A DNA stretch of 46,411 nt from a virus (IMGVR_UViG_3300045988_156631); one strand, 5' to 3'. Shown: positions 1-46,411, counted from the first letter of the stretch. The notes: generated from the letters alone by a model not told the origin. Program-made: numbers and translations.

Positions 1-55
1 ACAGTTCTTTTTTTACTCCGGATACGGAGAGATATTTTCTCAGGATATTATATGC
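1..55. repeat. 55-nt terminal direct repeat, identical to 46357..46411 (circular-contig overlap)
   Basis: The first 55 nt (acagttcttttttt...ggatattatatgc) recur exactly as the last 55 nt. The tnpB reading frame is continuous across the join. Confidence 0.95.
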
Positions 56-1210
56 ACCGACAGCATCCGCATTATAATTCTGGCTTCCATCTCTGTATAG
101 CCCCCTCTGTTTTCGCTTGCACGGCTCTGCATATTTTCTTCCCACCTCCGGTGACAGCGGACTACACTGACTGGTATAACTTTCTTCCTGCCTTACAAAG
201 CGGATCCCATACAGCTTCAGCTTATATTCCAGCATGAGATAGATCCTGTTATAAGGCAGACTGTGGAACTTCTGGTTTGTTCTGCGTCCCAGGTCTTTTT
301 CTTTCCGGATATTCCGGATATCCCCTGCAACGACACAGGTGACTCCCTGTTCCCGGCAATATTCTGCAAGATATCTTGTCACCTTATGCAGATAGTCTGT
401 TACAGAGTTTTGTTTTCTCTTATATAACTTCCTGATATGTTTTGATGTTACCGGATGCTTTACTCCCTTTTTGGACTGTTGCCCATACCACTGGGCCTGC
501 ACCCTTGCGATCTCTTTCTGGAAATATCTTTCTATTTCAAGGTATTTTCTGCCCAGGATAAATGTCTTCCCATTTCCGGAATCATAACACGTCATAAGGT
601 TATGAAGCCCCAGATCAATCGCCAGCTCATGTCCATTCTGTGGAAGTTCTTCCGGATCAGGAACCTCATAAACAACGATCAGGTTACAGATCCCTTTCTC
701 CGGCGGGTAGATCCGCAGCTGTTTGATCTGATCCATGTCCCTGAAAATCTTATTTTCAAGAAAAAGAAAGTTTTCATGGATCTGATACGTTCCTTCCATA
801 TATTTTTTTAATGCCTTTGGAAGGGACAGGCGGACTTTCTCCGTATCCCGCTCATGCACGATCCCCATCTGCATATAGGTAATGGGAATCCCATCCTGCT
901 TAAACCGCGGCGGTCTGGGCGACTCAATTCCACCGGACCTTTTCAAGGCATAAAAAGACTTCCATGCCTTATCCAGCAGCTTGCAGACTTCCTGGGCAGT
1001 CTGGGACGGGAGCTGTTTATACCACAGATCTTCTTTATGGGCTTTTTTCTGATAATACCAGTCCGGATATTGCCCCAGCCCTGTTTCTTTGTAATGCTGG
1101 CGCTCATAATTACAGACATTCCAGAGCTTGGATGCTGCGTAGCACATATGTCCGATGAGATTCGCATATTCACAGCTGATCTTTATGGATGTTTTCTTTG
1201 ACAGCAGCAT
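1..1210 (-). CDS. tnpB: TnpB (IS605 OrfB-type RNA-guided nuclease), first 403 codons. The ORF runs off the window start and continues at 46310..46356 (418 aa in total).
   Basis: Own translation from ATG at 1210, with RBS ggaggag upstream: MLLSKKTSIKISCEYANLIGHMCYAASKLWNVCNYERQHY... The RuvC triad is visible: D in LAIDLGLHN, E in VRQEESYTSQ, D in NYNADAVGAYNI. It is missing from the ORF track only because no stop codon lies inside the window start. It sits directly downstream of tnpA. Confidence 0.85.
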   Translation of the reverse strand, partial: MLLSKKTSIKISCEYANLIGHMCYAASKLWNVCNYERQHYKETGLGQYPDWYYQKKAHKEDLWYKQLPSQTAQEVCKLLDKAWKSFYALKRSGGIESPRPPRFKQDGIPITYMQMGIVHERDTEKVRLSLPKALKKYMEGTYQIHENFLFLENKIFRDMDQIKQLRIYPPEKGICNLIVVYEVPDPEELPQNGHELAIDLGLHNLMTCYDSGNGKTFILGRKYLEIERYFQKEIARVQAQWYGQQSKKGVKHPVTSKHIRKLYKRKQNSVTDYLHKVTRYLAEYCREQGVTCVVAGDIRNIRKEKDLGRRTNQKFHSLPYNRIYLMLEYKLKLYGIRFVRQEESYTSQCSPLSPEVGRKYAEPCKRKQRGLYRDGSQNYNADAVGAYNILRKYLSVSGVKKEL

Positions 1211-1228
1211 TTCCTCTCCTCCATAGTA

Positions 1229-1639
1229 TCAGTAAGCTTTGCTCTGATGTTCGATGTACCTGCGGATATTTTCTTCCGATACCGATCCGACCGTTTCCAC
1301 ATAATAGGAATGATTCCACAGCTCTCCTTTCCACAGCTGGTTTCTTATTTCCGGAAAACGTTCGAACAGCTTCCTGCCAGTGATCCCCTTCAGATATTTC
1401 ACGATCGCAGTTATGGATAATTTCGGAGGGGCTGATACAAAACAGTGGACATAATCTCCCTCACCACATTCAAACAAATGAACGGTAAATCCCTTATCCT
1501 CCGCAATCTCCTGTACCAGTTTCTGAAGATATGCTTCAATCTCTGCATTTAATATCTTCCGCCGGTATTTTACTGACCATACCATATGGTAATTAATATT
1601 GCACACGCAAGTGCGGTAATGTTTAAGATTTTCTTTCAT
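1229..1639 (-). CDS. tnpA: IS200/IS605 Y1 (HUH) transposase TnpA, full length
   Basis: 136 aa. The N-terminal YHMVWSVKYRRKIL motif, the HUH-like YVHCFV motif, and LKGITGRKLF...LWNHSYYVETVGSVSEENIRRYIEHQ are all typical of IS200-type TnpA. Confidence 0.9.
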   Translation of the reverse strand: MKENLKHYRTCVCNINYHMVWSVKYRRKILNAEIEAYLQKLVQEIAEDKGFTVHLFECGEGDYVHCFVSAPPKLSITAIVKYLKGITGRKLFERFPEIRNQLWKGELWNHSYYVETVGSVSEENIRRYIEHQSKAY

Positions 1640-1807
1640 ACATATAGTATATCATAACGTGAATAATGTTGCAATAAGATATCGAACATATTTTCTCTTT
1701 ACAAAGCTGGATACAGCTGCTTTAGAACATATATTTCTTATTTATCATGTGCAGATATGCACAGTTTTCGCTTTCATCTCGGCAATTGAATTACCGAGGA
1801 TTCCCGC

Positions 1808-1942
1808 TTATTTTCCTAAAAGCACTTCCTTTGGTACTGTCCAATCCGGCGCCAATCCCTCAACGTTCATATGAATATCATAGCATATAGCGTTATCAAT
1901 CTGCTTTTTTAATATCGGACATATGACTGTTCTTTCCTGCAT
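1808..1942 (-). CDS. small hypothetical protein (44 aa)
   Basis: Own translation: MQERTVICPILKKQIDNAICYDIHMNVEGLAPDWTVPKEVLLGK. RBS aggagcgaact lies before the ATG at 1942. Too short to appear in the ORF track. Confidence 0.35.
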   Translation of the reverse strand: MQERTVICPILKKQIDNAICYDIHMNVEGLAPDWTVPKEVLLGK

Positions 1943-1951
1943 AGTTCGCTC

Positions 1952-2119
1952 CTAACTCCGAACTACTCTTTCAATGTCATCAATGGTCACATCAATTGTG
2001 TCCCAGTCGTCAGGCGAATCACCTACATCTGCGAGAAAATGTGTATCATCTAATACTTCGACAATCGCTGCTTTACGGCCATCTTTTAAAAGCACTGTGT
2101 CAAATTCCTTTATCTGCAT
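1952..2119 (-). CDS. DUF4926-like small protein (55 aa), candidate immunity/partner of the MuF C-terminal domain
   Basis: Own translation: MQIKEFDTVLLKDGRKAAIVEVLDDTHFLADVGDSPDDWDTIDVTIDDIERVVRS. The ATG at 2119 directly abuts the TAA stop of the MuF gene (2120..2122). The SH3-like pattern resembles DUF4926, recalled from memory. Confidence 0.55.
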   Translation of the reverse strand: MQIKEFDTVLLKDGRKAAIVEVLDDTHFLADVGDSPDDWDTIDVTIDDIERVVRS

Positions 2120-3697
2120 TTACTTCATCTCCTTAATATACGCACTGGTCAGTTTTGTTGTACCATCGGTATTTTTTAGCCATGCTACAATTACATTTGC
2201 GGGTGTTCCCTTTTTGCCATAAAGTATCATCTTCTGGACATATCTATCACCATATCCGTTATTGTCAACATACTGTGCCGGATATTTCATAGCTCCCTGT
2301 TTCAATACTTCCTGAAGTTCCTGCCAATTCTCCGCCCCATATCCCAAGCGATTCGTAAAGGCTCTGCCCTTAGGATACCCCTTCTCGCTTTTTTCATCAA
2401 ACAAATATTTCGTAAACTTAGGCTCTGGCAAAATAGCGTTTTCTGCATTCGGCAGCTTCAGCTCTGGACGTTCCAGAAGTTCATGTCGTCTCTGATAGTC
2501 GAGTTTCATAAACTTCCACTTTTCGGGTTCATTATACTTCAAATTCTGAAAATCTGCAAAACTTTTCGGCATGTCATCCTCAAGGATTTCTCTATACTGT
2601 TCAAACTGTTTCTGATCAGATGAAGTATTCTTAGATGCTTTTGCCTGCGCTTCAGCCTCTATATTTCCTTCTACATATTTCGCATACCATTCCCGATAGT
2701 TCATAGATGCCGGAACCAGATAGGTTTTCCCCGTCACAGGATCCCGGGCTCTTCTCTGCATCCGCTGAAAAGCTTCTTCCGATACCACCGCCACGGTTGT
2801 TGATCTGCACCAGGGATGCATCGGCGGGCAATTCTTTCCGGGCTTTGCCTCAGACACAAGAAATACCTTCCCATCCAGCTCCCGGCAGATCTCCGACGTC
2901 CGGAGATCCAGCGTTGCCAGATACCGGTATTTCTCGATGCCACATTCTTTGTATGACTGCATTTCAATCTGATTAGAAAGATAGCAGCTCTCTGTCCGGA
3001 TCAGCCTCCGGGCATTACTGGCTCCCTGGGCAAATTTCTTCGCCAGGATATCCGCGGCTTCCCTCTCCGTGCGCCCTGTGACAAGATCTACCAGAAGTTC
3101 TTCTTTGAGATCCTCTGCTAGCTTCTGCGTGTTTCCCCAGATTCTGGTGGAATAGTTCCGGCCAGACCACTGGCTGTTCACGGCCTTATCTATTTGTTTC
3201 TGGTCAACATGGACAAAAGAAAAGCCCAGACCTACACGCTTCTGAATGTTGTAAACCGAATGATAATAGGCTTTTTCCGCCAATCCCGTGTAACGTCTGG
3301 TGCTGATTTTCTTTTCCTGTCGGTAGATATTCTGCATAATCAGATCTATTTGCTCCTGCAGAGCCTCAAGCCGCTGGATCCTTGCCTGATATGCCGGAGC
3401 TTCGACTTCCCGGAGAAATTTTTTTCTTTCTTCTGTCTGCTCCGCCGCCTGGAGCTTTTGCAGGAGTTCCCGGATGGATGTCTTATCATACAGCCGGCCG
3501 ATTAGTTCCTTCGCTTCTTTTTCCGTCAAGCCATGCTTCGTCATATATTTTGTAAAAATCCCGTCGATGGCTTTTTGCAGGTATCTCGTTGAATTGAAAT
3601 ATAACTTTGCCACCTCATCCGCAGTCTTTTCTGCGTCCTGCATGTAGTTCCACATCTGTTGTGCGGCACGGTCAGCCCAGTATTTTTCACTCTTCAT
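2120..3697 (-). CDS. Head morphogenesis protein (SPP1 gp7 / Phage_Mu_F family) with an extra C-terminal DUF6883-like domain (about 2123..2431)
   Basis: 525 aa, immediately downstream of the portal gene. The MuF core shows ...RLIRTESCYLSNQIEMQSYKECGIEKYRYLATLDLRTSEICRELDGKVF...PPMHPWCRST. The last ~103 aa are LPEPKFTKYLFDEKSEKGYPKGRAF...VIVAWLKNTDGTTKLTSAYIKE. Confidence 0.85.
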   Translation of the reverse strand: MKSEKYWADRAAQQMWNYMQDAEKTADEVAKLYFNSTRYLQKAIDGIFTKYMTKHGLTEKEAKELIGRLYDKTSIRELLQKLQAAEQTEERKKFLREVEAPAYQARIQRLEALQEQIDLIMQNIYRQEKKISTRRYTGLAEKAYYHSVYNIQKRVGLGFSFVHVDQKQIDKAVNSQWSGRNYSTRIWGNTQKLAEDLKEELLVDLVTGRTEREAADILAKKFAQGASNARRLIRTESCYLSNQIEMQSYKECGIEKYRYLATLDLRTSEICRELDGKVFLVSEAKPGKNCPPMHPWCRSTTVAVVSEEAFQRMQRRARDPVTGKTYLVPASMNYREWYAKYVEGNIEAEAQAKASKNTSSDQKQFEQYREILEDDMPKSFADFQNLKYNEPEKWKFMKLDYQRRHELLERPELKLPNAENAILPEPKFTKYLFDEKSEKGYPKGRAFTNRLGYGAENWQELQEVLKQGAMKYPAQYVDNNGYGDRYVQKMILYGKKGTPANVIVAWLKNTDGTTKLTSAYIKEMK

Positions 3698-5090
3698 CTA
3701 CATCACTTTCCGATAGTTTTCCGGTATCCGGTGGCGTATTCGGCTCATTTCCAAAAATCTCTTTCTGCTGTTCCAAAGCTTCCTGCTCTTCTTTTTCCAC
3801 GGCTTTCAGCTCTTCTTCCACATCATCCACGAAGGGTACCTGTGCAAGCAGCGTCTTCCGGCTGACTTTGCCCCACAGGTTTGTGACAATCTGAGAGATT
3901 TCCAGAAGGTTTTTCGGCATCGCCCGGGAAAAGACCGGAGTGATGGCTGCCGGTTCTATGTAGATTCCTTTGTTTGCCAGGCAAGTGGTAAGGATCCGGA
4001 TCCGCTTCCGCAGACCCTTCTTGTAGTACCGGGTTTTGATCTTCGTGATGTTCTCCATTCCCAGCAGTTTGAATTCCATCGCTACGCCGGAAACGTTGCC
4101 TCCAAAGTTTTCATCTGTCATGCAGGGGATGTGGCTGAACTTGTGGATATCCTGCTCCAGAGCCTTTTTCAAGATCTCCACGCCGCTCTCATCGAAGGTA
4201 CGTGTGAGGTATTCTGCCTTCGCATCTGCCGGAAGTTCCAGCAACTTCTCCTTTTTGAGGTGCTTCATCGCCTCTTCCCCGCCTTTTCCGTCTCCTGCTT
4301 CCATATCTTCATCAGACAGAAGGGCGCCGTAAAGAGCTAGGATGGAATCAATGAACTGTTCCTTATCGGTGACTCGGTCGCTCATCAAGGCATTGTAGGC
4401 ATCAATCAGTGGAATCTGGAGTTCAAAATCACCAATTCCCAGCTTATTATTGAGATACTCAACGATCGGTACCTCACCCTTGAAATGTGCTTCCGGTTCC
4501 TCCAGGAGAGCCTGTGGGCCTTTGATCTCTTCGATATTCAGCACATACTTATAGTTCTTCGTCAGCACCGTGGCCACATAGGTTCTCGGCCGTTGATCGG
4601 AATCATCGAGCCGTACATAGTAGTAGACGCCGAACAATTCTTTCTGTTCGATCGTGTCATCATAGACTATAAATGTGTGTTCTGGAGGAAGGTTTTTGAT
4701 AATCTGCTCTGTCCCGTCCTGCTCAGTGTAGATGTACTCATAGGCCCTGCCGTAGATTGATAGATCCAGCCCGTTGTCACCGTCCGCCTCATCAGCCCCG
4801 GCATTCTCCAGAGCATCGAGAAGATAGTTGATATCCTGGTCAGATTTGTATACTACCGGTTCCCCGATGAAGTAAGAGCTGGCTGTGTCTGTGATATCCT
4901 TCGCATGATTGCAGACCAGACGGTTTTCCCGGCTTTCTTCATTCAAAATCTCATGCCTGCCCTCATAATAGTTTTTCAGGCGCTTGAGCCGATCCACGCA
5001 GGCCCGGTGCTTGTGAATCAAATGTAAAATAGCCTGCTTGTCTGGATTCAATTCATCCCAGGCATCCGCAGGCATCATAAATACATGCAT
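3687..5090 (-). CDS. Portal protein (SPP1 gp6-like)
   Basis: 467 aa. Sits between terL and MuF, has a strong RBS aaggaggtg, and ends in an acidic C-terminal tail. Confidence 0.9.
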   Translation of the reverse strand: MHVFMMPADAWDELNPDKQAILHLIHKHRACVDRLKRLKNYYEGRHEILNEESRENRLVCNHAKDITDTASSYFIGEPVVYKSDQDINYLLDALENAGADEADGDNGLDLSIYGRAYEYIYTEQDGTEQIIKNLPPEHTFIVYDDTIEQKELFGVYYYVRLDDSDQRPRTYVATVLTKNYKYVLNIEEIKGPQALLEEPEAHFKGEVPIVEYLNNKLGIGDFELQIPLIDAYNALMSDRVTDKEQFIDSILALYGALLSDEDMEAGDGKGGEEAMKHLKKEKLLELPADAKAEYLTRTFDESGVEILKKALEQDIHKFSHIPCMTDENFGGNVSGVAMEFKLLGMENITKIKTRYYKKGLRKRIRILTTCLANKGIYIEPAAITPVFSRAMPKNLLEISQIVTNLWGKVSRKTLLAQVPFVDDVEEELKAVEKEEQEALEQQKEIFGNEPNTPPDTGKLSESDVDEE

Positions 5091-5104
5091 ATATTCTCAC
5101 CTCC

Positions 5105-6472
5105 TTAATGGAATCCGGCTTTATTTTTGTTCCGAATAATAGCTTTCTGGTCGTTTAGTACGGTGTATGCAAAGTAGCGTAATGCATCCATGCAGTGATC
5201 ATTGAGTTTGACGGGCTTATCTATGCCACTTTCGGCTGCCTTTTCGTCCCAAACGTATGACGCAAACTCTTTGATGGTGTTCTGACACTCATCGGAGAAC
5301 AGCAATTTTCCCTGATTCAGCTTTGTTCCTACAACACGAATGCCGTCTTCCACCTCGTTTTTTGCTTTCAGTACAGAAATACCTCTCTTCCGCAGTTCTG
5401 CAATAAAAGACGCCGCCGACGGGTCCACAATCATATACCGGATTTTTGTTCCGTTCAGCCATTCTTCCAGGTCGTCTGCATACTCACGGTCTGTTTTCTG
5501 TCTGGCGTTATCTCGACCAGAGTAGTAATATTCCCGGATGCAGTACCAGATCCCGTCAGTTCCCTTGCTCCACAGTAGGAACACAGTGGCGTTCTGGGTA
5601 CCGTAGTCGCAGCTCACATACCGTCCCGAAGGAAGAAGCTTTTCTTCAAATGACGCCAGCTGTTTGACGTGCTTTTCTACATCGAACATATCGTAGATGA
5701 TTCCCTCAGCCATGCACCATAAGCCTTGTATATATCGCTTGTAGAACACGCCGGAATACATCCCGCGATATCTTTCTTTCACCTTCGGAGACAGGCTCAA
5801 GTTGTCGTCCATTGTGAAATGAAGGTACAGGATTTTCTTCAATCCTGACGGCTTATGGTCTTCCGCTGCCTGTTTTTCAATCTCGGCAGTTTTCTTTTTC
5901 CCAAGGTAGCCAACAGACTTATTGATCCAATCCTGCTTAAACCAATGGTAGGGGCCGTCCGGATTGCAATTCCACCAGAACTTTGAACCCTCGACGGAAC
6001 AACGGCCGGTCGCCTGGTTCACGAAGGACTCCGGCATCAACGCAACTTCATCGAAGAATACGCCGGCTAAGGTAATGCCCTGGATCAGATCCTGTGAACG
6101 CTCATCCTTACCGCCGAAAATGTAGAAGTAGTTCTCCGTATCTCCGCGGGAAATCACTACAAGGTTATCCGCCCGATGATCCGTGACGGTATAACCGCGG
6201 GATTTCAGCATCAACTTGAGCCAGAACAAAACATTACGCCGGAAAGAACCGATAGTTTTTCCGCACATGGCAAAGTTCTGGCCAGAGAAGCTGCTCATTG
6301 CCCAGAGAACAAAGGACAGTGACATGCTGACAGTTTTACCCGAACGGATTGCTCCGTCCGCTATGATGCCGTCATAATCCCGCACAGGTGAGCCTTCACA
6401 CCACCAATTCAGAACCTTCCTCTGTTTTTGTGAGAAAGGCTGGAAATGGAAATACTGCTTAACTTTCTTCAT
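5105..6472 (-). CDS. terL: Terminase large subunit (PBSX/XtmB-like)
   Basis: 455 aa. Walker A is DGAIRSGKT. A nuclease half is present (...VDPSAASFI...DHCMDALRYF). Overlaps the terS stop. Confidence 0.92.
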   Translation of the reverse strand: MKKVKQYFHFQPFSQKQRKVLNWWCEGSPVRDYDGIIADGAIRSGKTVSMSLSFVLWAMSSFSGQNFAMCGKTIGSFRRNVLFWLKLMLKSRGYTVTDHRADNLVVISRGDTENYFYIFGGKDERSQDLIQGITLAGVFFDEVALMPESFVNQATGRCSVEGSKFWWNCNPDGPYHWFKQDWINKSVGYLGKKKTAEIEKQAAEDHKPSGLKKILYLHFTMDDNLSLSPKVKERYRGMYSGVFYKRYIQGLWCMAEGIIYDMFDVEKHVKQLASFEEKLLPSGRYVSCDYGTQNATVFLLWSKGTDGIWYCIREYYYSGRDNARQKTDREYADDLEEWLNGTKIRYMIVDPSAASFIAELRKRGISVLKAKNEVEDGIRVVGTKLNQGKLLFSDECQNTIKEFASYVWDEKAAESGIDKPVKLNDHCMDALRYFAYTVLNDQKAIIRNKNKAGFH

Positions 6473-7367
6473 CGGACCAATCCTCCGCCACGGTTCCTTT
6501 CAACGCTTCCAGGAAACCATCATCGGCTATTCCTTCTTCATCATCTGCCTGCGTTTTCGCCTTGATCGCTGCCGTCTGTGCCTTGATCTGCTCAACTTTC
6601 GCTTTCTGTTCCTCCGTTGCCATATTCATATGACGAGCCAGCCAATCCAGGGCTTTCATACGGTCCGCCAGCTTGATAGACGCACCATTTTTTCCGTTCT
6701 TGACCTCGGCGATCAGTGTTCCGTCAACCTGTCCGGATTCCTTGAAACGAATGACATTGACTTTCTGCTTCAAGGGAACTTTTTTACCGGTGGCAGGATC
6801 TTCAACCAGAACCGGGCCGAATGTACCGATAACATTTTCCTCTTCCTGTCCGAATTCCACAAAATCTGTGACGTCAGCAAAGGCGATATCCATGTATTTC
6901 TGGAAGATATCAGCCTCATTCAGAAGTTCACGGTTCAGGCGGGATTGTTTAAGACGGTTGATCTCTGCCCGGACATTATCAAATGTCATCATTCGGGAAC
7001 CATTCGTGCGTGCTGCGTATTCATCACACCCATAAGCTTTCTGATATGCCTTTGTAGCATTGAAACAACGACTGTAATAAATACAAAAAAGCCGCTGTTT
7101 ATCGGTTAAATCAGGATTCTTCATAACCTGTTCAACGTCTCTTTCAGCCGCCTTTTTTTCTTCCACCTTTTTATTTTTGGAACGCTCCATACTTTTTTGG
7201 AACGTTCCATTCAGCTTTTTATCCCAGGAGTCCTTGGACTTCCATCCTCTGACTGTCCCAGGTGAAATATTCAGCTGACTTGCAATCTCAGCCAAATCTA
7301 TCTTTCCATCATGCTCTTGGTAAATCTCAAAAGCCTTATTTCGGTTTGGGTCTCTTGCTCTTCCCAA
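6459..7367 (-). CDS. terS: Terminase small subunit
   Basis: 302 aa, TTG start after gagaggtggtga. The N-terminal HTH is IDLAEIASQLNISPGTVRGWKSKDSW. Lies directly upstream of terL. Confidence 0.85.
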   Translation of the reverse strand: MGRARDPNRNKAFEIYQEHDGKIDLAEIASQLNISPGTVRGWKSKDSWDKKLNGTFQKSMERSKNKKVEEKKAAERDVEQVMKNPDLTDKQRLFCIYYSRCFNATKAYQKAYGCDEYAARTNGSRMMTFDNVRAEINRLKQSRLNRELLNEADIFQKYMDIAFADVTDFVEFGQEEENVIGTFGPVLVEDPATGKKVPLKQKVNVIRFKESGQVDGTLIAEVKNGKNGASIKLADRMKALDWLARHMNMATEEQKAKVEQIKAQTAAIKAKTQADDEEGIADDGFLEALKGTVAEDWSDEES

Positions 7368-7409
7368 GTATCACCACCTCTCAATCGTTTTATTTTTGCC
7401 CACAGAAAA

Positions 7410-7429
7410 GGCAGCCCTGAAGGACTGCC
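7410..7429 (-). terminator. Rho-independent terminator hairpin (bidirectional) between IS element B and terS
   Basis: Hairpin ggcagccctgaaggactgcc, with an A-run at 7406..7409 and a T-run at 7430..7434. On the minus strand this is an 8-bp stem followed by ttttct. Confidence 0.6.
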
Positions 7430-7640
7430 TTTTTATATTATAGACCGGTTATATAAGGTTCATCGGAGTGACATGCTCCCACCACTTAAATCTTACGATT
7501 TTGAAGTGGGGGCTTCCTGCTCGATTGCCTTTTAAGGCAAAGCTAAAACAGGCTATCCCCGCGTGTCCCGCGGTTTTGTTTTTTATCTTCATCCGGTTAC
7601 GGATTTTTTTCTTGTGCCGTCAGGCACATTCTTTATAGAT
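7430..7640 (-). ncRNA. Candidate omega RNA / right-end scaffold of TnpB element B
   Basis: About 190 nt of structured sequence lie directly 3' of the tnpB stop. Hairpins on the minus strand are ccgcgggacacgcgg, ccccacttcaaaatcgtaagatttaagtggtggg and ggagcatgtcactcc. The position matches where TnpB guide RNAs are encoded. The exact ends are unknown. Confidence 0.4.
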
Positions 7641-8717
7641 CCTTTTTCCTTCTTCTCGGATATTGACTGCTGCATTCACATCCCGATCCATCCTGTTTCC
7701 ACATTCACAGACATACATTCTGTCCGACAATGCCAGTTCCTTTTTCTTATGTCCACATACACTGCAGATCTTGCTCGATGCAAAATAACGGTCTACCTTT
7801 ATAAGATGTTTCCCGCGCTCTTCCAGTTTGTATCCCAGCATGGACAGAAACTGCCCATACCCGTTATCCTGCACACCTTTCCCAAGATGCAGCCCTCCGG
7901 ACATTCCCTGCAGATTCAGATCTTCCACGCATACTGCATCATATCTTTCAGCAAGCTCCCTGCTGAGTTTATGCTGGAAATCTTTTCTCTGGTTCTTTAT
8001 CTTTTCATGACATAAAGCTACCCTTTTCTTCTGTTTCTGATAGTTCCGGCTTCCTTTTTCACAGTGGGAAAGCTTTCTCTGTTCCCTTGCAAGTTTTTTC
8101 TCTGCTTTTCTGTAAAACATAGGGTACCTGGCTTTTTCTCCTGTAGAAAATACACACATTCCCTGCATGGCAAAATCGATCCCAAGAAATCTCTCTGCCG
8201 CTCTTTTTTCCACTGTTTGGTTCTCACAGCAGAACAAAAGACTTGCAAAATATTTCCCGGATGACTCACGGCTTATCGTTACCGATTTCAGTTGCCAGTC
8301 TGACGGGATCTGGCGGTGAAGTTTTATTTTTATGGCGGACATCTTTGGAAGCTTCAAATGAGTATCCTGCAAAAGGATATTCCCATTTACTGCATTGGTC
8401 GTATAAGAATTTCTTGAATGTTTTTTTGATTTATAGCGGGGAAATCCGCAGGATGGTTCCCGAAAAAACTTCCGGAACGCACTTTCCAGATGCAGCTGCG
8501 CATTCGCCAGGGCAAGGGAGTCCACCTCCTTCAGCCAGGGATATTCCTTCTTATATCCGGCCGGTGTGTTCCTGAGCATCTTTTTTTCTTTCTGGTAATA
8601 GCTGATCTTGTCCGCAAGCATCTGGTTATAGATAAAGCGGCTGCAGCCGATTGTTTTCTCTATCTGAACGCTCTGCTCTTTATCTGGATAGATCCTTATT
8701 TTTATGGCGCGGTTCAT
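7620..8717 (-). CDS. tnpB: TnpB (IS605 OrfB family RNA-guided nuclease), intact
   Basis: MNRAIKIRIYPDKEQ... start; the track ORF begins 9 nt earlier at a GTG. RuvC D is in FLGIDFAMQG, E in VCVEDLNLQ, and D in MDRDVNAAVNI. The zinc finger is CSVCG...CECG. Confidence 0.92.
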   Translation of the reverse strand: MNRAIKIRIYPDKEQSVQIEKTIGCSRFIYNQMLADKISYYQKEKKMLRNTPAGYKKEYPWLKEVDSLALANAQLHLESAFRKFFREPSCGFPRYKSKKHSRNSYTTNAVNGNILLQDTHLKLPKMSAIKIKLHRQIPSDWQLKSVTISRESSGKYFASLLFCCENQTVEKRAAERFLGIDFAMQGMCVFSTGEKARYPMFYRKAEKKLAREQRKLSHCEKGSRNYQKQKKRVALCHEKIKNQRKDFQHKLSRELAERYDAVCVEDLNLQGMSGGLHLGKGVQDNGYGQFLSMLGYKLEERGKHLIKVDRYFASSKICSVCGHKKKELALSDRMYVCECGNRMDRDVNAAVNIREEGKRIYKECA

Positions 8718-8755
8718 TTTTCTCACCCTGGCTTTCTATATACTGCCATATCGTT

Positions 8756-9058
8756 TCAATCGTCGCCCCGCCTGCACGGAGCAGACAGAAGCTTCAGCAG
8801 TCTGCTGCTGGCACTTTTACAGGCATTGATGAATTTACGGAGTTCTGTCTTTGGCTGTGCGCGGAACATCACATGAACATGGTCTGTATCGTGATTCCAT
8901 TCTTCCAGTACGATCCCGTATCCGGGTGCGATATACTCAAAGATCTCTTTTGCTCTTTCGGATATTTTGCCATTCCGTACTTTTCTTCTGTATTTTATAA
9001 CCATCACTAGGTGATAATATACTAGAAATACTGAATGGGAATTATGATCCAATTCCAT
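8756..9058 (-). pseudogene. tnpA: IS200/IS605 tnpA remnant (internal deletion plus frameshift)
   Basis: MELDHNSHSVFLVYYHLVMVIKYRRKV...HDTDHVHVMF...INACKSASSRLLK then goes out of frame (LLSAPCRRGDD*). The expected C-terminus SFCLLRAGGATIETIWQYIESQGEK is readable in another frame at about 8715..8790. Roughly 17 codons in between are missing. Confidence 0.75.
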
Positions 9059-9189
9059 TGTGTTTATCACTATTTTTCTTATATCGACTGATATGTATTT
9101 GCGAACTAATGTTCCTTTTCAGTATACTATATCAGGGGATAGAGAACAAGTGTTTTTTTGTACTATAAGGACTTTTTTGAGCAGATATG

Positions 9190-9606
9190 CTAAGATGTGC
9201 AATTCATCTCACCACCTGAAGAGGTGGGAGAATTCTTGCTACATTTGTTAAAAAAATGATTTAATTCATACTTCGTCCAAAAAGCTACATACCAATCTAC
9301 CTGTTTCTCAATCTCATTCAAGTCTTCTTCTGAAAAATTCATTTTTGAAAAATTTTCTTCAAATTCTTCCGTCGAATGAACCTTGGCGTGTGTTTCTTCT
9401 GCGACGCAGCTTACATGTTTGAATGTTACCACAGCTTGCTGTTCAGTTAACTCTATGTTTCTTCCGGTCATGTACATTTCGTATGCTTCTTTCACACGAA
9501 GGTTGTTCTCACATTTTCCGCATATCCCTGTTCCAAAAGCATAATATTCTCCACGAACATAGTAAAGAAACGGATTTTTTTTGTTCAATTCATCTGTTAA
9601 TTTCAT
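9190..9606 (-). CDS. hypothetical protein
   Basis: Probable start MKLTDELNKKNPF... at 9606, after ggaggaaggaaaagg. The track ORF extends to 9645. Confidence 0.6.
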   Translation of the reverse strand: MKLTDELNKKNPFLYYVRGEYYAFGTGICGKCENNLRVKEAYEMYMTGRNIELTEQQAVVTFKHVSCVAEETHAKVHSTEEFEENFSKMNFSEEDLNEIEKQVDWYVAFWTKYELNHFFNKCSKNSPTSSGGEMNCTS

Positions 9607-9726
9607 ACCTTTTCCTTCCTCCGATACACATTTTTCTTTTATCATACTACAAAACGCCCTGCATTTCTACAGGGCGTTTCAAAAGTGTATGGGAGTAGTG
9701 TGATTTTCTCTCCGTCAAGGAGAACT

Positions 9727-9799
9727 CAGAACGCCCGGATTCGAACCGGCGGCTCACTTTACAGCGGCTTATGTTCCCTCCCGCTCGGAGAAGCGTTCC
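9727..9799 (-). tRNA. tRNA-like gene 1 (about 73 nt); anticodon not assignable by eye
   Basis: Minus-strand sequence: ggaacgcttctccgagcgggagggaacataagccgctgtaaagtgagccgccggttcgaatccgggcgttctg. There is a 7-bp acceptor stem (ggaacgc/gcgttct with G1:U72), a class-II-like D region ttctccgagcggg, and a T arm gccgg-ttcgaat-ccggg. No 5-bp anticodon stem can be drawn. Confidence 0.45.
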
Positions 9800-9923
9800 G
9801 TTGTGATGACACTTGAGGATCACTCCCACGGCGGCCATCGTGCCGTTACCAATTACCTTTACGAAAGGAAAGAAAGATGAAAACTTTTAGGAGTCCAGCA
9901 AAGCCGCTCCCTTGCCTTGCTGA

Positions 9924-9992
9924 TCGGAACAGAAGGACTCGAACCCCCGACTCGCTGTATGAAAGTTGCTCTACCAACTGAGCTATGTTCCG
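9924..9992 (-). tRNA. tRNA-like gene 2 (about 69 nt), CAU-type (Met/Ile2-like) loop with a shortened anticodon stem
   Basis: Minus-strand sequence: cggaacatagctcagttggtagagcaactttcatacagcgagtcgggggttcgagtccttctgttccga. It has a perfect 7-bp acceptor stem, a canonical D arm (gctc-agttggta-gagc) and a canonical T arm (ggggg-ttcgagt-ccttc). The region between them is 19 nt rather than the usual ~23. Confidence 0.55.
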
Positions 9993-10141
9993 AAGTCCAC
10001 CAGGCCGCGCACTTGGACTGATGGATATTTAGTTTTTGAAGAATCACGGTTCATGGCAATCCGCAATCAAAGCCGCCGCCCCGGTGGGCCTTTGGCTTCA
10101 TTTTTATTCTACATCGACCTTTACGACAAAAACGACCTTTT

Positions 10142-10561
10142 TCATGAAATCTTCTGTTCTTTTAAATACTTGTCACGAATATGCAATCGCACATAGTCCG
10201 GGTTCCCCGCATACTCTACTTTCATAGCAACCTGATCCCAGTTCATCCCCTCCGTATAATATGCTCTGAATACATTCCGGGTGCAAACATCCTCAATATC
10301 TTCAATCCACTTTTTTACTGCCTGGGCCTTTTCTTTTTTGTTCTGCAATGCCTGCTTTCTTCGATTGTACCGTTCCTGATCAAATCCTACTATCGTTTCC
10401 GGTTTCTTGGTTCCGTTCTTCCCATTCAAGATCACGGAATTTCCCAGGCCCTTTTCTGTCATCCACATTTCTCCCAGCTCACATTCTAAGAGAGGTATAT
10501 CTCTTTTCAACATTTTCCGGTACTCATCCAGGAGTTTTCTTGTGATTTTTATTTTTCCCAT
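10142..10561 (-). CDS. Putative late-gene transcriptional activator (sigma-70 region-4-like; ArpU/RinA-type position)
   Basis: MGKIKITRKLLDEYRKML...NVFRAYYTEGMNWDQVAMKVEYAGNPDYVRLHIRDKYL has a C-terminal HTH. It is the last early-region gene before the tRNA/terminase region. RBS is gaaggtgag. Confidence 0.55.
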   Translation of the reverse strand: MGKIKITRKLLDEYRKMLKRDIPLLECELGEMWMTEKGLGNSVILNGKNGTKKPETIVGFDQERYNRRKQALQNKKEKAQAVKKWIEDIEDVCTRNVFRAYYTEGMNWDQVAMKVEYAGNPDYVRLHIRDKYLKEQKIS

Positions 10562-10835
10562 CGGTCTCACCTTCCTTTCTCATCTGCCAGCTTCGCATAT
10601 GTAACTCCATTTCTTCGATTGTCTCATTTCTCCCTGTCTGTCGGCCATATTCATATGCCTTCCGTACTCTATTTTCCTGCTCCGGAATCATCCCTGTTTC
10701 TTCATACGCCGCCAATCTTTCAAGAATTTCTTTATTGATGCCACAATGTCCACATCTCTTTCCGTTACAGCGTGGTGGATCAAAATATCGTGAGCAATAC
10801 GCTCTGCCATTGATTCTTGTTGTTAATCTCTCCAT
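10524..10835 (-). CDS. hypothetical phage protein (Cys-rich N-terminus)
   Basis: 103-aa ORF containing CNGKRCGHCG and RLAAYEETGMIPEQ. It is packed tightly within the operon. Confidence 0.6.
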   Translation of the reverse strand: MERLTTRINGRAYCSRYFDPPRCNGKRCGHCGINKEILERLAAYEETGMIPEQENRVRKAYEYGRQTGRNETIEEMELHMRSWQMRKEGETDGKNKNHKKTPG

Positions 10836-10837
10836 TT

Positions 10838-11110
10838 TTACCCAGCCTCTGTCATCGCTTCATTCCACGGGCACTTCCCGTGATGCTCCACGCCCGTTAT
10901 CATCTCTTCTGCCTTGTGAAAACATGGCGTGATCATGTAGTCAAATATCGTTTCAAACTGGATGCAGTGTGGGTAAATCGCTATCACGGTAGCTTCTACA
11001 AAAACTCTGTTCTCCCGTTCCGTATCCGTCAATCCTTTGACATCAGGTAACTGCAGCATTACCTTGTCTCCTGTGGCTAAGCCCCGGATGGTTGTCTTAA
11101 TTTCACTCAT
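10838..11110 (-). CDS. hypothetical protein (90 aa)
   Basis: The likely start MSEIKTTIRG at 11110 overlaps the upstream stop as ATGA. The track ORF extends to 11137. Confidence 0.55.
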   Translation of the reverse strand: MSEIKTTIRGLATGDKVMLQLPDVKGLTDTERENRVFVEATVIAIYPHCIQFETIFDYMITPCFHKAEEMITGVEHHGKCPWNEAMTEAG

Positions 11111-11271
11111 TTTCTTCTCTCCTTCCAGCTCTTGCATTCCTTACATCTCACCTTGCTACTGCACATTACCCCGTTGATAATTGACAGTCTCGGGCACCCG
11201 GGCCGCACATATACGATCAGTTCGCCAACATTCCCGGTGCTGTGCTGGCAGGTTTTGTATTTCTCAGCCAT
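11107..11271 (-). CDS. small Cys-rich (zinc-ribbon-like) protein, 54 aa
   Basis: Own translation: MAEKYKTCQHSTGNVGELIVYVRPGCPRLSIINGVMCSSKVRCKECKSWKERRK. RBS is gaggtgag. The stop overlaps the next start. Confidence 0.5.
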   Translation of the reverse strand: MAEKYKTCQHSTGNVGELIVYVRPGCPRLSIINGVMCSSKVRCKECKSWKERRK

Positions 11272-11282
11272 TTTTTCTCACC

Positions 11283-12341
11283 TCATGCAAACTTGTACTG
11301 TCCATTTTCTTCTACACTCATTCTTTTCGCGCTGCATATTGGATTTCTTTCTGCAACGCACAGTTCCGGAAGATTTTCTCTGACCAGTGCCGCCGGAATT
11401 GGTGGGCATACTGCATTTCCACATCTTTTTACCTGTTCACTTCTTGGATATGCTCTTCCGGTATAATCATGATCGATTATATAATCATTCGGGAATCCCT
11501 GGCATCCGTACAACTCGCTCGGTTCCAACATTCTCAGCCCTATATCTGCAATCTGATATTCCGTCCCGTCAATTCTCACCAGGCCGAAACGGTCTTGAGC
11601 TGTTATTGTATCGAGAGGTTCTTTTACAGCCTGCCCTGTGCCCGCTCCATAATATTTGATTAAAAATGTCCGAACTTCTCCAAAATGACCGTCGCCAGCT
11701 GTAATGGTTGGTAATGGCTGACAAATATCTTTCCCGTCGCAATGATTATTCATCTGAATCAGATTTGCCGTCACTACGCTATTGTAATCCCATATTGATA
11801 AACTATCATTCAATACATAATATTTTTTGCCATCTGAGCCACATTCTTGGTAAAATGCTCTAATTCCATAATTGTCTGAAAGTTCGTGCAGTGCATAGGG
11901 CGTTGGATAGTAACAATATTCACTTTCTGTCCGGCATTGACAGCTATCCTCAATTACTCTACCAGAAGGAAGCGTAACTTTGATATTTCTGGATTCATTA
12001 CATTTGTCGCATTTTGGACCATACGCTAAAGCACGATTGATTTTCCATTTGATTATTCTGTGATCAGCAAGGATTTTTTCCAACTTATTGTTTCTCGCGT
12101 CATAATCAGCACGGAAAATAGCTCTATCATATTCTTCTTTCTTCCGCGCATAGTCTGCTTTTACTTCGTCAAAATGTTCCTTGACATCCTGAAGTTCTTC
12201 ATTCTCACGTTTCAAACGATTCATTTCGTCAAGAATCTCTCTTCTTACAGAGTTTCTAACGGCCTCTTCTAAAGCCTGGATTTCTTCTGCATACTTGTTT
12301 GTGTAAAATTCTTCATCGTCTAAGAAATACATACCACTCAC
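11283..12341 (-). CDS. Chimeric protein: coiled-coil/Cys-rich N-terminal half fused to the C-terminal half (TRD plus motifs IX-X) of a C5 cytosine DNA methyltransferase
   Basis: The C-terminal part reads PLPTITAGDGHFGEV...LDTITAQDRFGLV...RMLEPSELYGCQGFPNDYII...KRCGNAVCPPIPAAL, which gives the QGFP..Y and GNAV.PP motifs. No FxGxG, PCQ or ENV motif is present anywhere in the ORF. Confidence 0.7.
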   Translation of the reverse strand: MSGMYFLDDEEFYTNKYAEEIQALEEAVRNSVRREILDEMNRLKRENEELQDVKEHFDEVKADYARKKEEYDRAIFRADYDARNNKLEKILADHRIIKWKINRALAYGPKCDKCNESRNIKVTLPSGRVIEDSCQCRTESEYCYYPTPYALHELSDNYGIRAFYQECGSDGKKYYVLNDSLSIWDYNSVVTANLIQMNNHCDGKDICQPLPTITAGDGHFGEVRTFLIKYYGAGTGQAVKEPLDTITAQDRFGLVRIDGTEYQIADIGLRMLEPSELYGCQGFPNDYIIDHDYTGRAYPRSEQVKRCGNAVCPPIPAALVRENLPELCVAERNPICSAKRMSVEENGQYKFA

Positions 12342-12348
12342 CCTTTCT

Positions 12349-12726
12349 TCATGATTTTTCTTTCAATACCGGCGATACCCAAAAAATTCCCCGTTCTTTC
12401 TCCAGCCATTTGAGGACGCTGTTTGCATCCTGGAATCCATTCAGAAACCGTTGTCCCATCCTTACTGGAATAATTCCCAGAAGTATCATTCTTGTGACAT
12501 CCCATTTTTTACACATGTTATACAGACTGTGCTTGTTCTTCGTATTCTGAGAAACACGGCCTTTGGGTTTCACAGGAACCTTTCTCACCGCTTTTCTCTC
12601 TTTCAAGATTTCCTCCAAACGCTTCTGGGAAATGCTGTATCTTTCGTAAATGGTTCTTTTCACTTCTCCATTCTCATACGCTCGACAGATCTCTCTGATC
12701 TGCTGCTTATTCAATACTGTTTTCAT
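12349..12726 (-). CDS. hypothetical protein with N-terminal HTH-like segment
   Basis: 125 aa, MKTVLNKQQIREICRAYENGEVKRTIYERYSISQKRLEEIL... Confidence 0.55.
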   Translation of the reverse strand: MKTVLNKQQIREICRAYENGEVKRTIYERYSISQKRLEEILKERKAVRKVPVKPKGRVSQNTKNKHSLYNMCKKWDVTRMILLGIIPVRMGQRFLNGFQDANSVLKWLEKERGIFWVSPVLKEKS

Positions 12727-12753
12727 CTTCCTTCCTCCTCCCGGTCCGCTACA

Positions 12754-13677
12754 TCACACCTGCAGCAGGTCTTTCTCCAGCTTTTCAAAGTCATACTCAC
12801 GCTGGTCAAAATTATTAAAGCGGTTCTGGGCTGCCTTGTTCTGTTTACTGCCCACACGGGGAGCTCTGTCCTGCTCCCTTGCTATCCAGCCCGTAATAAA
12901 CCTTTTCATCCCTTTCGGGGTCTTGCGGTTCTTTGGGTTGGAATCCAACCATCCCCACATATTGCGAAGTTCCTGTTCCACATCAACTGCGGGATACAAT
13001 TCCTTCAGCTTCTGGACATAATCCTTAGTCACCAGATAATCAGTCCCGTCGTTCATGGGAAGTTTTATAAACACATCCGCCTGAGCCGGCCCTATCTCCA
13101 CCTTCAGCTCAGCCTGTGAACAGGATGGCCCTATCTCCACCTTCGTCCTGCTCTCCGCAGCTGGCCCTGTCTCCACCTTCGGCTGCGGCTGTCCGGAGTT
13201 CATCTCCGGGCAGATGTATTTATTATCTTTCTCTTTATCTATCTCTATCTCTTTCTCTATCTCTACGTCACCTATGTGTAACTGTCCTGTCACATCAGTG
13301 TCACATTGTGACGTTTTTTTATCTCTAAGCCTCCTCATCCTCTCAGCACCTGTACTCTCTGAACCAGTCATTTTTGAACATTCCGTCAATGAATATTCCG
13401 TTTCATCAACCAGCTGCATAAGATTCTGTTGGATCAAAAACATCACCGTTACCCGCACATTTTCAGCTTCTTCATCCAGATCAAGAGCCAGCTCTTCATA
13501 GAACGTATCCTCAACACCTTCAAAGTAAAGCTTCCCATCCTGTTTCATTGCCGCAAGAAGCATTTTCAGATAAATAATAGTGTAGGTATCACCTCCAGCA
13601 ATTTTTCTAAGCTTTTTGATAGCTTTCTGGCGAAAAAATCCGTCAGGGAGCTTCAACCAGTAATATCTTTTCGCCAT
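12754..13677 (-). CDS. Phage replisome organizer (Phage_rep_org_N-like)
   Basis: MAKRYYWLKLPDGFFRQKAIKKLRKIAGGDTYTIIYLKMLL... is the typical N-terminus. The C-terminus is a DnaD-like tail (RFNNFDQREYDFEKLEKDLL). Confidence 0.8.
   Translation of the reverse strand: MAKRYYWLKLPDGFFRQKAIKKLRKIAGGDTYTIIYLKMLLAAMKQDGKLYFEGVEDTFYEELALDLDEEAENVRVTVMFLIQQNLMQLVDETEYSLTECSKMTGSESTGAERMRRLRDKKTSQCDTDVTGQLHIGDVEIEKEIEIDKEKDNKYICPEMNSGQPQPKVETGPAAESRTKVEIGPSCSQAELKVEIGPAQADVFIKLPMNDGTDYLVTKDYVQKLKELYPAVDVEQELRNMWGWLDSNPKNRKTPKGMKRFITGWIAREQDRAPRVGSKQNKAAQNRFNNFDQREYDFEKLEKDLLQV
13088..13180. repeat. Three direct 18-nt iterons ggccct(a/g)tctccaccttc inside the replisome-organizer gene (candidate origin)
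   Basis: Copies at 13088..13105, 13127..13144 and 13163..13180. They encode the repeated KVE(I/T)GP peptide and are followed by a tc/ta-rich low-complexity tract at 13225..13265. Confidence 0.6.
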
Positions 13678-14015
13678 AACCTTTCCTCTTCACTCATAGC
13701 CTCTTTCTTCCACATCTCATACGTGGTCTCCATTGTGCTGATCTTCTTCTCCAGCTCCTTCACCCGGGATTTTTCTTTCGCCATGTATTCATGAAAGTAA
13801 TACTCATCCACCACACTCCCGGGGATCGGCCGGAAATAGCCGTCTCCGGCGTTGATGATGCAGTCCCCGTTCCGGTTTGCTTTTTCGACCAGCTCCCGAA
13901 GGGCTCTGTCTATTGTTGAATTGTTCTTATCGATCACACTGGGCCGCCCTACGGCATTTCCAGCTCCGCTGGTGATCCTGTCAAAAATGGTCTGTGCCAT
14001 GTCTGCTGCTGTCAT
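13653..14015 (-). CDS. hypothetical protein
   Basis: The likely start MTAADMAQTIFDRI follows ggaaggagtgacagg. The track ORF extends to 14084. Confidence 0.55.
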   Translation of the reverse strand: MTAADMAQTIFDRITSGAGNAVGRPSVIDKNNSTIDRALRELVEKANRNGDCIINAGDGYFRPIPGSVVDEYYFHEYMAKEKSRVKELEKKISTMETTYEMWKKEAMSEEERLWRKDITG

Positions 14016-14070
14016 CCTGTCACTCCTTCCCGCCCCCCGGCCAGCTTGAGGGGCTTTTGTGTGTGATATA

Positions 14071-14742
14071 TTATTCAGATGCATTTGTCTGCTGGCTCAC
14101 CTGGAGGTCTTCATCCGGCACTTTGATGCCGTAGACCTTGTACATTTCCTCAAATTCCTTCATGCCCCGCTGGTGGGCTATCGTGTGATGGTATCGGCAC
14201 AGGCACATCTTTCTCAGATCACCGTCATCAACCGTCCGCCGGTCCCTTCCCATCCCGATCGCATCAACGTGATGTATCTCTCCTGGCTTCCCACACACGC
14301 AGCACTTTCTTTTCATCAGACAGAAATACAGGTACTTCCCGATATCATCCGTCCGGTTCGCTGCGTAATCAGAAAGGGGAACGCCGTTTTCCAGGGCATA
14401 TTCCAGAATGGTATTGATGAACTCCCTGGCCGTGTCCATGGAACAGTCAGAAAGTGAAAAATACTCGCAGCCTGTCTTGGCGATATGCAGATATTTCAGC
14501 CATTCTTTCTGAACCTCCGGGAGGTAACCGGTATAGTCGGAAATGTCCCGGATTGTCGCATAGGCTTTCTTTCTCTGCTCAATTGATATGTACCGGCCAT
14601 CATCTATCCGGAGTTCCCCGCTTCTGATCTTTTTTCTGACCAGAAGCTCCCCGATCTGGAGCTTTGGAAGGTCAATCACCAGTGTGGTTCCCTCCGGGCC
14701 CTCTTTATACTTTTGGATATTCACCAACGTATGCATGTCCAT
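14071..14742 (-). CDS. HNH-family nuclease-like protein
   Basis: The C-terminus CCVCGKPGEIHHVDAIGMGRDRR...CLCRYHHTIAHQ has a CxxC...HH...CxxHH pattern. Located in the recombination module. Confidence 0.65.
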   Translation of the reverse strand: MDMHTLVNIQKYKEGPEGTTLVIDLPKLQIGELLVRKKIRSGELRIDDGRYISIEQRKKAYATIRDISDYTGYLPEVQKEWLKYLHIAKTGCEYFSLSDCSMDTAREFINTILEYALENGVPLSDYAANRTDDIGKYLYFCLMKRKCCVCGKPGEIHHVDAIGMGRDRRTVDDGDLRKMCLCRYHHTIAHQRGMKEFEEMYKVYGIKVPDEDLQVSQQTNASE

Positions 14743-14750
14743 CCGCCTCC

Positions 14751-15572
14751 TTAATTCCAGGGAAGCTCGCTGTCAACACTGTCCGGTATCTCCTGTTTCA
14801 TGTCCGACGGTGCGGGCTCTGGAAGGCTCTGCCGCTGTTTCAAGTAGCTGATCCATCTTTTATACAGGCTTAACGGGACAGCTTCAATGCTGCTGATATT
14901 CTTCTGCTTCAGTGCTCTATCCAGGTTCATTCCCGTTCTTTTCGCTTCTGCCAAAAGGTGCTGCTGCTCTTTCTTGTTTATCAATCGGTCAGCGGTCTGT
15001 TCCTGGGGCTTGGGCTGTTTTGGAGAGTCTTCCTGCTTTTCCTCCTCTGGTCCAGAAAACTGATATGCAATCATACCTGATTTTGCATTCTTAATGACCA
15101 ACAGACTGATTCGTCCATTTTCATCATAATCAAGTTCGGAGACTTCAAAACGGTCATAGCAGATATACTTTCCATTACCAGCCGGCTTTATCTCACATAT
15201 TTTTTGGTTGGGATCCGGATAAATCCAGATAAATGGCGCAGTATACAATTCCCGTCCGATTCCCCAGTTAAAGCAAGCTCGTTTAAAGGAATCAGAAGCC
15301 AGTCCCTTTTCCTTCTCCGTATAACTTTCTTTTCCGGTATCTTCCTTTGATACCCAGATCTTCCGGTCATCATCCCAGATGGAAACGGTACAGTTCGCAT
15401 TATCCCGGCTGTGGAACCTCTGCCAGTTCATCGGCCCCACAACCTCATCCAGTATGTTCATGTCGCACCGGGCATCCTTATAGAGCAGGAGCGATATTTT
15501 ATTGCCTTTTACTACGGAAATCCTACACTCTACTTCATCTGCCCGGAGTTTCCGGAACTTCAAAGGCTTCAT
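14751..15572 (-). CDS. Rad52/Sak-type single-strand annealing protein
   Basis: Contains ...GLASDSFKRACFNWGIGRELYTAPFIW..., the Rad52/22 family signature. Confidence 0.8.
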   Translation of the reverse strand: MKPLKFRKLRADEVECRISVVKGNKISLLLYKDARCDMNILDEVVGPMNWQRFHSRDNANCTVSIWDDDRKIWVSKEDTGKESYTEKEKGLASDSFKRACFNWGIGRELYTAPFIWIYPDPNQKICEIKPAGNGKYICYDRFEVSELDYDENGRISLLVIKNAKSGMIAYQFSGPEEEKQEDSPKQPKPQEQTADRLINKKEQQHLLAEAKRTGMNLDRALKQKNISSIEAVPLSLYKRWISYLKQRQSLPEPAPSDMKQEIPDSVDSELPWN

Positions 15573-16057
15573 TTAATCACCAGGCTTTCCGTCTGCTTGA
15601 GAGAAGCAATCCCAACGAATTTCTCTGGATCTTCTTTTACTGCTTTCAGCAGTGCCACCCGGTCTACCGTTTTTGAAATGACCAGGAACTCTTCCGGAAC
15701 TGCCAGGGAGTCCACGTTGTCCAGGGATGGTGCATTCTTTCTGATAGAAAAACTGTGAAAGTCTGTCTTAAACTTCTTTTTGTCTGCCGTTATCATCGCA
15801 CGCTGCAGGGCTTTCTTCATGTAATCAATGTTGTTCTTTTTCGTTCTTTTCATCTCAGTCAGACGTGTGATCTCTTTATCAATCGTGTCAACCTGTCCGG
15901 CCAGTGTGTCCATGATGGCCGCATAAGCCTCCGCTTTCTGCTCAAACTCATAATCTACGCACTCCAGTGTATCTTTCATGACCTGCGGATCAATGTTCCC
16001 TTCCTCTGCCATTTCAAATAAAACGCTATACTGTCCTGTTAATTCTCTTAATGTCAT
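15569..16057 (-). CDS. Siphovirus Gp157-like protein
   Basis: 162 aa, MTLRELTGQYSVLFEMAEEG...VDYEFEQKAEAYAAIM...; coiled-coil. Sits upstream of the annealase, as in Gp157/Sak modules. Confidence 0.7.
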   Translation of the reverse strand: MTLRELTGQYSVLFEMAEEGNIDPQVMKDTLECVDYEFEQKAEAYAAIMDTLAGQVDTIDKEITRLTEMKRTKKNNIDYMKKALQRAMITADKKKFKTDFHSFSIRKNAPSLDNVDSLAVPEEFLVISKTVDRVALLKAVKEDPEKFVGIASLKQTESLVIK

Positions 16058-16176
16058 CTTGACTTTCCTCCTTGTTCGTGTCAGAATGTAATTGAATATT
16101 TATTGCTATGTGCCCCTTTGGAGTTGCCGCTCCAGGGGCATTTTTCATTTCTTCCGGTGTCGCATCCCGGACAAAT

Positions 16177-16338
16177 TCAGCCCAGATCATCCAGCCACCT
16201 CCCGACAGCTTCCTGCACTCGCGGGATGAGAGCGATTATTTCCTCATACACGCTCTTGCACTCCGGATCCAAGGCATCCAGGGTTCTTGATCGTTCGCCA
16301 AGTTCGCGAATCCTGCATTCTGCTTCTTTATCTGTCAT
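16177..16338 (-). CDS. small hypothetical protein (53 aa)
   Basis: Own translation: MTDKEAECRIRELGERSRTLDALDPECKSVYEEIIALIPRVQEAVGRWLDDLG. RBS is aaggaggcagg. Overlaps the upstream stop. Confidence 0.45.
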   Translation of the reverse strand: MTDKEAECRIRELGERSRTLDALDPECKSVYEEIIALIPRVQEAVGRWLDDLG

Positions 16339-16531
16339 GCTCCTGCCTCCTTACTCTGACCAGATACCGGATGTAATCCCATGTATCCAGAGCCAGCAAT
16401 TTCAAAAAGACGAACAGCAGAACCGTCCCAGCTACCCGGTACCCTGCACTTGCATCTCCCTGCGTCGATGCCAAGGCTGCTGCCGTGACCGATACAAGTG
16501 TTGTCACGGCATTTCTCATCATATTTTCCAT
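16328..16531 (-). CDS. small membrane protein (67 aa)
   Basis: Two hydrophobic segments: AVTTLVSVTAAALAS and VAGTVLLFVFLKLLAL. Confidence 0.5.
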   Translation of the reverse strand: MENMMRNAVTTLVSVTAAALASTQGDASAGYRVAGTVLLFVFLKLLALDTWDYIRYLVRVRRQEHDR

Positions 16532-16553
16532 GCTTGTCCTCCCTACTCCGCCC

Positions 16554-16730
16554 TCAGGCGGTTTTTACTTTTGTGGTTGGCGTTACATCAAAGCCAATGT
16601 TCCCTCCGGCTCGGATCATAACCTCTTCTACCATCCTGTGCACTACTTCTGGCGGAACATTCTCCTGCCGGACCCATTCGCCATTGATTTTCAGATTACT
16701 TATAATCGTAGGCTTTTTCGTGATTCTCAC
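16554..16730 (-). CDS. small hypothetical protein (about 58 aa; start codon uncertain)
   Basis: The open frame reads ...TKKPTIISNLKINGEWVRQENVPPEVVHRMVEEVMIRAGGNIGFDVTPTTKVKTA after aggaggtg. Only GTG or non-ATG starts are available. Confidence 0.35.
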   Translation of the reverse strand: MRITKKPTIISNLKINGEWVRQENVPPEVVHRMVEEVMIRAGGNIGFDVTPTTKVKTA

Positions 16731-16874
16731 CTCCTGGTTTAAGGTATGTGCTTTACAGATTACCGGTTACTATTTATTACTTCGTTTTACTTCGTACTGC
16801 GTTTATCCACCACGTTTCACTCTATATATTGTATTTTTAAAAAGTTTAAATCACTATATATAGTAATTTTCATG

Positions 16875-16903
16875 TTGACATTTAAAGATTTTAGCGGTAC
16901 TAT
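16875..16903 (+). promoter_or_regulatory. Near-consensus sigma-70-type promoter for the plus-strand 82-aa gene
   Basis: TTGACA (16875..16880), 17-nt spacer, TACTAT (16898..16903). Followed by RBS aaggagg and the ATG at 16948. Confidence 0.55.
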
Positions 16904-16947
16904 AGGGGCCACAGCGCGTTGTACATTTTTAAGAAAGGAGGCATCCC

Positions 16948-17196
16948 ATGTTTGAATATATTGTTTCAGAGAACTTTTCATCTCTTTCCATCAATACAGT
17001 TGGATTTTGTGATGATTTCTCTCAAGTGAAGAAAGAAATCTTGTCTCAGACTCCAGAATGCATGCATTATCGTTCAACATATCCTAATGGCTTCATTATT
17101 GAGTCTGAACAGTATTCTGACCGAATAATTCTCAGAAGTAACTGGATCCTTGAGCAGAACTCTGCTGACACTTGGTTCCCTCGAAAACCGCAGTAA
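16948..17196 (+). CDS. hypothetical protein (82 aa), counter-oriented in the early region
   Basis: Strong RBS aagaaaggagg and its own promoter. The 3' end overlaps the convergent XRE gene by 65 nt. Confidence 0.6.
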   Translation: MFEYIVSENFSSLSINTVGFCDDFSQVKKEILSQTPECMHYRSTYPNGFIIESEQYSDRIILRSNWILEQNSADTWFPRKPQ

Positions 17197-17470
17197 TGCG
17201 ACTTGCATTCTGTACGATTCTGCTCTGTTTCTGTCCTTTTTTTACAATAGAGACAGAGCAGTTCTCCTTAAATAATTCTTCTATACTCACATCAAGTGCC
17301 ATTGCAAAACGGGGGATATATTCTACTTTAAGTATTTTCCTTCCGTGCATGATATCGCTAAATGCCTTAACAGAAAGATTAGTTTTCTCTGCTACGGCGC
17401 ACTGCTTCATTCCTTTTTTCTTGATGAGGTATTTTATATTATTAAGGATTTCATTATATGTGATTGACAT
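17132..17470 (-). CDS. XRE-family HTH regulator (112 aa)
   Basis: MSITYNEILNNIKYLIKKKGMKQCAVAEKTNLSVKAFSDIMHGRKILKVEYIPRFAMALDVSIEELF. RBS is aaaggggtgaag. The longer track ORF (to 17629) reads through a DNA repeat. Confidence 0.75.
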   Translation of the reverse strand: MSITYNEILNNIKYLIKKKGMKQCAVAEKTNLSVKAFSDIMHGRKILKVEYIPRFAMALDVSIEELFKENCSVSIVKKGQKQSRIVQNASRITAVFEGTKCQQSSAQGSSYF

Positions 17471-17492
17471 TTCTTCACCCCTTTCTCTCCGT

Positions 17493-17578
17493 TTCCTGCT
17501 ATTGCTTTCTCTTTTTGCTTCTCCTATACTGTCCTTACAGGCTCCCGCCAGAGCCGAGTATGAAAGAAAGGAGATTAT
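17493..17578. repeat. 86-nt promoter/5'-UTR cassette, copy 1 (about 94% identical to 18683..18768)
   Basis: Contains TTGCTT (17502..17507), a 17-nt spacer, TATACT (17525..17530), the hairpin ggctcccgccagagcc and the RBS aaaggag. Confidence 0.85.
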
Positions 17579-17581
17579 GTA

Positions 17582-17851
17582 TTGAGTAGTTACTCTACAA
17601 TCATCAGTAAGTGTGTAATATGCCCACAATATAACGAGCCAGTCGTACTCTCAGCTAAATACCGTTTCACTGAAAACCCTCAAAACGAGTATGAAGTTAA
17701 GTTTGTTTATGCCACATGTCCTATTGTTGAAAACTCTCAGTTACCCAAAGATGGACAATGTGAAAAGTACAAATATCTTAGATGTATTCTCTCTAATTGT
17801 GATCTTTTAAAAGATTTTCCTACTCTTTGGGATACTCGGAAAAATTTGTAA
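17582..17851 (+). CDS. Cys-rich hypothetical protein (89 aa), TTG start
   Basis: Driven by repeat copy 1. Contains CVICPQ...CPIVEN...CEKYKYLRCILSNC. The 3' end overlaps the convergent gene by 32 nt. Confidence 0.5.
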   Translation: MSSYSTIISKCVICPQYNEPVVLSAKYRFTENPQNEYEVKFVYATCPIVENSQLPKDGQCEKYKYLRCILSNCDLLKDFPTLWDTRKNL

Positions 17852-18056
17852 TCTCACATTTCCTCTGTTCCAAGAGAAAATCAAACTCCACAGCGGCTTT
17901 TAAGCTCTGATCAATCTGATATACTGCGCCATCGATTGTCTCTGATGGTGCGGTATTCTTTAATTCTTTTTTGAGAATATCGAAATACAGTTTTGCATTT
18001 TGGATTTGCTTTTCCAATTCGCTGATATTTACGATTCGTTCTGAAATGTAAAGCAC
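17820..18056 (-). CDS. coiled-coil hypothetical protein (about 78 aa, GTG start)
   Basis: The start context gaggtgaggaaaGTG is homologous to the start of the 57-aa gene at 19107. The track ORF (to 18125) reads through a remnant of an XRE gene 3' end. Confidence 0.45.
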   Translation of the reverse strand: MLYISERIVNISELEKQIQNAKLYFDILKKELKNTAPSETIDGAVYQIDQSLKAAVEFDFLLEQRKCEITNFSEYPKE

Positions 18057-18154
18057 TTTCCTCACCTCTTCTCTTCCGGAAATGTTCGACCGACACATTG
18101 AAATATTCGGCTCCTTTCTTTGCATCGGGTTACTTTTGTTTTTTCAGGCTTTTT

Positions 18155-18364
18155 TCACCAAATTATACGGATTATAGGCAGCACGAAAGCTACGATTGAA
18201 GCTATCAGACTTCCTATTGAAAGGTACAGTGGGAGGTCTGGATGCCTCAGCTCAAAACTCAGCCGATACCCCGGATTGTCTTTCTCAAAATTTTTGATTT
18301 CTTTCCGGGTCAATATGTGATCTGTGGAGATGATGGTAATTTTCTTTTCTTTTTTCTTTTTCAT
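18155..18364 (-). CDS. small protein with C-terminal TM helix (69 aa)
   Basis: MKKKKEKKITII...LYLSIGSLIASIVAFVLPIIRIIW. Confidence 0.5.
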   Translation of the reverse strand: MKKKKEKKITIISTDHILTRKEIKNFEKDNPGYRLSFELRHPDLPLYLSIGSLIASIVAFVLPIIRIIW

Positions 18365-18379
18365 TTTTGTCCATCCTTC

Positions 18380-18463
18380 TTATAAATTTAAGCACCGCAC
18401 TGCTAAAGCAATAATTGAAACAACCAGCGCCACATAGGATAAATAAGGTTGCTTGTCTTCCAT
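18380..18463 (-). CDS. 27-aa hydrophobic peptide
   Basis: Own translation: MEDKQPYLSYVALVVSIIALAVRCLNL. RBS is aggagcagaaaa. Lies directly upstream of the 69-aa TM protein. Confidence 0.4.
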   Translation of the reverse strand: MEDKQPYLSYVALVVSIIALAVRCLNL

Positions 18464-18474
18464 TTTTCTGCTCC

Positions 18475-18660
18475 TTAATATATTCTTTGAAGAAAACTAA
18501 ATTCTCCTAAAACACTTTTCAGCTCATCCAAAACTATTTTCGCTTCGTCATATGACAGTCCGGCTTCGGAGAATTTGTTTATGATACTTACAACAAGTTC
18601 TCCGATTTTTTCACCTTCTAAAATTTTTCCATTATTCAGCTGTACGCTCTGAAATGTCAT
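18475..18660 (-). CDS. hypothetical protein (61 aa)
   Basis: MTFQSVQLNNGKILEGEKIGELVVSIINKFSEAGLSYDEAKIVLDELKSVLGEF. RBS is agaggtgagaaa. Confidence 0.55.
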   Translation of the reverse strand: MTFQSVQLNNGKILEGEKIGELVVSIINKFSEAGLSYDEAKIVLDELKSVLGEFSFLQRIY

Positions 18661-18682
18661 TTTCTCACCTCTTTCTTCTCAC

Positions 18683-18768
18683 TTCCTGCTATTGCTTTCT
18701 CTTTTTGTTTCTCCTATACTGTTCTTACAGGCTCCCGCCAGAGCCGAGTACAGAAGAAAGGAGATTAT
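18683..18768. repeat. 86-nt promoter/5'-UTR cassette, copy 2
   Basis: Same TTGCTT-17-TATACT (18692..18720), hairpin and RBS as copy 1, with 5 mismatches over 86 nt. Confidence 0.85.
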
Positions 18769-18771
18769 TGC

Positions 18772-18945
18772 ATGAAATCTTTTGACGAATTTACCTCTCA
18801 GCTTTCCAGTGATGATTATGAAGCAATTCGAAAGAAAATCATGGAAAACCGTCAGCCATGCTCTATAACTGATGCCATACCGGAAATCAGTTATAAAATG
18901 ACTTTGGAACTTCTCAGAAAATACCATGAGTGGTTAGAGCAATAA
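18772..18945 (+). CDS. hypothetical protein (57 aa), counter-oriented
   Basis: Own translation: MKSFDEFTSQLSSDDYEAIRKKIMENRQPCSITDAIPEISYKMTLELLRKYHEWLEQ. RBS is aaaggag. Driven by repeat copy 2. Confidence 0.55.
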   Translation: MKSFDEFTSQLSSDDYEAIRKKIMENRQPCSITDAIPEISYKMTLELLRKYHEWLEQ

Positions 18946-19107
18946 TGGGGAAGTCCCTTTTTCTTTTGTCTCGCAGTTGATTTCGTCGATTACATCAGCT
19001 GTTGAGACAGAGTGTTTTTTCTCATAGAGCTTCAAGTCTTTTCTAATGGCTTGGAGCTCTTTTTGTATAGCCTGCAACTCTCTGACAATCAGGTAAAGTG
19101 CTCTCAT
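18934..19107 (-). CDS. coiled-coil hypothetical protein (57 aa)
   Basis: Own translation: MRALYLIVRELQAIQKELQAIRKDLKLYEKKHSVSTADVIDEINCETKEKGTSPLLL. RBS is gaggtgaggaa. Overlaps the plus-strand 57-aa gene by 12 nt. Confidence 0.55.
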   Translation of the reverse strand: MRALYLIVRELQAIQKELQAIRKDLKLYEKKHSVSTADVIDEINCETKEKGTSPLLL

Positions 19108-19111
19108 TTCC

Positions 19112-19303
19112 TCACCTCTTCTCTTCCAAGAAATACTCGATCGGCACGTTGAAGTAGTCGGCTACTGCCTTCAGCTTATCGGCAGCGGGGATTGCATTTT
19201 TCCATTTAACAATTGAACTTGCAGAAAATCCCAAATCCTTCTCAACACGATAAATAGAAACCTTCTTTTTTTTACAAAGTTCCTTCACCTTTTCGTAAAT
19301 CAA
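19112..19303 (-). CDS. Cro-like XRE HTH repressor (63 aa, TTG start)
   Basis: MIYEKVKELCKKKKVSIYRVEKDLGFSASSIVKWKNAIPAADKLKAVADYFNVPIEYFL. Divergent from the cI-like gene. Confidence 0.8.
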   Translation of the reverse strand: MIYEKVKELCKKKKVSIYRVEKDLGFSASSIVKWKNAIPAADKLKAVADYFNVPIEYFLEEKR

Positions 19304-19550
19304 GTTATCACCTCCATTGCATGATTTTTTTCATAATCATATTGACTTTTTCATGAAAATAATCTATTATATAGGCATAGTGATAGCTGAAAATATTCAT
19401 GTGGCCCGTAGATAAGAATTCTGCAAAATTTTTATCTATAGATTTTTTTCATGTGAATTTTGTTTACACACATATATTACATGATTATTTTCTAGTTGTC
19501 AATAGATTTTACATGATTTTTTTCATGTTATTGAAAGGAGTTTTATACTA
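19304..19550. promoter_or_regulatory. Lysis-lysogeny switch region with repeated CATGA-N6-TCATG operators and two face-to-face promoters
   Basis: Operators: catgatttttttcata at 19320..19335, ttttcatgaaaa at 19347..19358, gatttttttcatg at 19441..19453 and catgatttttttcatg at 19512..19527. Plus-strand promoter: TTGACT-17-TATTAT at 19342..19370. Minus-strand promoter: TTGACA-17-TAATAT at 19502..19474. Confidence 0.6.
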
Positions 19551-19952
19551 TTGACGCTAGTAGATAAAATCAGAGCCTTGGCTCGGCAAAGAGATTTGAG
19601 TTTACCACAGTTAGAGCAAGAATTGGGATTGGGAAATGGTACGATAAGCCGTTGGCGTAATTCATCCCCTAATACTGAAAAATTGCAAAAAATTGCTGAC
19701 TATTTTAATGTTTCTATGGATTACCTCTTAGGCCGAGAACAGTTTTTGACACCTAAAGATGAAAAAGATATTTCCAAGATTCTCGATCAGACCAAACAGC
19801 AACTTCTCTCCCAGGAAGGGTTAATGTTTGACGGGGATCCTGCCAGTCCAGAAGCTATTGAATCTATACTATCTGCCATGCAGATTGGTATGGAACTTGC
19901 CAAGAAAAAGAATAAGGAGAAATACACTCCCAAGAAGTATAAAAAGGACTGA
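19551..19952 (+). CDS. CI-like XRE HTH repressor (133 aa, TTG start)
   Basis: MTLVDKIRALARQRDLSLPQLEQELGLGNGTISRWRNSSPNTEKLQKIADYFNVSMDYLLG. Followed by the ImmA-type protease gene. Confidence 0.85.
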   Translation: MTLVDKIRALARQRDLSLPQLEQELGLGNGTISRWRNSSPNTEKLQKIADYFNVSMDYLLGREQFLTPKDEKDISKILDQTKQQLLSQEGLMFDGDPASPEAIESILSAMQIGMELAKKKNKEKYTPKKYKKD

Positions 19953-20389
19953 TGCCTATGGATATCAGGGCGAAAGTAAATAAGCTGGTACGTTTTTATA
20001 AGACCAGAGATCCATTTGAAATGATAAAAGGAATGAACGTTATTCTTGTCAATTACCCGTTGGAAGGTGTTCGTGGCTTTTACCAGTATTTCCAGAGGAA
20101 CAACCTAATTTATTTAGATGATAGGCTCTCTGAAAATGAACGCCGTTTTGTGCTTGCTCACGAGCTGGGGCATATGTTTCTACATAAAAATGCCAATGCT
20201 ATTTTTATGGACACAAGAACCCAATTCAACACCGCGGGGTATGAATCCGAAGCAAACAAATTTGCTATGGAACTGCTACTGCCGGATGAAATTCTGAATG
20301 ACTATATTGAATCCGGATATACCATCGAGCAGGTGGCGAGAATCACGGGGTATTACAAGAAACTGATTGAACTACGATTGAAAGTATGA
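19952..20389 (+). CDS. immA: ImmA/IrrE-family zinc metalloprotease (anti-repressor protease)
   Basis: HEXXH motif in FVLAHELGHMFLH, plus ESEANKFAMELLLP. Forms a classic pair with the upstream XRE repressor. Confidence 0.85.
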   Translation: MPMDIRAKVNKLVRFYKTRDPFEMIKGMNVILVNYPLEGVRGFYQYFQRNNLIYLDDRLSENERRFVLAHELGHMFLHKNANAIFMDTRTQFNTAGYESEANKFAMELLLPDEILNDYIESGYTIEQVARITGYYKKLIELRLKV

Positions 20390-20428
20390 TCGATATGTAT
20401 TTTACGTTTAAGAAAGAAGGAAACAAAA

Positions 20429-20878
20429 ATGGCTTTAATCAAATGCCCTGAGTGCGGAAAAATGTACTCCGACACTGCGGCATCTTGTCCGAACTGCGGA
20501 TATAGAAAAAGAATGGATTTTTCACAGATGGCAATGTTGATAACTGGGGCAATGTCTATTGTCTTAGCTGTATTGTGTCTCAATCAATCTATCACCGTTT
20601 TCAGGCTGTCCAATATTGCAGGTACGAAAGATTACGGTGGAATGGCTGGGATTTTAATGGCGGTATTCTTTATTTTTTCCGGCATTTTGGCTATTTGCTT
20701 ACGGAAAATAGACTCTGAATGGCCGCCAGCAGTGTGTATGGGTATATGCCTATTTGCTTCGTACATCGGAGCTGTTTTAGAAACCAACTACAAAGATGTG
20801 TATTTTTGGGCAACACTCGTTTTTCTTTGTTCATTTATATACTTAGGAATTGCAATACATATTAAACGCCGACAATAA
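20429..20878 (+). CDS. Zinc-ribbon + 4-TM membrane protein, paralog 1
   Basis: MALIKCPECGKMYSDTAASCPNCGY followed by four hydrophobic helices. Confidence 0.75.
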   Translation: MALIKCPECGKMYSDTAASCPNCGYRKRMDFSQMAMLITGAMSIVLAVLCLNQSITVFRLSNIAGTKDYGGMAGILMAVFFIFSGILAICLRKIDSEWPPAVCMGICLFASYIGAVLETNYKDVYFWATLVFLCSFIYLGIAIHIKRRQ

Positions 20879-20883
20879 CAGAA

Positions 20884-20975
20884 AACGCCCCCTGTCACAA
20901 ACAGAGAGCGTTCCTGTGAATCATATATGCACCACCGGAGGCAATGCAATAATCACCCCTCGCAAAGAAGAACTC
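20884..20975 (-). ncRNA. Conserved intergenic module, copy A (divergent): terminator hairpin plus GAGG..CCTC core
   Basis: The hairpin aacgccccctgt-cacaa-acagagagcgtt at 20884..20912 pairs perfectly with G:U only on the minus strand. The core at 20918..20975 aligns with copies B and C, but the TATAAT box is not conserved. Confidence 0.25.
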
Positions 20976-21067
20976 TGTCGAGAAATATAAGAAGTAGGTG
21001 ATCTTATTGAATTACGATTGAAAGTATGATCGTTATGATTTTACGTTTAAAAAAGAAGGAAACAGAA

Positions 21068-21526
21068 ATGGCTTTAATCAAATGCCCTGAATGCGGAAAA
21101 GAATATTCCGATAAAGCAAAAGCGTGTCCAAATTGCGGATACCAACCCAAAAAGAGCTCCGCTCCAATTGCCATGACTATAACAGGAGTTATGTCTATAG
21201 TTATAGCTATCTTATGCCTCAATCAATCCACCTTAGTTTCAAGATTATCTGCCATTGCTCAATCATCTGATTTAGGCGGGATAGCCGGAATTATTATGGC
21301 CGTTCTTCTTATTTTTACCGGAGTCTTGGCAATTTGTATCCGTGAAATCGATAGTGAATGGGGTCCACTTATATGTATGGCGATCTGTTTAGGTGCGGCC
21401 TATATAGGAGCTGCATTAAATACTGCCTATAAGGATATTCTTGCATGGTCTCTATTTATTATGATTTTTTCATTTATATATCTTGGAATTGGAATTTTTA
21501 TCAAAACAAATAAAGTTAAACATTGA
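21068..21526 (+). CDS. Zinc-ribbon + 4-TM membrane protein, paralog 2
   Basis: MALIKCPECGKEYSDKAKACPNCGY... The start at 21068 has the same RBS context as paralog 1. The track ORF starts at 21026 inside a duplicated immA 3' end. Confidence 0.75.
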   Translation: MALIKCPECGKEYSDKAKACPNCGYQPKKSSAPIAMTITGVMSIVIAILCLNQSTLVSRLSAIAQSSDLGGIAGIIMAVLLIFTGVLAICIREIDSEWGPLICMAICLGAAYIGAALNTAYKDILAWSLFIMIFSFIYLGIGIFIKTNKVKH

Positions 21527-21541
21527 TGGAAAGGATGAAAT

Positions 21542-23341
21542 ATGATTAAAAACATATTTAAATTTTTCTCAATACTGATAAAAATTGCAATTTTATTTAT
21601 AGTATTTTTAATGCTGCTTGGTGGGTGGACCACTAACGACTTTTCCGCCTTTATTCCTTTTATAATTATACTGGTGATCATATATTTTATATATTGTATC
21701 ATCGAAAAAGCGGTAAATAGGATAATACTTCGGATAAGAGGATTTAAAGAATCCTCCCCACATAATGATCTGGATGAACTCGACCAAATAGACTCGGCTG
21801 ATGATGTGGTCGATGAACCAGAAAAAAATTTGTCATTAAAGACTGGAGAGGAAAACACCATTGCCGAAGAAGAACCTGAAGTTCCGCAGCAAATACCCCA
21901 AAAGGCTGTTTTGACTTCACCCGTCGCTGAAAAAGAATTGCCCGAGCCCCAAATAAATATTGACGAGACTTCATTGGATCCAACAACATACCCTATAAGC
22001 CCTATAGTTCAAGAAACATCAACCATACCCAAAATTGATATAAAGCCTAAAATACCTAAGCATATTTCTATTGTGGATGCAGATTCTCTTCTTGTTAAAG
22101 CAGGATGTTTGATTGTCAAAGATAACAAAGCGTCTATTGGTTCAATACAACGCAAATTCAAAATAGGGTTCAACCGGGCCGCACATATCATGGATCAGCT
22201 TGCAGAAATTGGATTGGTTGGTCCGGAAAATGACACGAGGCCTCGTACTATTTTAATGACAGAAGAGGAGTTTTTTGAACAGTTAGACCATATAGACTAT
22301 ATCGAAAGTGAAAATATTCCTCCTGCACAATCAATCATTGATGAAATTATTAAGAATGAATCTCCTGATCCTCTAATGTCCAAAATAGAGGTAGAGTACA
22401 TAATAAATGACAAAACCGATTACTCAAAAAATGGTGAGTCACTATTTAATTTACAAAATTCAATAATTCCTTGTGTCACTGATAGTGATAAAACTGCCGT
22501 TATAAATACCTTAATCAAGTTCAATTCATGTGATAAACTCAAACTTATAATGATTGATCGAACAGGAGTTGATTTTTTACAATATCATCTCCTTCCACAT
22601 CTGTTTATCCCTATTGTAACTGATGACACAAAAATCCAAAATGTGGTAGATTGGGCTTATGCTGAAATGCAAGGACGCATAGAAAAATTTTTGCCTTTAT
22701 ATGCAAGAGATATTTTCTCTTACAATACCAAAGTTGCAACAAATTCTCGTTTACCTATTGTGACAATTATTGTAAGCGAAATATTTGGACTGAACACAGA
22801 ATCCTTTTCGCATTTCACAGAATTACTTCTAAATTCAATGAGAATGGGGATTTGTTTTATTGTTTTTTCAAAAATGGAATATAAATCTTTGTCTCTCGGC
22901 GTGAATCAAAAACTTTTTGAAACGAAAAGTGTCTCTCAATTTTTGGATATTTTAATGGACGTTCATTCGCCAGATAAGAAATATTCTAATTTTGATGATA
23001 TGGACGGCGTCGAATTTGAACGGTATTGCGCTGATTTATTACGCAAAAATAATTTTCATAATGTGGAAATCACTAAAGACAGCGGAGATCAAGGGATTGA
23101 TATACTCGCTCAAAAAGATGGCATACAATACGGAATCCAGTGTAAATGTTACTCATCTGATATTGGAAACAAAGCTGTTCAAGAAGCGTTTGCTGGAAAA
23201 ACTTATTATGGATGCCATGTAGCCGTTGTTTTGACTAATCGCCATTTTACAAAAAGTGCTAAAGAATTGGCCACTACAAATAAAGTGATTTTGTGGGACA
23301 GAGAAAAACTAGAAAATCTAATTGCTTCTGCCAAAACATGA
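21542..23341 (+). CDS. Membrane-anchored fusion protein: 2 TM helices, acidic/Pro linker, FtsK-gamma winged helix, degenerate FtsK/SpoIIIE-like ATPase core, and a C-terminal Mrr_cat (PD-(D/E)xK) nuclease domain
   Basis: Gamma-like segment: KASIGSIQRKFKIGFNRAAHIMDQLAEIGLVGPENDTRPRTIL. FtsK-core-like segment: VTDSDKTAVINTLIKFNSCDKLKLIMIDRTGVDFLQYHLLPHLFIPIVTD...RLPIVTIIVSEIFGL, where the P-loop is degenerate (DSDKT) and Walker B is SE instead of DE. C-terminus: FERYCADLLRKNNFHNVEITKDSGDQGIDILAQKDGIQYGIQCKCY. Confidence 0.7.
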   Translation: MIKNIFKFFSILIKIAILFIVFLMLLGGWTTNDFSAFIPFIIILVIIYFIYCIIEKAVNRIILRIRGFKESSPHNDLDELDQIDSADDVVDEPEKNLSLKTGEENTIAEEEPEVPQQIPQKAVLTSPVAEKELPEPQINIDETSLDPTTYPISPIVQETSTIPKIDIKPKIPKHISIVDADSLLVKAGCLIVKDNKASIGSIQRKFKIGFNRAAHIMDQLAEIGLVGPENDTRPRTILMTEEEFFEQLDHIDYIESENIPPAQSIIDEIIKNESPDPLMSKIEVEYIINDKTDYSKNGESLFNLQNSIIPCVTDSDKTAVINTLIKFNSCDKLKLIMIDRTGVDFLQYHLLPHLFIPIVTDDTKIQNVVDWAYAEMQGRIEKFLPLYARDIFSYNTKVATNSRLPIVTIIVSEIFGLNTESFSHFTELLLNSMRMGICFIVFSKMEYKSLSLGVNQKLFETKSVSQFLDILMDVHSPDKKYSNFDDMDGVEFERYCADLLRKNNFHNVEITKDSGDQGIDILAQKDGIQYGIQCKCYSSDIGNKAVQEAFAGKTYYGCHVAVVLTNRHFTKSAKELATTNKVILWDREKLENLIASAKT

Positions 23342-23343
23342 CA

Positions 23344-23438
23344 TTAAAAAGGCCCCTGCTGCAAACAGAGACCTCTTTGAAAACTATACAGCCTTGGAGG
23401 ATCAGGCATAATTTTCCCTCGACAAGAAGATTATAGCA
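23344..23438 (-). ncRNA. Conserved intergenic module, copy B: candidate ~80-nt minus-strand sRNA (extended -10 promoter to terminator)
   Basis: On the minus strand, TGcTATAAT is at 23438..23430, followed by cttcttgtcgagggaaaattatgcctgatcctccaaggctgtatagttttc and a hairpin plus T-run ending near 23344. Confidence 0.4.
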
Positions 23439-23484
23439 TGATTCTGGAGAAAATGAAATATCAGGAACACAGGAAGGAGAACAT

Positions 23485-24048
23485 ATGAGTTTTGTTATTG
23501 GATTTGCCACACCTGATTTTGCCATTATTGCCAGTGACGGACGCAGCACTTATCAAGATGGTAGTGTTGCATCAGAGTATTACAATAAAACAAAACAAAT
23601 AAATAAGAATGTGATTGTTGGATTCGCTGGCGAAACAGCTTTGTGTGAAAGCGTACTTTCTTCTTTTGAAGAATCATTTCTTTGGACGGTAGAGACAGCA
23701 TCTTCTCAAGTAAAACAGCGACTTAATTTACTCAATTTGCAAGCTCCAAGGAAATGTTCTTTTATAATTGCCGGAATAAATTCCAATGGAGAAATCGAAT
23801 TAGATGCCACAGGAATTTCAAGTGGTCTGCAAATTACCAGGCAAAAACCCACGGCTCAAGATTTTGTCTATGCCACTTTATCACCAGACAACATCAATGG
23901 AGACCAAATTTTTGTAAAGAATTTCACTTCAAAATCTTGGGAATCAATAGAAGAACCTTTTACATCTTCTATTTTCGAGGTTGCAAAACTTGATTCTTCT
24001 GTGAATACGAATTGCTTTTTTCAAAAGATTTCTCTGCAAAAATACTGA
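23485..24048 (+). CDS. Proteasome-beta/HslV-like Ntn-hydrolase fold protein (187 aa), orphan
   Basis: MSFVIGFATPDFAIIASDGRSTYQDGSV...KNVIVGFAGETALCESVLSSFE...CSFIIAGINSNGEIEL resembles the N-terminal nucleophile beta-sandwich pattern of proteasome beta subunits, with Ser2 in place of Thr1. Confidence 0.5.
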   Translation: MSFVIGFATPDFAIIASDGRSTYQDGSVASEYYNKTKQINKNVIVGFAGETALCESVLSSFEESFLWTVETASSQVKQRLNLLNLQAPRKCSFIIAGINSNGEIELDATGISSGLQITRQKPTAQDFVYATLSPDNINGDQIFVKNFTSKSWESIEEPFTSSIFEVAKLDSSVNTNCFFQKISLQKY

Positions 24049-24130
24049 CTTTGCTGGCTGAAACTGTTCCATAAGAAATTTTCCCGTCACCCAAAAAGGT
24101 TTTGGACTGTTTATATGATGTTTTTTTCAT
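23969..24130 (-). CDS. 53-aa ORF or antisense transcript, convergent with and overlapping the 3' end of the Ntn-hydrolase gene
   Basis: Own translation: MKKTSYKQSKTFLGDGKISYGTVSASKVSIFAEKSFEKSNSYSQKNQVLQPRK. Strong RBS acaggaggaact. Minus-strand promoter TTGAAA-17-TATTAT at 24187..24159. Confidence 0.35.
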   Translation of the reverse strand: MKKTSYKQSKTFLGDGKISYGTVSASKVSIFAEKSFEKSNSYSQKNQVLQPRK

Positions 24131-24142
24131 AGTTCCTCCTGT

Positions 24143-24163
24143 GTTATAAGCTATGCTTATAAT
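24143..24163. promoter_or_regulatory. Palindromic operator-like site gttataagc-tat-gcttataat, overlapping -10 boxes on both strands
   Basis: Inverted repeat with 8 of 9 matches. Plus-strand TATAAT is at 24158..24163 and minus-strand TATTAT at 24164..24159. Confidence 0.45.
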
Positions 24164-24234
24164 AACATTATTTCATATAATTTTCAATGATGCAGTCTGG
24201 GGATATGAAACTATTTATGAAAGGAGCTGATCTT

Positions 24235-24780
24235 ATGCCACTACCCAACGAACGTACCTACACCATCGAAGATATCTACGCTCTTCCGGAAGGAGAACGT
24301 GCGGAGCTGATCGACGGCCAACTTTACATGATGTCACCGCCAAATTATAAGCATCAGAAACTGGTATCCAAATTTACCCGGATTATCGGGAACTATATTG
24401 ATTCAAATGGTGGCCCCTGTGAGGTCCTTCCAGCCCCGCTGGCTGTTCGTTTAAATGCCGACGATAAAACTTATGTTGAACCAGATATCTCTGTCATCTG
24501 CGACCCGAACAAGATCACTGAAAAGGGAGTAGACGGGGCTCCAGACTTCATTATCGAGATCGTATCTCCCGGAACTCAAAGAAGAGATTATGGCATCAAG
24601 CTTTTCAAATACCGCACTGCCGGTGTCCGGGAATACTGGATTGTCAACCCGGCGAAAGAAATTGTGAATGCATACTGTTTTGAGAACGAAGAAAACTCCA
24701 ATCTTTATTCCTTCACGGATGATATTCCCGTTGGAATTTATCCCGGCTTCACCATCAATATTGCAGAATTACTGAAATAA
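24235..24780 (+). CDS. Uma2-family (DUF820) PD-(D/E)xK endonuclease
   Basis: MPLPNERTYTIEDIYALPEGERAELIDGQLYMMSPPNYKHQKLV...EPDISVICD...APDFIIEIVSPGTQRRDYGIKLFKYRTAGVREYWIVNP. RBS aaaggag lies 8 nt upstream. The track ORF starts at 24187. Confidence 0.8.
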   Translation: MPLPNERTYTIEDIYALPEGERAELIDGQLYMMSPPNYKHQKLVSKFTRIIGNYIDSNGGPCEVLPAPLAVRLNADDKTYVEPDISVICDPNKITEKGVDGAPDFIIEIVSPGTQRRDYGIKLFKYRTAGVREYWIVNPAKEIVNAYCFENEENSNLYSFTDDIPVGIYPGFTINIAELLK

Positions 24781-24781
24781 A

Positions 24782-24884
24782 AAGAAAAACCGCCCCGGTG
24801 TTACCAGCACCAGAACGGCTTTCACGAAAAACTATACAAATCCAGAGGATTGCATAATTTTCCCTCAGCAAGAAGATTATACCA
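24782..24884 (-). ncRNA. Conserved intergenic module, copy C: candidate ~88-nt minus-strand sRNA
   Basis: On the minus strand, TGTACA + 18 nt + TGgTATAAT (24884..24876) is followed by cttcttgctgagggaaaattatgcaatcctctggatttgtatagttttt. Then comes the hairpin ccgttctggtg-ctggtaa-caccggggcgg plus tttttcttttt. Confidence 0.4.
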
Positions 24885-24943
24885 CAATCCTTTGAATTTT
24901 GTACAGGTGTTATTTTTGTACCCATTTTTCAAAGGAGGATTGT

Positions 24944-25033
24944 ATGAAACCACTTATAAAGCATAAAATCAATCTCCCCTCTCATACGCTGGAACAGATT
25001 CAGCTTATGAAAGGGGGTGGTCTTAATGGATAA
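24944..25033 (+). CDS. 29-aa leader ORF overlapping the integrase start
   Basis: Own translation: MKPLIKHKINLPSHTLEQIQLMKGGGLNG. Strong RBS aaaggagg. Its stop at 25031..25033 overlaps the ATG at 25026. Confidence 0.35.
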   Translation: MKPLIKHKINLPSHTLEQIQLMKGGGLNG

Positions 25034-25069
25034 TACAATGCGTTATGGCGCATTATATATCCGTGTCAG

Positions 25070-26470
25070 GTGAGCACTGACAAACAGGAGGAACTCTCCC
25101 CGGATGCCCAGAAGCGTCTCCTACTGGACTACGCCAACTCCCACAATATTTTCATTTCGCCGGATCTGATCTTCACGGAGAACGGTATTTCCGGCCGGAA
25201 GGCAGATAAACGTCCGGAGTTTCAACGGATGATCGGCATGGCCAAAACGGATGAGCCACCTTTCTCTGTGATCCTGGTCTGGAAGTTCAGCCGTTTTGCC
25301 AGAAATCAGGAGGAATCCATCGTGTACAAATCCATGCTGAAAAAACAGCACGGCGTTGATGTGGTCAGCATCACGGAGCCACTGATCGATGGGCCATTTG
25401 GAACCTTGATCGAGCGTATCATTGAGTGGATGGATGAGTATTACTCCATCAATCTTTCCACGGAAGTAATCCGCGGTATGACAGAAAAAGCCCTGCGTGG
25501 CGGCTATCAGTGTACGCCGCCGCTGGGATATGAGTCTTCCCGTCCCGGGGAAGCCTTTACCGTAGTTCCGGAGGAAGCGGAGATCGTCAAATATATTTTC
25601 GACCAGTATGTTCGCTGCCACCGGGATGCCACGGCCATTGCCCGGAGTCTGAACCGGCGGAAGCTGCACACCAAAAGAGGAAATGTTTTTGAGAAAAGGA
25701 ATATCACCTACATCCTTCAGAATCCCTTCTACGCAGGAAAGATCATCTGGAACGATATTGAGCGGGATGGGATCCATGAGACCTTCATTTCTCCTGAGCT
25801 TTTCCAGGAAGCCAACATCCAGCTTCAGGCTGCCTATCAACCAAAAAAGCGCCGGAATGTTTCTACCTGTGCTCACTGGCTCTCTGGACTGGTGAAATGT
25901 TCTGCCTGTGGAGCCTCTCTTGGCTTTAACAATGCCAGGGATCCGTTTTTTCAATGCTGGAAATATGCCAAAGGCATGCATCCTGGAAGTTCCTGGATCA
26001 CACAAAGGGCTCTGGAAAATGCCGTGTTGGAATATTTTGAGCAGCTCTTAGCCGGGCAAGAATTTTCTTTTACATACCGCTCTTCCACTGCCGTGGTCGA
26101 GGAAGATCCGACGCTTATCTATAAAAAAGAGCTGGAGAAGCTGAACAGCCGTGAAATCCGGATCCGTGAGGCTTATGAAAATGAAATTGATACACTGGAA
26201 GAATACAAAGCCCGGAAGCAACAGCTCCAGGCAGAAAGAGAACGACTGAACGATCTTATCCTTTCGGTAAAAAGAACGCCGAAAAATGATGAGACAAAAG
26301 ACCGGCTGGAACTGATGAAAAAGATCCAGACCGTATATGATGTGATAAAAAGTCCTGATATTGATTATGAGGTAAAAGGGACCTTCATCCGCTCTGTTGT
26401 GGAGGAAATCGTATGGAACCGAGCAGAAAACACGCTGTCCTTTCACCTCTACATGCCCGGAAACCCTTGA
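25070..26470 (+). CDS. int: Large serine recombinase (integrase). The 5' end is disrupted: the native start (25026 or 25038) is out of frame by a 5-nt insertion at 25068..25072.
   Basis: (V)STDKQEELSPDAQKRLLLDYA...ISGRKADKRPEFQRMI...VILVWKFSRFARN resolvase domain, a recombinase domain, a zinc ribbon CSACGASLGF..., and a coiled coil. Upstream, MDNTMRYGALYIRVR* supplies the missing beta-1 strand in another frame. Confidence 0.85.
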   Translation: MSTDKQEELSPDAQKRLLLDYANSHNIFISPDLIFTENGISGRKADKRPEFQRMIGMAKTDEPPFSVILVWKFSRFARNQEESIVYKSMLKKQHGVDVVSITEPLIDGPFGTLIERIIEWMDEYYSINLSTEVIRGMTEKALRGGYQCTPPLGYESSRPGEAFTVVPEEAEIVKYIFDQYVRCHRDATAIARSLNRRKLHTKRGNVFEKRNITYILQNPFYAGKIIWNDIERDGIHETFISPELFQEANIQLQAAYQPKKRRNVSTCAHWLSGLVKCSACGASLGFNNARDPFFQCWKYAKGMHPGSSWITQRALENAVLEYFEQLLAGQEFSFTYRSSTAVVEEDPTLIYKKELEKLNSREIRIREAYENEIDTLEEYKARKQQLQAERERLNDLILSVKRTPKNDETKDRLELMKKIQTVYDVIKSPDIDYEVKGTFIRSVVEEIVWNRAENTLSFHLYMPGNP

Positions 26471-26491
26471 TTTTACTGGGGATTCCGGCTT

Positions 26492-26535
26492 TCATAGGTT
26501 ACTGCACTCCGGTGGACCGGATAGCAGTAACCTAT
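26492..26535. other. 44-bp near-perfect palindrome next to int: candidate attP core (alternatively a long stem-loop)
   Basis: cataggttactgc (26492..26504) and gcagtaacctatg (26523..26535) are perfect inverted repeats. The centre holds the inner pair tccgg/ccgga around tgga. Confidence 0.4.
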
Positions 26536-26607
26536 GGTACATAAAAATCCTGTTTTTCCTTATATTTTCGCCGTTTCTGGCATTTTTTAAATTTGGATTG
26601 TGGTAGC

Positions 26608-26628
26608 ACCCCGGAGCTTTTCCGGGGT
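26608..26628. terminator. Bidirectional terminator between int (+) and endolysin (-)
   Basis: The hairpin accccgga-gcttt-tccggggt is followed by tcttcttgttt. Confidence 0.65.
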
Positions 26629-26668
26629 TCTTCTTGTTTAGATGTCACTTGTACAAAACTATCATTTT

Positions 26669-27676
26669 TTATACCTTTAAGACCCTGTTTCTACACTTGT
26701 ACTGCGCCAGAATCCAGCCACGGGTAAGCTTCATGTATACTCCCCTGCCGCTGATCTGTTCTTCTCCCAAACACTTGTCTACCGTGCCCTTCCGGATCAG
26801 TGCTTCGCCGGAGCCGCCACGTTTAAAGTAGCGCCGCTTCGCCGTGGGGATGGTATCATACTGAACAAGTGGAGCGGAGGCTTTCGGTTCCGTCCGCAGG
26901 GCAAGGTCTGTCTGCATGCGGTAGCGGATGCCTTTCTGGAAGACCGGTGCGCTGTAGATCAGCTGACCGTTGACGTCGTAGATGTGGTATCCGGGCCGGC
27001 AGGCTTTCTTTGCATTGTCGATGTATGTGTAGCTTCCAATCTGGGTGTCTGCTCTACCCCATGCCTTCCGGACGTAATACGGACCGCCCTCGGAGTTCAT
27101 CGCCGCTTTCACGGCTTTCCGGAAGCCGTCCATCGTTAAATTGAATCGGCTCCATACGTGATCAGGATCCACATGAGCGGAGGACAAGCCCGCCAGGCGT
27201 CCCTCGTTGTGTGAGGAAATCAGGTACATTCCGTTGCCAAGCTTCTCCAGCGGGTCCCAGCCACGTTCATTACAGATCTTCGCACAGAGCATGATTGCTG
27301 TATTATAACCACGCATAATGTCAGCTTTAAACAATTCTTCATTTGTGACATCGTATGAAGCACCGTTAGTATAATGAATATAGTCCGACTCACAGATTTC
27401 AATAGTTATAAGATTATTATTACCCCAACCCGCATCCGCCCAGGAACGCATCTCTTCCGGAAGGAGCTGTAGCCCATTGCCGGAAACATCTGCATCACAG
27501 ACATAGTGGACGCAGGCCGACACCGAAGGCTGATTCCAGTAGTCAGCAACGCTCTGTGCTGTTCCCTGCCCGGTACCGATCGTGTGGATCTGGATACCGA
27601 CCTTCTCACAGATGGCCCCTGTCTGATAGCAACGATTGTTCGTGAGGTAATTCTTTTTGATGCTTAATGTGCTCAT
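26669..27676 (-). CDS. Endolysin: N-acetylmuramoyl-L-alanine amidase (Amidase_2/PGRP-like) with C-terminal SH3-like wall-binding repeats
   Basis: The likely start MSTLSIKKNY follows aaaggacgg. Contains ...IQIHTIGTG...NNLITIEICES...SSHNEGRLAGLSSAHVDPDHVW. Adjacent to the holin. Confidence 0.85.
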   Translation of the reverse strand: MSTLSIKKNYLTNNRCYQTGAICEKVGIQIHTIGTGQGTAQSVADYWNQPSVSACVHYVCDADVSGNGLQLLPEEMRSWADAGWGNNNLITIEICESDYIHYTNGASYDVTNEELFKADIMRGYNTAIMLCAKICNERGWDPLEKLGNGMYLISSHNEGRLAGLSSAHVDPDHVWSRFNLTMDGFRKAVKAAMNSEGGPYYVRKAWGRADTQIGSYTYIDNAKKACRPGYHIYDVNGQLIYSAPVFQKGIRYRMQTDLALRTEPKASAPLVQYDTIPTAKRRYFKRGGSGEALIRKGTVDKCLGEEQISGRGVYMKLTRGWILAQYKCRNRVLKV

Positions 27677-27719
27677 TTTGAACCGTCCTTTCTTATTATA
27701 ATAGATAGAAAGAGGACGA

Positions 27720-28175
27720 TTACTCGCCCTCTGTATCATCTTTGTTTACTACTTTTTCTGCAACTTCAAGACCTTCCGTTAAGATCTTCGGCACCTTATA
27801 GCCAGCTTCAACGAAATTCTCACAGATGGACCGGATCTCATTTACCAGGAGTGATGCCAGGACAAACCATCCAATCAGCACGGTCACGCCCAGATCCACG
27901 TTGATTGTCTTTCCGATTTCGGTAAACACAGCACTGGCGCCAAAGGCCACGGCGATCATAAGCCAGTATCCCAGTTTTTTCAGCACGCCTTTCCAGCCAG
28001 CTTCTGAATTCTCTTTATGTGCCATGCGGCTCTTCATCCACCCTGTCAACCAGTCAGCAACGTTAAAGGCCAGGAACAGTGCGAACAGCATCCAGTGCTC
28101 GCCAAAGATGTAGGTCAGAATTGCTACGATTCCGCCCACGACGGCATTATATGTATCAATTACTTTCATTTGCAT
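27720..28175 (-). CDS. Holin (Phage_holin_4 / TcdE-like family)
   Basis: 151 aa with 3-4 TM helices. Contains NVADWLTGWMKS...GWKGVLKKLGYWLMI...LLVNEIRSICENF. Confidence 0.85.
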   Translation of the reverse strand: MQMKVIDTYNAVVGGIVAILTYIFGEHWMLFALFLAFNVADWLTGWMKSRMAHKENSEAGWKGVLKKLGYWLMIAVAFGASAVFTEIGKTINVDLGVTVLIGWFVLASLLVNEIRSICENFVEAGYKVPKILTEGLEVAEKVVNKDDTEGE

Positions 28176-28250
28176 ATCCTCTCTTTCTGAATAATTATTT
28201 CAACGTAATGTATGTAACGTTCTTCTCTGCGGTTTTGATGTTGTTCCGGA

Positions 28251-28499
28251 TCACACCTGCTTCTCTTTCTCTGCAATCATGGCATCCTGCACAGCATATG
28301 CGGCATCCTCAAACGCAGCTGCATCTTTCCGGCACTGAACACGATTTGCCTTGTACAGGGCCTTATCAACCTGCCAGCTTGAAAGATTCATATCGTCGGG
28401 GTTGTCGCTGTTGATGGTTGCCTGATAGTTTTCGGCAGCAACGCCGTCAATTGTAGAAGTTGCGGTAAGGGTTACGTTCTTTTTGATTTCACTTAACAT
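28251..28499 (-). CDS. hypothetical protein (82 aa) between tail fibre and holin
   Basis: Track ORF in an operon position. No motif recognised. Confidence 0.5.
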   Translation of the reverse strand: MLSEIKKNVTLTATSTIDGVAAENYQATINSDNPDDMNLSSWQVDKALYKANRVQCRKDAAAFEDAAYAVQDAMIAEKEKQV

Positions 28500-28597
28500 A
28501 GCATATTCTCCTTTTTTTGTATGTGGTCCCGGTATGTTCCAGGACCATGACTGTTTTTTGACTGTTCAAATTAGTGTGTGTTCCAGCAGGACTCCTG

Positions 28598-31500
28598 TCA
28601 GCTCAGTGCCTGCCGGAGTGATTTGTTCTCTTTCTCCAGCACCGCAATCCGGTCAAAAGCCTGTGCAAGCTGATACTGCAAGGATTCCATCCGGGCGGTC
28701 ATATTCTGTCCAAGAGTGCTCACCTCCTTTCTGGTGGAATCAATAGAGGTGATAGCTTTCTGTACCATTTGCACCGCAAGCGGAACGATCTCCGTGTAAC
28801 TCATTGACCACGGTTCCTCGGTCTTACTTTTATGCACCGCTGCCAACTCATTCTCTCTAATACCGCACTTTTCAGCCAGATCCAAGGTAGTCTGTGCTCC
28901 GAATCCCATGTGAATGCCGTCAGTGCCGGTTTTCCAGTTAAACAGAACAGGTCTCAGTCGCATGAAGAGACTCTCATACTTTTCTGTGATACCGGAGATG
29001 ATGTTCTTCTCACGCTCGTCAGATGTCTGAGATACCGATTTTGCGTGGAATGTACCGGATGCACCGAAGGTATAAATGGCATCAGTTCCGTTCGTATTTC
29101 CGCCGAGTCTGGACGCATTGCAATAGTAGATCCTAAATCCGGGATCCTTTGCATAAGAAGCACCGACCCAAGCGCCGTCTGCGGTTCTGATGCGCCACCC
29201 AGGGACAAGTGCATTTGCGTCTGTACAGATTGTGTCATATGCCGAGCCATCCGGTTTTGCGGCACCGAGCCAGGTGTTTCCAACTCCTTTTGCGGCGAAT
29301 CGTAAGGACGCCACAGTTCCCCAGGACTTGATTGTACAAGATTTTCCTGGATACGGGTCTGTATAGGAACCAGTATGGAAGACGGATTCGGATTTTGAAA
29401 TAATGCCTTTTCCGAAAGTACCATAAGCACCACAATTTATCGAGTTTGCTATTGCTAAATTATCATTTTTAAAATCCCAAACGATAGGCCATGTACTTGT
29501 TCCATTTGTACCAGTGTGCATTATGCAGAACGTACCGGATTCGTTATAGAGATATAATGACGTTCCACCGTGATTTAATTTCAAACCTCTGGTTGCTGAA
29601 AGATCACCACCGAAAGTGCCGTTTCCGGCAGTAGACATACCTTCATTCACCCGCAAACCCTTGTTAATGGTTACTGCCGGTTCGAATGTTATGCCCGATT
29701 TATAGAATGAAGCAACATCCTTCAAAGTCAGTTCTTCTTGACTCATATACAATGTCGTTTCTTCCGATGCAGTGTTTCCAGAATATTTAACTCGCGAAAA
29801 CTGCATAAAAGAAGAATTAAGTGTCACATGGTCAGAAAATTTTTGCCCGTTCGTAAGAGTGTAATCATACTTTGCAGACAATCTGTCTTCTGCCAGTTCC
29901 ACGGTTCCTAGTTTGCCGGTACACGAAAATCTTCCACCGACAAGATTCGCACCCGTGATTGTACCGGTTGCTGTCACATTCTTTGCGAAAATCCCATTCA
30001 CATCCAACCGGTCTGCCGATATGGTTCCGGTAGTGATGTTTGATGCGTTGATGCCGGATGTTACAAGGTTTCCGTCAATCTTGCTATTTCCAGTCACATG
30101 AAGCTTTGTCGCACTTACTTCTTTCGCAAAAATATCATTTACATCTAGCCGGTCTGTAGAAATCTTACCGGTTTTGATGTTTGACGCGTCAATCGTGGTA
30201 GTTCCGGAGCCGGAAAGGGAGCTGATTGTCACATAACCGGACAGGTTCAGCTTATCCGCACTGATCTTTGTTGTTCCTTTGTTGATGATATTCACCACAT
30301 CGGAAGCTGACAAATTCAATTTGCTTGCCTGGATGGTCGTGGTGCCGGAGTTGATGATATCGACAACGTCTTTCGCCGTGAGGGAGATTTTGTTCGCGGA
30401 AATCTTCACAGACTCAGAGGTCTGGTTGATTGCCGAAATCACGCCGTCCTTTTTCACGGTCAGAGCAATGCTATTGGACTGCTGTTTGATTGTTGACTCG
30501 GCGGTGGTTACTCTTCCTGTCAGATTCACGACATCCGCTCCGGTTGCGTAGTAGGAACCTACCGTGCCGATGATGCCGTCTTTCGTGATTTTCAGTGATG
30601 CCTCGGATTTCCAGGATTCCAAGCTAGATAAGCGCTCTTCGTCATCCTCCGGCGCAGGCGTCCATGGAGTTGCCTTATTGCCTTCTTCCAGTTTAAGATT
30701 GGCTATAATGACAGATTCACCAGAGCCTAAATTATTTTCGAGATAAACGACTTGGCTGTTCCATGTCAAAGTATCTTTCAAAACAATTTTGATTGTGTAA
30801 TGATACCCATAATTCGTTTTTACAGCTGTTTGACTGTGGGTTTTATCTATAGGATTTAAACCATTTGCAGATAATAGGCCTAAAAAATTAGCAGATGAAC
30901 CCCCATCCGTATCATATGACAGGACATATGAGCCGCCCGGTTTCAATTTATTAAACTGCTCAAATAAAATGTCGTAAAGATATATCCTCCAGCCGGTCGA
31001 ACGCTTGCTACAACTCATTTTTACAGCATTAACGCCAAGCCAAGTGATTGATTCGCGAGAATAATTGCCGTTCTCATGCGGAATAGTCCAGTATGTAGTG
31101 CCTTGATTGGTTTTTACAAGAAGATTCCTCCCACCAATCGTCACTCCGTCAATCGCCTTGTTGATATCCGTCTGCTCCACCTTCAACGCAATCTGACCCT
31201 TCATTGCACTTATCTCGCTGTTGGTCTGGGTGATTGCCGCATTGACGGTTTTGATTTGACCATCGGAGTAGGTCTTGGCGGAACTCAAAGCATTATTGGC
31301 TTTTGTTGTGGCGTCAGATGCCGCAGTAGAAATAGCCGCCGATTTGGCATCGTTGGCCTTCTTTGTTGCATCAGAAGCCGCTGTGGATATTGCAGAACTC
31401 TTTGCATCGTTGGCTTTCTTCGTAGCATCAGAAGCCGCTGTACTGATTGCCGAACTCTTTGCGTCATTGATAGCCGTGGTATTGTTTGTCTTGAATGTAT

Positions 31501-34500
31501 TGAACTCTGTAGTGGACAGCTTCGCGGAGATGCTCTCGGCGTTCTGGGTAATTTTTGATTCTGCGGTTCCAAGTCGGGTCGTCACACCGGCGAGGTCGTT
31601 TGTGAGAGTTGTAACCTTGTTCGCAGTACTGGTCAGCCCTTCAGCGGTCTTTGTGACTTCCGCATCCATGCTGACGACTTTTTTCGTGACAGAATCCATC
31701 ACCGGATCAGAATATTCAATATCGCCGCCTACGTGGACAATAGCCTGCCGTGTCCAGATGCAGGTGTTCTCCGTCAGTTCGGGAACTGTGTTCTGCCATG
31801 TGCCACCCGTTGGAGTGGTGGTGCTGGTAGAACGGTAATACTGGGTGTACTGGTGGTCGATGGCATCTTCCGGTGCGGGAGTCCATGGAGTTGCCTTATT
31901 ACCGTTCTCAAGCTTTAAGTCTTTGATTATATAGCCATTTATCGTTGTTGGGTCGGCTGATTCAACATAAAAACTTACGGTGTAGGTACTCCCTTTTGTG
32001 TATGAAGACACTGGAAAAGATCCTATTATATCCCGTTTTTGTCCATTATGTCCACACTCAATCCGTGTTCCATCGAATTTTGCAATGTATGTTTTACTAT
32101 ATTTCTTACCTTTTTCTACACCAATTAGTAGTTCTTTTCCTACATATTGATCACCTTTCATAAGCAGAAGTTTGAATGTAGCATTGGTATATGTATCTAT
32201 ATGTTTAGGATTGCTAATGCCTTTTTTTGATCCAATGAGCAAATTCCTTCCACCAATCTCCAGATTATCCACACTACTCTTCGCCGCATCTGCTGTACTC
32301 TTCGCCGCATCTGCTGTACTCTTCGCCGCATCTGCTGTACTCTTCGCACTATTCGCTGTCGAAACTGCTCCATCAGCGGTAGACTTTGCTGTATTGGCCG
32401 TGTTCACTGCGGAATCTGCTGTGGACTTCGCACTGCTTGCCGTCTTGCTTGCCGAATCAGCCGTGTTCTTCGCCGCACTGGCTGTCTTGCTTGCGGTGTC
32501 AGCGGTTGACTTGGCGGTATTCGCTGTTTTGGTCGCTGAGTCTGCTGTAGATTTCGCTGTATTCGCCGTACCCTGTGCCGCACTGATGCCGGATTCCAGA
32601 TTGGTAACCTTCTCATTGTAAGACTGACTGGTCACATAGGTCTTGCTGACAGTCGTTTTGAACCCGTCAAGGTTCTGTTCTGCATTGCTCATCCGGGTGG
32701 TCAATGCTGTCACGGCGCTTCCATCTGCCTTGGTGGATACCGTCTTGCTCAATTCGCTGATGTTTGCACTGTTGGAATCAGCTGTCTGCTTGACCGTGTT
32801 GAGGGTCTTGCTGACCGTTTCGACTGTGGAACTATCCGCTTTCTTGCTTACAGTTGTCTGCAATCCAGAAATAGCCGCCGTATTGGAATCTGCGGTCTGC
32901 TTAATGCTGTTGACTGTGTTTGATAGGGTGGTTACGCTTGAACCATCCGCCTTTTTACTGACGGATTCTGTCAGCTTCGTGATTGTCGCAGAGTTGGCAT
33001 CCACGGTCTGCTTGACTTCGTTGAATACGGTCGTACTGACTTTTGTGCTGATGGCGGCGTCAATGTCCTCGGGCGCAGGTGTCCAGTCAGTTGCTTTGTT
33101 GCCTTTTTCAATTTTGATGTTTTCGATATATATGACGGTCCCTTGGGGGACACGGAAAGCTGAGACATCAAGAAAACCGTTGTAAGCTTCAGTGCCATGA
33201 TATCTATTGACATTAGAGGTAAATACTATTCTTTTATTTTTATTAGTAACATCAACTGTTACATTTTCTGCATCACAAATATTAAAAGTTATAGTTATGT
33301 CGTTTGTCGCGCGCACATTTGCTGAAAATGTATATTCGCCACCAATGCCGTTAAAGCCAATATTTTTCACTCGATAGATTGTTTTACTTGATGTTACCGC
33401 ATCATTGCAGGTAATCTTCAAACCTTTGATGGATGGGTCGATAGCATTGCCAGAATGAACGTTGTCAAAGTCAACGTATATACCCTTGTGAAAACCGAAT
33501 AAATTCCTTCCGCCAATCTCCACCCCCGCAACCGCATCATCCGCATACCCCTTCGCACTGTTCAATGCATTGTTCGCCTTTGTCGTGGCATCAGATGCCG
33601 CCGCAGATATCGCAGAACTCTTCGCCGCATCTGCTTTCTTTGTGGCATCGGAAGAAGCCGCCGAGATAGCTTCAGACTTCGCCGCATCAGCCTTCTTTGT
33701 AGCGTCACTCGCTGCTGTGGAAATCGCAGAACTTTTCGCCGCATCTGCTTTGCTTGTGGCATCTTTCGCCGCTTCGGATATTGCGGTACTCTGTGCTGTT
33801 GATGCCTTACTGCTTGCATCCTTCGCCGCAGTATCTATCGCTTCTTTCTTCGCATTTGCCACAGCGGTGCTTGTAGCCATGTCCTTTGTTGCGGTATCCG
33901 TGTAGGTCTTTGAACTTGCTATAGCGTCAGTTTTGGCGGTGTCAGTGTAACCTTTCGCACTTTCGATCGCACTGGTCTTTGCTGAATCCGTGTAACTTTT
34001 CGAACTCTCAATGGCACTGCTCTTCGCTGAATCAGCCGCCGACTTTGTTTCTTCTTTCGTACTGTATGTAGTTTCAATCGTGGTTGTCCTGGTTTTGACA
34101 GAGCTTATCTCGGTGTCGGTGGAAGTCCTCCAGGATGAGGTTTCACTCTGGAAGGATTTCAAACCGGAAATATCTCCGTTCACTGTCACCAGTTCTTGCA
34201 GTGCCCGGTTGACGTCAGAATCCTTGATGAGAACCCACTCGTAAACCTGATTCGTGCTTGTCCCAGTGCTGGTGAACCGGTAGCAATACCCATCGGCATT
34301 ACTACCCGCGTTGGTCACATAGCAGATGTCGCCCACATGCTTGGCTCTGGTGGAATTATCCGTCCAGGAAGATGCCGGGGAGTTCTTCAGCGTTGGAATG
34401 GTATCGGTGGTATAGGTCTGAATGGCGTTGTCTATCTGGTTCTGCAATCCATTTTGAACGCTGTCCAGATATTCCTTCGTAGGAACTTCCTTTGACAGCT

Positions 34501-36388
34501 TTGCCAGGTCAATGGACTTATCACCAATCCGCTGTCCATTGATGGTTCCCACTGTGAGATTGTCAGCATTCAGATTCATTACATTGATCTTGCTTGCGTC
34601 GATAGTTCCGGCGGTCAGTTTGTTCGCCGATACCGAAGCAATCTTGGCGTCCGTGATCGCACCGTCACCGATCAATGCCGAACCGATTGTACCGGCAGCC
34701 ACATTTGCAAGCTTGATGTCCGCATACCCGGCAAGAAGCTGCTTCGTTTCAGTCTTGCTGATATATGCGGCTTCGATTGTGGCCACCCGTGCTGTCAACT
34801 TCCCGACATTTAATTCGGCAACATCACCTTTCAGTGCGTTCAGTGATTCGATTGTGGCGTATGTCAGCTTGGCATCGGCAGATTTGAGAGTGGTGGTTTC
34901 CAGATTCTCAATTTTTCCGTTTGCCGCCGAAAAGCTCTCGGCTACCACGTTCTTGTAGCTTGCCAGATCACCGGTTACCGTATCAATTCGGGCTGAGGTG
35001 GCGGTGAAGTTTTTTGCGGTTGCGGTTTCGAAATCGGCTTGTTTGGATTTGAGATCTTCAAACTCACCGGTTTTGAAGGATGCCAGATCACCGGAGACTT
35101 TCTTGATCTGGGCGGTCTGGGCTGAGAAATTCTTTGCCGTGGCAGTTTCGAAATCAGCCTGCTTAGCCTTCAGATCTTCAAATTCACCAGACTTGAAGGA
35201 AAGATAGTCGCCAGACAGCTTTTCAAATTTTCCTTCAAGGCCATACACATAGTCGAAATTGGCTTTTTCACCAACCATTTCTTTTACCAGGAACAGATCT
35301 ATGTACGCCCGGTCAAGCTTCTGGGCTGTTGGTCCTTTGTTCTGTCCGGTCACTAATTCAGATTTCCCGAATGACTGAACCTCCGACAGTAAGCCACCAT
35401 CGTAGTCCTGCACCAGTGACATTACCGGGATTTTCACCACATTCCCGGACTTATCAGTTATTGTGATGATATCTCCCACATCTATCCGTGGATCCCCCAG
35501 GAATGACACGGAAGCCGGAAGAAATTCAAGCCCCTTGATCTGCTTATAGACCGCCGTAAGCCGCTCCTGTGTCATTACCGGGTTTTCCAACTGCATACAA
35601 GCAGTTCCGTCACCGGCTGAAAGAGTATCATTTCCCGCCTGGCAGATGATCTTCTCCACTGTGAAAACAGATTCCCCCGAAGTCAGATCATCGTAGTAGC
35701 GGTCCGCACTGATGGAGCAGTCTGCTACCGTATACCACCGGAATACCACATTTCCGACTCGGTCCATCGTGGCAAACATGCCGTAGAACTGAGCTATATA
35801 GGAAATAGCTTCCCGGTATGTGTAGCCGTCAAAGGGCGTGACATACTTTGTATCTGTCACCGGGTTTCCGGATTCATCCACGATGCTATCCGTTGAGACT
35901 GCACGTTTCGGAATCATGACGCCATCCGGCAGGTTGGTAGTAATGATCGGAACGCCAGTCTTTTTTGCCATTTCCGCCAGAACAGTCTTGCCGTCACAGG
36001 GATATGTCAGTTCTGAGAGAAACGCCCCGCTCATGCGGGTCTGAATCCTGTCGTAGGCTGTAAAAGTCACCACACCGCTATCTGACTTCGGTTTCTGCGC
36101 CGTGAAGAGCCCCAGCGGCACCCATTCCGCTTTGGAACCGATCATCATGCCGAGGCTGATCTCAAGTTCTGTTCCATCCAGAGTGAAACCCGGATCCCAC
36201 ATTTTGACTTCTACATAGGAGCTGACCGCTCCGCCAACACTCACGCAGTCATCAGCTACAGACCGGGAAGTCTGCTTGAGTGACAAGATTTCCTCACTGG
36301 CGGAATGTGTTCCATCACTGACTTTTGCAAGAAAGGTTCTGCTTTCGCCATATACCGCATTTTTGAATTTTTCAGATGTTTTGTACAT
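28598..36388 (-). CDS. Giant tail fibre / tail-associated protein (2596 aa). N-terminal prophage-tail (Tal-like) domain, Ala/Ser-rich coiled-coil repeats, three divergent beta-rich receptor-binding-type modules, and a C-terminal Peptidase_S74 intramolecular chaperone domain.
   Basis: Three modules each start with IGGRNL and end with (E/K)(K/N/E)GNKAT(D/P)WTPAPED, at about 33065..33520, 31863..32260 and 30642..31140. The C-terminal S74 signature SDEREKNIISGI...GFGAQT is at 28601..29023. Confidence 0.9.
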   Translation of the reverse strand: MYKTSEKFKNAVYGESRTFLAKVSDGTHSASEEILSLKQTSRSVADDCVSVGGAVSSYVEVKMWDPGFTLDGTELEISLGMMIGSKAEWVPLGLFTAQKPKSDSGVVTFTAYDRIQTRMSGAFLSELTYPCDGKTVLAEMAKKTGVPIITTNLPDGVMIPKRAVSTDSIVDESGNPVTDTKYVTPFDGYTYREAISYIAQFYGMFATMDRVGNVVFRWYTVADCSISADRYYDDLTSGESVFTVEKIICQAGNDTLSAGDGTACMQLENPVMTQERLTAVYKQIKGLEFLPASVSFLGDPRIDVGDIITITDKSGNVVKIPVMSLVQDYDGGLLSEVQSFGKSELVTGQNKGPTAQKLDRAYIDLFLVKEMVGEKANFDYVYGLEGKFEKLSGDYLSFKSGEFEDLKAKQADFETATAKNFSAQTAQIKKVSGDLASFKTGEFEDLKSKQADFETATAKNFTATSARIDTVTGDLASYKNVVAESFSAANGKIENLETTTLKSADAKLTYATIESLNALKGDVAELNVGKLTARVATIEAAYISKTETKQLLAGYADIKLANVAAGTIGSALIGDGAITDAKIASVSANKLTAGTIDASKINVMNLNADNLTVGTINGQRIGDKSIDLAKLSKEVPTKEYLDSVQNGLQNQIDNAIQTYTTDTIPTLKNSPASSWTDNSTRAKHVGDICYVTNAGSNADGYCYRFTSTGTSTNQVYEWVLIKDSDVNRALQELVTVNGDISGLKSFQSETSSWRTSTDTEISSVKTRTTTIETTYSTKEETKSAADSAKSSAIESSKSYTDSAKTSAIESAKGYTDTAKTDAIASSKTYTDTATKDMATSTAVANAKKEAIDTAAKDASSKASTAQSTAISEAAKDATSKADAAKSSAISTAASDATKKADAAKSEAISAASSDATKKADAAKSSAISAAASDATTKANNALNSAKGYADDAVAGVEIGGRNLFGFHKGIYVDFDNVHSGNAIDPSIKGLKITCNDAVTSSKTIYRVKNIGFNGIGGEYTFSANVRATNDITITFNICDAENVTVDVTNKNKRIVFTSNVNRYHGTEAYNGFLDVSAFRVPQGTVIYIENIKIEKGNKATDWTPAPEDIDAAISTKVSTTVFNEVKQTVDANSATITKLTESVSKKADGSSVTTLSNTVNSIKQTADSNTAAISGLQTTVSKKADSSTVETVSKTLNTVKQTADSNSANISELSKTVSTKADGSAVTALTTRMSNAEQNLDGFKTTVSKTYVTSQSYNEKVTNLESGISAAQGTANTAKSTADSATKTANTAKSTADTASKTASAAKNTADSASKTASSAKSTADSAVNTANTAKSTADGAVSTANSAKSTADAAKSTADAAKSTADAAKSSVDNLEIGGRNLLIGSKKGISNPKHIDTYTNATFKLLLMKGDQYVGKELLIGVEKGKKYSKTYIAKFDGTRIECGHNGQKRDIIGSFPVSSYTKGSTYTVSFYVESADPTTINGYIIKDLKLENGNKATPWTPAPEDAIDHQYTQYYRSTSTTTPTGGTWQNTVPELTENTCIWTRQAIVHVGGDIEYSDPVMDSVTKKVVSMDAEVTKTAEGLTSTANKVTTLTNDLAGVTTRLGTAESKITQNAESISAKLSTTEFNTFKTNNTTAINDAKSSAISTAASDATKKANDAKSSAISTAASDATKKANDAKSAAISTAASDATTKANNALSSAKTYSDGQIKTVNAAITQTNSEISAMKGQIALKVEQTDINKAIDGVTIGGRNLLVKTNQGTTYWTIPHENGNYSRESITWLGVNAVKMSCSKRSTGWRIYLYDILFEQFNKLKPGGSYVLSYDTDGGSSANFLGLLSANGLNPIDKTHSQTAVKTNYGYHYTIKIVLKDTLTWNSQVVYLENNLGSGESVIIANLKLEEGNKATPWTPAPEDDEERLSSLESWKSEASLKITKDGIIGTVGSYYATGADVVNLTGRVTTAESTIKQQSNSIALTVKKDGVISAINQTSESVKISANKISLTAKDVVDIINSGTTTIQASKLNLSASDVVNIINKGTTKISADKLNLSGYVTISSLSGSGTTTIDASNIKTGKISTDRLDVNDIFAKEVSATKLHVTGNSKIDGNLVTSGINASNITTGTISADRLDVNGIFAKNVTATGTITGANLVGGRFSCTGKLGTVELAEDRLSAKYDYTLTNGQKFSDHVTLNSSFMQFSRVKYSGNTASEETTLYMSQEELTLKDVASFYKSGITFEPAVTINKGLRVNEGMSTAGNGTFGGDLSATRGLKLNHGGTSLYLYNESGTFCIMHTGTNGTSTWPIVWDFKNDNLAIANSINCGAYGTFGKGIISKSESVFHTGSYTDPYPGKSCTIKSWGTVASLRFAAKGVGNTWLGAAKPDGSAYDTICTDANALVPGWRIRTADGAWVGASYAKDPGFRIYYCNASRLGGNTNGTDAIYTFGASGTFHAKSVSQTSDEREKNIISGITEKYESLFMRLRPVLFNWKTGTDGIHMGFGAQTTLDLAEKCGIRENELAAVHKSKTEEPWSMSYTEIVPLAVQMVQKAITSIDSTRKEVSTLGQNMTARMESLQYQLAQAFDRIAVLEKENKSLRQALS
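32276..32338. repeat. Perfect 3 x 21-nt tandem repeat inside the tail-fibre gene
   Basis: The unit actcttcgccgcatctgctgt occurs three times (32276, 32297, 32318) plus a partial fourth. It encodes STADAAK repeats. Confidence 0.9.
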
Positions 36389-36403
36389 GGCTTACGCCTC
36401 CTT

Positions 36404-36814
36404 TTACTCTGCGAACCCCTCCGGGGCTTCCAACATGAAATCAATAGCTTCCAGGTCGTTCATGGACAGGGACAGACCATCGATTTCTTCGAACTTGACC
36501 ATATGAATATCCGCCTCAACTTCAATGTCCAGCAGCTCATTGATTTCTTTGTTCCATTTTTCTGTGCAGTCTTTCCGGATAGACACCAGACCATTTTCAT
36601 CTGCTTTTGTGCCATATTCCTCCAGGAGTTCTTTTCTGGACTCCTCATAAGGTGTCAGCAGGGAAACCAGCCGTTCCTTGTTCTTCTTGATCGCATAGAT
36701 CACACGGATGCGGCCGGGGAACATCTTCTCACCGGATTTCGTCTCCCGTTCCTGCATCGCCACAAGACCGTTTACGATGTTTACCATTTCACTGTTTTTC
36801 ATCATCTTTTTCAT
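36404..36814 (-). CDS. hypothetical tail-module protein (136 aa)
   Basis: Track ORF between the small tail protein and the giant fibre. No motif recognised. Confidence 0.5.
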   Translation of the reverse strand: MKKMMKNSEMVNIVNGLVAMQERETKSGEKMFPGRIRVIYAIKKNKERLVSLLTPYEESRKELLEEYGTKADENGLVSIRKDCTEKWNKEINELLDIEVEADIHMVKFEEIDGLSLSMNDLEAIDFMLEAPEGFAE

Positions 36815-36831
36815 GCTTAGAAAGTCCTTTC

Positions 36832-37188
36832 TTACTTTTCAATCAGATTTACGGCTACTCCCACATATCGCGGAAGGCCTGTTGCGTAACTGTATACCGG
36901 GTATTTCGGCGTCCCGGCGTACATGGTTTTGGTCTCCATCTTCCCAGTGCCGGGATCCTTATATTTGACCTCAAAAAATGCCGGAGTGATGGCGGTGTCC
37001 AGAAGAACACCGTCCGCATCCGACATGGGGGAAAATGTGATCTCTAATTTTACTTTTCGGGTTATGATATCTCCAATCATGGCCCCTGTGGCTCCCCGGC
37101 CTGCGTTCTTAGACCAGACTTTTTCACGCGATACTTCCAGCTTCTGTACCCGGGGCATTACCTTGCCGCCGATGGTAAGCACATCCAT
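36832..37188 (-). CDS. small tail component (possible short distal-tail-protein-like)
   Basis: The likely start MDVLTIGGKV follows gaggagtg. It sits immediately after the tape measure gene. Confidence 0.5.
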   Translation of the reverse strand: MDVLTIGGKVMPRVQKLEVSREKVWSKNAGRGATGAMIGDIITRKVKLEITFSPMSDADGVLLDTAITPAFFEVKYKDPGTGKMETKTMYAGTPKYPVYSYATGLPRYVGVAVNLIEK

Positions 37189-37264
37189 ATTCATCACTCC
37201 TCGCATTTTAATCGGGCGGCCGCCGGTTTTATATCCGATCGGTCGCCCGCCGATTTATCGCCTC

Positions 37265-40200
37265 TTACGTTCTGATCGGGCACACGCCGTTTGCACTTGT
37301 CCGCCGGTTAACTTCCTCAATCACCACATCTGTAACCTGTTTACCGCCCACATAGACGTTGATGTTTGCCGTGCCACTCTGGCTGTTCTGCGCCGCATAC
37401 TGACTGAACGCTGATACCACAGCGGAATAAACGCCGGCCGCCACAGATGAGACAATCTGAGTGTTATTCATTACCGCCGTACTTCTGCCGATGCTTCCCA
37501 CCAGTTCCGGTCCTGCCTCTCGGGCTATGAACATCTGACCGGTAGAAAAGGCTCCGCCGGATGCTGCTGCGGTGATTGGACGCCACTGGCCGGAAGTGTA
37601 GAGACCACCCGAAGCATTTTGGTTAAATGACCAGTTCGCCACTGTAGGATTAACTTTTGCATAAAGGCTCTTATTTGCCGTATAGTTATCCCACAAACTT
37701 TTCGTCTTGTCCCATAGCGTTTGACCAGAAGTGGAAACATCAATTCCGACACCGACTTTCGGAACGCTCCAGTTGTTCAGAACGCTTTTTTTCAGTGCAT
37801 CTGTAGAACCGTACTTTAAACGTGTCCCAACACTGAGAACTGGCGGCTTTTTCAAACTTTTCCATCCGTTTGCTACACTGTCTCGTAGGTCTCCTGAGGT
37901 CCCGCCTTTTAAGCGTGCTCCAACACTGAGAACTGGTGGATCTTTCAAACCTTTCCATCCGTTTGCTACACTGTCTCGTAGGTCTCCACTGGATCCATCT
38001 TTTAAACGTGTTCCGACGCTTACTGATGTACCACCGCTTGTATTCCAGTTATTTTGAACGCTATTTTTAAATTTTGAAGTAGATCCATTGAGTAAGCTGG
38101 TTCCAAGTCCTACGGTTGTGGTTCCAAGGCTGTTCCATCCATCGAGAATGCTCTGCCGCAGAGTGGACGCTGGAGTAGTCACTTTTGCCTCTACTCCAAT
38201 GCTGAAATCTCTTCCTCCACCGCCGAAGTCGCCCTTGTTCAATTTCAGAGTAACCTCTTTTTCCTTTGGAATCTCAGACAAGCCTTTCTTTGCACTCGTA
38301 ACTCCAGGCTCAGTATTGTCATTTGCTTCAATCTCTGCCGTTTCCTGATCGTTTATGGTGGAAAGCTTGGTGTTGGCGCTGTTCACGCCTTCTTCCGTTT
38401 TGTCCTGTGCGTTAATCGGAATATCAATGCCTAAAAAGTTAAGTGCTTTTTTAATAGCACTATTTGCTGATGTGACAAATGACTGTACTTTGCTGCTCTG
38501 TGCGAAGGATTCAAAACCTTTTCCGAGCGAAGTGAAAAAGTTTTGGACACCTTCAATGAGTGCTTCATCTGTTCCCATCTGCTCTTTTGCCCACACATTA
38601 AACGCAGCAAGGGCGCCTCCGCCAATGATAATCCCGAGCGGTGTCATTACAGTTTCGGCCAATCCTGTCAAGGCTGCTGCACTTGCAGCTATTCCTTCCC
38701 CGACTTTTTTGACAATAGTAGAAGCTATTGTGCTAAAAATCGCATCACTAACAAATTTAAACACCAGCAATGCTGACAGATCAACTACTATTTTCGGGTC
38801 TTTCTTTGCCGCCTCTATTGCCGCTGTGATAGCACCCTTGATAACTTCCCATACAATCTGGCCAATTTTGTTTAGGGCGCTGCCCCAGTTGATATTGGCG
38901 ATAAAATCTCCGATACTTTGACCAACTTTCTGCCAGTTTGTGCCACTTAAAGCTTCCAACAATGTGTCCAGAATACCGTTGACTGCTTTTGAAAAAGAAA
39001 GTCCTGCTTTGGTCCAGTTCACATTTTCAAAATAACTGTTTATTCCGGTCGCAATACTCTTTCCCCAACCTTTGAAGTTGATCGTCCCGATAAACGCATA
39101 CGCCCCGGAAATCACAGTGTTTACGGCTCCTGCCGCAGACTTTCCGATCAGAGAAAAGGTATCTGTCGTCATGATGCTGTTCAGGGCCGTAGCAATACCC
39201 TTTCCGAGACTGGCCGCTCCGGTGTTGGCCTGAGTCCACTTAATGCCCGTCAGCGCATTTTTGACAGCTGTTTTTACTGCTTCTCCGGCCGCCTTGAAGT
39301 CAAAGGCTCCGGCCCATGTGGCTTTCGCCGTGATAACACCGTTGATTCCATCCTTGACCGCCGTTCCGATGCCCTTCCAGTCCGCTTTCTTCACGAAGCT
39401 GTTCATTGAGTCCGCTACGAACTGTCCGACACTGTCCCAGTGCAAGTTTTTCATGAAGGAATCTGCCCCCAGAACGCCGGTGTTCAACGCCTGTGCTACC
39501 GTATTTCCCACGGCATCCGCAAGCCCAGAGACTTCCACTGCCCCATTGATGAACGTTGCAAGGGATTTTCCAACCTTCTGAGCTGTTTCTTTGATCTCGT
39601 CCCAGGGAATACTGTTCAGTGCATCCCGGATCTTTGTTCCGAAGATGCCACCAAGCTCCGTGAAGTCTGCCTTCGCCCAGGCATCCTTGATCCGCTTTGC
39701 GAAATCGGCGTAGGCATTTTCTACCGGAACCATATCAAAAGAGCCGGCTGAACCACCGCCGCCACTTCCACCAGAGCCGCCGGATCCGGAATCATCGTCC
39801 AGCTTGTTGATCTCATCGAAGCCCATTAGGGTATTTTTCAGTGCTTTTGCGGAATTATTAGCCTTGTCAGCTGATTTACTCAGTCCTGCCGCAAAGTCCT
39901 GATTGCCCTTCACTGCCTTATAGTACGTCCCCTGTCCGGTCAGTGCCGCAAACAACTGACCAATGGCATTGATCGCATTCACGCAGTAGTTGATAAGAGT
40001 TTCCAGCGCAGGTGCGATAGCACTGAGTACTGGCGAAAACGCAGATGCCAGGCTGTTTTTCAACAGATTCAGACTGTTCATCAACGATGACAGTTCGGCG
40101 TTGGTACTACTTGAGTATTTCGCAAGGTTCTTGAATCCATCTGCAGCGCCTCTCACGGAGTTACTGATAAGGAATGAAGCCAGCATAAATTTAGCTGTTA

Positions 40201-41308
40201 TTCCAAGCGTTTTAAAGGCTCCACCAAGACCGCCTGCTGCATTTTTTACCCGACTAAATACCGGAATTCCGTTTCTGAATCGATGAATCAGTGATGCGAA
40301 CGCTCCGCCGGCAGTTTTGATTCCGGCTGTGACCTGTCCCAGGGTAGATTTCATGCCGGCAAAGGACTTTGACAGAATCCCTGTTGCAGCATTTTTCCAC
40401 TGTCCAGACAGTTTTACATCACTTCCAGACTTTTCCATGCTGACTTTTTCGGCATTATATTCTCTCAGTCGCTTCGTAGCGTCCTGGATTGCCAGCTCAT
40501 TCTTCCGGAATGCTTCGGATTCCTCTAGGTTAGAGCCGTCCAGTAGCATCGAAGAACGCAAATCTTTGTACTCCTGGAGTTTTTTCTCCGTTCTGGTAAT
40601 TTCCCCAGTCAAATCCCGATAAGCATCCGTCTGCCTGGATGCTCCGCCGGTGTCCTGCAGATTCTTGAGCTCACCTTTGAGGTAAAAAATCTCTTTCTCG
40701 GTCTCTCTGATATCAGCCATCAGTGCCTTTGTTCCTGCATAATCATCATAATCATTGATTTCAATACCACCAAATTTTTCTGCCTGAGTTTTTAAAGCAG
40801 AAAGTCTGTTCTGTGCCTCAGTCATTTGGTTTGTGACGGCTGTATAATCCTCTGTAGGAACGGTATCTTTCCCAGCCTGCTCCATCTTCACTTTCTGACT
40901 GTTCAATTTTTCCAGTGCAGATGAGCTTTTCTGGATATTCTTTTCCAAATCCTTAAATTCCTGCGTCGGAACAAATTCTTTTCCTTCCATACCGGCCATT
41001 TTGCCCTGGAGTTTATCCAGTTCTTTTTCTGTATCGGAAATATCCTTGCAGACTTTTTTATAATCGTCGGTATATACCTTCATTCCTGCGGCAACTTGCA
41101 TCTGTTTCATCATATCCCGGATGCCGCGGGTAATCTCCCGTGCAGGATTGCTCTTCATGCCAGCAAATGGACTGGAAATCTTTTTCAGCTCTGCATTGAT
41201 CCCGCTGGTCATTCGTCTGGTTTCCTGCATGGCTTCTCGCGTTGCCTGAGTGAGTTTAGAAGAATTTCCTTCAATGACCACCTGCAATTTGTGTAATGTT
41301 TCGCTCAC
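37265..41308 (-). CDS. Tape measure protein (1347 aa)
   Basis: Position after the G/GT chaperones. Long helical N-terminus, central hydrophobic segments, a Gly-rich SGSGGSGGSGGGGS tract, and repeated (V/L)SVG(A/T)RLK(G/Y)G(T/S)... units. Confidence 0.9.
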   Translation of the reverse strand: MSETLHKLQVVIEGNSSKLTQATREAMQETRRMTSGINAELKKISSPFAGMKSNPAREITRGIRDMMKQMQVAAGMKVYTDDYKKVCKDISDTEKELDKLQGKMAGMEGKEFVPTQEFKDLEKNIQKSSSALEKLNSQKVKMEQAGKDTVPTEDYTAVTNQMTEAQNRLSALKTQAEKFGGIEINDYDDYAGTKALMADIRETEKEIFYLKGELKNLQDTGGASRQTDAYRDLTGEITRTEKKLQEYKDLRSSMLLDGSNLEESEAFRKNELAIQDATKRLREYNAEKVSMEKSGSDVKLSGQWKNAATGILSKSFAGMKSTLGQVTAGIKTAGGAFASLIHRFRNGIPVFSRVKNAAGGLGGAFKTLGITAKFMLASFLISNSVRGAADGFKNLAKYSSSTNAELSSLMNSLNLLKNSLASAFSPVLSAIAPALETLINYCVNAINAIGQLFAALTGQGTYYKAVKGNQDFAAGLSKSADKANNSAKALKNTLMGFDEINKLDDDSGSGGSGGSGGGGSAGSFDMVPVENAYADFAKRIKDAWAKADFTELGGIFGTKIRDALNSIPWDEIKETAQKVGKSLATFINGAVEVSGLADAVGNTVAQALNTGVLGADSFMKNLHWDSVGQFVADSMNSFVKKADWKGIGTAVKDGINGVITAKATWAGAFDFKAAGEAVKTAVKNALTGIKWTQANTGAASLGKGIATALNSIMTTDTFSLIGKSAAGAVNTVISGAYAFIGTINFKGWGKSIATGINSYFENVNWTKAGLSFSKAVNGILDTLLEALSGTNWQKVGQSIGDFIANINWGSALNKIGQIVWEVIKGAITAAIEAAKKDPKIVVDLSALLVFKFVSDAIFSTIASTIVKKVGEGIAASAAALTGLAETVMTPLGIIIGGGALAAFNVWAKEQMGTDEALIEGVQNFFTSLGKGFESFAQSSKVQSFVTSANSAIKKALNFLGIDIPINAQDKTEEGVNSANTKLSTINDQETAEIEANDNTEPGVTSAKKGLSEIPKEKEVTLKLNKGDFGGGGRDFSIGVEAKVTTPASTLRQSILDGWNSLGTTTVGLGTSLLNGSTSKFKNSVQNNWNTSGGTSVSVGTRLKDGSSGDLRDSVANGWKGLKDPPVLSVGARLKGGTSGDLRDSVANGWKSLKKPPVLSVGTRLKYGSTDALKKSVLNNWSVPKVGVGIDVSTSGQTLWDKTKSLWDNYTANKSLYAKVNPTVANWSFNQNASGGLYTSGQWRPITAAASGGAFSTGQMFIAREAGPELVGSIGRSTAVMNNTQIVSSVAAGVYSAVVSAFSQYAAQNSQSGTANINVYVGGKQVTDVVIEEVNRRTSANGVCPIRT

Positions 41309-41329
41309 TGTCCCACCTCCTTTCTTTTT

Positions 41330-41764
41330 CTATTCCTGCCCGTGCTGACGTTTCCACTCTGCCGCATAGGCTCTGATCTTCTCCCGCCGTTCTTCCATTT
41401 CAGCCTCCTCCGTAGCCTTTTCATATGCGGCTTTTTCCTCCGTGAAAAGCCCCGGATAGAAGTCCCACGGCGCCCGGGCCTTATTGTCCTTGTTGAGATA
41501 CATTCCAACCCGCTCCGCTATGCTCTGAGCCAGCACGAAAGCAATAGAGAGCTTCTCTTTCAGCTGCTTTTCCTGCCGCCGGTAGAAGCTCTCCATCTCG
41601 TCGCATATTTCCGCCAGGGACAGCCCCCAGAAACGCTCGACCGTTATCTCACAGTCAAGTGCCCGGGGATATAAGTCCCAGATCTGTTCGAGAGGTGTCA
41701 GGACAGGCTGTCGCTCTCGATCAGCTGCTTCTCCACTTTCTCTGCTTCTTTCTCCGTAAAAAAA
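41330..41764 (-). CDS. -1 frameshift extension of the tail assembly chaperone (gpT-like part of the G-T fusion)
   Basis: The -1 frame is open from the slippery site through FFYGERSRESGEAADRERQPVLTPLEQIWDLYPRALDCEITVERFWGLSLAEICDEMESFYRRQEKQ... to the stop at 41330. Confidence 0.75.
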   Translation of the reverse strand, partial: FFYGERSRESGEAADRERQPVLTPLEQIWDLYPRALDCEITVERFWGLSLAEICDEMESFYRRQEKQLKEKLSIAFVLAQSIAERVGMYLNKDNKARAPWDFYPGLFTEEKAAYEKATEEAEMEERREKIRAYAAEWKRQHGQE

Positions 41765-42162
41765 CCAGATACCAGCAGAGTGGGCAGAATGACATCCTGG
41801 AGCATGCGGGACTGGCTGCCACCTTCTTCCAGCCAGGATTCATAGATCTGCGATACCTTCTCAGTGTTGCATCCGTGCTCCCAAGGTGCGATGGCTGCCT
41901 GCGCTACAGTCAGCATCACGGACAGCGGCGGGATTTCATCGGTCATAACCAGATTCATGACATTCGTTCCATACTTGTTCTCCAGTTTGGCAATCATACC
42001 GGTGTTGAGCTTCATCTTGTGCTCTACGCCGGAAACCTCCCAGATGTGGAAAGGTTTTCTTTTCTTTTTTGCTTCCTCCAGCGTGGTAACTTTGGAATCA
42101 TTTTCTTTCTCGGGGGTCTCGACTGCTTCATCGAGACCCATGGTCATATTCTTTTTCTGCAT
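41698..42162 (-). CDS. Tail assembly chaperone (gpG-like)
   Basis: 154 aa between the major tail protein and the tape measure. Contains the slippery heptamer near its 3' end. Confidence 0.8.
   Translation of the reverse strand: MQKKNMTMGLDEAVETPEKENDSKVTTLEEAKKKRKPFHIWEVSGVEHKMKLNTGMIAKLENKYGTNVMNLVMTDEIPPLSVMLTVAQAAIAPWEHGCNTEKVSQIYESWLEEGGSQSRMLQDVILPTLLVSGFFTEKEAEKVEKQLIESDSLS
41758..41764 (-). other. Programmed -1 ribosomal frameshift slippery heptamer U_UUU_UUU
   Basis: The minus strand reads ggt ttt ttt acg in the zero frame, so the heptamer is in the correct X_XXY_YYZ phase. Confidence 0.75.
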
Positions 42163-42175
42163 GTATTATCCCTCC

Positions 42176-42613
42176 TCAGGCTGCCGGATCAGTTACGGTA
42201 GGAGCTCCCTGAAGGATCATCGTCACTTCAAACTCAATAACTCCATTCACGCCGCCGCCAGTTCTCTTGACAGATACCTGTGCTGAAAAATCGGTCTTTG
42301 TGCCGTCTTTCAGTGTCTCCTCAAAAAATCCTACTTCCTTGCTGTCGGACAGGGCTTTCAGAGTGCGATACGGAGTGTCGGCCTTTGAATTGTCGTATTT
42401 GAACTTATACTTCACATCTCCCAGTTCGCCGATACCCATTTCATACTGTTTGTATGCGTCTGTGAGACAGGTGTTATCTACCTTCTCCGGATCACTGCCC
42501 CAATCCGGAATCTCTTTCAGACCCGGAAGGTCGGTGTATGTAGCAGTTTCATTTTTTGCTTTATAACCCAGTTTTGCGCCATTCGCTAACATGTTCATTG
42601 CTCCTTTCATCAA
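42176..42613 (-). CDS. Major tail protein
   Basis: About 140 aa, upstream of the G/GT chaperones. Contains LPGLKEIPDWGSDPEKVDNTCLTD...KYKFKYD. The real start is probably MLANGAKLGY at 42592, after aaaggag. Confidence 0.75.
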   Translation of the reverse strand: MMKGAMNMLANGAKLGYKAKNETATYTDLPGLKEIPDWGSDPEKVDNTCLTDAYKQYEMGIGELGDVKYKFKYDNSKADTPYRTLKALSDSKEVGFFEETLKDGTKTDFSAQVSVKRTGGGVNGVIEFEVTMILQGAPTVTDPAA

Positions 42614-42969
42614 TTCGGCCAGTATACATCATCCGTAAATACGTCGATGATGGCCTCATATCTCATTACTTTGTGTTTGTATTTGTTTCCAGGCTCCGGG
42701 GCGTCCTGGCACAGGATCCGCACCAATCCAAGGCCTGCAAGTGCTTCATCAACCTTTAAGGCGGATTCAGACGTGGAATGGTCGTCCCATATATCTACCC
42801 GGTACCGGACGTACGCCTTTTCCTCCTGATCGGTTCTCTCATAGACCTTGTTATCTTCCTCGATATATTCCACCGCCGGAAGCGTAGCCCAGTCATCGGG
42901 GTACTGGTCCGTGACGTTCTCGAATACTTCCGCCAGTGCCGCATAGACCTGGTCTTTCACATTTTTCAT
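42610..42969 (-). CDS. Tail completion / tail terminator-like protein
   Basis: 119 aa. The call rests on gene order in the neck module. Confidence 0.5.
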   Translation of the reverse strand: MKNVKDQVYAALAEVFENVTDQYPDDWATLPAVEYIEEDNKVYERTDQEEKAYVRYRVDIWDDHSTSESALKVDEALAGLGLVRILCQDAPEPGNKYKHKVMRYEAIIDVFTDDVYWPN

Positions 42970-43469
42970 ATCTTCTTTTTCACCGCCTCTTCAAAGATTC
43001 GTTCTATCTCCTGCTCGTTGTTCTTTAACGCCGGGTACATGTACGGCTGTGCTGCCTGGCCATTGGTTGCATATCCAATGATCTCACCTTTTTTATTCCT
43101 TATAATCTTGAAACCATACTTCTCAGCTTCTTTCTGGCTCATAGCATACTGAGGAATCAGCCAGCCTGTCTGCCCATAAGCATAATCCGTATCCGGTGCG
43201 GTCCCTTCATGATTTTCCTGGCCAACCGGCCCAGTGCCAAATTCCACATACGCCGCATAGCTTTTGTTCGTATAGCAGATTCCCCGAACAGTTCCTTCTG
43301 AATTTTCTATGCCGGTGTAAATGCTTTCCCGGAGTTCACCATGATTGGTTGGGCATCCCGCTTTTGCTTCCTCTTGTACAGTTTTAATACCTTTTGAGAC
43401 AGCGCCGTGAAGGTCTGTTGCACTCAGTTCTCCCAGGGCGTCCAGAAGCTTCTTTTCACCAAGAATCAT
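42966..43469 (-). CDS. HK97 gp10-family neck/tail component
   Basis: Contains ...GCPTNHGELRESIYTGIENSEGTVRGICYTNKSYAAYVEFGTGP..., a typical gp10 pattern. Confidence 0.7.
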   Translation of the reverse strand: MILGEKKLLDALGELSATDLHGAVSKGIKTVQEEAKAGCPTNHGELRESIYTGIENSEGTVRGICYTNKSYAAYVEFGTGPVGQENHEGTAPDTDYAYGQTGWLIPQYAMSQKEAEKYGFKIIRNKKGEIIGYATNGQAAQPYMYPALKNNEQEIERIFEEAVKKKI

Positions 43470-43831
43470 ATCTTCTCCACCTCCAGTGTCAGAAATCGGT
43501 ATGGGTAGATCGCAACCACCTTGTAATCCGGCTCATCCCCGTTGATGCAGATTCCATCATTGATGGTGATCGTCGGACCGTCCACGACCTCATAGGACAC
43601 TTTCCCGGCTTTCTCTGATACTTCCCGGTATGTTCCTTCAAGGCGAAGATTCCGGATATTCGGCAGGCGGGATCCGTACATTTCAGACTGCAGTTTTCCG
43701 CCGGCGGCCCACATTTCCGCATAAAAAGAAGAAGGCAGACCATACTCCGTGTATGTTCCACCTTCCTTATCTTTTTTCTGCTCCATGCGGCAGTGCTTAT
43801 ATTCTGCCAGTCTACTCCGTCTGAGTCTCAT
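43466..43831 (-). CDS. Head closure / head-tail adaptor protein
   Basis: The start MRLRRSRLAEYKH follows gggaggtg. The call rests on gene order. The track ORF extends to 43849. Confidence 0.55.
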   Translation of the reverse strand: MRLRRSRLAEYKHCRMEQKKDKEGGTYTEYGLPSSFYAEMWAAGGKLQSEMYGSRLPNIRNLRLEGTYREVSEKAGKVSYEVVDGPTITINDGICINGDEPDYKVVAIYPYRFLTLEVEKI

Positions 43832-44126
43832 GTACCACACCTCCCACACGGGCCAGTCGGTATCGGTTCAGAACATCGTAAATCTGCCGTGGAGCATCAT
43901 CGAAAGTATAGCTTTCTCCGGATCCTGTCCTGGCGGATTCCCCTTCGGTTCCAATCCGGTTTAGTGCGATCACTGCAAGATCCCGGACGGTTTTGTCCAG
44001 ACCGGACACCAGCCGGGTTCGGTTGGTATAAGCCAGCACCCAGGCGGTGGCGTCCTCCATCAGGATCTGCAGGAGTTCATCGTCCTTTTCACCGGTCAGC
44101 TTTTTGAGTTTTTCGAGTTCTGTCAT
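43812..44126 (-). CDS. Head-tail connector (gp6/gp15-like, Phage_connect_1)
   Basis: MTELEKLKKLTGEKDDELLQILMEDATAWVLAYTNR... is a typical N-terminus. Located directly after the capsid gene. Confidence 0.7.
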   Translation of the reverse strand: MTELEKLKKLTGEKDDELLQILMEDATAWVLAYTNRTRLVSGLDKTVRDLAVIALNRIGTEGESARTGSGESYTFDDAPRQIYDVLNRYRLARVGGVVHETQTE

Positions 44127-44143
44127 TCAGACCACATCCTTTA

Positions 44144-45181
44144 TCAGCCGTTGGTAATCAGGCGTGCCATCGGGATTGCCTTCGGGTCGAATTTGATTCC
44201 CCAGTTCGCAGTCGCAAAGAGCTGCTCATCGGTCGGGGATTCTGTCCAACCAGTTTTCGGAATTGAAAAGCTGAATCCATTCGGATGGATAGTCTCTCTC
44301 ATTCTAGTGATAAGTTCATCCTGTCCGCCGTTCTTTTTCGCATCACGGTTGATTTCCACCGGAACATCCAAACGACCTTTCGCGGTACGGATCACGCCCT
44401 GACCAAACAGGTAGGTGGTGTACTTTTTCAGTGCCTTATTGTCACCGGCTCCGCCTACAGTGGTGCACGGTACGCCATCATCAATGATTACGGTGTACCC
44501 ATTCGCAGATGCAATGTTCATAGGACGCTGGATTCCATTTGCATCTGTATATTTCCAGTACTCCAGGAGCTGTTTGTTCTCCAGGGTCTTAGCTACGTTT
44601 GAATGCATGATTGCCAGGCTGAACTGGTCTTTGTGATCGCCGCAAGCCAGGGTAGCCAGATCATTGAGGTCGGTTTCTGCAATATTTCTTGCAGTGGCTG
44701 TGTCGGAGCTCAGATCCAGTGTGTGATTCTCATTCCAGGTCTTGGCATTACCGGAAACTCCAGTGATACCAAACACTGCATCTGTAATGCCGATCAGACG
44801 TTTCTGGCGTTTCTTTTGCCAGTATTTTGCGACAGTGGCAACGATATGCCCCATCGGGTCAGCGCCGGAAAGCTCAGAGGTAAAGTTACGTGCAAAGAAG
44901 CCTTTCGCTCTGCCGTATACGATACCGCTCTGAGAGCCGCCGCCGACCTCAGATACGGTGATATCGGTCCGACCATCATAGTTCTGATCGTCACCGTCCA
45001 GGGTGTTATAGAAGGGGATTGTGTAGAAATTGCCATCATGGGTAATTCTTCCGGCGATCACCGGATCTTCTACTACTGCACCGGATTCAATCATAGCGGT
45101 CAGATACGGATCCGGTGCTTCGTTCCACATCTGCATAAAAAGTTCATCATCGAACGGGATTCCAAAAATTGTTCCTGCCAT
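44144..45181 (-). CDS. Major capsid protein
   Basis: 345 aa downstream of the scaffold gene, with RBS aaaggagtg. Confidence 0.85.
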   Translation of the reverse strand: MAGTIFGIPFDDELFMQMWNEAPDPYLTAMIESGAVVEDPVIAGRITHDGNFYTIPFYNTLDGDDQNYDGRTDITVSEVGGGSQSGIVYGRAKGFFARNFTSELSGADPMGHIVATVAKYWQKKRQKRLIGITDAVFGITGVSGNAKTWNENHTLDLSSDTATARNIAETDLNDLATLACGDHKDQFSLAIMHSNVAKTLENKQLLEYWKYTDANGIQRPMNIASANGYTVIIDDGVPCTTVGGAGDNKALKKYTTYLFGQGVIRTAKGRLDVPVEINRDAKKNGGQDELITRMRETIHPNGFSFSIPKTGWTESPTDEQLFATANWGIKFDPKAIPMARLITNG

Positions 45182-45202
45182 TTTATGTCACTCCTTTTTT
45201 TG

Positions 45203-45823
45203 TTATTTCAGTCCGGAAAGCTGTCTGTACAGTTCCGGATGCTCGGTTTTCAGTTTCAGACGATCCACATATCCCATTTTGTTGTATTCCTCCCGGGTGA
45301 CTTCATTCTCCGGTGCTTTCTTCGGGGGCTTTCCGCCTTTCAGACGCTCATTTACAGCCGCTTCTACAGCCTGCTGAAACACTTTTTCTACAGCTGTAAT
45401 GGATTTATTGCAAGAGTCAGCATCTGCATAATTCAGCACCTCAGCCAGTCCAACCGGCAGTTTCTTTTCTGCCAGGGTGTTTTTTGCTTCAGCCATCAGT
45501 TCTTTACGGGTAATTGCTGCCTCACGGTCAGTCAATTCCTTTTCTTTTTTCTGCTGGAAATACTGAGTCTTTTCCTCTTTCGTCATCTGTGCCAGTTTCT
45601 CAGCCTCAGAGAGATTTTCATCTGCCAGAGCCTGCCATTTCTGCTGTGCTTTCGTGACGGCCGTATTGACTGCCTTCTGTACACGGCGGTCAAACTCTGC
45701 CTGGTTTCCGTCACCTTTCAGGAAGTCATCAAAAGATACCGGCTTGGGATCTGTTCCTCCAGGATTGTCTGCTCCATCTGCAAAAATCTGGAGTTTCATT
45801 GGGATCATAAATTTCTTTTTCAT
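45203..45823 (-). CDS. Capsid scaffolding protein (DUF4355-like)
   Basis: The likely start MKKKFMIPMKLQIFADG... follows agaaagga. Helical and Lys/Glu-rich. The track ORF extends to 45871. Confidence 0.75.
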   Translation of the reverse strand: MKKKFMIPMKLQIFADGADNPGGTDPKPVSFDDFLKGDGNQAEFDRRVQKAVNTAVTKAQQKWQALADENLSEAEKLAQMTKEEKTQYFQQKKEKELTDREAAITRKELMAEAKNTLAEKKLPVGLAEVLNYADADSCNKSITAVEKVFQQAVEAAVNERLKGGKPPKKAPENEVTREEYNKMGYVDRLKLKTEHPELYRQLSGLK

Positions 45824-46109
45824 GTTACTTGTCCTTTCTGCCCAGCCTATACGCATCTGCGCCCGGGCCATTCAGTTTGAGGTTTCCTCCCACTTCTTTA
45901 ACGTCTGGTGGAAAAAGACACAAAAATAAGACGCTTCACCCCGCGTCCCAAAGGGAGATGATCCGGATCACCGTTCCTTTCCGCATTTCGCACACTGATA
46001 CACATACTTCTGTTCCGTGTGGATATAATGTTTCCGGAATTTATGCCGGCAGCATCTCTGCCGGATCCAGGTGTAAATCTTCTCAATCAGTATCGTCTCA
46101 CCTTCTTTC

Positions 46110-46330
46110 TCTTAAAAATGGGCTTAAAAATACCACTGGCCTCTCGACTGGTGGTACCTATTCTTTATGATTTTTGCATTTCATACAGATCTTTTTGTAT
46201 TCCGACAGTGAACTACTCGGTAACTGAGTTACCAGAGCATCTGAATAGAGGCGGGATACCGCCTTTTTCAGGGTGCGTCCATGACACCACTACTGTTTAC
46301 TCTTTCGAGCTATACAGCTACTTTTATGAT
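46110..46330 (-). ncRNA. Candidate omega RNA / right end of IS element A
   Basis: Structured sequence lies 3' of the tnpB stop (46310..46312). Minus-strand hairpins are ggcggtatcccgcc, ggtaactcagttacc and taccaccagtcgagaggccagtggta. The ends are not determinable by eye. Confidence 0.35.
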
Positions 46331-46411
46331 TTCCGGTGTTTTCAGTCCGGTCACGGACAGTTCTTTTTTTACTCCGGATACGGAGAGATATTTTCTCAGG
46401 ATATTATATGC
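46310..46411 (-). CDS. tnpB: C-terminal end of the junction-spanning tnpB (same gene as 1..1210; 46357..46411 duplicates 1..55)
   Basis: Reading continues ...YLSVSGVKKELSVTGLKTPEIIKVAV* with the stop at 46310..46312. Confidence 0.8.
   Translation of the reverse strand, partial: AYNILRKYLSVSGVKKELSVTGLKTPEIIKVAV
46357..46411. repeat. 55-nt terminal direct repeat, identical to 1..55
   Basis: Exact identity with the window start. Confidence 0.95.

What the first reader, a model, noticed from the sequence alone, without database searches (positions are those of the whole stretch)
20884..24884. A conserved ~60-110-nt intergenic module after three moron cassettes reads as a minus-strand promoter, small RNA and terminator
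A related element follows each of three genes: the first Zn-ribbon gene (20884..20975), the Mrr-fusion gene (23344..23438) and the Uma2 gene (24782..24884). Copies B and C are about 85% identical over ~60 nt, although their flanking genes are unrelated. Read on the minus strand, B and C each show:
- a perfect extended -10 box (TGcTATAAT, TGgTATAAT);
- a conserved transcript start, cttcttg(t/c)(c/t)gagggaaaattatgc...cctc(c/t);
- a hairpin that is fully paired (via G:U) only on the minus strand, followed by a T-run.

The predicted RNAs (~80-90 nt) carry a CCUCC/CCUCU anti-Shine-Dalgarno-like motif. They end back-to-back with the 3' ends of two predicted nuclease genes. That layout resembles the 3'-overlapping antitoxin RNAs of prophage type I TA loci. 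Alternatively they are portable cassette-boundary sequences: direct repeats flanking the Ntn-hydrolase/Uma2 block that could mediate its loss or exchange.
Basis: seen in the sequence. Interest (0 to 1): 0.75.

Follow-up and report, generated by a model that had tools for sequence, protein, structure and literature searches.

The report
Integrase-side small RNA genes in gut phages
The three repeats are copies of a previously uncatalogued small structured RNA gene, with its own promoter and terminator, that temperate phages of gut Lachnospiraceae keep between their accessory (defence-type) genes and the integrase gene; its function is untested, and it probably keeps those transcription units apart.

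Summary
Three related minus-strand units lie at 20882-20970 (A), 23346-23438 (B) and 24782-24905 (C).

- **Anatomy.** B and C have a perfect extended -10 box, a long hairpin and a one-way terminator. A keeps both hairpins but has lost the canonical -10.
- **Structure.** The RNA fold is real. In 38 distinct relatives 93% of cells pair (36-51% in slid controls), and 17 of 19 pairs show compensatory changes. Sense folds better than antisense in 34 of 34.
- **Known families.** No Rfam 15 family matches.
- **Position.** The unit has a fixed place in a large group of Lachnospiraceae phages: repressor, ImmA, 1-4 variable cargo genes, then the RNA gene on the opposite strand, then an integrase of any type. 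A cultured Dorea phage carries it too.
- **Type I toxin-antitoxin reading: not supported.** Most loci have one RNA whatever the cargo, the same RNA variant abuts unrelated genes, and no small hydrophobic toxin ORF is present.
- **Cassette-boundary reading: partly supported.** The units are 95-165-nt islands of homology, and one relative carries a chimeric RNA.
- **Best mechanism (inferred).** A convergent antisense unit or insulator that acts on read-through from the lysogeny and cargo operon into the integrase or the next cassette.

It is a new RNA family of a familiar kind, of moderate interest.

The parts
24782..24869 (-). Small RNA copy C (primary copy, next to the integrase). Predicted start is G at 24869 and the end lies in the U-run; about 88 nt.
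   Evidence: CM R1 73.3 bits; fold z = -5.8; sequence read
24876..24905 (-). Promoter of C: -35-like TGTACA (24905-24900), 18-nt spacer, TG (24884-24883), -10 TATAAT (24881-24876).
   Evidence: 10 of 12 matches, TG present. The same promoter is present in all primary copies.
24826..24863 (-). Hairpin 1 of C: basal stem GAAAAUUAUGC/GUAUAGUUUUU, with CCUCU in the apical part.
   Evidence: covariation
24785..24823 (-). Intrinsic terminator of C. It contains G:U pairs, so it is weak on the plus strand. It abuts the Uma2 stop codon (24778-24780).
23346..23423 (-). Small RNA copy B (secondary copy). Predicted start is G at 23423; about 78 nt. Hairpin 1 is 23379-23416; terminator and U-run are 23346-23378.
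   Evidence: CM R1 66.1 bits; fold z = -3.7
23430..23438 (-). Extended -10 box of B (TGCTATAAT). Homology to primary copies stops here: no -35 element or integrase leader follows.
20882..20970 (-). Copy A: a diverged copy with both hairpins kept (hairpin 1 at 20919-20954, terminator at 20878-20917) and no -10 box at the canonical place. TATATT lies 13 nt further upstream.
   Evidence: CM R1 30.3 bits, R2 43.8 bits; fold z = -4.0
24886..24943 (+). Conserved integrase-side leader. The homology island runs to about 24939. ACAATCCTTTGAA (24884-24896) can pair with the Shine-Dalgarno region TTCAAAGGAGGATTGT (24929-24943).
   Evidence: The pairing was read from sequence and is an inference.
24944..25033 (+). 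29-codon leader ORF whose stop overlaps the integrase start region.
25070..26470 (+). Large serine recombinase (integrase). Its N-terminal codons lie upstream in another frame because of a 5-nt insertion at about 25066-25070.
   Evidence: Pfam Resolvase, Recombinase and Zn_ribbon_recom; PHROG integrase 4.9e-103
24235..24780 (+). Uma2-family nuclease gene, convergent with C (cargo).
   Evidence: Pfam Uma2 2.9e-34; PADLOC PDC-S03 2.7e-48
23485..24048 (+). Ntn/proteasome-like hydrolase gene (cargo).
   Evidence: Pfam Proteasome 1.5e-8
21542..23341 (+). FtsK-gamma/FtsK/Mrr fusion gene, convergent with B (cargo).
   Evidence: Pfam; PADLOC Mrr-domain hits
20429..20878 (+). Zn-ribbon membrane protein gene 1, convergent with A. 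Together with A it forms a ~650-nt unit that is absent from L035 and L036.
21068..21526 (+). Zn-ribbon membrane protein gene 2.
19551..20389 (+). CI/ImmR-like HTH repressor (19551-19952) and ImmA/IrrE metallopeptidase (19952-20389): the start of the plus-strand lysogeny operon.
   Evidence: Pfam HTH_3 and Peptidase_M78

Best explanation
**What it is.** A, B and C are copies of a small non-coding RNA gene of about 80-90 nt. Each has an extended -10 promoter, a short 5' leader, one long AU-rich hairpin and a strong one-way intrinsic terminator.

**Where it sits.** The gene belongs to a family with a fixed place in temperate phages of Lachnospiraceae. It lies on the opposite strand at the junction between the ImmR-ImmA-cargo operon and the integrase gene. 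It is convergent with the last cargo gene and divergent from the integrase.

**Shown.**
- The RNA structure is under selection on the minus strand.
- The promoter is conserved.
- The position is conserved, whatever the type of integrase or cargo.
- The cargo gene ends a few bases from the RNA's 3' end and has no terminator of its own.

**Inferred.**
- Plus-strand transcripts of the lysogeny and cargo operon run into the RNA gene.
- The unit acts in cis as a convergent antisense unit or insulator. RNA polymerase collisions from its strong promoter, and pairing of the RNA with read-through transcripts, would uncouple the integrase (or the next cassette) from upstream expression.
- C is the working junction copy. 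B and A mark older junctions that were kept when further [cargo + RNA] blocks were added on the integrase side.
- The conserved RNA gene also serves as a homology anchor for exchanging cassettes between phages.
For: **Structure.**
- 15 close relatives: 95.4% of cells paired versus about 47% in slid controls; 8 pairs with double changes; covariation 0.51 versus 0.23 (0 of 500 shuffles).
- 38 distinct relatives: 93.2% paired; 17 of 19 pairs with double changes.

**Strand.**
- Sense MFE beats antisense in 34 of 34 (-33.8 versus -18.9 kcal/mol).
- An extended -10 box is present in 31 of 34.

**Terminator and neighbour.**
- Terminator energy is -18.0 (sense) versus -9.8 kcal/mol (antisense).
- The 8-nt tail holds 6.3 T (sense) versus 2.0 (antisense).
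- A convergent ORF stops within 200 nt in 31 of 33 cases, with a median gap of about 7 nt.

**Synteny.**
- 45 of 45 model hits in 42 of 80 ImmA-linked loci lie on the strand opposite ImmA and downstream of it.
- ORF maps always read HTH, ImmA, 1-4 cargo genes, RNA (-), integrase.
- Loci without a model hit carry a differently built mini-unit (TGATACAAT promoter, CUUCGG hairpin, terminator) at the same junction. This argues that position and orientation matter more than RNA sequence.

**Older copies and recombination.**
- Model scores fall with distance from the integrase: window 73.3, 66.1, 30.3; L002 73.8, 44.9, 35.5.
- Homology islands and the chimeric RNA of L037 point to recombination at the RNA gene.
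Against: - No transcript data exist for either strand. Read-through of the cargo genes is inferred only from the lack of a plus-strand terminator.
- If the unit acted only by collision, the hairpin would not need to be conserved, yet it covaries strongly. The RNA itself therefore probably has a role that I cannot name.
- A small plus-strand hairpin with a U-run between the RNA promoter and the integrase start could already stop read-through in some relatives. The window's copy C has lost half of it.
- The conserved inverted repeat between the -10 box with its discriminator and the 5' arm of the hairpin is not explained by this model.
- B and A are not next to an integrase, so a purely integrase-directed role does not account for them.
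Confidence: 0.45

Rival explanations
1. A trans-acting regulatory small RNA. Its C/U-rich apical loop, or its conserved 5' leader GYYGAGGGA, pairs with ribosome-binding sites (the integrase or its leader ORF, other phage genes, or host genes) and represses translation, as C-rich-loop small RNAs do in Firmicutes.
For: - CCUC sits in or next to the apical loop in most close-family variants.
- Copy C can form 13 contiguous pairs, 3 of them G:U, with GGAGGAUUGUAUG, which spans the Shine-Dalgarno sequence to the AUG of the adjacent leader ORF. L050 can form 10 perfect pairs with its integrase leader.
- Hairpin covariation shows that the RNA itself is under selection.
Against: - In a 14 x 14 matrix, cognate RNA/integrase-RBS duplexes average -14.1 kcal/mol and non-cognate ones -14.0.
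- The loop motif is lost in L007/L009, L032 and L050, and in the wider subfamilies.
- No single-stranded seed is shared among subfamilies that occupy the same site.
- A whole-window duplex scan gave no convincing target.
Confidence: 0.2
2. A promoter-competition device for the integrase. The RNA's strong promoter and a mirror-image -10 box on the plus strand, inside the 5' arm of the hairpin, form back-to-back overlapping promoters. Firing of the RNA promoter occludes the rightward promoter of the integrase (or, for B and A, of the next cassette). The short terminated RNA is mainly a by-product that must be stopped before it runs antisense into the cargo genes.
For: - A 12-nt inverted repeat joins [-10 + discriminator] to the hairpin's 5' arm in almost all members, and the arms co-vary between subfamilies.
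- The plus strand reads CATAAT, TACAAT, TATAAT, AATAAT or TGATATAAT at that place (sequences, read by eye).
- The scan tool lists a plus-strand promoter-like site inside B, at 23385-23412.
- No other recognisable integrase promoter fits in the ~70 nt before the integrase start.
Against: - The mirror box is not a -10 in L107 (TGTACT).
- Spacing to the -35-like TATACA varies from 14 to 20 nt.
- A by-product RNA would not need a covarying hairpin rich in G:U pairs.
- There is no experimental support.
Confidence: 0.15
3. Mainly a recombination anchor or cassette-boundary repeat. The conserved ~100-nt sequence persists because it mediates homologous exchange, gain and loss of cargo cassettes between related phages, and the RNA has no function of its own.
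For: - The units are islands of 80-88% identity, 93-165 nt long, in otherwise unrelated flanks.
- L037 carries a chimeric RNA.
- L035 and L036 lack the [Zn-ribbon-1 + A] unit.
- Arrays of 2-3 copies occur in the window, L002, L027/L036 and L122/L128/L129.
Against: - A pure DNA homology anchor would not show compensatory changes that keep a hairpin with G:U pairs on one strand only.
- It would not need a conserved extended -10 box.
- Subfamilies with unrelated sequence sit at the same site.
- Recombination at the site is better seen as a consequence of its conservation.
Confidence: 0.08
4. One reading: 3'-overlapping antitoxin RNAs of type I toxin-antitoxin pairs that neutralise the upstream nuclease genes.
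For: - The RNA is convergent and tightly packed against nuclease-type genes: the gap to the stop codon is 3-5 nt in the window.
- Uma2 and the Mrr fusion match defence-candidate models.
Against: - Most related phages have one RNA whatever the number of cargo genes.
- The convergent partner may be Uma2, a TIR-like protein, a Zn-ribbon protein, an Abi-like protein, an exported protein or others.
- The same B-type 3' half lies next to unrelated genes.
- Overlap is limited to the terminator.
- No small hydrophobic ORF lies opposite the RNAs.
Confidence: 0.05

Closest known systems
Phage lambda OOP RNA and phage P22 sar RNA (small phage antisense RNAs with their own promoter and terminator; from my own knowledge)
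   Same: A short (~70-90 nt) stable hairpin RNA from a constitutive promoter, transcribed against a regulatory operon of a temperate phage and ending at an intrinsic terminator next to a convergent gene.
   Different: - OOP and sar overlap the coding or intercistronic sequence of a specific target (cII; ant/arc).
- Here the overlap with the convergent gene is only the terminator.
- The partner gene is variable.
- The fixed neighbour is the integrase.
- There is no sequence similarity, and no Rfam match at E <= 10.
Type I toxin-antitoxin loci with 3'-overlapping or terminator-sharing antitoxin RNAs (txpA/RatA, bsrG/SR4, and par RNA I/RNA II of pAD1; from my own knowledge)
   Same: Convergent transcription with a shared terminator region, a small structured RNA, and frequent location in prophages.
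   Different: No small hydrophobic toxin ORF is present. The partners are 140-600-aa enzymes of many kinds. There is one RNA per junction rather than one per toxic gene.
The immR-immA-int operon of ICEBs1 and related Firmicutes elements, and insulator terminators at element ends (Tn916; abstract of PMC11658703 as listed)
   Same: The same gene order of repressor, ImmA protease and integrase on one strand, and the same need to keep read-through from reaching genes whose untimely expression is harmful.
   Different: Here cargo genes are inserted between immA and int. The separating element is not a plain terminator but an opposing promoter-RNA-terminator unit whose terminator works only on the opposite strand.
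Integron cassette arrays (attC sites next to intI)
   Same: A repeated, imperfectly conserved hairpin-forming element follows each of several unrelated cargo genes next to a recombinase gene. Copies further from the recombinase are more diverged.
   Different: - The units carry a promoter and a terminator.
- Cargo genes are transcribed towards the integrase, not away from it.
- The adjacent recombinases are of unrelated families, serine and several tyrosine types.
- I did not search for the R/L core sites of attC.

Membership tests
Any Rfam 15 RNA family | Score at or above the family's gathering threshold | tested here: not met
   The window at gathering threshold yields only a tRNA-like hit at 9924-9992. 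For 20700-25100 at E <= 10, the best hit over the units is the rnk leader at 22.6 bits against a threshold of 55. Five related loci show nothing at the site.
Type I toxin-antitoxin antitoxin RNA | A small (<60 aa) hydrophobic toxin ORF on the opposite strand, overlapped by the RNA | tested here: not met
   The plus-strand ORFs over A and B are hydrophilic, start with TTG or GTG, and are not shared. None lies over C. The neighbours encode 149-599-aa proteins.
Type I toxin-antitoxin antitoxin RNA | A specific and constant pairing of RNA with its toxin gene across genomes | tested here: not met
   The convergent partner varies, and there is one RNA per locus with 1-4 cargo genes. The B-type 3' half lies next to unrelated genes.
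Independently transcribed bacterial small RNA gene | Own promoter upstream | tested here: met
   An extended -10 box TGnTAnAnT is present in 31 of 34 distinct members, with -35-like hexamers. This is sequence evidence only. Copy A lacks the box.
Independently transcribed bacterial small RNA gene | Intrinsic terminator on the same strand | tested here: met
   sense -18.0 kcal/mol with 6.3 T in the tail, antisense -9.8 kcal/mol with 2.0 T.
Independently transcribed bacterial small RNA gene | Conserved secondary structure with compensatory changes | tested here: met
   The alignments were anchored on, or fitted to, the structure, which leans towards it. The basal stem is also visible in the plain MAFFT alignment A2.
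Independently transcribed bacterial small RNA gene | A detectable transcript of the predicted size | not testable with these tools
Cis-antisense RNA or convergent-transcription insulator | An opposite-strand transcript actually crosses the RNA gene | not testable with these tools
   Indirect evidence only: there is no plus-strand terminator, and the cargo stop codon lies 0-20 nt from the RNA's 3' end in most loci.
Integron attC site | Association with an IntI-type tyrosine recombinase, and cassettes read away from it | tested here: not met
   The adjacent recombinases are large serine recombinases or assorted tyrosine integrases, and the cargo is read towards them.
Anti-Shine-Dalgarno regulatory RNA of the adjacent integrase | Co-variation of the RNA loop with the cognate ribosome-binding site | tested here: not met
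   Cognate duplexes average -14.1 kcal/mol and non-cognate ones -14.0. Two suggestive exceptions exist: window C and L050.

The most novel reading that the evidence does not exclude
The unit is a portable junction module of a phage cargo (defence-gene) hotspot. It would be a self-terminating antisense transcription unit that both insulates each cassette and provides the conserved sequence at which [cargo + RNA] blocks are stacked next to the integrase and swapped between phages with unrelated integrases. That would make it an integron-like cassette system organised by a small RNA gene instead of attC sites. The dyad that links the promoter to the hairpin arm may act as a switch between leftward RNA synthesis and rightward integrase or cassette expression.
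Probability: 0.15. Interest if true: 0.75.

Novelty: new variant of a known kind. Interest (0 to 1): 0.5.

Why it matters
Temperate phages of Lachnospiraceae are among the commonest mobile elements of the human gut. How they regulate lysogeny is almost unstudied. This work adds four things.

- **A new conserved non-coding element.** It is absent from Rfam and from the annotation of a cultured Dorea phage. It marks the boundary of the phage's accessory and defence-gene hotspot.
- **A practical landmark.** The covariance model locates the cargo/integrase junction and therefore the cargo genes.
- **A testable hypothesis.** It proposes how integrase expression is uncoupled from a constitutively expressed lysogeny and cargo operon.
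- **A possible route for cassette exchange** between phages.

If the RNA turns out to act in trans, it would be one of the first regulatory RNAs known from gut Clostridia phages.

Tried and rejected
1. **Rfam.** Searches at gathering threshold and at E <= 10 found nothing.
2. **ARAGORN.** No tRNA or tmRNA, so the unit is not an attachment-site gene fragment. The integrase-RNA-cargo order is also intact in prophage-state contigs (L004, L006).
3. **A small peptide in the RNA.** B would give 21 aa and C 7 aa, with no conservation; other members have no AUG (sequence reading). Rejected.
4. **RNAalifold on a plain MAFFT alignment.** It found only a trivial 4-bp helix because the loops were misaligned. 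I replaced it with a structure-anchored, N-padded alignment and with model-made alignments.
5. **Whole-window duplex scans for trans targets.** The first run timed out. The second gave only the self-complement and no credible target.
6. **Co-variation of the RNA with the integrase ribosome-binding site.** Negative.
7. **Megablast of 19000-27000 against cultured phages.** No match. A distant search found one phage, Dorea phage DO134P1.
8. **Literature searches** for an integrase-side small RNA in such phages, and for DO134P1. Nothing relevant.
9. **The plus-strand mirror -10 box as integrase promoter.** Kept only as a rival, because spacing varies and L107 lacks it.
10. **Pattern-scan false positives.** These were a host epimerase-like gene start, several chance hits, and a CRISPR spacer.

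Full report
**1. The observation**

The window is a temperate phage genome. Its plus-strand lysogeny arm reads, in order (Pfam; PHROGs and PADLOC):

| Coordinates | Gene |
|---|---|
| 19551-19952 | CI/ImmR-like HTH repressor |
| 19952-20389 | ImmA/IrrE metallopeptidase |
| 20429-20878 | Zn-ribbon membrane protein 1 |
| 21068-21526 | Zn-ribbon membrane protein 2 |
| 21542-23341 | FtsK-Mrr fusion |
| 23485-24048 | Ntn/proteasome-like hydrolase |
| 24235-24780 | Uma2 nuclease |
| 24944-25033 | 29-codon leader ORF |
| 25070-26470 | large serine recombinase |

Lysis and tail genes follow on the minus strand.

- A 24-nt core is shared by B and C, against 0.00 matches expected by chance.
- An ungapped 40-nt block is 85% identical. 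Over the full ~100 nt, identity is 68.5%.
- On the minus strand, B and C carry TGcTATAAT and TGgTATAAT. C also has a -35-like TGTACA at 18 nt.
- All three fold far better on the minus strand (z = -4.0, -3.7, -5.8) than on the plus strand (-1.2, +0.6, -1.8).
- A covariance model built without copy A finds C, B and A as the three best hits in the window (73.3, 66.1 and 30.3 bits; next best 14).
- Copy A has lost the canonical -10 box.

**2. Relatives and structure**

Pattern scans of viral, genome and metagenome collections gave about 16 distinct close variants. All come from human-gut Lachnospiraceae material: a Blautia isolate, Marvinbryantia and Lachnospiraceae MAGs, and IMG/VR contigs.

Every variant folds into the same shape: a short leader, one long hairpin and a terminator.

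| Measure | 15 close relatives | 38 distinct relatives incl. diverged subfamilies |
|---|---|---|
| Cells paired | 95.4% | 93.2% |
| Slid controls | about 47% | 36-51% |
| Pairs with changes on both sides | 8 | 17 of 19 |
| Covariation score vs shuffles | 0.51 vs 0.23 (0 of 500) | 0.61 vs 0.21 (0 of 500) |

These alignments were anchored on, or fitted to, the structure, which favours it. However, the basal stem and its A-U to U-A swap are also visible in the plain MAFFT alignment.

Many pairs are G:U, so the fold exists on one strand only. Sense MFE beats antisense in 34 of 34 members, at -33.8 versus -18.9 kcal/mol. An extended -10 box is present in 31 of 34. No Rfam 15 family matches.

**3. 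Context**

In every close relative the RNA gene is divergent from an integrase gene. That integrase may be one of two kinds of large serine recombinase or one of several unrelated tyrosine integrases. The convergent gene on the other side is variable: Uma2, TIR-like, Zn-ribbon, Abi-like, exported proteins.

I fetched 80 loci through the ImmA protein and searched them with the models.
- R1 gave 26 hits and R2 gave 45 hits, in 42 loci.
- Every hit lies on the strand opposite ImmA and downstream of it.
- ORF maps always read HTH, ImmA, 1-4 cargo genes, RNA (-), integrase.
- Loci without a model hit carry a differently built mini-unit at the same junction: a TGATACAAT promoter, a short CUUCGG hairpin and a GC-rich terminator.

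A cultured phage, Dorea phage DO134P1, has the RNA gene (60.1 bits) between a cargo CDS and a serine recombinase CDS. The gene is not annotated there.

The RNA's terminator is one-way: -18.0 versus -9.8 kcal/mol, with 6.3 versus 2.0 T in the tail. The convergent gene's stop codon lies a median of about 7 nt from the RNA's 3' end. The cargo gene therefore has no terminator of its own.

**4. The extra copies**

Most phages have one copy. The window has three, L002 has three, and L027/L036 and L122/L128/L129 have two. Scores fall with distance from the integrase: 73.3, 66.1, 30.3 in the window and 73.8, 44.9, 35.5 in L002.

BLAST of the window against the loci shows three things.
- B (23345-23438) and C with its promoter and integrase leader (about 24774-24939) are short islands of 80-88% identity in phages with unrelated flanks.
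- L035 and L036 lack the unit [Zn-ribbon-1 + A].
- B's homology stops at its -10 box.

L037 carries a chimeric RNA: an L001-type 5' half joined to a B-type 3' half. The RNA gene is thus a recurrent recombination point, and B and A look like earlier junction copies.

**5. Mechanism**

*Shown.* The element is a structured RNA gene with a conserved promoter and a one-way terminator. It is fixed at the cargo/integrase junction and opposed to the lysogeny operon.

*Inferred.* Plus-strand transcripts run into it. The unit insulates the integrase or the next cassette by convergent transcription and by antisense pairing.

*What points to a position-dependent, cis role.*
- Subfamilies of unrelated sequence occupy the same site.
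- No seed sequence is shared among them.
- Each junction in an array has its own copy.

*What remains unexplained.*
- The hairpin covaries strongly, which suggests a role for the RNA itself.
- A 12-nt inverted repeat links the -10 box and discriminator to the hairpin's 5' arm in nearly all members, and its arms co-vary. This suggests either a mirror-image rightward promoter or a structure in a longer transcript.

*Integrase leader in close relatives.* It holds an anti-SD-like AAUCCUCC, then a small hairpin with a U-run (CACCUGUACAGGUG, varying to CAUCUGUACAGAUG and GGCUUGCAUAGCC), then the Shine-Dalgarno sequence. The integrase is therefore under further RNA-level control.

**6.

- **Type I toxin-antitoxin: rejected.** There is no small hydrophobic ORF, the partners vary, and there is one RNA per locus.
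- **Anti-SD action on the integrase: not supported in general.** Cognate and non-cognate duplexes are equal. Window C (13 pairs across the SD and AUG of the leader ORF) and L050 (10 perfect pairs) are suggestive exceptions.
- **Cassette boundary: partly supported**, as a consequence of the unit's conservation.

**7. Verdict**

The finding is real and extends well beyond the window. It is a new RNA family of a familiar general kind (a phage small antisense RNA or insulator) with an unusual, strictly conserved position. Its function is not established.

- Interest: 0.5
- Novelty: new variant of a known kind

Noticed in passing
window 25055-25080; L002 integrase start: The serine integrase has a 5-nt insertion exactly at the catalytic serine codon: CGTGTCAG-GTGAG-CACTGAC. 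Codons MRYGALYIRV are therefore in one frame and S-T-D-K-Q onwards in another, with a stop (AGG TGA) between them. L002, whose integrase is only about 71% identical, has the same feature (GTAAG, AGG TAA). Seven related loci are intact. It could be a shared inactivation, a recombination scar, a slippage switch or a recoding site.
   Followed up: partly
window about 24870-24886 with 24852-24863; same place in all relatives: A 12-nt inverted repeat joins the RNA promoter's -10 box and discriminator to the 5' arm of hairpin 1 (GGTATAATCTTC-n9-GAAGATTATRCC). It is conserved, with co-varying arms, across subfamilies, and the spacer is 9-15 nt. It is lost in copy A. Unexplained.
   Followed up: partly
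L029 2243-2340: A gut metagenome CRISPR array (at least 15 repeats of GTTTTAATAGAAACATTGTGGAATGTAAAT) holds a spacer, GGAATCATGGTATAATCTTCTTGTCGAGGGAAAATC, that matches the promoter and 5' end of a B-type copy of this RNA gene.
   Followed up: partly
window 23969-24187 (minus strand): A 53-codon minus-strand ORF (23969-24130) has a strong ribosome-binding site and a promoter-like site (TTGAAA-17-TATTAT with TG, 24187-24159). It overlaps the 3' end of the Ntn-hydrolase gene by 80 nt. It has no Pfam, PHROG or PADLOC hit.
   Followed up: no
L004 1883-1908; int-sense strand of L005, L009, L020, L050 and others: Between the RNA promoter and the integrase start lies a small plus-strand hairpin with a U-run (GCACCTGTACAGGTGT ATTTTTATAC). 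Its arms co-vary (CATCTGTACAGATG, GGCTTGCATAGCC). It is preceded by AATCCTCC, which can pair with the integrase Shine-Dalgarno sequence; in L034 both sides change together (ACCTCC / GGAGGT). It looks like an attenuator or translational lock on the integrase. The window's copy has lost half of the palindrome.
   Followed up: partly
L057, L059-L064, L066 (about 1-2.7 kb downstream of ImmA): A third, shorter kind of minus-strand mini-unit occupies the same cargo/integrase junction: a TGATACAAT promoter, a hairpin with a CUUCGG loop and a GC-rich terminator. Models R1 and R2 do not detect it.
   Followed up: partly
L136 (Dorea phage DO134P1, OP172779.1, record 27734-27816): A cultured, fully sequenced phage carries the RNA gene (R2 60.1 bits) in an unannotated gap between two 'hypothetical protein' CDSs. 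The downstream CDS begins MQYEEYLIYLRKSR, which looks like a serine recombinase. It is a ready experimental system.
   Followed up: yes
window 20363-21141: The unit [Zn-ribbon gene 1 + copy A], about 650 nt, is bracketed by direct repeats of 84-88% identity (20363-20502 and 21003-21141). These cover the 5' UTR and the first ~100 nt of the two Zn-ribbon genes. L035 and L036 have only the second gene.
   Followed up: partly
window 23511-23867: L027 and L036, otherwise 91-99.8% identical to the window here, lack 357 nt (119 codons) inside the Ntn-hydrolase gene. L006 has the full gene.
   Followed up: no
window 9924-9992 (minus strand): Rfam calls a tRNA (46 bits, E = 9e-7), but ARAGORN reports none.
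   Followed up: no
window 1229-1639, 7620-8726, 8756-9070 (minus strand): The ORFs begin like IS200/IS605 TnpA (…YHMVWSVKYRRKIL…) and TnpB (MNRAIKIRIYPDKEQ…), suggesting insertion sequences inside the phage genome. L001 has a similar pair near its RNA gene. This is judged from the translations only and was not tested against profiles.
   Followed up: no
L070 14181-14524: A tmRNA gene (138 bits) lies directly after the integrase of this related prophage. That fits integration into ssrA, and it shows that the integrase-RNA-cargo order is kept in the integrated state.
   Followed up: no
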